Source of the DNA: Candidatus Hermodarchaeota archaeon
Lineage (GTDB): Archaea > Asgardarchaeota > Heimdallarchaeia > Hodarchaeales > Hodarchaeaceae
Assembly: GCA_048886185.1 (NCBI GenBank)
Contig: JBHLKY010000001.1
Location: 180,001-212,000, forward strand
Reading direction: 5' to 3'
DNA: 32,000 nt
The notes beneath the pieces were generated by a model. That model was not told where the DNA came from, searched no databases, and worked only from the letters and a program-made list of their open reading frames with translations. Below, in pieces: positions 1 to 32,000 of the stretch (within the stretch, counting starts at the first letter, position 1; the number at the start of each line of letters is the position of its first letter). The translations under genes were made by a program, and so were the position numbers.

Positions 1-213
1 CGATCCGTCTGGCTTTAATAATCGTACTATTTCAATAATCCATTTTTCAGCCCATTTAAGATAATTTTGAGTGGTAGTGGAATCATCATATATACCATAA
101 TCTTTCTCCAGATTATAAGGAGGATCTGCAAAAGCTAAATCGACTATGCCTGAGGGAAGGTTTTTCATTTCTTCAATGCAATCCCCATTGATAATTCGAT
201 TTTCAAAACTCAT
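1..213 (-). CDS. Beta-class N4-C/N6-A DNA methyltransferase, N-terminal 71 aa; runs off the left edge (not in the ORF track)
   Basis: Manual translation from ATG at 213: MSFENRIINGDCIEEMKNLPSGIVDLAFADPPYNLEKDYGIYDDSTTTQNYLKWAEKWIIEIVRLLKPDGS. It has the GDC motif, the catalytic DPPY (motif IV) near the N-terminus (beta order) and RLLKPDGS. The start overlaps the upstream ORF's stop by 11 nt (ATGAGTTTTGA). Confidence 0.93.
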   Translation of the reverse strand, partial: MSFENRIINGDCIEEMKNLPSGIVDLAFADPPYNLEKDYGIYDDSTTTQNYLKWAEKWIIEIVRLLKPDGS

Positions 214-1123
214 AAGGATTCACTCCATCATAAGGAGCAAGAAGTAGAGTTGATGTAGAGGTGCATGATAAGTCAACTAATCGTTTTAAGACTGAAGAAA
301 GTAGCGGATTTACTGTAATCAGTTGATTAGAAGAAAAATCTGGATGCCAAATGTCTGATAATACCATTCCATTTCTATGTCTAAGGTGTTTTTTTCCGCC
401 ATAATCTTTTAGTGGTTTATTACAAAAGGAGCAAAAACGATATGGTATCCTAACACGATTAATTCTGAATTTTTTAGGAGATTTCACATAATACAAGATA
501 CAATTTGCTTCTGATTTGTATTTTCTTGAAACATCAACATGAGGGATTTCCTCTGAATAAACAATCCAATATTTAAAATAAAGACCTAAATGATTAAGTT
601 TAACACCAAAATAAGGTAAATAACGAGGAATTGAATGGATCAAAACATTTCCATTGGATTTTAGAATCCGTAAAGTCTCCTCTAGGTAGCCATAAACTTC
701 TTTTATAAGTGATGAATTAGAAATGTTATGATATGACGAAGTATCTTGTTTCTCCTTAAATGTAAATTTTGGAAAAAGAATCCACGTATCAACACTTTGA
801 TCCTTAATTTCAGCTAATTTCTTCATTTCAGACGATTGTAATACTATAAAGTTTGATGGAATGATATCCTTAACACTGTCCCTTCTATGTTTACGTGCTA
901 GAAAACGTTCCTTTCCTGCCTCAGGATCCTTAATATTGTAAACTGCCATCAACTCTGATAATTTGAAGAATCCTTTTACCTTTAAGGGATTTTTAAGCTG
1001 TGTTCCATTTTTGTCATACTTTTTTAATAAACCACGTTCTATTTGTAGTCGGATGTTCTCCTCCGCATGATTGGAATAAATCACTGCATCTTTCAATGTT
1101 ATAAAACGATCACGTTTAGGCAT
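203..1123 (-). CDS. HTH-fused, degenerate (likely inactive) beta-class DNA methyltransferase homologue, M.BamHI-like
   Basis: Collinear with beta-class MTases: SVDTWILFPKF (DPPY position), LEETLRILKSNGNVLIHSIP, YFKYWI, ILYYVK, RIPYRFCSFCNKPLKDYGGKKH, LSDIW, LKRLVDLS, LLLAPYDG (DPFxGxG position), then stop. The first ~90 aa resemble an excisionase/MerR-type HTH. Confidence 0.8.
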   Translation of the reverse strand: MPKRDRFITLKDAVIYSNHAEENIRLQIERGLLKKYDKNGTQLKNPLKVKGFFKLSELMAVYNIKDPEAGKERFLARKHRRDSVKDIIPSNFIVLQSSEMKKLAEIKDQSVDTWILFPKFTFKEKQDTSSYHNISNSSLIKEVYGYLEETLRILKSNGNVLIHSIPRYLPYFGVKLNHLGLYFKYWIVYSEEIPHVDVSRKYKSEANCILYYVKSPKKFRINRVRIPYRFCSFCNKPLKDYGGKKHLRHRNGMVLSDIWHPDFSSNQLITVNPLLSSVLKRLVDLSCTSTSTLLLAPYDGVNPYEF

Positions 1124-1238
1124 TCCAATCGAGCTTTTTTGATGATCTAAGAATTATAAGGATTGTGCTTGATATTTTCCCACTGAGAAGTTTTTAACTG
1201 ATTAATTATAGCCTCCTCTTACTTTAGGAGTAACTATT

Positions 1239-2594
1239 ATGGTAAAAACGGAGGTTTTAGTTGTTGGTGGGGGCCCCGCAGGAGTGATTTCAGCCCTAAC
1301 GGCTGCCAAATTAGGCCGAAAAGTGATTTTGATAGATTCTAAATCATATGAAGAAATTGGTAACAAGGTTTGTGGTGATGCGTTAAATCTAGCTCCAGCC
1401 ACATTCTTAGAAGAAAAACTAGGGCTTGAAAAGCCTCATGGTGAAGAGGTTGCCGAAATTGTGGAACATTTAATTTTTATGACTTCCAAAGCTGATTTTC
1501 CAATCCAAGGGGATGGTTATGTATTGAATCGCCATCCATATGGTCAACGGCTCCTAAAGAAAGCTATTGAATATGGTGTTGAAGTTCGTGCAGAAACTAA
1601 AGCAATAAAAGCAATTACTGATGCAGGTTTTGTGAAAGGGGCCGTAGTTCGAGATAAGAGTAAAAAAGAAACATATGAAATTTTTGCAAGCGTAACAATC
1701 GATTGTAGCGGTAGAAACTTCCAAATACGCCGTACTCTCCCAGAAGATGACTTTCCTCTTCTTGAAAAGGAGATGGAGAAACGAGACATCGCTGTTTCTT
1801 ATCGTGAAATTATTAGATTAAAAGAAGAGGATCACCCTTATCAGAATAAGATTTTTTTGATTTATCGTAAGGAAATTCCTGAACCTGGTTATTTCTGGGT
1901 CTTTTCTAAAGGTCCGAAAAGACTCAATGTTGGGATTGGTTGGTTCCTGGAGCCAAGACACAAAGGGATGAAAGATTGCTACCAAGAAGTTTTACATAAA
2001 TATTATTATCCCCCAGGTTCTTATGTTGTAGAAGATAGGGGAGGATACACTATTCCTACTCGTTATCCAATGACAAATGCTGTTGCCTCAGGTTTTTTGA
2101 CCGCAGGTGATGCAGCTTTTCATGTTAATCCATTGTCTGCAGAGGGCCATGGACCAGCACTAACTGCAGGGTATTATGCAGGAAAAGCAGCATCAGAGGC
2201 GATTGAAACGAATGATGTTTCGGAAAAACAGTTATGGAAATATAATATCGATGTCATGAAGCATTTTGGTTTAAGTCATACAAAGACCCAGTTATTTACA
2301 GCCGCTTTACGACGAATCAAGGTTTCTGGAGTAGAATTTCTTCTGCGAAGAAGGATATTAAACAAAGAGCAGTTCATTGAATTGCATGAAGGAAAACAGC
2401 TCAGCTATTTTGATATAGCAAAAATTGCGATTAAATCTTTCCCTCGATATGATATCCTTTTCCAGCTTTCAAAAATCGTCAAGGGAGCACAATTTTTTGA
2501 AAAGTTATTTGCAGAATATCCACATATTCCTGCTGAATACGCAGCTTGGAAGGCTCAATTTGATTCAAAAATGGAACAAATCCGTTCAATTTAG
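1239..2594 (+). CDS. Geranylgeranyl reductase family FAD-dependent oxidoreductase (digeranylgeranylglycerophospholipid reductase-like)
   Basis: VVGGGPAG FAD motif, KVCGDAL, LNRHPYGQRL, IDCSG, PGYFWVF (YxWxF motif), AGDAAFHVNPLSAEG. SD-like AGGAG at 1226-1230. Confidence 0.88.
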   Translation: MVKTEVLVVGGGPAGVISALTAAKLGRKVILIDSKSYEEIGNKVCGDALNLAPATFLEEKLGLEKPHGEEVAEIVEHLIFMTSKADFPIQGDGYVLNRHPYGQRLLKKAIEYGVEVRAETKAIKAITDAGFVKGAVVRDKSKKETYEIFASVTIDCSGRNFQIRRTLPEDDFPLLEKEMEKRDIAVSYREIIRLKEEDHPYQNKIFLIYRKEIPEPGYFWVFSKGPKRLNVGIGWFLEPRHKGMKDCYQEVLHKYYYPPGSYVVEDRGGYTIPTRYPMTNAVASGFLTAGDAAFHVNPLSAEGHGPALTAGYYAGKAASEAIETNDVSEKQLWKYNIDVMKHFGLSHTKTQLFTAALRRIKVSGVEFLLRRRILNKEQFIELHEGKQLSYFDIAKIAIKSFPRYDILFQLSKIVKGAQFFEKLFAEYPHIPAEYAAWKAQFDSKMEQIRSI

Positions 2595-2626
2595 GTTTCA
2601 TAAGTCTTTTTAGAACCCTTAATCTC

Positions 2627-5524
2627 TCAATTTGTGGATTTAATTGAGGGTTCTGTAGGTGCTTTAGTTCCTGTTAAATCAAAAATTTCACGCAAATAAG
2701 TACCCGTTGGACATTCAAAATGAGCGATCTCTTCGGGTGTTCCTGTGGCAAGTACTTCCCCTCCATTGTCCCCACCTTCAGGTCCTAATTCTATAATCCA
2801 ATCTGAAGTTTTTATGACATCTAAATTATGTTCTATAACGACAACTGTATTACCTTCTTCAACTAACCTCTGAAGAACAGCTAACAAATAAGATATATCA
2901 TGGGTTGAAAGACCAGTAGTAGGTTCATCTAAAATATAGAAGGTTTTACCTGTCGATCTCTTAGAAAGTTCTTTGGACAATTTAACCCGTTGAGCTTCTC
3001 CTCCTGATAGTGTTGTTGCAGGTTGACCTAGTTGGATGTAACTTAAGCCAACATCAACGATGGTTTGTAATTTATGCTGTATTTTTGGAATATTAGAAAA
3101 GAAGTCAAGGGATTCCTCCACAGTCATGTTCAAGACATCAGAGATGTTTTTTCCTTTATAACGGATCTCTAGTGTCTCTGTGTTATACCGTTTTCCTTTA
3201 CAATCATCACATATAATCCAAACATCCGGTAGAAATGATAGTTCAATCTTGATCTGTCCTCCACCTCTACATGTCTCACAACGTCCCCCCTTCACATTAA
3301 AGCTAAAACGTCCCTGTTTATATCCTCTTATTTTCGCTTCTTTTGTTTGAGCAAATAACGCGCGTATATTATCCCAAACTCCTGTATAAGTTGCAGGATT
3401 GGATCGTGGTGTCCTTCCGATTGGGCTCTGATCAATGTTGATAACTTTATCGACGAATTCTAATCCTTCGAAACTTTCATGTTTACCAACTTTCTCTCGA
3501 GATCTATGAAGATATTTCATAAGCCCTGGATATAGAGTGTCATTCATCAATGTGGATTTTCCTGATCCAGAGACTCCTGTAATGCAAATAAAGCGGCCTA
3601 AAGGAAAACTGACATCAATATTTTTTAGATTGTTTTCCCCAGCTCTTATAATTTTGATACTTTTACCATTGCCAGTCTTCCTATTCTCTGGGATCTTAAT
3701 CTTTTTTCTCCCAGAGAGGTAGGCTCCTGTTGTGGAAGTAGGACAATTCATAATATCTTTAGGCGTTCCCTGAACAACTAATGTACCTCCATGAATTCCT
3801 GGGCCCGGGCCTAAATCTATAACATGGTCAGCTGCTAAAATCGTTTGGTGATCGTGCTCAACAGCAAGGACAGTATTTCCTATAGCCTGAAGGTTCTTCA
3901 AAGAGTCCAATAACTTTTGTTGATCACGAGTGTGTAATCCGATTGAAGGTTCATCTAAAACATAAGTAACACCTACTAAAGCAGAACCAATTTGAGTGGC
4001 TAAACGAATTCTTTGGGATTCCCCTCCTGAGAGAGTCATCGAAGTTCGGTCTAATGTCAAGTAGGGTAATCCTACTGATATGAGGAAATCTAATCGGGAT
4101 TCAATTTCTCTTAAAATATTAGAAGCAATCTTCGAATGAGTCTTTGAAAGTTGAGAACGGAGTTCTCTTATCCAACTTAGGCAATTTTCAACAGTCATTT
4201 CTGTGATTTCAATGATATTTTTATTCTGAATCGTCACGGCTAGCGATTCTGGTTTTAGACGTTTTCCATTACAGCTGGTACAGAAGTCTTGTCTCATAAA
4301 TCGTTCATAATAAGAACGTGCGGTCTCACTTTTGGTTTCTTTGTATCTTCGCCAGATCGTATTTACTGTACCTTCGTGGCGATGTTGTTTGGACTCCCAA
4401 CGACTTTTTTCTGATTCAAAAACAACATTCATTTTCGTTTTTGAGCCATAGAGTAAACTCTCTATCACTTCAGACGGAAGATCTTTTAAAGGTGTATCAA
4501 CTGAGAAATCGTTCCATGATTTTGCTAGAGAAGTATAATAGGCAAATCGCCATGTGCCAGGTGTCAATGGTTTGTCCATAAATCCTCCCTCACGAAATGA
4601 AAGATTCGGATTAGTTATGATTAAACTCGGGTCAATGTTTAAGGTAGTGCCTAATCCCTGACATTCGGGACATGATCCCCAAGGGGAATTAAAACTGAAA
4701 TTTCTAGGTTTTAACTCTTCGTAGGAAAGCTCACAGTCAGGACATGCATAATTTTCACTGAAGAAAAAATCCTCTCCAACTTCAGAGTTATCAATATTTA
4801 TCCTAGTTATTATCACTACTCCTTCTCCAAGTTCGAGAGCTTGTTCTAATGCTTCAATCAAACGATTACGTATGTTAGGTTTAATAACAAGTCGATCGAT
4901 TATTGTTTCTATGGAGTGAAGCTTGTACCGATCAAGCTGAGGAGGATCAGCTAGATCATATTCAATCCCATCAACCCTTACGCGAACAAAACCCAATTCT
5001 GTAAGACGATCCCACTGGGTGTGATGTGTTCCTTTCTTACCTCGAATAATTGGAGCTAGAATCTTAATACGTGTTCCTTCTTTCCATGTAAGTAAAGTTC
5101 TGACAATAGATTGGGGAGTTTGAATTTTTAATTCTTTATTGCAGGAGATACAGTGAGGAATTCCGATGTTAGCAAATAATAAGCGTAAGTAATCAAAAAT
5201 TTCAGTTTGAGTACCAACTGTTGATCGTGGATTCTTACTAGTTGTTTTTTGTTCGATCGAAACAGCTGGAGACAACCCTTCAATAAGCTCTACGTCTGGT
5301 TTTTGCATTCTTTCAAGAAATTGACGGGCATATGCACTTAATGACTCTACATAGCGACGTTGTCCTTCTGCAAAGATCACATCAAACGCTAAGCTTGATT
5401 TTCCTGAACCACTGACCCCAGTAATTACTACAAATTGATTACGAGGGATGGATACTGTTAAATTCCGAAGGTTGTGGACTTTAGCATTTTGTACATAGAT
5501 TACCTCTTTTTCTTTATTTGACAT
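2627..5524 (-). CDS. uvrA: Excinuclease ABC subunit A
   Basis: NAKVHNLRNL, two GVSGSGKS Walker A motifs, EGQRRYVESLS, LSGGESQRIRLA, LDEPSIGLH, PIGRTPRSNPATY, FSFNVKGGRCETC, LSGGEAQRVKL and CxxC zinc sites. Full length (965 aa). Confidence 0.98.
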   Translation of the reverse strand: MSNKEKEVIYVQNAKVHNLRNLTVSIPRNQFVVITGVSGSGKSSLAFDVIFAEGQRRYVESLSAYARQFLERMQKPDVELIEGLSPAVSIEQKTTSKNPRSTVGTQTEIFDYLRLLFANIGIPHCISCNKELKIQTPQSIVRTLLTWKEGTRIKILAPIIRGKKGTHHTQWDRLTELGFVRVRVDGIEYDLADPPQLDRYKLHSIETIIDRLVIKPNIRNRLIEALEQALELGEGVVIITRINIDNSEVGEDFFFSENYACPDCELSYEELKPRNFSFNSPWGSCPECQGLGTTLNIDPSLIITNPNLSFREGGFMDKPLTPGTWRFAYYTSLAKSWNDFSVDTPLKDLPSEVIESLLYGSKTKMNVVFESEKSRWESKQHRHEGTVNTIWRRYKETKSETARSYYERFMRQDFCTSCNGKRLKPESLAVTIQNKNIIEITEMTVENCLSWIRELRSQLSKTHSKIASNILREIESRLDFLISVGLPYLTLDRTSMTLSGGESQRIRLATQIGSALVGVTYVLDEPSIGLHTRDQQKLLDSLKNLQAIGNTVLAVEHDHQTILAADHVIDLGPGPGIHGGTLVVQGTPKDIMNCPTSTTGAYLSGRKKIKIPENRKTGNGKSIKIIRAGENNLKNIDVSFPLGRFICITGVSGSGKSTLMNDTLYPGLMKYLHRSREKVGKHESFEGLEFVDKVINIDQSPIGRTPRSNPATYTGVWDNIRALFAQTKEAKIRGYKQGRFSFNVKGGRCETCRGGGQIKIELSFLPDVWIICDDCKGKRYNTETLEIRYKGKNISDVLNMTVEESLDFFSNIPKIQHKLQTIVDVGLSYIQLGQPATTLSGGEAQRVKLSKELSKRSTGKTFYILDEPTTGLSTHDISYLLAVLQRLVEEGNTVVVIEHNLDVIKTSDWIIELGPEGGDNGGEVLATGTPEEIAHFECPTGTYLREIFDLTGTKAPTEPSIKSTN

Positions 5525-6032
5525 GACAAGATATTCCTATTTGGGATAAATTTTTAAATTTACAGAAACTGGTAAAGCATTAGAAGAAGTAATATGGGCT
5601 AATCTCGACTATACTAGCCTTTATCGATTTTATTGAAAGAAAGAAGGTCTTCAATTAAATCTTACTTTGATATAAAGGGCATAAGTGTTGATGATTATAA
5701 AACCTAATCACACTAAAATCAAAAAAATATACACATTAAAGAAAGATTAGTTCAATAGTATTTTTCTATTTTCGTTTTAATTCACTATATGTTTTTGTGA
5801 TACATTCTTCTTGGGAAAAGAGTAAATTATTTGTCATAATTGAACAAAAATATGTTTGAAGTTCGTTGGAATCTGATAAAAATTAGATAACTATATTTTA
5901 TATTAGGTTATATTTTGGTTAGCTTTTTATAAGGAGTCACAGGTATTATGATCTAGGCCAAAGGTTTAATTTTTTTAAAATCGTTTAGAATTCATATTAT
6001 TCTTGATGAAAATACAAAATTTGGGATAATAC

Positions 6033-9000
6033 ATGACAAAATTAAAAATAATATTTCTGATATTGAGTTTATTATTGCTTGGAGGATCGACAACATTAAT
6101 AATCACACCTCTCGGATCTACAACTTCCTTTACGCAGATAAATTCAAAAATTCCTCCCCTTAGAGGGGGACACGATATAATCGAAAGTTCGAAAATCCAA
6201 TCTCCAATTTTGTCTCCGTTTCTCTCAATCCAGTTCTTCCCCGAACCTACTTTTGAAGTATTACAGTTTTCTGACCATGAAATGGATCTACGCGGCTATG
6301 GGAACGATACAGTTCGGTTCAATATGCAATTTCGACCGACTTCAGACAGAGCATGGTATTATGGGTACGCTCAATTATGGACCAGTGATACTACTACTCC
6401 AATAAGTCGAGAAGCATATTGGGAAGCTTGGGTCGATCCAAACACAATTACTATTGCCAGTTTTGATATTAGTGGGTACGAAATTCTAGAAAGCGGAGTT
6501 AATGGCCCTTATTCTGTTCGATTACGATTCTATAAAGATAATGGAACTTCTACTTTAATTTATAATAATATATTTGTACATACAACTCAATTCTATTCAT
6601 ACACGGAATTTCAACCGAGACCAACAATCGATAGCTATACATACAGCGCGATTGATACCGACTTTAATGGTTTATATGATTGGATCGAGGTTTACGTCAC
6701 TGTGACGGTTTCAATACCTACTAATTATTATTTCAGTGGAACAATATCGGGTGGTGGAATTTCTGAAGATGCACGAAATAATACTTACGTTTCTGGTACC
6801 CAAATAATCACACTAAGGTTTGCAACCTGGGATTTTCAAAGTATGAGCGGATCAAATACAGTTTCATTAACAAGCTTCTTTATGGAACATGACACTTCCC
6901 CAAGGTATTTCATTTATTCTGGAAATCCGAGTGTTTCTCTTGGATTATACGCCGCGAGTGATTTCGATGAATCCCCTTTTAAACCTACTGGTCGTTTTTG
7001 GGAACGAGGATATGACACAGATGCTGATGGTTTCTATAATTACTATCGTTTCACTATTGAAATAAATAAAACAAGGATTGAGGAAGGTGAATTCCGACTT
7101 TACGCCACTCTCTATCAACCACCAAGCAGTTCAATCACTGGCGTATGGGATAATTACGTTTCTAGCCTTAGTTTGAATACAATAGGACTTGTGAATGCTT
7201 CTTTTGACTTCAACGGAATTGAGATTTATAAGAGTGGGATTGTTGATACTAATTTCCTTGTGAAGAATATTCAAGGATATTATCAACACCGCCCAAATAT
7301 TGGATGGAACTGGGATGATTGGGTCTATTTCTCCAGTGTCGAACTGTACACGGTCACTTACTATAATTACACCGATTTTGAAGGCCCAGGAGCGGCACTA
7401 ACACATAACTTTAACGATTATGGATTTGATACTGATAATGATGGATTGTACAATTATATCATTGTAGAAGTCGAAATCGATGTATTTATCGATGGTGAGT
7501 ATTATCTATCAAGTTGGTTAGATATTAGTTCAACATATCAAGACATTGATTATGCAAGCACAAGTATCTATCTCACTGTTGGAATCCATTGGGTTCAACT
7601 TCAGTATGATGGTATAGAATTTTTCCGTCAAGCAGTTAACGATTATGTGAAATTCGAATATTTGACTCTGCAAGGCGGATCACCTTCAACGGAACTTGAT
7701 TACAACAATACAGCAATTCTGTCTTATTATGTGTTTACCCAATTTGATCCTCCAAAGGCCCGATTTACAGGCATATATAGTGATACCACAGCAGATACCA
7801 ATAGTGATGGAATATGGGATGAATTAAGAATATCTGTAGAAGTCGAAATCAATGAGACTGGAAGATATCAAGTTCATGGAAGCTTAAGAAATCCAATTAC
7901 AGGTGATGGTGTGGGTGTTGATTCAGAAGCAATGGATGTTTTACTAGTTGGAACCGTATCCTTCGTTCTTCCGTTTCCAGGTGATTGGATATGGAGGCAA
8001 CATATCAATACAACTTATCTCCTCGATTATGTTTCGATCAGTGAAGTTGATGACAATGATAATCAGATTTATACGTGGGATTCGAAAGGCACCCCCTTTA
8101 CCACGGATTTTGTTTATAACTCTGCTGAATTCATTGCACCAGTAGCATTCTTCACAGGTAATTTCTATGAGGCCCTTTTTGATTCAGATTTGGACACATT
8201 GAACGATTTTCTCGTCATTGGAGTAGAAGTTGAAGTCTCTCAGACAATTGATTTGTCTATAGAAGGGTATATCGAACTTGAGAACACCATTTGGGCTTAT
8301 ACTTATGCTTACAATCTTAGTCCAGGAACACACTGGATTGAAATAAAATTTGTTTCCTATCAATTGTATAAGACATTTGTGAATCGGATATATAGTATCA
8401 ATTTCTATCTTTATCGAACTGACTTCTGGGATCAATTGGACTACTATCATGATTATGTAACTGATTCTTATGACTATACTGAATTCGATCCTCCACCTGC
8501 TGAGTTCACAGACAACTTCTTTGACTATGGTGTCGATTCTGATGTCCCCGGGAATGGAAAGTTTGACTACGTTGAGCTTGCTTTTGAGGTCATTGTAGTT
8601 GAAACAGGTATGTATCGAATATTTGGAGGTGTTTATGCAGATGAAGGTGGTGAAAGTTATTATTTCTCCACAGACTGGGAGACTTTAACACCTGGTACAC
8701 ATAATATTACAGCAACAATCGAGCCATACTGGTTCCTAGGTCATAGTAGCGGAACCTCAGCTTATGTTAGTTACGTCGACCTTATTGAATACCGTGAAAT
8801 CGATTCTATAGGATATGATCTTAATCTTGACTATAACCGTGAAAATCGTCCACTGACCAATACATATAACCATAATGAGTTCGATCCTCCCCCAATTGCT
8901 TTCACAGACGCTATCTTTGACTATGGTGTTGATTCTGATGTCCCAAGTAATGGGAAGTTTGACGTTCTAGAGTTAGCTATTGAAGTCAATGTAACCGAAG

Positions 9001-10631
9001 CAGGCACTTATTACCTGTATGGACGAGTATATTGCGAAAGTGGTGGTGATAGTTTCTATTTCAGTTCAGACTTCTTAGATTTACCTGTAGGCCTCTTCAA
9101 CTTTACTTTTCAAATGGATGCTGGCTGGATACGAGGTCATGCTGATGGCTCCCAATATTATATCAGCTACATGCATCTTTATCAGTACATTCCATCTGAA
9201 GGTGAAATCCTACGAGATCGAGTCGAGCAATCCCAGTATTTCAGTCGTCTTTATTATCATCATGAATTCGATATACCTGATGCTTGGATTATCGGTATTC
9301 TCACAAATTATCCTTTAGATTTTGATTATGATGGATATTATGATGCATACCGAATAATCTTCCAAGTGAATGTAACTGTACATAATTTTGATTTGCACAT
9401 TTACGCGGTGATAACTGAACAAGAAACCTACAATTGGATAGCTTCAAGTTACATTGATTTATATGATTTGACTATCGGTATTCACAATATCTCTATTGAT
9501 TTCCGTGGCGATGAGATCTATGATAGTGGCTTTACAAATGGAATGCAAATTGACTGGTATGAACTTTATAGAATATCCGATTGGGTGATGATAGATAGCT
9601 CTGACAGGGAAATTCCTCTTACTATATTATACGACTATACTGATTTCAATTCCAAATTCTATAAGTTGATACGGGTCTATAGTATCAATGTTCAAGAGAA
9701 TGAATATGAAGAACTGGTCGTAAATGTAACTATTCTTCGTGAGGGTACAGAGTCAATTCTTTCAGTTGAGATAGAAACAGAATTTGGCTGGTATGGGATG
9801 TCTAGAATTTATATTGGTGGGAATTACGAAATCTGGACTTTCACCTATACACCTTCATCTCTCGAAACCTATACATTTACTGTTTATGTTGAGGGAGATA
9901 GAGGTTCAGACGATAGTAAGACCTATCAGGTCGGTATCCCAGAAATTCGAGTTTTCACTATGAACACATCATTACCAGTAACCCTTGGAGGAGCCATTCA
10001 CTTTGAGACAGTTGTACGTGATCCTGATGGAATTGCTGACGTTACATTAGTCACTTTTGAGACAAGCTATCCAATGTTGTTTATAAAAAGTAGCTCTATG
10101 GGTGAAATTTGGGCAGTAGACGTGACTTTTAACGTCGCAGGGCAGTCATCTGCATATATCTTAGCAACAGATATGATTGGAGGTACCGCACAATCAGATA
10201 GTTTGATAATAATCGTTAACGAAGGTTCAGAGATTGATTACGTTACCATCTATCCAGGTACGACAATAGAAGCTAATACAGAAATTTCCTTCGAGATTGG
10301 TATTCAGAAATCCGATGCTATTATAACTAGTGTAACTCTTGAGATAATTGATGACCGTGGAAATGATTATCTTGTTCCTCTTGAAATGACAGATGAAACT
10401 GATGAGCTTGAGATTTATGGAGGCCAGTTCACTCCTGAAAGATCTGGATTATATGAATGTACAATTCGGGTTTTGAACACACGGAATCAAGAATCAGTCT
10501 ATGCGGTTACAATCACAGTGAGAGGCAATGAAGACATCGAAATGATTACACTTGGCTTTGAGGTACTACTAGGCATCGGTATTCTTGTACTTTTCTCCAT
10601 TAGAAGAAGATTCCTGAAGAAACAACGGTAA
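6033..10631 (+). CDS. Large secreted, membrane-anchored surface (glyco)protein with ~9 tandem beta-rich repeats carrying Dx[DN]xDG motifs
   Basis: N-terminal signal peptide (MTKLKIIFLILSLLLLGG), repeated D-x-D-x-D-G-x-Y/W-D units, many NxS/T sequons, C-terminal hydrophobic helix plus basic tail (LGFEVLLGIGILVLFSIRRRFLKKQR). Confidence 0.85.
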   Translation: MTKLKIIFLILSLLLLGGSTTLIITPLGSTTSFTQINSKIPPLRGGHDIIESSKIQSPILSPFLSIQFFPEPTFEVLQFSDHEMDLRGYGNDTVRFNMQFRPTSDRAWYYGYAQLWTSDTTTPISREAYWEAWVDPNTITIASFDISGYEILESGVNGPYSVRLRFYKDNGTSTLIYNNIFVHTTQFYSYTEFQPRPTIDSYTYSAIDTDFNGLYDWIEVYVTVTVSIPTNYYFSGTISGGGISEDARNNTYVSGTQIITLRFATWDFQSMSGSNTVSLTSFFMEHDTSPRYFIYSGNPSVSLGLYAASDFDESPFKPTGRFWERGYDTDADGFYNYYRFTIEINKTRIEEGEFRLYATLYQPPSSSITGVWDNYVSSLSLNTIGLVNASFDFNGIEIYKSGIVDTNFLVKNIQGYYQHRPNIGWNWDDWVYFSSVELYTVTYYNYTDFEGPGAALTHNFNDYGFDTDNDGLYNYIIVEVEIDVFIDGEYYLSSWLDISSTYQDIDYASTSIYLTVGIHWVQLQYDGIEFFRQAVNDYVKFEYLTLQGGSPSTELDYNNTAILSYYVFTQFDPPKARFTGIYSDTTADTNSDGIWDELRISVEVEINETGRYQVHGSLRNPITGDGVGVDSEAMDVLLVGTVSFVLPFPGDWIWRQHINTTYLLDYVSISEVDDNDNQIYTWDSKGTPFTTDFVYNSAEFIAPVAFFTGNFYEALFDSDLDTLNDFLVIGVEVEVSQTIDLSIEGYIELENTIWAYTYAYNLSPGTHWIEIKFVSYQLYKTFVNRIYSINFYLYRTDFWDQLDYYHDYVTDSYDYTEFDPPPAEFTDNFFDYGVDSDVPGNGKFDYVELAFEVIVVETGMYRIFGGVYADEGGESYYFSTDWETLTPGTHNITATIEPYWFLGHSSGTSAYVSYVDLIEYREIDSIGYDLNLDYNRENRPLTNTYNHNEFDPPPIAFTDAIFDYGVDSDVPSNGKFDVLELAIEVNVTEAGTYYLYGRVYCESGGDSFYFSSDFLDLPVGLFNFTFQMDAGWIRGHADGSQYYISYMHLYQYIPSEGEILRDRVEQSQYFSRLYYHHEFDIPDAWIIGILTNYPLDFDYDGYYDAYRIIFQVNVTVHNFDLHIYAVITEQETYNWIASSYIDLYDLTIGIHNISIDFRGDEIYDSGFTNGMQIDWYELYRISDWVMIDSSDREIPLTILYDYTDFNSKFYKLIRVYSINVQENEYEELVVNVTILREGTESILSVEIETEFGWYGMSRIYIGGNYEIWTFTYTPSSLETYTFTVYVEGDRGSDDSKTYQVGIPEIRVFTMNTSLPVTLGGAIHFETVVRDPDGIADVTLVTFETSYPMLFIKSSSMGEIWAVDVTFNVAGQSSAYILATDMIGGTAQSDSLIIIVNEGSEIDYVTIYPGTTIEANTEISFEIGIQKSDAIITSVTLEIIDDRGNDYLVPLEMTDETDELEIYGGQFTPERSGLYECTIRVLNTRNQESVYAVTITVRGNEDIEMITLGFEVLLGIGILVLFSIRRRFLKKQR
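6606..9641 (+). repeat. Eight in-frame tandem protein-domain repeats (118-138 aa each), plus one degenerate copy upstream (~6240-6605)
   Basis: Unit boundaries [EDQ]F[DEQI]xP at 6606, 6960, 7374, 7740, 8127, 8481, 8877, 9264, ending near 9642; periods 354, 414, 366, 387, 354, 396, 387, 378 nt. Loop motifs: DTDFNG, DTDADG, DTDNDG, DTNSDG, DSDLDT, DSDVPGNG, DSDVPSNG, DFDYDG. Confidence 0.88.
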
Positions 10632-10632
10632 T

Positions 10633-10663
10633 CTTTCTTCATTCCTCTTTTTTTTTATTTTTT
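10633..10663 (+). terminator. Oligo-T (archaeal-type) transcription terminator after the surface protein gene
   Basis: Pyrimidine/T tract (CTTTCTTCATTCCTCTTTTTTTTTATTTTTT) directly after the TAA at 10629-10631, with no GC hairpin. Confidence 0.6.
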
Positions 10664-10728
10664 AACCTTATCTTGGGTAGCTTTTTTAAAATATTTGATT
10701 TTCACCCTTATTTACTGAAATAGTTATT

Positions 10729-12621
10729 TTGACAATTGCCACAATCCACTTACTTTTAAGGTGGAGAAACAATGATCCATTTGTGTCGAAACGGATGAAT
10801 TCTCCCCCAAAATTTAAAAAATCATTTACACGCTGGTTACTAAGTCATTTGACTGCAAAACCCTTTATAATAGTTGGTGTGCTAATAGGAACTGCTTTTG
10901 GGATTTTTACTCGATTGCTAATTCCAATTATTTTAGGCCAAGCGATTGATGTTGCTATCATCGATAAAAGAGATCTATTAAGTTCTGAAGCCCAATCCTC
11001 TCTATTAACTGATTATGTTCTTTTTCTCTTATTGTTAGGCATATTTCGGTTTATCATTGGGGTAGTGACGACCATCGCGAATGACGGGCTTGCGTGGAAT
11101 GCACAACGACGAATCAGGGAAGAATTTTTTGAAGAAATGCAGAATAAGCCTCTTAAATTTCATGACTCTGTTCGAACTGGTGAATTAATGGCTCTTGCCA
11201 CAAATGATTTAGGACAAGTGGGTGGATTGATCAGTCCTGGATTCGGGATGATAGCAGATGTCTTTATTTCTATTATCCTCTCTGCAATATTAGTCTTAGG
11301 AGTATTAAATTCCCCTGAGTTGATAGTACTTTCTATTCCCTTTCTTATTGCCTACATATGGGCTGTTCTAAGTTTTAATCGTAAAATGGCACCAATAAGC
11401 TATACTTTCATGAGGAAATGGAGTGCCATTGCCACCGCGGTTCAAGATAATATCACAGGAGCTGAGGTAGTAAGGGCATTTGCAGAGGAATCATATGAGA
11501 GGCAAAAATTTATGAAATTTGTTCTTGATTTTAGAAGCACTTGGTATCGTCAAGCAGTACTCCAAGCACGTTATTTTCCAACACTTATCCTATTTTCAGC
11601 AATTGGAATTTCTGCTATAGCTGGATCTTACCTCGTTTTTCTTGATAAACTTACTATTGGAGGTTTGATTGCCTTTAATGGTTTATTAATCAGCTTACTA
11701 TTTCCAACATATGTGATAGGCTTTGCCATTCGGATTTTTAATGGAGGGATGGCTGGAGCACGTAGAATTCATGCAATGGAAATTCGAGAGGAATGTGAGG
11801 AAAACGGAGAGAATGAAAAGGAGTTTCCATCTCACATTACAGGTATTATTCGTTTCAAGAATGTAAGCTTCAAGTATCCAACATCAAAGAAACCTGTTTT
11901 AGATAATATAAATTTTGCAGTAGCTCCAGGGCAGACCATTGCTATTGTTGGCCCCACTGGATCAGGGAAATCTTCCCTAACAAACTTATTACTCAGACTT
12001 TATGATTATGAGGGAGAAATTACTATAGATGGAGTAAATATCAAGGATTACTCTCTTGAATCTTTAAGAAAGAGATTTGGGAGAATCGAACAAGATATAT
12101 ACTTATTTCCACGTTCAATTAAAGAGAATATAATCTTTGGCGCGAGAGGAGCTAACCAGTCTGATGTTGAACGTGCTGCCCGATTAGCTCAAGCTCACGA
12201 CTTTATTATGCAGTTACCGAAGGGTTATGATACTTATGTGGGAGAAGGGGGAAGTCAGCTATCTGGAGGACAGAGGCAGAGGGTCGCTCTCGCAAGGACT
12301 TTCCTCACAAATCCCAGCATACTAATTTTTGATGATTCGACGAGCTCTGTAGACTCTAAGACTGAGGAGAAAATTGTCAAGGCCATAAATACCGTTATTG
12401 AAGGTAGAACTACGTTTGTGATTACACATAGACTGTCTACCATCCGTCAAGCTGATTGTATCATTGTACTCAAAGGTGGAAGAATTGTTGCAAAGGGTCA
12501 TCATTCGAAATTAATAGTTACTTCACCAGATTACCGCCGAATATTCGGTAAAAATGTAGAACTTCCTCCTTTAGAAGTGAGTCAACCTACGTTAACACCT
12601 ACTGCTGCTGGAGGTTCTTAA
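10729..12621 (+). CDS. ABC exporter half-transporter (TMD+NBD), subunit with degenerate Walker B; true start probably GTG 10783 or ATG 10795
   Basis: Hydrophobic transmembrane domain, GPTGSGKS, LSGGQRQR, Walker B ILIFDD (Glu to Asp), ITHR. Confidence 0.93.
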   Translation: MTIATIHLLLRWRNNDPFVSKRMNSPPKFKKSFTRWLLSHLTAKPFIIVGVLIGTAFGIFTRLLIPIILGQAIDVAIIDKRDLLSSEAQSSLLTDYVLFLLLLGIFRFIIGVVTTIANDGLAWNAQRRIREEFFEEMQNKPLKFHDSVRTGELMALATNDLGQVGGLISPGFGMIADVFISIILSAILVLGVLNSPELIVLSIPFLIAYIWAVLSFNRKMAPISYTFMRKWSAIATAVQDNITGAEVVRAFAEESYERQKFMKFVLDFRSTWYRQAVLQARYFPTLILFSAIGISAIAGSYLVFLDKLTIGGLIAFNGLLISLLFPTYVIGFAIRIFNGGMAGARRIHAMEIREECEENGENEKEFPSHITGIIRFKNVSFKYPTSKKPVLDNINFAVAPGQTIAIVGPTGSGKSSLTNLLLRLYDYEGEITIDGVNIKDYSLESLRKRFGRIEQDIYLFPRSIKENIIFGARGANQSDVERAARLAQAHDFIMQLPKGYDTYVGEGGSQLSGGQRQRVALARTFLTNPSILIFDDSTSSVDSKTEEKIVKAINTVIEGRTTFVITHRLSTIRQADCIIVLKGGRIVAKGHHSKLIVTSPDYRRIFGKNVELPPLEVSQPTLTPTAAGGS

Positions 12622-14478
12622 ATGGGTTGGATTTTTGAAGGTATAGATCGACAGGATCAGGAAAGGAACTATTCAGACTGGGAATTGGTCAGACGTAGTA
12701 TTAAGAGAATTACTCCCTTTAAACGGCCGATAATTATTTCTTCGATTACTACGGTTATTATTACCATTACTAGTTTATTGACTCCATTAATATTCGGTAA
12801 TATCATTGACTCTCTTCAAAATCCGCAATTAACAGATAATATGGTATTATTTTTAGTCTGTGGCGGGATTAGTTACTTTTTTTTGTATATTCTATCATGG
12901 GTGGCGGACTATATAATTAACATTCAATCTGCGAAGTTTGTACCTGACTTTATGGTAACATTAAGGGCTGATATTTTTGGAGCCCTTCAAAAACAGGACA
13001 TGAAATTCTTTGATAAACACCGAAGTGGACGTTTGAATTCACGGGTTTCGAGTGATGCTTCAGACTATGGAGTAGCAATCTCGATTGTCATGACGATTAT
13101 AGGTCACTTTCTTGTGTTAATTATGATATTTATTATTTTAGCATTTATCGATCTTCCATTAACACTTCTTTCTATTTTAGTTATCCCAATCCTTTTAATA
13201 ATGAGTTACTTATTTCGTAGAGTAGCAAGAATAACGAGTATGAGCTTTCGACGAGCCCATGCAGCTGTAAATTCTGCGATGGCTGAATCTGTGAATGGAA
13301 TTCAGGTTAGTAAGTCATTTGGAGTAGAGACAGAGATTCTTGATGAATTCAAGGAAATAAATAAACGTCATTTTATAGCAGGTTATCGAAGGAGTATTTC
13401 CATGGGGATGTTTTTCCCATTTGTAGATTTGTTGTCAGCAATCGGGACAGTGGCTATTTTAGGGATTGGTGGTCAGGGTGCAATTTCAAATTATGGTTTT
13501 GTAACAGCAGGAATTCTCTACATTTTTTTAAGCTATTTAACACGATTCTTCTTTCCTATTACTCAACTAGTTAACTTTTATTCCCAATTGCAAGCTGGAT
13601 TTGCTGGTTATGAACGTATACTGCAAATAATTGATTCAGAACCAGAAGTTCAAGATCTTGGTGATGTTGAAGTCAACCAGATTCAGGGAAAGATTGAATT
13701 CAAGAATGTTGACTTTGAATATGTAGCTAATGCTCCAGTATTAAGAAAATTTTCTTTAACAGTTCAACCAGGAGAAAAATTAGCCATTGTAGGGCACACA
13801 GGAGCTGGAAAAACTTCAATCATATCGTTATTAGCCCGATTTTATGAATTTCAGGGAGGAGAGATTTTGATTGATGATATTTATATCCGTGACATCACGC
13901 TTAAATCATATCGAAAACATTTAGGAATTGTACTCCAAACTCCATTCCTATTTAATGGGAATATTGAGGAAAATATTTGTTATGGAAGGAAAGACGCAAG
14001 TAAAGAAGACTTTAAGAGAGCTTTGAAAATTTCAAGAGTAGATGAAGTTCTAGAATATTTAAAAGATGGATTACAAACCCAAGTTGGCGAGGGGGGATGT
14101 TTATTGAGTACAGGTCAAAGACAACTCGTTAGTTTTGCTCGAGCGCTTTTAGCAGATCCTAGAATACTCATCTTGGATGAAGCCACCTCTTCTGTTGATG
14201 CGTATACTGAAAGTATGATCCAAGAGTCGCTTGAAGAATTAATGAGAGGGCGAACATCGATAGTTATTGCTCATCGGTTAAGTACAGTCAAAAATGCTGA
14301 TCGAATTATTGTATTAGATCAAGGAAAGATTATTGAAGAAGGAACTCATGAAGGGTTACTCTCTCAAGGTGGAGAGTACGCCAATTTATATAACACCTAT
14401 TTCAGGCATCAAGAGGTAGCATGGGTACTTGATGAGACAATTCAGCAAGCTGCTGTTGAAACGACCACCCCACCTTAA
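12622..14478 (+). CDS. ABC exporter half-transporter (TMD+NBD), partner subunit
   Basis: Abuts the previous gene (TAA-ATG). GHTGAGKT, non-canonical signature LSTGQRQ, canonical ILILDEAT, IAHR. Confidence 0.95.
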   Translation: MGWIFEGIDRQDQERNYSDWELVRRSIKRITPFKRPIIISSITTVIITITSLLTPLIFGNIIDSLQNPQLTDNMVLFLVCGGISYFFLYILSWVADYIINIQSAKFVPDFMVTLRADIFGALQKQDMKFFDKHRSGRLNSRVSSDASDYGVAISIVMTIIGHFLVLIMIFIILAFIDLPLTLLSILVIPILLIMSYLFRRVARITSMSFRRAHAAVNSAMAESVNGIQVSKSFGVETEILDEFKEINKRHFIAGYRRSISMGMFFPFVDLLSAIGTVAILGIGGQGAISNYGFVTAGILYIFLSYLTRFFFPITQLVNFYSQLQAGFAGYERILQIIDSEPEVQDLGDVEVNQIQGKIEFKNVDFEYVANAPVLRKFSLTVQPGEKLAIVGHTGAGKTSIISLLARFYEFQGGEILIDDIYIRDITLKSYRKHLGIVLQTPFLFNGNIEENICYGRKDASKEDFKRALKISRVDEVLEYLKDGLQTQVGEGGCLLSTGQRQLVSFARALLADPRILILDEATSSVDAYTESMIQESLEELMRGRTSIVIAHRLSTVKNADRIIVLDQGKIIEEGTHEGLLSQGGEYANLYNTYFRHQEVAWVLDETIQQAAVETTTPP

Positions 14479-14713
14479 GTTACCAAAAGAAAGAAGGAGA
14501 GAAATCACTGAGTAATCTCCTAGAAGTCGTTTAAATAGTTATTTTGTTTCGTTTTAAATAATAGGGAAATTAAATTCAAACTATTATATAAAAGCATACT
14601 CCCTCTTAGATAATTTCATAATTTACACTTATTTGATTTTTTTTCAAAGAAGCTATCTTTTTACTTTTTATGTAATTCTTCTTGCAAGATGCTTATCATT
14701 ATTATTCTGACTG

Positions 14714-15733
14714 GTGATGAAGATGGAAACTATTGATGAAGATTTAATAAGCTGTCTTACGATTCCAGGTCAATCAGGCTTTGAAACACCTATTCGTAAG
14801 TTTCTTGTGGAGAAATTAGTTAAATATGGAGAAATCGCACGTGATAACTTGGGATCAATTATCTGCAAAATTGAAGGAAAACATAATCAAGGATTAAAAT
14901 GGTTCATCGGTGCCCATATGGACACTTGTGGCTTTTTAGTGCATAGTATTAGTAATGGGTTAGTAAAATGCCTTAATTTTGGATATCAAGATATTCAAGC
15001 CTGTCATCTTCAGCCTGTGGCCATTTCAACGAAAAATGGATATGTCGATGGATTGATGTATTCTAAACAAGAGGATAAAAGTACAATCAGCTTTAAAATT
15101 GATGTTGGGCTTCGATCTTCAAAGGAAGTGAGTGCTTTAGGAATTCAAGCTGGCGATCCTGTTCACTTTACAATCCCTCCCTTTCTTGTTGGTAATCCAT
15201 CACAGAAAGTATTATGTTCCCCCCGATTAGATAATCGCTTGGGAATTTTCGAATTACTCCTCTTGGCAGACTATTTAAACAAAGATCCCCCTCTAGATGA
15301 TGTTTTTTTAGTAGCTACTGTTGAAGAAGAGGTAGGAGCTCGTGGTGCTAAAACTGCTGCCCACAAAATTCAACCAGATCTAGCACTTATTTTAGACGTC
15401 ACTTATGACGACTACCCTGTTACGATAGGTGATGGACCTGTGATTACGATATCAGACAAATCTTCACTCTTATCGACTCATGTGCGGGATTATTTGCTTG
15501 ATTTAGCTAAGAAAAATAAGCTTCCTATTCAAACTGAAGTCTGGAATATCGGAGGTACCGATGCAGGTTCTGTAAGGGGATTTGGTGTACCAACCATACC
15601 TATTCTCACTGCTACAAAAAACAATCATACTCCAGTAGAAATGGCAAGTATTGATGACTGTTATTCTGTCGTACAGTTATGTCTGTTAATCATCAAGCAT
15701 AGTAAAGAAATACAAAATGCTTTTCAAGAGTGA
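14714..15733 (+). CDS. M42 family metallopeptidase (TET aminopeptidase-like)
   Basis: PGQSGFE, GAHMD, LDNRLG, TVEEEVGARGA, LDVT, GGTDA, NHTPVE. All expected metal ligands are present. Confidence 0.9.
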   Translation: MMKMETIDEDLISCLTIPGQSGFETPIRKFLVEKLVKYGEIARDNLGSIICKIEGKHNQGLKWFIGAHMDTCGFLVHSISNGLVKCLNFGYQDIQACHLQPVAISTKNGYVDGLMYSKQEDKSTISFKIDVGLRSSKEVSALGIQAGDPVHFTIPPFLVGNPSQKVLCSPRLDNRLGIFELLLLADYLNKDPPLDDVFLVATVEEEVGARGAKTAAHKIQPDLALILDVTYDDYPVTIGDGPVITISDKSSLLSTHVRDYLLDLAKKNKLPIQTEVWNIGGTDAGSVRGFGVPTIPILTATKNNHTPVEMASIDDCYSVVQLCLLIIKHSKEIQNAFQE

Positions 15734-15741
15734 GATAGGTT

Positions 15742-16842
15742 TCAATCTAAACTCATAATTTCATACTTAAGTTTATCGATAATATTGAGTTGTAGTTTAA
15801 TCTTCTCACAATACTGTTTGAAGTGAGGTATATCTACGTCATTAACAATTTTAGATTCTAGAAAACGATTGATATTCAGGAGAATTCCATTAAAATTTCC
15901 GCGAGTCTTGCCCAAACGGGACAGAATGGAAAATTTAGTTTCCTCTACCTGTACTTTTGTAGATAATGATTCCAACTCTGATTTGATTATGTTAATATTT
16001 ACCAATCCTTTTTTAAATTGTGAGTCATAGGTTTTTTTGAGATCTAAAATGGTCCAAGGTGTTTTCCGCCAATAATAACATTTATATGGTACAGGATTCG
16101 TAAATCCCAATTTTAAAGCTAATTTTGAAGATAGAGGGTTTGCAGCATCCCAATGAGGTTCAATCCCCTTTTTTAATAAATATTCAATAAGTTTAGCACT
16201 TACTAACGTCGCGAAACCTCTTCCACGATAATCTGGGTGGGTTACAATATCCAATTCAACACTTTTAGTAATTGGCATAGATGCCTTAAATCCAATCACT
16301 ATGGAAATAATTTTCTCACCTTCTTGAATACAGAAACCTACTCCTTCCTCAACAAATCTCTCGGGGCCTCCCAAGTAGTTTATAACGTTTACCCAATGAT
16401 CAGCTAAATTTTGACTTAAAATTCGTTTAACTACTTCCACATCAACCTTTTTTATCTCAAACCCTTCTGGTATGGCAACTAATAATCTTTGAATATTCTG
16501 TAATGATAGGTTTTGAGTAGAGAGCTCAGTACGGAGAAAATATCCCAAATAAGTCCATTGGGTTTTGAGTCTTGATTCCCATTCTTGGGAGGGAACATAG
16601 ATAAATGCTTTCTCTGGAATTTTCTCTAAAAATTCTTTGAGATTCTCTACTTTGCTGTTTCCTGATAAATAACATGCCCATTGCTGACACAGAAACATTA
16701 TAACTTCTGGATTCTTTAAGTCATCAGCATATCCCTCTACCTTAGACCATATTAAATTTTGTGCAAGTGGATTCAAGAATCTATGTCCCTTAAAGAAAGG
16801 CCAAAAATCCATTAATTGCTTCTGTGGTATTTTTATGATCAT
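15742..16842 (-). CDS. GNAT family acetyltransferase with ~110-aa C-terminal extension
   Basis: GVGFCI, ELDIVTHPDYRGRGFAT (acetyl-CoA motif A), PHWDAANPLSSKLALKLGF. Confidence 0.88.
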   Translation of the reverse strand: MIIKIPQKQLMDFWPFFKGHRFLNPLAQNLIWSKVEGYADDLKNPEVIMFLCQQWACYLSGNSKVENLKEFLEKIPEKAFIYVPSQEWESRLKTQWTYLGYFLRTELSTQNLSLQNIQRLLVAIPEGFEIKKVDVEVVKRILSQNLADHWVNVINYLGGPERFVEEGVGFCIQEGEKIISIVIGFKASMPITKSVELDIVTHPDYRGRGFATLVSAKLIEYLLKKGIEPHWDAANPLSSKLALKLGFTNPVPYKCYYWRKTPWTILDLKKTYDSQFKKGLVNINIIKSELESLSTKVQVEETKFSILSRLGKTRGNFNGILLNINRFLESKIVNDVDIPHFKQYCEKIKLQLNIIDKLKYEIMSLD

Positions 16843-16884
16843 TACTGATCGCTCGTTCTCGCGACTTGATGAAGAAATAGAAAT

Positions 16885-17427
16885 TCATGGTTCCAATTGC
16901 TGTAAATATTTGATATACCATTTTCCAAGGATTTCCCAAATTTTCGCGACATTTTCTCCTGTACGTTCATCAACAGTGATATAGTTGATATTTGATTTAT
17001 GTTTTCGATTCATCTCGTTTGAATAATTATGAATTTCTTCATCAGTAATGTATTCACTAGTCTTCACCCTTCTATGGATGTTTATTCCTACAATTACTAT
17101 TGGAATTGATTTTTCCAAGCCATTATAAAGCCAAATCTCATTTAACCATGAGGAAAGGTTATGGAAGGTTTCTAAGTCAAGAACATCAAATACAATAATT
17201 GCTCCAAGTGCTCCATAATAATATCTTCTTCTTTCAACTCTGAACATGGGGTCAAGTGATAATTGCCAAACTTGGAATTGAAAGGTGTTACCACCTATAT
17301 TTATTATTTTAAAAGCAAAATCTCCCTCTATTAGTGTAAAATCGCTCTTATATACCTCCCCATAAAATTTTAGGATTTCTGCTTTCTTGATATTACCAAT
17401 CATAATTATTTTCATGGGGAAAGACAT
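16885..17427 (-). CDS. Rab-like small GTPase fold protein with degenerate G1/G3/G4/G5 motifs (pseudo-GTPase)
   Basis: MKIIMIG, IEGDFAFKII, FQFQVW, FRVERRRYYYGALGAIIVFDV, TFHNLSSWLNEI, IPIVIVG, TGENV match the Rab scaffold. GxxxxGKS/T, DxxG, NKxD and SAK are all absent. Confidence 0.8.
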   Translation of the reverse strand: MSFPMKIIMIGNIKKAEILKFYGEVYKSDFTLIEGDFAFKIINIGGNTFQFQVWQLSLDPMFRVERRRYYYGALGAIIVFDVLDLETFHNLSSWLNEIWLYNGLEKSIPIVIVGINIHRRVKTSEYITDEEIHNYSNEMNRKHKSNINYITVDERTGENVAKIWEILGKWYIKYLQQLEP

Positions 17428-17430
17428 TTT

Positions 17431-17859
17431 TTACACTTCTATTATAGAATGAAGGTGATAACGGGCAAACCATACGAGTAGAACTCCTCCACCAATAGTT
17501 GCCACAAGGTTGATAGGAATAGCTAAAAGATCATATTCATAGATTCCTTGTTGTAAATTGAAAGATATATCAATTAATCCTAGAAAAACTAAGGCTCCAC
17601 CTGCTGCAGCTGCAAAAAATGATCCATACGATTTCCCCGTTAAGATGCCATATGCAGAAATCAGTAATAAAATAACAATCCAAGTATCAGCCACAGGAAA
17701 AGCTGATTCAAAAGCTAGGTAAGTTTCAAACAATGGATCGGGAAGAGAAGACTTCAATAAATCGAGAAACCAGCCTATCCAAAATCCAATTATTAATAGG
17801 GCTCCAATTATTTCAAGATAAGCAACATAAATATCATTTTTTGGGTATTCTTTTTTCAT
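17431..17859 (-). CDS. Hypothetical membrane protein (~4 TM helices)
   Basis: 142 aa with four hydrophobic segments; SD-like GGAG upstream; tightly packed in the operon. Confidence 0.75.
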   Translation of the reverse strand: MKKEYPKNDIYVAYLEIIGALLIIGFWIGWFLDLLKSSLPDPLFETYLAFESAFPVADTWIVILLLISAYGILTGKSYGSFFAAAAGGALVFLGLIDISFNLQQGIYEYDLLAIPINLVATIGGGVLLVWFARYHLHSIIEV

Positions 17860-17882
17860 AAATTACATCTCCATCAAATAGT

Positions 17883-18872
17883 CTATAATCCATAGAACAT
17901 TTCAGTTGCTTTTATGGTCAAATTTTCAGAAAGCAATCGTTTCATTAGAATTGCTCCATAGGTTTGTAAGTGGTTACCTACTTTATAATGAGCTTTTGGA
18001 CGTTTAGCTTCGATGATTTTTTCAATTTTTTTCGAAACTATTATCGGAGGAGGACTTATGATAAGATTTTGGATAATTGTTCTCCAAGCCTTTTTTGCTT
18101 CCTTAAAATATGGAGATTCTGATGATACAGGGATTAGGTCTATCATTTCTGCAATATCTTCGGATGAAATATCCATTTCACAATGATGAAGCTTAGTTGT
18201 ATTTGCATCAAATGGGGTGTTAATATCCCCTGGAAGAAGCGATGACACTCGAATATTAAAAGGTTTTAATTCTGTTCTAAGACTTTCTGTTAATCTTAGT
18301 ATTGCAGCTTTACTTGCCGAGTAATGCCCTTGGAAAGGAATACATATGACCCCTGCAAGTGAGGAGGTATTAATAATCTGGCCTGATTCTCGTGATCGCA
18401 TTCTTGGTATTATCGCTTGCAGGATACGAACTAAACCAAAAAAATTGACTTCAAATTGGTATTGTGCTTTATCTAAAGACAATTCTTCGACAGGACCAAA
18501 AAATCCATTCCCTGCATTATTAATCAATGTATCAATTTCTTCTGAGGATTCTAGGTTCTGTATTGCTTGCTTTACAGATTCAGTTTTACTCATGTCCATA
18601 GATATATATTGAATTTCTTCTATAATCCTATCTAAATTGTCAAGTATACTGACAGGAGCTCGTATTTTTCCAGGTTCAATTTTTGTTTTTGCTTTGTTTG
18701 TGTACTTAAATTTCGTATGATCTATAAGAAATCGATTTTTTAATAGATTTTTATTAATTTCTTCTGGTTTTCGGGAGGTTCCAATTATTTTATAACCCTT
18801 TGAAGCCAAATAAATAGCGTGTGATAATCCCAGACCTGAAGATGCACCAGTTATCAAAATTCTTTTAGACAC
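17883..18872 (-). CDS. Short-chain dehydrogenase/reductase (classical, probably NADP(H)-preferring) with an internal insertion
   Basis: TGASSGLG, GTSRK, LINNAG, NTSSLAG, YSASK; GTG start with GGAG SD. Confidence 0.92.
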   Translation of the reverse strand: MSKRILITGASSGLGLSHAIYLASKGYKIIGTSRKPEEINKNLLKNRFLIDHTKFKYTNKAKTKIEPGKIRAPVSILDNLDRIIEEIQYISMDMSKTESVKQAIQNLESSEEIDTLINNAGNGFFGPVEELSLDKAQYQFEVNFFGLVRILQAIIPRMRSRESGQIINTSSLAGVICIPFQGHYSASKAAILRLTESLRTELKPFNIRVSSLLPGDINTPFDANTTKLHHCEMDISSEDIAEMIDLIPVSSESPYFKEAKKAWRTIIQNLIISPPPIIVSKKIEKIIEAKRPKAHYKVGNHLQTYGAILMKRLLSENLTIKATEMFYGL

Positions 18873-18875
18873 TTG

Positions 18876-19772
18876 TCAATCTCCATCTTTTTTTCTGTAG
18901 AAATCAGAGAGATCATATTGTTTCCACGGACGAGTAAAGGGGATATCAGGCAGTTGTTCCTCATGTTGCATTTCTCGTTCAAAGTAATAATAGAGAGAAG
19001 CTTCTCCAACTAAATGCATACCACCTGTAACAGGGATAACTGTTCCAGTTACCCATTCTCCTAAATCAGATACTAAAAACGTGATCACTTTTGCAACATC
19101 TTTAGGTTGACCAAACCGGCCACGAGGAATCTGTCGAATTAATGCTTGTGCTAGATCTGGTAAATCCAACGGTTCTTTCATCAATGGCGTGACAATGGTT
19201 CCTGGACGAATAGCATTTACATTTATACCAAATGGAGCAAACTCTAGAGCTAAAGCACGCGTCAAACCTGAAATACCAGCTTTACTTGTAGCATAAGCAG
19301 CGAGTCCAACAACAGGAATTTCATCATTTATACTCGACACGTTGACAATTCGGCCTTTCACACCTTTCTCGACCATAACACGACAAACAGAATAACACAT
19401 AAGATGCGTTCCTTTTAGATTTGTATTAAGGGTCCAATCCCACTCCTCTTCGATTAAATCTAAATAGCTAGAAAGGCCACCTACCCCTGCACAGTTAACA
19501 AGCACATCTATTGTTTGAAATGTTTGGAGTGTTTCCTCAACCAAGGTTTTTACTTGATCAGATTGCGAAACATCTAATTGGTGAAATAAGCATTCTCTCC
19601 CACTTTTTTCTAAGTTATTTTCTAAATTCTCCCCTAATTCCTCATCTAGATCAGCGATAACTACTTTCATACCAAAGTCAGTAAATTGATTCACAACTGC
19701 AGCCCCAATGCCAGAAGCTCCTCCAGTCACTATTGCAACCTTATTTTTTAATTTTAAGACATCCATTAGCAA
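18876..19772 (-). CDS. Short-chain dehydrogenase/reductase, FabG/glucose-dehydrogenase-like (NAD(H)-preferring); likely start ATG 19766
   Basis: TGGASGIG, acidic IADLD, VNCAG, NVSS, YATSK, NAIRPG, P-x-GRFGQP-x-DVA. Confidence 0.93.
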   Translation of the reverse strand: MLMDVLKLKNKVAIVTGGASGIGAAVVNQFTDFGMKVVIADLDEELGENLENNLEKSGRECLFHQLDVSQSDQVKTLVEETLQTFQTIDVLVNCAGVGGLSSYLDLIEEEWDWTLNTNLKGTHLMCYSVCRVMVEKGVKGRIVNVSSINDEIPVVGLAAYATSKAGISGLTRALALEFAPFGINVNAIRPGTIVTPLMKEPLDLPDLAQALIRQIPRGRFGQPKDVAKVITFLVSDLGEWVTGTVIPVTGGMHLVGEASLYYYFEREMQHEEQLPDIPFTRPWKQYDLSDFYRKKDGD

Positions 19773-20207
19773 TCATTCCTTAATGGTAGACAGGTTGGAA
19801 TAATCACCATGAAATTCTACAGGGATACTAGCAAGAATTTCAATCCACTTAATCGTGCTATCTGAAGTACGTAGAAGCTTGACTAGCCCCCCTTTTTTGA
19901 GTTTAAGCTTTCGCATTGTCAGAGCTTTTGTCGCGCCAAGTTCTTGGCGAAGTATTCTAACCCAGTTTCCATATTTTCCAGTAATTACAAATTCAGTATC
20001 CTTCTCCCCTTCCCATATGTCTTCTATAACCCCATTGTTTTCTCTATATCCAATGCGTATTGTTTCATTAACATTCTTTTTCGGTTCTGGTTCTAAAATG
20101 AAAGTGAAGGATTTAATTCCTTCTCCCCTTGTCATTTCAAGATATTCTTCATTCCCATTAACTCGTTTTTGAATTTCCAATAAATGCTCTTTACTTCCTA
20201 ACATCAT
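19773..20207 (-). CDS. SCP2 sterol/lipid-binding domain protein
   Basis: VNGNEEY, EFVITGKYGNWVRILRQELGATKALTMRKLKLKKGGLVKLLR match the SCP2 pattern (W-x-x-I-L...A-L...KLKL-x-G); SD GGAGG at 20218-20222. Confidence 0.78.
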   Translation of the reverse strand: MMLGSKEHLLEIQKRVNGNEEYLEMTRGEGIKSFTFILEPEPKKNVNETIRIGYRENNGVIEDIWEGEKDTEFVITGKYGNWVRILRQELGATKALTMRKLKLKKGGLVKLLRTSDSTIKWIEILASIPVEFHGDYSNLSTIKE

Positions 20208-20458
20208 GAGAAGTAACCTCCTTAATACATAGTAAAAAATTAATGTGGATTAAGAAACTTTGAATCTTTTAATGAATTTCTATTGTTTTTATTTATGGAA
20301 CCAATGTCTTAATTATTCTCAAAGGATTCTGTTTTAAACATTTAGAGCGTAGGTTTATTATTCAATGAATTCACAAAGTTAAACAGCAAGAGAAAAGTAT
20401 AACTAGAAATAATGGCATTTTTGCCTTTCCCCTACTTAAAATAATTTGTGAAATACTT

Positions 20459-21007
20459 ATGAAAGCTCCAATTATCGTTGTAGAATATAATTCACAATGG
20501 CCATCTATCTTTGAGAAGGAAAAACGACTTATTCTTACTGCAATTGGGAATAAGATCATACAAATCGAACATATTGGTAGTACTGCCGTTCCAGGATTAG
20601 GAGCTAAACCAATAATTGATATAATGGTTGGAGTCAGGAAATTAGTTGAAATAAAAGACCTTATTAAACCAATGATTGATTTGGGGTATGAGTACATAAA
20701 AGAACATGAAAAAGAGATACCAGAAAGACGATTCTTTACAAAGCGATCCAAATATAAAGGGAGTACACATCATCTTCATATGGTTGAAATAACAAGTGAA
20801 TTCTGGAGAAGACACCTAATTTTTCGTGATTATCTTCGATTTAATCCCGATACTGCTGAAAAATACTACAAATTGAAAAAGAACTTGGAAACAAAGTACC
20901 GAAATCATCGTGAAGCTTACACTGAAGCAAAAACTGTCTTTATTCAGTTAATTATTGAAAGGGCATTTTCACAATTAAGTGATTCAGCTCAGTTTATTCT
21001 AGATTAA
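20459..21007 (+). CDS. GrpB/UPF0157 family protein (nucleotidyltransferase-like fold)
   Basis: YNSQWPSIFEKE, IEHIGSTAVPGLGAKPIIDIMV, HHLHM, HLIFRDYLR, YTEAKT. Confidence 0.95.
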   Translation: MKAPIIVVEYNSQWPSIFEKEKRLILTAIGNKIIQIEHIGSTAVPGLGAKPIIDIMVGVRKLVEIKDLIKPMIDLGYEYIKEHEKEIPERRFFTKRSKYKGSTHHLHMVEITSEFWRRHLIFRDYLRFNPDTAEKYYKLKKNLETKYRNHREAYTEAKTVFIQLIIERAFSQLSDSAQFILD

Positions 21008-21076
21008 TCAGAATGGGAAAAAAATATCCTTGACTGTGATATATAGTTAAATTCCTCTAAATTAAATGATATCAAT

Positions 21077-22336
21077 TCATAATTGCAGATATTTGTTTCC
21101 AAAAGTTCGTAAGGCTTCTTGAAATATTCTTAAGGGAGCAGAAGTTAAACCTGCACCAATTTGCCCAATTCCAGCTTCTTTATGAGCGATGCCAGTATTG
21201 ATTAGAGGTGGTTCGTTCAATTCAACAACTTTTCTAATATCAATTCCTGTTGGAGTTCCACGAAAATTAAGACTTGGAATGGTAAATGAAGCACTCGTAC
21301 CAGCTGTAATTTCATACATTCGTTCCGTTCGCGAAAGGGCATCAGAGGAATTTCCTCCAACAAAAGAGACAATCGCTGGAGAAGCTGCCATTGCAAAGCC
21401 ACCAATCCCAATCACTTCGGAAATCGTAGAATCACCTAAATCAGGACAAGCGTCCATATTAGAATAACCAGGAAAAAATAGTCCATCTACCATTGGTGCT
21501 GGTGCTGTGAACCATTCTCGTCCTAAATCAGAGACTTGAATACCGATATCTGTACCATTACGAGCCATAGCAACCACTAAGGAGCAATATTCAATATCAC
21601 GAGCCGCATCAGCAATTAATTTTGAATGAGGCATAGAGAGATTTAAATTAAAGATATCAGCATTCTCTTTCAGGAAGATAAATACTTCCTTTGCTGTAGC
21701 AGCATCTACCGTGTCTATTAGATGGGGAGTGATTTCACTCATGAACAGATAAGTACCAGAGCGATTTCGATTGTGAGCTTCGTCACCCATGTGTAAGGAC
21801 TCCGAAATAATAGCTCTAATGTCAATTCCGTTGGTATGATTTATTGCTTTTTTCAAAGTTGGAGCTAAAACCTCTTTCATCCAATTGAGTCGCTTTAACA
21901 CCTCAGGCCCCCATCCTCCAAAACGTAAGACCTTTCCTCGTCCTTCATTTAAGGTACAATAGGATTTTTTTCCAGTCCTTTTATCCTCTACAACAAAAAC
22001 AGGTTGGTGTGGTGCTGTGATTCCTGTCATTGGTCCTACAGCATCATGATCATGATTACAGTCAAATTTAATATCACCAGACGCGCCAAGATTATAACCT
22101 TCTTCAATGTTATTTGCTAATCCTTCATACACAAGAATTCCTGCGATTGCTCCTTGCATGGGTCCACACATCCGATTCCACTCAACAGGCGGCCCAGCAT
22201 GAAGAATGGTGTGGTTGTCCATTCTAGGAATAATATTCAGTGCATTTAATTCAATATCGACTAAGAATGGTTGAACTTCCGCCATACGATGTAAAGCTTG
22301 CTTATTTGCATCTTCAATCTTCTTCTTGATATTCAT
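21077..22336 (-). CDS. DUF1116 family protein (YlbE/YahG/AllG-like)
   Basis: ILHAGPP, CNHDHDAVGPMTG, NEGRGKVLRFG, MGDEAHNRN, MARNGTDIGI, PDLGDSTISE, INTGIAHKEAGIGQIGAG. Confidence 0.93.
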   Translation of the reverse strand: MNIKKKIEDANKQALHRMAEVQPFLVDIELNALNIIPRMDNHTILHAGPPVEWNRMCGPMQGAIAGILVYEGLANNIEEGYNLGASGDIKFDCNHDHDAVGPMTGITAPHQPVFVVEDKRTGKKSYCTLNEGRGKVLRFGGWGPEVLKRLNWMKEVLAPTLKKAINHTNGIDIRAIISESLHMGDEAHNRNRSGTYLFMSEITPHLIDTVDAATAKEVFIFLKENADIFNLNLSMPHSKLIADAARDIEYCSLVVAMARNGTDIGIQVSDLGREWFTAPAPMVDGLFFPGYSNMDACPDLGDSTISEVIGIGGFAMAASPAIVSFVGGNSSDALSRTERMYEITAGTSASFTIPSLNFRGTPTGIDIRKVVELNEPPLINTGIAHKEAGIGQIGAGLTSAPLRIFQEALRTFGNKYLQL

Positions 22337-22363
22337 TTCAAATCTTTCCAGAAATCAATGGAT

Positions 22364-22534
22364 TCAGAGTAGTTGTTCCAAAATAGAAATGAGTTCAGGA
22401 TCCCCTTGAGCTGGGGGTTCCCATTTAACATGGATAGTAAGAATCCCTTGCGCATTGCCTGCCTCATAAAATGATTTTAACCCAATGTTAATAATTTTCG
22501 GTCCATCTGATAACAATTCACTTAATTTACTCAT
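22364..22534 (-). CDS. Small 56-aa protein matching the C-terminal segment of E. coli FdrA (not in the ORF track)
   Basis: Manual translation: MSKLSELLSDGPKIINIGLKSFYEAGNAQGILTIHVKWEPPAQGDPELISILEQLL*. Contains the INIGL-x-SF...W-x-P-x-A-x-G pattern. AGGTG SD at 22542-22546; fills the gap between fdrA and DUF1116. Confidence 0.85.
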   Translation of the reverse strand: MSKLSELLSDGPKIINIGLKSFYEAGNAQGILTIHVKWEPPAQGDPELISILEQLL

Positions 22535-22556
22535 TTCATAACACCTTATATTCTAA

Positions 22557-24125
22557 TTAGATTATTTCACCTCTTGTTGCAATAAGAGCAGCTAATCGTG
22601 CGGCCTGAGCATTGGTTGGCATGATATATACTCCCAGCTCTCTCAGCTCAGATTTTATTTCCTTAATATCTTGAGGATCGAGTTCAGTTCCACAAATGTG
22701 TGTAACTATAGGAACTCTTCGTGTTTGTGCTTTCCATTTGGAGAACGCATCTCGCATATTAGCAATGGGGTTTTCATGAGCAGAAAAACCTGTGATAAAA
22801 TCTATTAAAATAACAGCAGTTTCAGGGTCATTTATTTCTTCTAAAAATCTTATTATACGTTCAGTTTGATCAATCATTGGATGGGGTTTTCCAACTGTAA
22901 ATTCATCCGCCCCCATATCAATCAATGTATGTTCCTCACTTTTTTTAGGATTTCTAATCAGTTTGGTTTCCTTTAATCGTACATTTGTCCATACTGAATC
23001 AGAGGAGGGTAAAATATTTGAGATAATTAATGCAGCCTCGTAAGTAAACGTTCCCCCAGCAAACAAACCACGAATATACTTTTGTTTTGAGGTTAATCTT
23101 GATTTAGCTTCTGTTAAAAGATATTTTATTTTAAGCTCATCATCAAAAACTACTGGAATCCTTTGAAGTTCTTTAGATTGGATGTATTGTGATGCAGAAA
23201 GAGCAGCTTCTTCTAAAGTTTCAACTGTGAGAGTCTTCTGAGGAATGTCAAAGTACCCCGCTTTTTTTCCAAGGAAGTTTATGATCACTGGTTTTGAACA
23301 ATGTTGGATTTCTGTTAATATTTTTTGAAGGGTCAAATCATCTGGTGGTTTTGAGATAACAATAATCAATTTAATGGATGGATCACGGTCAAGCTCATGT
23401 ATTCCATCAATCATTGAGATACCACCAACAATATCTTTTATGTCTCGTGACCCTGTTCCAATGGCATGAGTAACTCCAACACCTCTGTGATGACATAACA
23501 CCATAACTTCTTGTGTTCCTGTTCCAGAGGCTGCAACAATACCAATTGGTCCTGGAAGGACTACATTGGCAAATCCTAATCCTATGTTTTTGATCATGCC
23601 AGTTCCACAATCAGGTCCCATTATTATTAATCCTTTCTCATGAGCATAGCTTTTTAGAGCAACTTCATCCTCTATAGAAACATTATCGGAGAATAAGAAC
23701 ACATTGAGATTTTGTTCTAATGCCAATCGAGCCTCTCGTGCTGCAAATTCCCCAGGTACAGAAATTACTGCTAAATTAGCATTAACTAGACCTGAAAGCG
23801 CCCCTCGTATTGATCTATATGTAGTAACTCCGTTTGTTGGAGACATCACCTCTTGGGATAAAAAGTCAATTATGTATTGAATTGCTATCGTACCACTGGT
23901 TTCTGTTTCTGCCTGAACAGATATAATGATATCATTAGGCCCTGCATTTAATGCTTCGGAAGTAAGAAGATTTACTTCTTCCAATAGGGATTTATTCTTT
24001 GGAGTACCCATAAGAACTGAAGCTATCTCAACTCCCTCCAATTTGTTTGCTGTTGAAGCTGCACGCATTAATTGGACTGAATCACGATATTCTTGTCTGA
24101 TAAGATGTGTTCTTACAACAGTCAT
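22557..24125 (-). CDS. fdrA: FdrA/YahF family protein (succinyl-CoA synthetase alpha-like; AllF-like)
   Basis: YRDSVQLMR, MGTPKNK, ISVPGEFAA, NVFLFSDNV, IMGPDCGT, IVAASGTG, HAIGTGSRD, IRGLFAGGT, DMGADEFTVGKPHPMID, ICGTELDPQ. Confidence 0.92.
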   Translation of the reverse strand: MTVVRTHLIRQEYRDSVQLMRAASTANKLEGVEIASVLMGTPKNKSLLEEVNLLTSEALNAGPNDIIISVQAETETSGTIAIQYIIDFLSQEVMSPTNGVTTYRSIRGALSGLVNANLAVISVPGEFAAREARLALEQNLNVFLFSDNVSIEDEVALKSYAHEKGLIIMGPDCGTGMIKNIGLGFANVVLPGPIGIVAASGTGTQEVMVLCHHRGVGVTHAIGTGSRDIKDIVGGISMIDGIHELDRDPSIKLIIVISKPPDDLTLQKILTEIQHCSKPVIINFLGKKAGYFDIPQKTLTVETLEEAALSASQYIQSKELQRIPVVFDDELKIKYLLTEAKSRLTSKQKYIRGLFAGGTFTYEAALIISNILPSSDSVWTNVRLKETKLIRNPKKSEEHTLIDMGADEFTVGKPHPMIDQTERIIRFLEEINDPETAVILIDFITGFSAHENPIANMRDAFSKWKAQTRRVPIVTHICGTELDPQDIKEIKSELRELGVYIMPTNAQAARLAALIATRGEII

Positions 24126-24149
24126 TCTTTGTTCACTTAGGAAATCTAC

Positions 24150-25400
24150 TTATTCGTATACCTTCTCTTCTTCAAATTCTCCCCCAACTGCATCTTGTTC
24201 TACATCTCGGGGACTTTTTTCCGAAGCTCGATTCAAAAACTCCTGATAATATTCATGTTGAATCAGGAGATTCATGATTTCATTAGTTCCTGTCCAAATA
24301 CTCATCAATCGAATGTCTCTAAGTAATCGTTCAACAGGATAGATGTTTGTATATCCAATTCCTCCCATAATTTGCATAGCATGATTAATAATTTCCCAGG
24401 CTGCATCAGTTGAAAATTTTTTACTTTCAGAGACCATGCGACGAATTTCTCCATTGGTTATACCCCCATTGGTGTCTATTGTTTGTGAGGTTGAGAAAAT
24501 TAGAGATCGCGCTGCATCAAGTAAAGTGATGCTATCTGCAAGTTTGAAGCTCACACCTTGAAATCTTCTTATTAGTTGTCCGAATGCTTTTCTACGATTA
24601 CTATATTTAGCTGCAACTTCTATACCAGCTCTTGCTGCCCCAATAGCACCTGCAGCACTAGTCATTCGCTCTGGAATCATCATCTGGTCAAAAATCTCCC
24701 CTCCTTGATTGAGATCACCAACCAAATTTTCTTCTGGTACTTCAACATTATTAAAGTTCAACCTTCCTGTCCCTCCTCCACGACTGCCCATTAAGCCATA
24801 AACATGTTTAACTTCTACTTCAGGACCACGCTCTACAATAAACGTGCTAATTGACTTTCTGGGATCTGAAGCTGTTGAATTGGTCTTAGCATAGACAAGA
24901 AATATATCAGCTCCTTCCGATCCCACCACAAAACGCTTCTGTCCGTTGAGGATGTATAGGTCTCCCTTTTTTTCTGCAAAACAGGTGGCACCAAAAAAAT
25001 CTGATCCCCCACGGGGTTCGGTGAGGGCTTCAGCACAAAATAACTTCCCTTGTATTATTGGTTTTAGGTATTTCTCCTTTTGGATTGGATTACCAAATTG
25101 ATTTATCGCTTCTCCCACAATACTAATTAGAGAGTATAAGCACCCTAAACTTGGCCCAAGCACACCAATTTCTTCTAGAGCTGCTGTTTCTGCAACCCAT
25201 CCTAAATCTTGACCTTCATATTCAGATGGAAACCTAACTCCTAGTAATTTTTCTTTTGCTAAACTTTTAACATATTCTGTTGGATAATGAACCTCTTCTT
25301 GATCCATTTTACGAAGAAGAGATGAAGGAACGCCTTTAACAAATTCTCTAGTTCGATATTTCAGTTCTTTTTCGCTTTCATTCAGCAAGACATCAAACAT
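24150..25400 (-). CDS. Acyl-CoA dehydrogenase (start reassigned to ATG 25400)
   Basis: [71 protein letters not shown] lies just upstream of ATG 25400, inside the ORF-track extension. Confidence 0.95.
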
Positions 25401-25666
25401 TTTGAATCTCCTAATTAATTGAAAAATCATTTGTTACTTCTTGAGTAAAGGAACACAGTGATGCTATAAATTTTAGTAAGACTTCACAGGATTAAACATA
25501 TTTCTTTGATACTCCATTCTAAAGTACTGTGATTTTAATGAAATACAATATTACTTAGATAATTTTTTAGATTTATTGGTGTACTTCAGGAGTTACTCAA
25601 AGTATAACAATAAGTAATGACTAATGTGTTTAATTTTCATATTATTCATGGACTCTGCAATGTTAC

Positions 25667-26491
25667 TTATAAAACTTCATTTAATGATCCAGTTCTATAA
25701 CCATGGCAATCAATTGTCACATATGTAAATCCAAGTTCCTTTAGCTTCTGTTGCAGCTCATCTAGAATCTCTACTTTTAGTAATTTTTCGCGTTCCTCTT
25801 GAGCTACTTCAATACGGGCAATTCCGTCATGATCTCGAACTCTGAGGACTTTAATTTGAAATGAATCTAGGATGAATCGTTCTGCTTGTCCAACTCGATG
25901 GAGTTTTTCTGGAGTTATTTTGACTCCGTATGGAAAACGTGAACTCAAACAAGCTAAGCTGGGTTTTTCCGCATTAGGTAGTTTAAAATGTCGTGCTAAC
26001 TCTCGGATATCAGCTTTCGTTAGTTTATTATTCAAGAGAGGTGAATCAATGGATTTTTCTTTCAATGCATTAAGACCTGGGCGATGGCCAGTTACCTCTG
26101 AGAAGTTTGTTCCTTCTAAAATGATTTGTGCATTCTCTTCAACTGCTATCTTCTGTAATTCTTCGGATAAAATCTTTTTACAGTAATAACAACGATTTTT
26201 AGGATTTGAAGAGAAATTTTCATCTTCTAATTCATTACTCTTAATAATTCTATGTTCCCACCCACGATTAAGGGCAATCTCGGTTGCTTCTTGAACTTCT
26301 CCAGGTAAGACGGTAGGAGAATCCACAGTTACCGCTATCATTCTCTTTGCAAATCGATGTCCTAGTTCAGCCAATACAGAAGAGTCCACACCGCCAGAAT
26401 AAGCAATTATAACTGTTTTTCCAGTAAAATAATGCTTTAAATTTGTTATCTTCATCTGAAGATTAGGAGATAGTTCATTTTCAATGAACAA
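25667..26491 (-). CDS. larE: ATP-dependent sulfur transferase LarE (NPN cofactor biosynthesis)
   Basis: AYSGGVDS PP-loop, NPKNRCYYCK, EGTN...RPG, KPSLACLSSRFPYG, RVRDHDGIARIE. Confidence 0.93.
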   Translation of the reverse strand: MFIENELSPNLQMKITNLKHYFTGKTVIIAYSGGVDSSVLAELGHRFAKRMIAVTVDSPTVLPGEVQEATEIALNRGWEHRIIKSNELEDENFSSNPKNRCYYCKKILSEELQKIAVEENAQIILEGTNFSEVTGHRPGLNALKEKSIDSPLLNNKLTKADIRELARHFKLPNAEKPSLACLSSRFPYGVKITPEKLHRVGQAERFILDSFQIKVLRVRDHDGIARIEVAQEEREKLLKVEILDELQQKLKELGFTYVTIDCHGYRTGSLNEVL

Positions 26492-26633
26492 GGGATTCTA
26501 CCTCATTTTCATTATTATTATTTGAAAATAATATTCGTGATGATTCGACTTTCGGATTTTTCTATTAAATCACTCATTCAAGATAATCAGTTTAAGGAAT
26601 TCATCAATTCTTTCTCATACGAATTTAAATAGC

Positions 26634-27431
26634 TCAATCACTTACGTGATTACATTGTTTTGCAATCAAGGCTGCTGTAGCTCCCGCATTAATACCATTA
26701 TCTATATTTACTACAACTAAACCTGGAGAACAGCTTTGAAGCATTGTCATTAATGCACCTACTCCTTTACCCCCGTAACCGTAACCAGTTGATGCTGGAA
26801 CACCAATCACTGGTACATCAACTAAGCTGGATACCATGATCGGTAAGGCGCCTTCCATCCCAGCAATGGCAATTATAACTTTCACCTTGTTTTTCAAAAT
26901 TTCCTTTAAAGGCTCAAACAGTCGATGGACTCCTGCTATTCCAACATCATTAAACTGTATGGCGTCAACACCCATTAATTGCGCCATAGCTTTCGCTTCT
27001 TCGGCTATAGGAATATCTGATGTTCCTGCCGTTAATATTCCTATTTTATAAGGAGATGGGGAGAATTGAAAATTCTTTGTCGTTATAGTAACAGTATAAG
27101 GTTCATAAGCAGGCGAAATGACAAGATTATATTGTCTAGAAAACCCCTCCTTAAGGAGATCAAGATGTTTCTGTAGCACACGAGAAAGTAAAATAGGAGA
27201 GTTATTTTGCATATGTCGTGAAACAATGGCATTCAGAACTTCTGGACTCTTTTTCTCTGCATAAATCACTTCAGGAATTCCCTTACGCAAGTGACGACCT
27301 GTATCAAGAGCAACTCCGTTTTCAATAAATTCAATTCTGAAAAGGCCCAGTGCAGATTTTGCTTCTTCTAGGCTTAGTTTTCCATCTTTCAATTGTAATA
27401 GAATAGTATCTATATCATTCATTTTCTTCAT
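26634..27431 (-). CDS. larB: NPN cofactor biosynthesis carboxylase/hydrolase LarB
   Basis: DTGRHLRKGIPEVIYAEKK, AGTSDIPIAEEA, DVGIAGVHRL, AGMEGALP, PVIGVPASTGYG, MLQSCSPG, VNIDNG. The start may be 27422. Overlaps the larC stop. Confidence 0.95.
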   Translation of the reverse strand: MKKMNDIDTILLQLKDGKLSLEEAKSALGLFRIEFIENGVALDTGRHLRKGIPEVIYAEKKSPEVLNAIVSRHMQNNSPILLSRVLQKHLDLLKEGFSRQYNLVISPAYEPYTVTITTKNFQFSPSPYKIGILTAGTSDIPIAEEAKAMAQLMGVDAIQFNDVGIAGVHRLFEPLKEILKNKVKVIIAIAGMEGALPIMVSSLVDVPVIGVPASTGYGYGGKGVGALMTMLQSCSPGLVVVNIDNGINAGATAALIAKQCNHVSD

Positions 27432-28650
27432 CTCGTTTATGGATCTCTGTTAAAATCCGTTTATTAATCTCTCGTAGTGAAACTCCCTTTTGACGTGCTA
27501 TTCTTTTTAAATCTTCATATTCTATCTTTTCTGAGATGAGTTCGGAATTCAAGAATCCCTTTTTAAGCTGAACAGTTTCCTCATTATTCAGAACTTTAAT
27601 TTGATGGATAGTTAACTCACGGGGTACTATATGACGAAATCCTCGGAGTACTCGTACCCCTAATGTGCCTAATTCACGGGCCAGAATCGTTGTTACCTGA
27701 AGGGACTTTGAAGGTTCTACAATAGCCTGGATAAGAAATCCTGGTCGATTTTTTTTCGAAACAGTGCTGATTATTGAGAGATCAAGGACTAGTTTTTCTT
27801 CAAATAAAATGTCAAAAAGATAACCAAGGGTTTCTCCATCCACATCATCAACATTCGTCTCCAAAATATTAATTTCCTCTTCTGCTAAATCTATAGGTAC
27901 TGAACCACGAAGAAATTGTAGATAAGAAGAGATTCCTTGTTTATATGATCGTGTCCCGAAACTTCTGCCAATCTCATGAATTTTCATCAAAGGAAGATAG
28001 TTAATAGAAGTGGCATCAAGAGAGGCGAGTAATGAAGCTCCTGTAGGTGTAAGTAATTCTTCTTCAATTGGACCTCCTTTGATTAATAATTCTCCTTGTT
28101 GTACAATCTCTATTGTAGCTGGCCCTGGGGCGGATACTTGCCCATGAGCGATTTTTAATAACCCTCCTCCTACAGCTATTGGAAGAATATAGGTTTGTGA
28201 TTTGAACAGTCCTAACTGGTCCCAAAGATAAGTAAATCCAATAATATCAAATATAGTATCGATGGTGGATAATTCATGGAAATGAACATTATTTAAATCT
28301 TGACCATGGACTTTTGCTTCTGCTTTCAGAAGGAAAGAATAAGCTTTAAGAGCCATTTCGTGACTTTTAGGAGAAAAATTCAACTGATTACTCAATTCTG
28401 TTAAAATTTTATTCAATTCTTGAGGTAAGAATTTCTTGTCTGTTTCAGTACGAATTTGGCAGCCAAGAAATCCTTGTTTTTTAACAGAAAGACATTTCAA
28501 TTGAAATTCAGGATCATACTTAGTAAGAAGGTTTTGAAAGAGTTCACAAAACTCAATTCGATAACTAGCCTCCTGTGTATCTAGCAAGGCTGCGATCAAA
28601 AGATCCCCCGCAGCACCTGATACACTAGGATCTATTATTTGAAGTGACAT
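27415..28650 (-). CDS. larC: NPN cofactor nickel-insertion protein LarC (single ORF)
   Basis: SGAAGDLLIAALLD, EAKVHG...VHFHEL, HG-x-V-x-x-PGPAT, ELLTPTGA, ETNVDD-x-x-GE, KKNRPG, TLGVR, EYED. Confidence 0.93.
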   Translation of the reverse strand: MSLQIIDPSVSGAAGDLLIAALLDTQEASYRIEFCELFQNLLTKYDPEFQLKCLSVKKQGFLGCQIRTETDKKFLPQELNKILTELSNQLNFSPKSHEMALKAYSFLLKAEAKVHGQDLNNVHFHELSTIDTIFDIIGFTYLWDQLGLFKSQTYILPIAVGGGLLKIAHGQVSAPGPATIEIVQQGELLIKGGPIEEELLTPTGASLLASLDATSINYLPLMKIHEIGRSFGTRSYKQGISSYLQFLRGSVPIDLAEEEINILETNVDDVDGETLGYLFDILFEEKLVLDLSIISTVSKKNRPGFLIQAIVEPSKSLQVTTILARELGTLGVRVLRGFRHIVPRELTIHQIKVLNNEETVQLKKGFLNSELISEKIEYEDLKRIARQKGVSLREINKRILTEIHKRDEENE

Positions 28651-28897
28651 ATTCTTATTTCCTTTTGAAAAAGACAGTTGTTACATTAGATTCGATATTA
28701 TTTCGTTAGATCATAATTAGATTGATTATCAGTTATTATAGTATGGTAAAAACAGTCATTATAAGATTTTAATTAGTACATATAGGATGGGGTTAAATTA
28801 ACCTTACAATAGGTCAACAAGACTCAAAGAAAGATTCGTATAATATTTTTCTAGTTAAAAAAAGACAAAAAGAATTACTATATGTAGGGAGGATACA

Positions 28898-31219
28898 ATG
28901 AACTATCATGTTATTGGGAAGTCTGTGCCTCGTCAGGACTCAAAAGCGAAAGTAACAGGTACAGCTCTTTATATTGATGATTTACGTTTTCCTAGGACAC
29001 TGCATCTTAAAGTTTTGCGAGCTGGAGTAGCTCATGCGAAGATAAAATCCATAGAAATCTCTGAAGCCAAATTATCACCTGGTGTTCAAAAGGTTATAAC
29101 TGGACGATCGAAAATCGTAAATCAGGAGATATTGTACGGGACTTGTATATTTGATCAACCTCCCCTTGCCATTGATAAAGTTAGACATGCTGGAGAAGTT
29201 GTTGCAGCTGTTATCGCTGAAACCGAAAAAGAAGCGTTGACAGCTGTTCAGAAAATACGTGTAGAGTACGAAGAGCTTCCATTTGTACTAGATCCGATTG
29301 AGTCAGCTTCTTCTACTAGTCCGTTGATTCATGAATGGAATGGAAAATACAAACATCTACCAACTTTTGTCCCAGTTCCAGGATCCAATATTTTTTACAA
29401 ATATCATTTGAAGAAAGGAAACCATGAGGATGTTTTTCAAGATGCCGATGTGATAATTGAAGATAATTTCGAGTATCCATTGATGAATCATGCAGCAATT
29501 GAACCGCATGGAGCCATAGCTTGCTGGAATCGTGAAGGAGAACTTCATATTTGGAGCAGCTCTCAAGCTCCCTTTGTTGTACGTGAGGTTCTGACTCAAA
29601 TGTTCCATATTCCGATGACGAATATTCACATACATGTTCCTTTTTTAGGAGGAGGATTTGGGGGCAAATCAGACTACACAATTGAACCTCTTCTTGCAGT
29701 ATGTGCTCGAGCTGTTCCTGGATATCATGTCAAATTTCGTCTTACTAGAAAAGAAGTTTTCATTGGCACTGTATTAGGGCGTGGATTAAAAGGAAAAATG
29801 AAAATCGGTTCAAAAAAGGATGGTACTTTTGTTGGACTTGAAGCTGAATTGTATTTTTCTGATGGTGCTTATGCAGATACAAGTTGTAATGTAGTTCTGG
29901 CTGCAGGACACAATTCTGCTGGTCCTTATTATTTTCCTAATTGTAGTCTACAATCTTTTGGGGTGTATACAAATTCACCACCTGTTGGTGCAATGAGGGG
30001 TTATGGTCATCCCGAAGGACAGTTTATGATTGAAAGATTGATTGAACAATTAGCGCGTAAACTAGACATGGACTCCAATGAGCTACGTATGCTAAATTTT
30101 CTAAAAGCAGGTGATACTAACTCATTAGGACAACAAATTACAGCTCATAATGGGGATATGAGGGAGTGCTTTGAGAAAATGGTTGCAGCTCTAAAAGCAA
30201 ATCCATTACCAGAAGAAGATGAAGTATATTTCTATGGTAGAGGAGTTGCTGCATTAGTAAAATCTCCTGTTCAAGCTGCAAATGCTTCATCAAGCGTTTT
30301 CTTAAAATTTAATGAGGACTTAACCGTCAATATCTCAATAGGGGGGATAGAAATGGGTCAAGGATGTCTTACAGTACTCGCACAAATAGCTGCAGAAAGT
30401 CTTCAACTTCCCTTGGAAAAAGTTCGGATTAATTATGAAATTAATACACAACTAACTCCTTATGAATGGCAAAGTGTGGCGAGTATGACCACAATGAGGG
30501 TTGGAAATGCCATAATAACTGCTTGTAAAAGAGCAATTGAGCAATTTAAACAAAATGCCGCGTTAGTCCTTAATTGCGATTCCAAAGAATTGATTTACGA
30601 TGGTAAAAACGTATCTCGGGGACAAGAGAGCATTTCATTAAAAAATCTCGTCCTTGGATATCAATACGAAGATGGCCATACTATAGGTGACCCAATTTTA
30701 GCTTCTGGATCTTCTGTTGTTAGGAATGTAACCTTTCCTAATCTTGAAAGTGGTCAATATCAGCCATATGAATGGACTTTCGGTGCACAAGGTTGTGATA
30801 TTAGTATAGAAAAATCAACTGGTAAGATAAAGGTTTTACATATTGTAACAGCTCTTGATATTGGGAAAGTAATTAATCCTAAGACTGTTCATGGTCAAAT
30901 AACAGGAGGAGTTCTGATGGGGATAGGAGCAGCACTTAAAGAGATAATTATTTTTGATGCAAATGGAATTATGGAAACAACCACTCTACGAAAGTATGCA
31001 ACTCCCAGAATATCTGATATGCCTGATAAATTCACCTATATTCTTATTGAAAACCCTCAACCAGATGGCCCATATGGTGCAAGGCCTATGGCTGAACATC
31101 CTATTATAGGAGTTCCACCTGCAATTCTTAATGCTCTTCAAAATGCTACAGGTATTTCGATAACAAAATTACCAGCTACATCTGATAAAGTACTAATAGG
31201 TTTAGTGGAGAGGAGTTGA
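28898..31219 (+). CDS. Xanthine dehydrogenase/aldehyde oxidoreductase family molybdopterin-binding subunit
   Basis: RQDSKAKVTG, VRHAGE, HAAIEPHG, SSQAP, LGGGFGGK, AMRGYG, EMGQG, SVAS, GQITGG, MAEHP; SD GGGAGG at 28887-28892. Confidence 0.95.
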   Translation: MNYHVIGKSVPRQDSKAKVTGTALYIDDLRFPRTLHLKVLRAGVAHAKIKSIEISEAKLSPGVQKVITGRSKIVNQEILYGTCIFDQPPLAIDKVRHAGEVVAAVIAETEKEALTAVQKIRVEYEELPFVLDPIESASSTSPLIHEWNGKYKHLPTFVPVPGSNIFYKYHLKKGNHEDVFQDADVIIEDNFEYPLMNHAAIEPHGAIACWNREGELHIWSSSQAPFVVREVLTQMFHIPMTNIHIHVPFLGGGFGGKSDYTIEPLLAVCARAVPGYHVKFRLTRKEVFIGTVLGRGLKGKMKIGSKKDGTFVGLEAELYFSDGAYADTSCNVVLAAGHNSAGPYYFPNCSLQSFGVYTNSPPVGAMRGYGHPEGQFMIERLIEQLARKLDMDSNELRMLNFLKAGDTNSLGQQITAHNGDMRECFEKMVAALKANPLPEEDEVYFYGRGVAALVKSPVQAANASSSVFLKFNEDLTVNISIGGIEMGQGCLTVLAQIAAESLQLPLEKVRINYEINTQLTPYEWQSVASMTTMRVGNAIITACKRAIEQFKQNAALVLNCDSKELIYDGKNVSRGQESISLKNLVLGYQYEDGHTIGDPILASGSSVVRNVTFPNLESGQYQPYEWTFGAQGCDISIEKSTGKIKVLHIVTALDIGKVINPKTVHGQITGGVLMGIGAALKEIIIFDANGIMETTTLRKYATPRISDMPDKFTYILIENPQPDGPYGARPMAEHPIIGVPPAILNALQNATGISITKLPATSDKVLIGLVERS

Positions 31220-31223
31220 TAAT

Positions 31224-31706
31224 ATGGAGATTAAACTTACAGTTAATAATAGAAAATATACGCTTGAGGTCGATCCTAAGGATTCTTTACTTTTTATTCT
31301 TCGTGAACGTCTAAATTTAACTGGAACTAAAAATGGGTGTAATCAAGGTCACTGTGGAGCGTGTACTGTTATCTTAAATGGTGATGCTGTTAAATCTTGT
31401 CTAATAAAGTCCAACAAGCTCGACGGGGCGAATATAACAACAATTGAAGGGATCTCTCCTGACTCACTTGATTTCGAGTTACACCCTATTCAGGAAGCAT
31501 TCGTTAAGACCACTGCTGTTCAGTGTGGCTTTTGTACTTCAGGGTATATTATGGAACTATATGCTCTCTATGAAAAAAATCTTGATATTTCGGAACAGGA
31601 AATAAAATCAGCTTTAGAGGGGCACTTATGTCGTTGTACAGGTTATCGGCCCATTCTAGATGCTGCATTACTTGCTCAGAAGATAATATCACAAAAGAAG
31701 TTGTGA
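31224..31706 (+). CDS. (2Fe-2S)-binding small subunit of a Mo-hydroxylase (CoxS/XdhC-like)
   Basis: GTKNGCNQGHCGACTV...C and QCGFCTSG...LCRCTGY. Confidence 0.96.
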   Translation: MEIKLTVNNRKYTLEVDPKDSLLFILRERLNLTGTKNGCNQGHCGACTVILNGDAVKSCLIKSNKLDGANITTIEGISPDSLDFELHPIQEAFVKTTAVQCGFCTSGYIMELYALYEKNLDISEQEIKSALEGHLCRCTGYRPILDAALLAQKIISQKKL

Positions 31707-31716
31707 TTTTTCTCTT

Positions 31717-32000
31717 TTATTTCAATCCGACAAATTCATATTTGTAGTTCATTCCATCTATTTCTAGGAGTACTATGGTATTACGAGGGGCAAAATATCT
31801 ATCTGTGGGGGATCCAGGATTAATGAAAAGAATATCATCTTTAAATTTAGCAATGGGTTTATGTGTATGCCCACTCACAATAATATTAGGATGTGGAACA
31901 TTACTAAACTCGTTCAGAACGCGTTTAAAATAACCTGAGGATCCCCCACTTCCATGAGTTATACCAATCAATAAATTTTCAACTTGAAACACTTCTCGTT
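31717..32000 (-). CDS. YfcE/MJ0936-like metallophosphoesterase, C-terminal part (5' end beyond the window)
   Basis: GITHG, VSGHTHKP, INPGSPT. The frame stays open from 31992 to the window edge (...REVFQVE), so the track's GTG start is probably not the real start. Confidence 0.85.
   Translation of the reverse strand, partial: REVFQVENLLIGITHGSGGSSGYFKRVLNEFSNVPHPNIIVSGHTHKPIAKFKDDILFINPGSPTDRYFAPRNTIVLLEIDGMNYKYEFVGLK

Follow-up and report, generated by a model that had tools for sequence, protein, structure and literature searches.

Two overlapping genes of an Asgard archaeon probably encode the unlike halves of an obligate, pseudo-symmetric heterodimeric orphan DNA amino-methyltransferase (MTase), most likely specific for N6-adenine. 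Both lie on the reverse strand at the start of the 32,000-nucleotide stretch of DNA analysed here (the window). The upstream gene, P0001 (203..1123), encodes 306 aa comprising an N-terminal helix-turn-helix (HTH)-like domain and a dead, C-terminally truncated domain resembling beta-class MTases. The downstream gene, P0002, encodes an intact beta-class MTase of 266 aa; its first 71 codons occupy 1..213 on the reverse strand, and the whole gene (G000:C1:179413-180213; L002 11413-12213) runs off the window edge. An overlap of 11 nt, in which P0001 ends and P0002 begins, had been pointed out in an initial annotation of this DNA; it was confirmed at window 203-213 (reverse strand) and is consistent with translational coupling. 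Among orthologous pairs the overlap measures 11, 17, about 20-29 or 38 nt.

The MTase-like domain of P0001 spans residues 90-306 (206..856, reverse strand) and has PF01555, M.MboIIA and Foldseek matches. In the PF01555 search that the initial annotation had proposed, P0001 passed by a small margin (29.2 bits, cut-off 26.7, residues 129-265) and P0002 reached 166 bits. The structure model of P0001 has a beta-class MTase fold, with M.MboIIA, M.BceJIV and CcrM as Foldseek matches (E 2e-9 to 7e-9). Aligned to M.MboIIA (E 1e-7), P0001 places DTWILFPKF opposite LAVIDPPYN, bearing out the earlier reading that this string stands in for the catalytic loop. Motif IV, (D/N/S)PP(Y/F), is absent; its position is held by FPKF (residues 117-120; 764..775, reverse strand), residues that vary among orthologues. 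The C-terminus reads LLLAPYDG-VNPYEF*; strand beta1 and what remains of motif I, its degenerate beginning, make up LLLAPYDG (residues 293-300; 224..247, reverse strand). In profile comparisons, active relatives have the DPFxG of motif I at the place of APYDG, and all orthologues end 6 residues past APYDG, both in agreement with the claim that the protein stops at motif I. As the chain stops there, P0001 lacks the glycine loop and strands beta2 and beta3, and with them the SAM-binding motif I (FxGxG) and the motifs II and III after it. Judged from its sequence, P0001 can neither bind SAM nor catalyse.

The target-recognition region had been described as the best-preserved part of the protein, and within the MTase-like region of P0001 the CxxC-x4-KDYGGKK...SDIW stretch does rank as the most conserved; its CxxC-x4-KDYGGKK block (residues 231-245; 389..433, reverse strand) is invariant across the family. 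Active relatives with the same block exist, for example P0054 and P0063. The KDYGGKK loop was modelled poorly (pLDDT <50 at residues 238-255), as expected for a flexible loop, and because of this low model confidence a contact of the CxxC-KDYGGKK loop with DNA is a guess.

Having lost both its catalytic and its SAM-binding motifs, P0001 might be taken for a functionless pseudogene decaying after a tandem duplication. The conservation data refute this, and we give it a negligible probability. There are about 38 P0001 orthologues in Asgard archaea (Hodarchaeales-type), equal in length and sharing the lost motifs and the stop; none of the 35 that were aligned has motif IV or extends as far as the glycine loop of motif I. 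The orthologues are 55-69% identical over their full length, the same-length frame stays open down to 39% identity, and the alignment of 35 sequences holds 50 invariant columns. Moreover, dN/dS of the dead gene is 0.08-0.25, far from 1; the least saturated pair gave dN 0.17, dS 0.94 and omega 0.18, compared with 0.11 for the active gene. The dead domain is also conserved across bacterial and archaeal phyla. Close homologues with an intact DPPY or FxGxG, named beforehand as the mark of recent decay, do not occur among the approximately 38 orthologues, and recent decay is rejected by orthologue conservation together with dN/dS. A fused gene split by a frameshift is rejected separately, since all orthologues keep both the stop and a separate start for the partner, with overlaps that vary.

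As the initial annotation had stated, the downstream gene has an intact catalytic loop. P0002 carries DPPY (window 115-126, reverse strand), invariant in 13/13 orthologues, together with the motif I sequence DPFLGVGTT; among its sequence matches are M.BceJIV, M.MboIIA and CcrM (E 1e-25 to 1e-29). It also retains a Cys pair homologous to that of the dead protein, only the KDYGGKK loop having been lost; with this pair and all catalytic motifs, P0002 might be functional by itself or as a homodimer. The nearest curated family is the PRK11524/YhdJ type (NF008572), to which P0002 scores 156 bits and P0001 41 bits; both fall far below the 292-bit equivalog cut-off and are therefore relatives, not members. 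The nearest curated and solved relatives (PRK11524/YhdJ-type, M.BceJIV, M.MboIIA and CcrM) are adenine-specific.

A third gene follows P0001 and P0002 in the same operon and encodes an Eco57I/TaqI_C-type (gamma-class adenine) DNA MTase. The operon is separated from a divergent geranylgeranyl-reductase-like gene by an intergenic region (1124..1238), in which its promoter is presumed to lie. The upstream block AATATC..CA.AATCCTTATAATT is common to the two nearest genomes only. Among the listed sequencing runs, no RNA run contains this stretch; DNA runs of sediment metagenomes do, and these are probably the source samples. The third MTase gene, the HTH domain, the absence of a nuclease and the Cys pair of the active partner are observations that go beyond the initial annotation.

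The two genes stay together. An active partner adjoins or overlaps the P0001 orthologue in every locus with enough flank, and the triplet occupies the same locus in 11/11 genomes forming the subclade in which the neighbouring reductase shares 70% identity or more with the one in this genome. Across 400 Asgard genomes, 17/17 partner-type genes adjoin a dead domain or are fused with one, and 0 occur alone. A wider scan of species-representative genomes recovered a single protein of ~590 aa, in dead-to-active order, in 71 of the best 80 loci, with scan loci from Verrucomicrobiota, Bifidobacterium, Acidobacteriota, Chloroflexota and archaea; fused dead-to-active chains of ~520-640 aa account for 53/146 profile hits. 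Two further split arrangements were seen, in each of which an active gene comes second and overlaps the first; the leading gene encodes either an XRE-HTH joined to the dead domain or the dead domain by itself. The search for conserved pairs or fusions that had been called for was thus positive on both counts. Motif I is present in none of the 93 dead-type domains of the wider family, and the only [DNS]PP[YFWH] string among them is an SPPF in P0154, which lies just before CxxC and not at the motif IV position. Phylogenetically, the dead domains are monophyletic, forming one clade (SH-aLRT 100), and a single clade, with one change of label (SH-aLRT 91), likewise unites their active partners, whether fused or split, in trees that come from 'quick' searches with SH-aLRT support only and include a sample of 'solo active' domains that is biased, having been drawn with the dead-domain profile.

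Modelling of the heterodimer, a check suggested earlier, gave a prediction that passes its controls. The P0001 and P0002 complex reached ipSAE 0.86, 0.87 and 0.86 in three runs, compared with 0.00 for the best of 3 controls; in the benchmark for that ipSAE mark it was reached by 58/80 solved complexes and 2/110 mismatched pairs, counts that hold only roughly because our own alignments were supplied to the complex prediction. Contacts agreed by at least 86% between runs and partner pLDDT was at least 81. The pass may stem from likeness to the solved homodimers M.MboIIA, CcrM and M.BceJIV. From the model we infer that the two proteins bind physically. The pairing of an active with a pseudo-MTase, as first proposed, is supported: all the computational refutation tests named with it were run, and none went against it.

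The predicted heterodimer face is the homodimer face of beta-class MTases, so that P0001 would compete with P0002 self-association. P0001 could on this basis be a dominant-negative paralogue that sequesters P0002 in an inactive heterodimer and limits methylation. We consider this very unlikely. A permanent 1:1 fusion to an inhibitor, conserved across many phyla, would leave the enzyme useless, yet the fused gene is paired with a candidate nuclease in 14/80 of the best loci scanned. Translational coupling, moreover, fixes stoichiometry and does not offer tunable control. Lastly, R143 and R150 of P0002 are invariant in the partner clade only and both fall in the predicted interface, pointing to co-adaptation of the subunits.

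The N-terminal domain of P0001 (residues 1-82; 878..1123, reverse strand) is winged-HTH-like. It is strongly conserved, with N18, E21, E22, N23, I24, R25, G31, K35 and Y36 invariant, and was modelled with pLDDT 81. No Pfam match was obtained at E up to 1. MerR-type folds lead the Foldseek list, although the best match (E 0.034) is not statistically significant; the top folds are CvkR, BldC (TM 0.68) and Pukovnik Xis (TM 0.69), and the Atlas leads are HTH_17/MerR (score 0.78, TM 0.53-0.60). Going by these structural likenesses, the domain is probably of the MerR/Xis (HTH_17, PF12728) type. The predicted interface with P0002 includes no P0001 residue below 128, placing the HTH outside it.

A conserved HTH-like domain that lies outside the interface could also suit a transcription regulator, and P0001 may mainly regulate its operon in the manner of a C-protein, its HTH binding an operator and its MTase-derived domain serving only to dimerise or sense. 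An independent lineage carrying an XRE-type HTH, the classical C-protein fold, on the same dead domain speaks for this, as does an active relative that is fused to LexA. However, the majority of the family, made up of fused chains and bare dead genes, lacks an HTH altogether, and therefore the conserved role of the dead domain cannot be operator binding. Moreover, an alignment of the upstream regions of 7 genomes revealed no conserved palindrome or operator upstream of the operon. We therefore judge a mainly regulatory P0001 to be improbable. The regulator and enzyme-subunit roles of P0001 are mutually compatible.

A variant of the heterodimer that we regard as unlikely gives the dead subunit a larger part. 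Here it would set the methylation site through its HTH and the CxxC-KDYGGKK loop it has retained, and methylation would fall on an extended or bipartite site or be confined to particular loci. The module would be a heritable epigenetic writer of Hodarchaeales that combines active, dead and DNA-binding parts as the eukaryotic MTA1c and METTL3-14 writers do, but has an independent evolutionary origin. In this variant the four invariant cysteines (C231 and C234 of the dead subunit, C141 and C146 of the active one) could together bind zinc at the interface, which would render the dimer obligate.

The initial annotation had also called for the rest of the contig, with a view to the complete active gene and any endonuclease. 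The former was retrieved in full; an endonuclease was not found. No homologue of a candidate nuclease family, A4, was found in the 22 genomes of the genus searched for a cognate endonuclease, the positive control being the genome G143, in which the search found the family beside a fused gene. Family A4 has no match among solved structures and no Pfam family; its motif may resemble the PD..DIK of EcoRV. The genes downstream of the operon differ from genome to genome and have no nuclease Pfam match. As candidates for a hidden nuclease they are rejected, belonging to no nuclease family and not being conserved among genomes. In relatives from outside the genus, a candidate PD..DxK nuclease is present, as is a second DNA MTase. 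With no nuclease, the set would act in this lineage as an orphan (epigenetic) methylation module maintained by vertical descent.

The same lack of a linked nuclease would sit well with a heterodimer that acts on RNA or protein, comparable to Trm61-Trm6 or HemK-type enzymes, and models of tRNA and rRNA MTases give weak matches below threshold. We nevertheless find such a target highly improbable. In both sequence and fold, the closest matches are exclusively DNA MTases (in sequence at the E-values given for P0002), the relatives just described adjoin both the candidate nuclease and the second DNA MTase, an Eco57I/TaqI_C-type DNA MTase shares the operon, and an HTH of DNA-binding type is attached to the dead subunit.

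We therefore return to the heterodimeric DNA MTase as the preferred explanation, in which we also infer the dead subunit's role in DNA recognition, the adenine specificity and the orphan function. P0002 would bind SAM, flip the target base and methylate it. P0001 would be a paralogue that keeps the dimer-forming face and the ancestral CxxC-KDYGGKK recognition loop, with a winged HTH added; it would complete or steer recognition by holding on to flanking DNA or the non-target strand. The pair would hard-wire a division of labour that CcrM and EcoP15I Mod reach with two identical chains. It would descend from a restriction-modification MTase, which elsewhere usually takes the form of one fused dead-plus-active chain.

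Known systems offer partial parallels. In EcoP15I Mod one protomer recognises DNA and the other methylates it. DNA MTases assembled from the products of adjacent or overlapping genes include M.AquI, M.EcoHK31I and the Type I M2S complex; these consist of a split single catalytic domain or make use of a non-MTase specificity subunit, whereas here a whole second MTase-fold paralogue is disabled. CcrM, M.BceJIV and M.MboIIA share the fold and motif order, and both proteins match them best, in sequence as well as in structure. They are homodimers in which both chains are competent, unlike the P0001 chain, which has lost motif IV and motifs I-III, is encoded by a separate gene (or forms a fused domain) and bears an extra HTH. 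In the CcrM dimer, one molecule catalyses, and the other, its active site facing away, binds the non-target strand through its C-terminal domain (PMC6787082). EcoP15I Mod2, the beta-class modification dimer of a Type III system, is described as a dimeric methyltransferase that methylates only one of the two strands (PMC4490356). Mod2 is a homodimer bound to the Res helicase-nuclease, and no Res-type gene occurs at the P0001-P0002 locus; sequence similarity to EcoP15I Mod is marginal (E 9e-5 over 50 residues).

The eukaryotic METTL3-METTL14 and MTA1-MTA9-p1-p2 complexes combine an active paralogue with a required non-catalytic one. The ciliate MTA1c also needs separate DNA-binding proteins (PMC12695648), the same logic as the active, dead and HTH components here. 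Catalytic and non-catalytic paralogues co-occur in P0001-P0002 as they do in MT-A70 heterodimers. However, neither protein matches MT-A70 (PF05063) at E up to 1, MT-A70 folds rank well below bacterial DNA MTases in the Foldseek output, and MT-A70 has been traced to a bacterial donor and not to Asgard archaea (PMC12695648). A role for this pair in the ancestry of the eukaryotic MT-A70 heterodimers is rejected, given the missing PF05063 match and the bacterial origin reported in the literature. The likeness to METTL3-METTL14 is therefore one of analogy, not ancestry, the family being different and MT-A70 bacterial in origin.

In the literature we found no account of a prokaryotic pair of beta-class DNA MTases with one dead and one active member, in a search with most subscription journals and REBASE outside its coverage, and this limited coverage makes the absence no proof of novelty. 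The dead-plus-active arrangement points to an undescribed, hard-wired two-part methylase. The family shows that the asymmetry of beta-class dimers, in which one active site is used, has been fixed by evolution, with a permanent non-catalytic partner present across many bacterial and archaeal phyla as a fused protein or a coupled gene pair. It provides a natural system for studying what a silent protomer contributes, be it recognition, strand separation or stability. For annotation, it means that the ~590-aa proteins labelled 'DNA methyltransferases' in Akkermansia, Bifidobacterium and others contain one catalytic domain, not two, and that the 300-aa Asgard 'DNA methyltransferase' is no enzyme. 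The pair would represent a prokaryotic, DNA-level counterpart of the eukaryotic writers that rely on a pseudoenzyme partner; it occurs in the archaea most closely related to eukaryotes and would have arisen by convergence, not descent.

The window (G000:C1:180001-212000 in the genome copy) starts inside a minus-strand operon of three genes, and the 12 kb upstream were fetched as locus L002 to complete it. The first gene (window 203-1123, minus strand) encodes P0001, a dead methyltransferase (MTase)-like protein of 306 aa. It overlaps by 11 nt the minus-strand gene of its 266-aa partner P0002, which starts at window position 213 and has its remainder in L002, and 15 nt further on lies the minus-strand gene of the 650-aa P0003 (L002:9445-11397, 603-2555 bases before the window start). 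The full-length P0002 is a complete beta-class amino-MTase (PF01555, 166 bits; DPPY and DPFLGVGTT) matching M.BceJIV, M.MboIIA and CcrM at E 1e-25 to 1e-29, which bears out the view of the initial annotation that the downstream gene has an intact catalytic loop. P0003 belongs to the gamma-class MTases of Eco57I/N6_Mtase type; it has NPPY and weakly matches TaqI_C, the Alw26I/Eco31I/Esp3I family and BREX PglX MTases. It follows the pair throughout the main clade and is missing from the divergent pair clade.

Divergent to the operon lies a gene for a geranylgeranyl-reductase-like FAD protein (451 aa, window 1239-2594, plus strand), whose synteny with the MTase triplet is conserved, and beyond it UvrA (965 aa, window 2627-5524, minus strand). 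A paralogue of the reductase, 52% identical, is found on contig 73 (G000:C73:1652-2980). Within window 1124-1200, the block AATATC..CA.AATCCTTATAATT is common to the two nearest genomes (G074 and G068) but missing from those further away, and probably represents a promoter of TATA/BRE type, not an operator. Searched with the YhdJ-type model of beta-class MTases, the whole genome yields 23 matches (C7:136963-137724 and C7:133364-134140 are examples), one of which equals P0002 in strength (E 2.6e-47) with another 3 kb off, and its MTase complement is therefore unusually large.

P0001 passes the PF01555 cut-off narrowly (29.2 against 26.7 bits). Its model has a beta-class fold (pLDDT 77), for which Foldseek returns M.MboIIA (E 2e-9), then M.BceJIV and CcrM. 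When P0001 is aligned with M.MboIIA (E 1e-7), FPKF lies opposite the expected catalytic DPPY (motif IV), and the chain stops six residues past LLLAPYDG, the counterpart of strand beta1 plus the opening residues of the SAM-binding motif I in active relatives. P0001 thus lies, as does P0002, within the beta-class PF01555 superfamily yet fails on both catalytic and SAM-binding grounds. Every element of the arrangement first described, two overlapping genes of which the upstream one has lost DPPY and motif I, is present.

Such losses could also be those of a pseudogene. A database search returned ~38 homologues of 301-343 aa, plus fragments, 39-69% identical to P0001 and, where named, from Hodarchaeota, Heimdallarchaeota, Promethearchaeota and Odinarchaeota MAGs. 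In alignments of 19 and 35 sequences motif IV is missing in all and the same stop (..LLLAP[FY]DGE plus 3-8 residues) occurs in all, with 50 invariant columns; no homologue among those aligned has an intact motif IV or motif I, whereas recent decay would have predicted such homologues. Moreover, pairwise dN/dS of the dead gene is 0.08-0.25 (NG86) and not near 1, these ratios being rough as most dS values exceed 1. The least saturated pair gives dN 0.17, dS 0.94 and omega 0.18, against an omega of 0.11 for the active gene. The dead gene has a dN ~1.5-fold that of its partner. Judged by these sequence comparisons, P0001 is not a product of decay.

The partner is equally constant. An intact partner gene directly follows the dead gene in five contigs retrieved via the protein and at every genome locus whose flank is long enough, with overlaps of 11, 17, about 20-29 or 38 nt among orthologues, and the partner motifs are all invariant in 13/13 orthologues. 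Relatedness, gauged by the divergent reductase gene, divides the genus in two. The three-gene set occupies the same locus in 11/11 genomes whose reductase is at least 70% identical to that of G000. Nine other genomes of the genus are without the set at that locus, two of which have a divergent pair elsewhere (~40% identical, no P0003). A search of 400 Asgard genomes with the partner profile (E 1e-45 or better) found partner-type genes in 17; 12 adjoin a dead gene, including one (G076) broken by contig ends with the partner gene split across two contigs, and 5 are fused to a dead domain, leaving no stand-alone partner-type gene among the 17. The expectation of conserved pairing in other genomes therefore held.

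Fusions, which the initial annotation had suggested seeking, proved common. A dead-family profile run against 1.8 billion cluster representatives gave 471 matches. Dead-type and active-type HMMs were used to segment the best 146 of these, which yielded 53 chains carrying both domains, always in the order dead then active; a further 39 proteins, including many contig fragments, had the dead domain only and 52 the active domain only. Motif I is absent from every dead-type domain segmented among these 146, and their sole [DNS]PP[YFWH] string is SPPF in the related protein P0154, just before CxxC and not at the motif IV position. When each species was represented by a single genome, 277 loci were confirmed, the best 80 comprising 71 fused (typically 570-640 aa), 2 split, 5 cut by contig ends and 2 active only. 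Hosts of these 80 include Verrucomicrobiota (among them Akkermansia muciniphila), Bifidobacterium, Acidobacteriota, Chloroflexota, Armatimonadota and Bacteroidota and, among archaea, Methanoperedens, Micrarchaeota and the Asgard lineages Borrarchaeum, Sifarchaeum and Promethearchaeota. In other split forms an overlapping active gene follows either a dead domain with an XRE-type helix-turn-helix (HTH) or a bare dead gene.

The HTH-like domain of P0001 (residues 1-82; model pLDDT 81) ranks with the best-conserved regions of the protein. It has no Pfam match; in structure it comes closest to winged helices of the MerR type, without statistical significance. Related architectures carry other DNA-binding heads: P0043 (L072:132-1142) joins an XRE-type HTH to a dead domain, and in P0054 (511 aa) the head is a complete LexA (190 bits) and the MTase an active one of CxxC-KDYGGK type. 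A protein of this design might be a controller-type regulator, or a dominant-negative inhibitor of its partner. However, fused forms without an HTH exist, which argues against either as the core role of the family.

In quick trees, with the stand-alone active sample drawn using the dead-domain profile, the dead domains form one clade against the active domains (SH-aLRT 100), within which the HTH-bearing family of the window is a clade (88) sister to the remaining dead domains. A single clade (91) likewise unites the active partners, of which 41 are C-terminal domains of fusions and 13 are split; its sister group is stand-alone active enzymes still bearing CxxC-x4-KDYGGK, the loop of the target-recognition region; having a dead partner is a single change on the tree. 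Therefore, the simplest history is one duplication in a CxxC-KDYGGK-type enzyme, after which one copy would have lost catalysis and kept the loop, and the other would have kept catalysis while its Cys pair widened to CxRxxC and the loop was lost. Either the split or the fused state may have come first.

In four contexts outside the genus, one of them a phage, a conserved PD...D-I-K gene of 216-240 aa is convergent to the fused or split dead/active MTase, and a second MTase of ~410 aa is present in 3/4. Members of this family lie at L037:7683-8384, L038:5434-6084, L039:7418-8080 and L073:6497-7219, all four on the minus strand, and in L075 (G143:C89:2411-3043). Their invariants (YPD ... AIDIK ... 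RLDT ... VKYRxYDGKxRPK) make them a candidate PD-(D/E)xK restriction endonuclease, with what we take to be a resemblance to the EcoRV catalytic motif; neither a Pfam family nor a solved relative was found by sequence. In the phage context (L038, ENA contig k141_142663), portal, Mu F-like, S78 protease and SocA_Panacea genes surround the fused MTase, second MTase and candidate nuclease. The nuclease family occurs at 14 of the best 80 scanned loci. It is absent in 22/22 genomes of the genus, in a search that finds it beside the fused gene of another Asgard genome, and genes downstream of the operon differ between genomes. Therefore, the set reads as an orphan module, at a fixed chromosomal place within its subclade, that appears to derive from a restriction-modification MTase and to have gained an HTH.

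Lastly, the P0001-P0002 complex was predicted with own alignments for both chains. The three runs scored 0.86, 0.87 and 0.86 and the best of three controls 0.00; the mark set by the pair is reached by 58/80 solved complexes and 2/110 mismatched pairs. The pass supports binding, as the heterodimer proposal anticipated, although it may reflect likeness to related enzymes, because their homodimers have been solved. The runs share at least 86% of contacts, with partner pLDDT of at least 81. The predicted interface is pseudo-symmetric (P0001 166-206 and 221-262; P0002 78-119 and 124-165) and takes in invariant P0001 residues P166, P170, Y171, F183 and W186, both Cys pairs and the partner-clade-specific P0002 residues R143 and R150, and no HTH residues. 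P0001 C231 and C234 (CxxC, window 422-433) are homologous to P0002 C141 and C146 (CxRxxC, in L002), and all four are invariant. No consistent third and fourth ligand occurs within either chain across the wider family, and thus a Cys4 zinc site shared between the subunits is possible.

We propose that P0001 and P0002 would form a 1:1 heterodimer resembling the CcrM dimer, in which molecule A catalyses while molecule B has its active site turned from the DNA and its C-terminal domain on the non-target strand (PMC6787082). P0002 would do the chemistry and P0001 would contribute its HTH together with the loop that it retains in the recognition region. The nearest solved and curated relatives, all of them adenine-specific, and the DPPY motif make N6 of adenine the likely target. 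A further rival view is that the pair acts on a non-DNA target. Nearest in logic are the asymmetric homodimers of CcrM and EcoP15I Mod2 and the eukaryotic active/dead pairs METTL3-METTL14 and MTA1-MTA9 with its DNA-binding partners. Both proteins belong to the PF01555 superfamily and not to MT-A70. A review on intrafamily hetero-oligomers of methyltransferases names none from prokaryotes, and our literature search found none either; most subscription journals and REBASE lay outside its coverage, so a prior description is possible.

Taken together, every computational test that the initial annotation proposed supports the reading of the active and dead pair as one enzyme, with binding predicted and DNA recognition something we infer. 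The dead paralogue is under purifying selection, and a strict coupling, often a fusion, ties it to a single clade of active enzymes. This dead-plus-active beta-class DNA MTase architecture is widespread, and the finding is wider than the initial annotation held; the form described here is the split, HTH-bearing, nuclease-free one of a Hodarchaeales-type Asgard archaeon.

Follow-up and report, generated by a model that had tools for sequence, protein, structure and literature searches.

The window, a stretch of 32,000 nucleotides from a Hodarchaeaceae genome, encodes a 180-aa Rab-like protein (P0001) which, judged by its sequence, belongs to the Ras superfamily in its fold and profile match but is not a GTPase by its motifs. 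It is probably a nucleotide-free binding module of the CENP-M / p190RhoGAP-pG type that arose from an Asgard Rab-like GTPase. Such a protein would neither bind nor hydrolyze GTP in the canonical way and would therefore not switch; its role would be that of a constitutive protein-binding module with a fixed Rab-type switch/interswitch face, either as an adaptor that holds its partners permanently or as a decoy that draws in regulators or effectors of the intact sister GTPase. Action at a membrane would also be possible, given a gene for a membrane protein (TM gene) 3 nt upstream at the end of an SCP2-SDR-SDR-TM row. Within the binding-module reading the decoy version is considered rather unlikely, and the membrane-module version is given about the same low weight. 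Features of the pseudoGTPase class that were seen are a GTPase fold with the nucleotide-binding motifs lost and retention under selection (omega 0.10 at dS 0.70).

A Rab-type fold and the former GTPase motifs

The protein matches the Pfam profile Ras (PF00071) with an E-value of 2.6e-13 and 50.3 bits, above the curated cut-off of 21.6, and the match spans residues 7-166, corresponding to profile positions 2-155 of 162. When its sequence was searched against the PDB with phmmer, 267 chains were matched at E<=0.01. The best 60 of these 267 are all Rab/Ypt/Sec4 proteins or Thor-Rab (E-values of 1e-15 to 3e-14 for the top ones) and include Rab1/Ypt1, Rab4, Sec4, Rab14, Rab2, Rab18, Rab35, Rab11, Rab8 and Rab21 as well as the Thorarchaeota Rab 7EZB.

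A structure predicted with AF2 from 88 sequences, intact relatives included, reached a pLDDT of 92 and a pTM of 0.89 and has the Ras-type order of strands and helices, with the switch I region as its sole uncertain part (pLDDT 68-71). According to this model the protein keeps the six-stranded alpha/beta G-domain fold. Since the alignment of 88 sequences is dominated by working GTPases, the model supports the fold and not the detail of the pocket; from the 15 orthologues alone AF2 gave an unusable model (pLDDT 46). In a Foldseek comparison of the 88-sequence model with the PDB the 50 best matches were all Rabs (TM 0.74-0.80, E about 1e-12). The nearest solved relatives are thus Rabs and not Ras, Rho, Arf or Ran, both among the best 60 phmmer and the best 50 Foldseek matches, in agreement with the Rab-like identity assigned in the original prediction. 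Most of the top Foldseek matches are Rabs in their GTP form, which is not evidence on the pose, as AF2 tends to favour it anyway.

All motif strings quoted in the original prediction are present in the protein, i.e., IGNIKKAEI (residues 10-18), WQLSLDP (54-60), VGINIH (113-118) and VDERTGENV (152-160) for the former nucleotide-binding motifs, and IEGDF (33-37), FQVW (51-54), MFRVER (61-66), YYYGA (69-73) and IVFDV (78-82) for the RabF-type motifs. The HMMER alignment with Rab1 and the MAFFT alignment with intact archaeal relatives agree on a gap of three residues in the P-loop (G-N/D-x-K-K vs G-D-G-x-V-G-K-T), and they pair D-x-x-G-Q (D-L-A-G-Q) with Q-L-S-L-D, N-K-x-D with I-N-I-H and S-A-K with D-E-R. 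Both alignments confirm the loss of G1, G3, G4 and G5. In addition G2 is lost, which had been absent from the earlier list: the threonine of switch I is an isoleucine in the pseudoGTPase when aligned by MAFFT with intact relatives. In consequence none of G1 GxxxxGK[ST], G2 Thr, G3 DxxG, G4 [NT]KxD and G5 SA[KL] is kept. The positions of the remnants and of the neighbouring genes are given in Table 1.

Table 1. Features of the pseudoGTPase gene and its surroundings (window positions; residues refer to the 180-aa protein)
Feature	Position	Strand	Evidence and remarks
Rab-like pseudoGTPase gene (P0001), 180 aa	16885..17427, including stop codon	-	ORF; Pfam Ras; AF2; Foldseek; 17 orthologue clusters
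G1 (P-loop) remnant GNIKKA, residues 11-16	17380..17397	-	3 residues shorter than GxxxxGK[ST]; gap in HMMER and MAFFT alignments
Residues 37-73: interswitch (beta2-beta3), G3 remnant and helix of switch II	17209..17319	-	Column entropy; AF2 secondary structure; contains the counterparts of RabF2-F4 and of the Rab hydrophobic triad
G3 remnant WQLSLDP, residues 54-60, replacing W-D-x-x-G-Q-x	17248..17268	-	Q55, L56 and D59 invariant in 15 orthologues
G4 remnant GINIH, residues 114-118, replacing G-N-K-x-D	17074..17088	-	Alignments of orthologues and relatives
G5 remnant VDERTGEN, residues 152-159, replacing T-S-A-K-T-G-x-N	16951..16974	-	Entropy 0.41; T156, G157 and N159 invariant
4-TM DUF8058-like membrane protein, 142 aa	17431..17859	-	Upstream, co-directional; 3 nt between its end and the start of the pseudoGTPase gene
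SCP2-like gene and two SDR genes	17883..20207	-	Pfam; block with TM gene conserved with or without pseudoGTPase
GNAT acetyltransferase PF12746	15742..16842	-	Pfam E 1.1e-39; 42 nt after the pseudoGTPase stop
M42 peptidase	14714..15733	+	Convergent neighbour in every orthologous locus examined

The proposal that counterparts of all five RabF motifs remain holds largely for F2 to F5 and only loosely for F1. The counterparts of F2, F4 and F5 are close and conserved and that of F3 is partial (F-R-x-E-R), whereas F1 contains an indel among the orthologues and its residues E34 and G35 vary. Motifs of the RabF type are also found in intact Asgard Rab-like relatives in the MAFFT alignment. The protein also retains residues corresponding to the Rab hydrophobic triad (F37/F39, W54 and Y69-71). 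A C-terminal prenylation motif was not found, as the protein ends with ...YLQQLEP right after helix alpha5 and its sequence contains no cysteine at all. Because the prenylation cysteines are absent, the protein would not be classed as a eukaryotic-type Rab.

Orthologues, relatives and the proposed order of motif loss

The orthologues fall into 17 clusters with 57-100% identity, and those that are named carry the labels Hodarchaeota, Heimdallarchaeota or Promethearchaeota, which agrees with the Asgard origin proposed before. The losses of the G motifs are common to all of them. All 15 aligned orthologues share a shortened G1 of the form G-D/N-x-K-K together with Q-L-S-x-D-P, G-I-N-I-x and V-D-E-x-T-G-E-N, and their alignment has 42 invariant columns. 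Because orthologues down to 57% identity carry the same degenerate motifs, recent decay, which the original prediction had named as the point to check in close orthologues, is excluded, and the motif losses are best described as an old, selected change.

When 83 whole genomes of the class were searched, orthologues were detected at 268-344 bits in eight of the 22 species of the window's genus. The scores are bimodal, with a second tier at 140-147 bits that corresponds to an intact paralogue found in almost every species of the genus, carriers of the pseudoGTPase included. The carriers are mostly those nearest to the window's genome by the M42 peptidase (66-77% identity vs 55-63% for the other non-carriers). 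The exception among the non-carriers is G060 with an M42 peptidase identity of 66%, where a 2-hydroxyacid dehydrogenase gene occupies the slot of the pseudoGTPase gene. In G067, whose M42 peptidase is 74% identical, the contig at the corresponding locus (L053; G067:C302:1-3803) begins 171 nt upstream of the GNAT gene. The missing orthologue is probably due to this assembly gap, which would make nine rather than eight of the 22 species carriers.

The window's genome (G000) contains 68 Ras-superfamily ORFs with 74 domain hits in a profile search, about 40 of which ORFs retain G1, G3, G4 and G5. Of the full-length ORFs in the main Rab-like group of these 68, the pseudoGTPase alone lacks all four scored motifs. 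A handful of other low-scoring ORFs of the superfamily in the same genome are degenerate too. Outside the window, Ras-superfamily-like ORFs without G1, G3 and G4 are located at C17:42179-43183, C3:231814-232674, C46:10248-10868, C12:53324-53854, C37:12693-13202 and C9:195638-196249, with motifs such as GSEK--KT/DTAEQ/IEGE, GYPSELKN/DIASQ/FIMK and GHPDELVN. The genome may hold several independent pseudoGTPase lineages.

The nearest intact paralogue in this genome (C2:105688-106233) is 33% identical to the pseudoGTPase and shares its N-terminus MSF-x-MKI, and in almost all genomes of the genus it is the next-best match to the family profile. The paralogue has all G motifs and is near-universal in the genus, whereas the pseudoGTPase has none and a patchy presence there. 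The trees of the two proteins show identical species groupings, and this congruence fits vertical descent. At the locus of the paralogue (L047; C2:100500-111500, paralogue at 5171-5743 on the minus strand) a Roadblock-like gene is found at 3440-4201 on the plus strand, about 1 kb from the paralogue gene. Its 253-aa product gives a weak Roadblock/LC7 match and is a candidate regulator; the pseudoGTPase might mimic its binding or compete for it.

An exhaustive profile search of 1.84 billion representative sequences returned one cluster of the pseudoGTPase family at 286 bits, followed by matches at <=159 bits, several of which are short proteins that likewise have no G motifs. Among the best matches of the family profile are also P0020, P0022, P0029 and P0039 (569-665 aa), which contain three tandem G domains with G1 and G4 intact. 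In the phylogenetic trees the pseudoGTPase family forms a clade (SH-aLRT 97-99), which in the focused tree is joined by P0021, P0023, P0024 and P0027 (SH-aLRT 95). The source of two of these cousins, P0024 and P0027, is a MAG with the label Odinarchaeota. The deletion of three residues in the P-loop was also found by MAFFT in the cousins P0023, P0024, P0027 and P0236. The cousins share VD-x-x-TG-x-N at the former G5, which in the Odin-labelled ones reads V-D-E-x-T-G-E-N. The pseudoGTPase family would thus be part of a wider Asgard clade with a common P-loop deletion.

P0236, a 205-aa protein from a JGI metagenome, is the full-length member of the cluster of P0021. It carries the P-loop deletion, lacks G4 and G5 and contains an insert of ~20 residues after beta5; it retains Y-M-M-T-I-G-A-D-Y and W-D-L-A-G-Q-P-R-F-G-T-V-R-S-V-Y-Y-Y-G, which are near-identical to the intact paralogue. 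This suggests descent from the lineage of the intact paralogue, with the loss of G1, G4 and G5 preceding that of G2 and G3. A clade made up solely of the pseudoGTPase family and the intact paralogue was rejected in the AU test (p 0.012) because the cousins P0021, P0023, P0024 and P0027 are closer, and the family is therefore not the product of a simple recent duplication within the genus. Support for the deep branches is poor in both trees, and the decayed sequences may have been drawn together by long-branch attraction.

Gene neighbourhood, former pocket and selection

The pseudoGTPase gene is the fifth in a co-directional row with the order SCP2-like, SDR, SDR, 4-TM protein, pseudoGTPase and GNAT, toward which the M42 peptidase gene converges. 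The TM gene is located directly upstream of the pseudoGTPase gene in G000, L003, G058, G066 and G056. The spacer is 3 nt in G000, L003 and G058 and 41 nt in G056, and the genes farther upstream of the TM gene differ among the loci, where three different genes are found. In L002, L006 and L015 the SDR+TM block is inverted and one SDR gene lies between the TM gene and the pseudoGTPase gene. In every orthologous locus examined the TM gene is at most 1.2 kb away from the pseudoGTPase gene. From the gene arrangement, co-transcription of the two is very likely; a functional tie between their products is only hypothetical.

The family of the TM protein comprises 67 clusters and has bacterial DUF8058 proteins (PF26247) among its relatives; Pfam gave no match to the 142-aa protein itself. 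Its invariant polar residues Y47, E51, D58, D97, Y107 and N117 are placed in or next to membrane segments. The protein resembles a small membrane enzyme or carrier and is tied to the two SDR genes.

As a special case of the adaptor, the pseudoGTPase could be a peripheral subunit which tethers or regulates the DUF8058-like 4-TM protein or the lipid-type SCP2-SDR-SDR-TM module. The tight spacing to the TM gene, which persists despite three different genes farther upstream, and the proximity within 1.2 kb in all orthologous loci examined speak for such a role. However, all these loci belong to one genus, so that the synteny may reflect relatedness alone, and in L004, L005 and G060 the SCP2-SDR-SDR-TM block occurs with a different gene in place of the pseudoGTPase gene. 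Moreover, SDR and TM genes are inverted away in one lineage, and the cousins have no TM neighbour. We regard such a peripheral subunit as rather unlikely.

No common partner gene was found across the neighbourhoods of the cousins (L007 and L009). In L007:5001-8347 the Odin-labelled P0024 precedes a DUF4332 gene and genes for an ICMT/PEMT-like membrane methyltransferase and a CMAS-like methyltransferase, which are lipid-related. In L009:5001-6799 P0023 is followed by two small-GTPase-like genes, one of which was confirmed as intact Ras-family, and the flanking genes encode proteins of ~2000 aa.

Downstream, the GNAT gene is present in most orthologous loci and absent in L001 and L006. In the window the pseudoGTPase and GNAT genes share a frame across one TGA and 14 codons (16843-16887). 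A split Rab-GNAT fusion is nevertheless unsupported, as the spacers vary (from 12-36 nt in G058 over 42 nt in the window to 69 nt in L003 and L015 and to 74 nt, out of frame, in L002), the GNAT gene is missing in two loci and a fused form was not found: no longer relatives of the pseudoGTPase were detected at E<=1e-10, which is in itself weak evidence.

To describe the conservation within the protein, column entropies were calculated from the orthologue alignment. Compared to a mean of 0.82 for the whole protein, the former G3 (0.38), the former G5 (0.41) and the interswitch beta2-beta3 (0.47) are the best-conserved parts, followed by the switch II helix (0.74) and the former G4 (0.80). The former G1 loop is the least conserved of the former motifs (1.24), though K15 is nearly invariant within this otherwise variable loop. 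The interswitch and switch II face, which was proposed to be kept, is thus indeed among the most conserved parts, but the conservation of beta2-beta3 and switch II is partly that of core residues and need not imply an interaction face. The statement that all nucleotide-binding motifs are lost was correct for the canonical motifs; the pocket itself is not simply lost, since the positions of G3 and G5 carry new conserved motifs. The entropy pattern indicates that the former pocket is under new constraints, i.e., remodelled and not merely eroded, which is consistent with a pocket filled by salt bridges or, as the less probable option, with a new ligand site.

The loss of motifs alone is no proof that a ligand is absent, and K15 together with the conserved former G3 and G5 would also fit such a site. 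The pocket could have been repurposed for a small ligand, such as a non-canonical nucleotide or a phosphate- or lipid-bearing molecule, with K14/K15, Q55, D59 and D153-E154-R155 as candidate residues, and the protein would then be a sensor instead of a ligand-free scaffold. In favour of a sensor are the strong conservation of the positions that replace G3 and G5, the nearly invariant K15 and the lipid-related neighbours both here (SCP2 and two SDRs) and next to one cousin (the ICMT/PEMT-like and CMAS-like methyltransferases). However, the deletion of three residues removed the anion hole of the P-loop, the remnant of G1 is the least conserved of the former motifs, and the residues for base specificity (NKxD and SAK) are all gone. 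The conserved acidic and basic residues could, moreover, just be the pocket-filling salt bridges. A repurposed pocket appears improbable in comparison with the nucleotide-free binding module.

The open reading frame of the pseudoGTPase is intact in all eight carrier genomes and in all 17 clusters. Values of dN/dS, a comparison suggested by the original prediction, were calculated by the method of Nei-Gojobori with an own script. For the least saturated pair, G000 vs G058, the pseudoGTPase showed a dN of 0.072, a dS of 0.70 and an omega of 0.10, compared to a dN of 0.032, a dS of 2.52 and an omega of 0.013 for the intact paralogue. As dS is saturated in most pairs, this is the single reliable omega value for the pseudoGTPase; the remaining pairs gave 0.06-0.19 at saturated dS. 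The intact paralogue, which is 94-99% identical across the genus, has an omega of 0.013-0.021 (about 0.015) in pairs with estimable dS, and that of the neighbouring TM gene is about 0.09-0.11. In most pairs dN of the pseudoGTPase is about 2 to 8 times that of the intact paralogue (59-86% vs 94-99% identity). The pseudoGTPase is clearly constrained by purifying selection, though it evolves faster than its working relative. A functionless, decaying duplicate on its way to a pseudogene could account for this higher dN and for the lack of the gene in most species of the genus, but is very hard to reconcile with the intact frames, an omega of about 0.1, 42 invariant columns, a gene tree congruent with that of the paralogue, and derived motifs common to cousins in another Asgard lineage.

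Comparison with known pseudoGTPases and Rabs

In the literature that was searched, pseudoGTPases are handled as a eukaryotic phenomenon. The search returned no paper that joins 'pseudoGTPase' with 'Asgard' and none that describes archaeal pseudoGTPases; archaea are named in other contexts only. Degenerate forms are not mentioned in the paper on Thor-Rab (PMC10933270). The Asgard Arf survey of Vargova et al. (bioRxiv 10.1101/2024.02.28.582541) left unannotated, rapidly evolving GTPase derivatives for later, and its divergent Asgard Ras-superfamily sequences are neither defined as groups nor treated as pseudoGTPases. The family described here plausibly falls among these divergent sequences. What is new, on the alignments and trees presented above, is an archaeal, Rab-derived pseudoGTPase family with a traceable history of motif loss. 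The result is modest, as divergent Asgard GTPases were noted previously, though unstudied, and the function given here is a proposed one.

A selected, Rab-derived dead GTPase in the archaea closest to eukaryotes would show that the expansion of GTPases in Asgard archaea included derivatives for binding only, and the making of adaptors from switches would then be older than eukaryotes. A wider picture is put forward tentatively, as conceivable but on balance doubtful: Asgard archaea might possess an old, lineage-spanning clade of Rab-derived nucleotide-free pseudoGTPases that arose by stepwise loss (first the P-loop deletion and the loss of G4 and G5, then that of G2 and G3), whose remodelled pocket and fixed face would let them imitate a near-invariant Rab-like switch in a permanently 'on' or 'off' state, at the membrane beside lipid-handling genes. 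If such a clade exists, switch-less adaptors with a GTPase fold predate eukaryotes. The intact paralogue, the half-decayed P0236 and the fully decayed form provide a natural series in which the order of motif loss is testable, and the pseudoGTPase is small and soluble and thus suited to binding assays and crystallography.

The best matches in sequence and fold are Thor-Rab (PDB 7EZB; Tran et al., 2024, PMC10933270), Rab1/Ypt1, Rab4 and Sec4, which have the counterparts of RabF2-F5 and the hydrophobic triad in common with the present protein. Thor-Rab resembles it also in the lack of C-terminal prenylation cysteines. In difference to the pseudoGTPase, in which G1-G5 are lost and the P-loop is three residues shorter, all these Rabs bind GDP/GTP and possess all G motifs.

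CENP-M and the domains pG1/pG2 of p190RhoGAP are nucleotide-free pseudoGTPases that were described as scaffold or interaction domains (PMC10211241). Their nucleotide binding was measured, whereas the nucleotide-free state of the present protein is deduced from its motifs. CENP-M is part of a kinetochore complex, and pG1/pG2 each form one domain within a large protein, whereas the protein described here is stand-alone, Rab-derived and archaeal. The likeness lies in the fold class, and no specific sequence relationship is claimed: like CENP-M and pG1/pG2, the present protein combines the small-GTPase fold with degenerate G motifs and is conserved despite the loss of catalysis.
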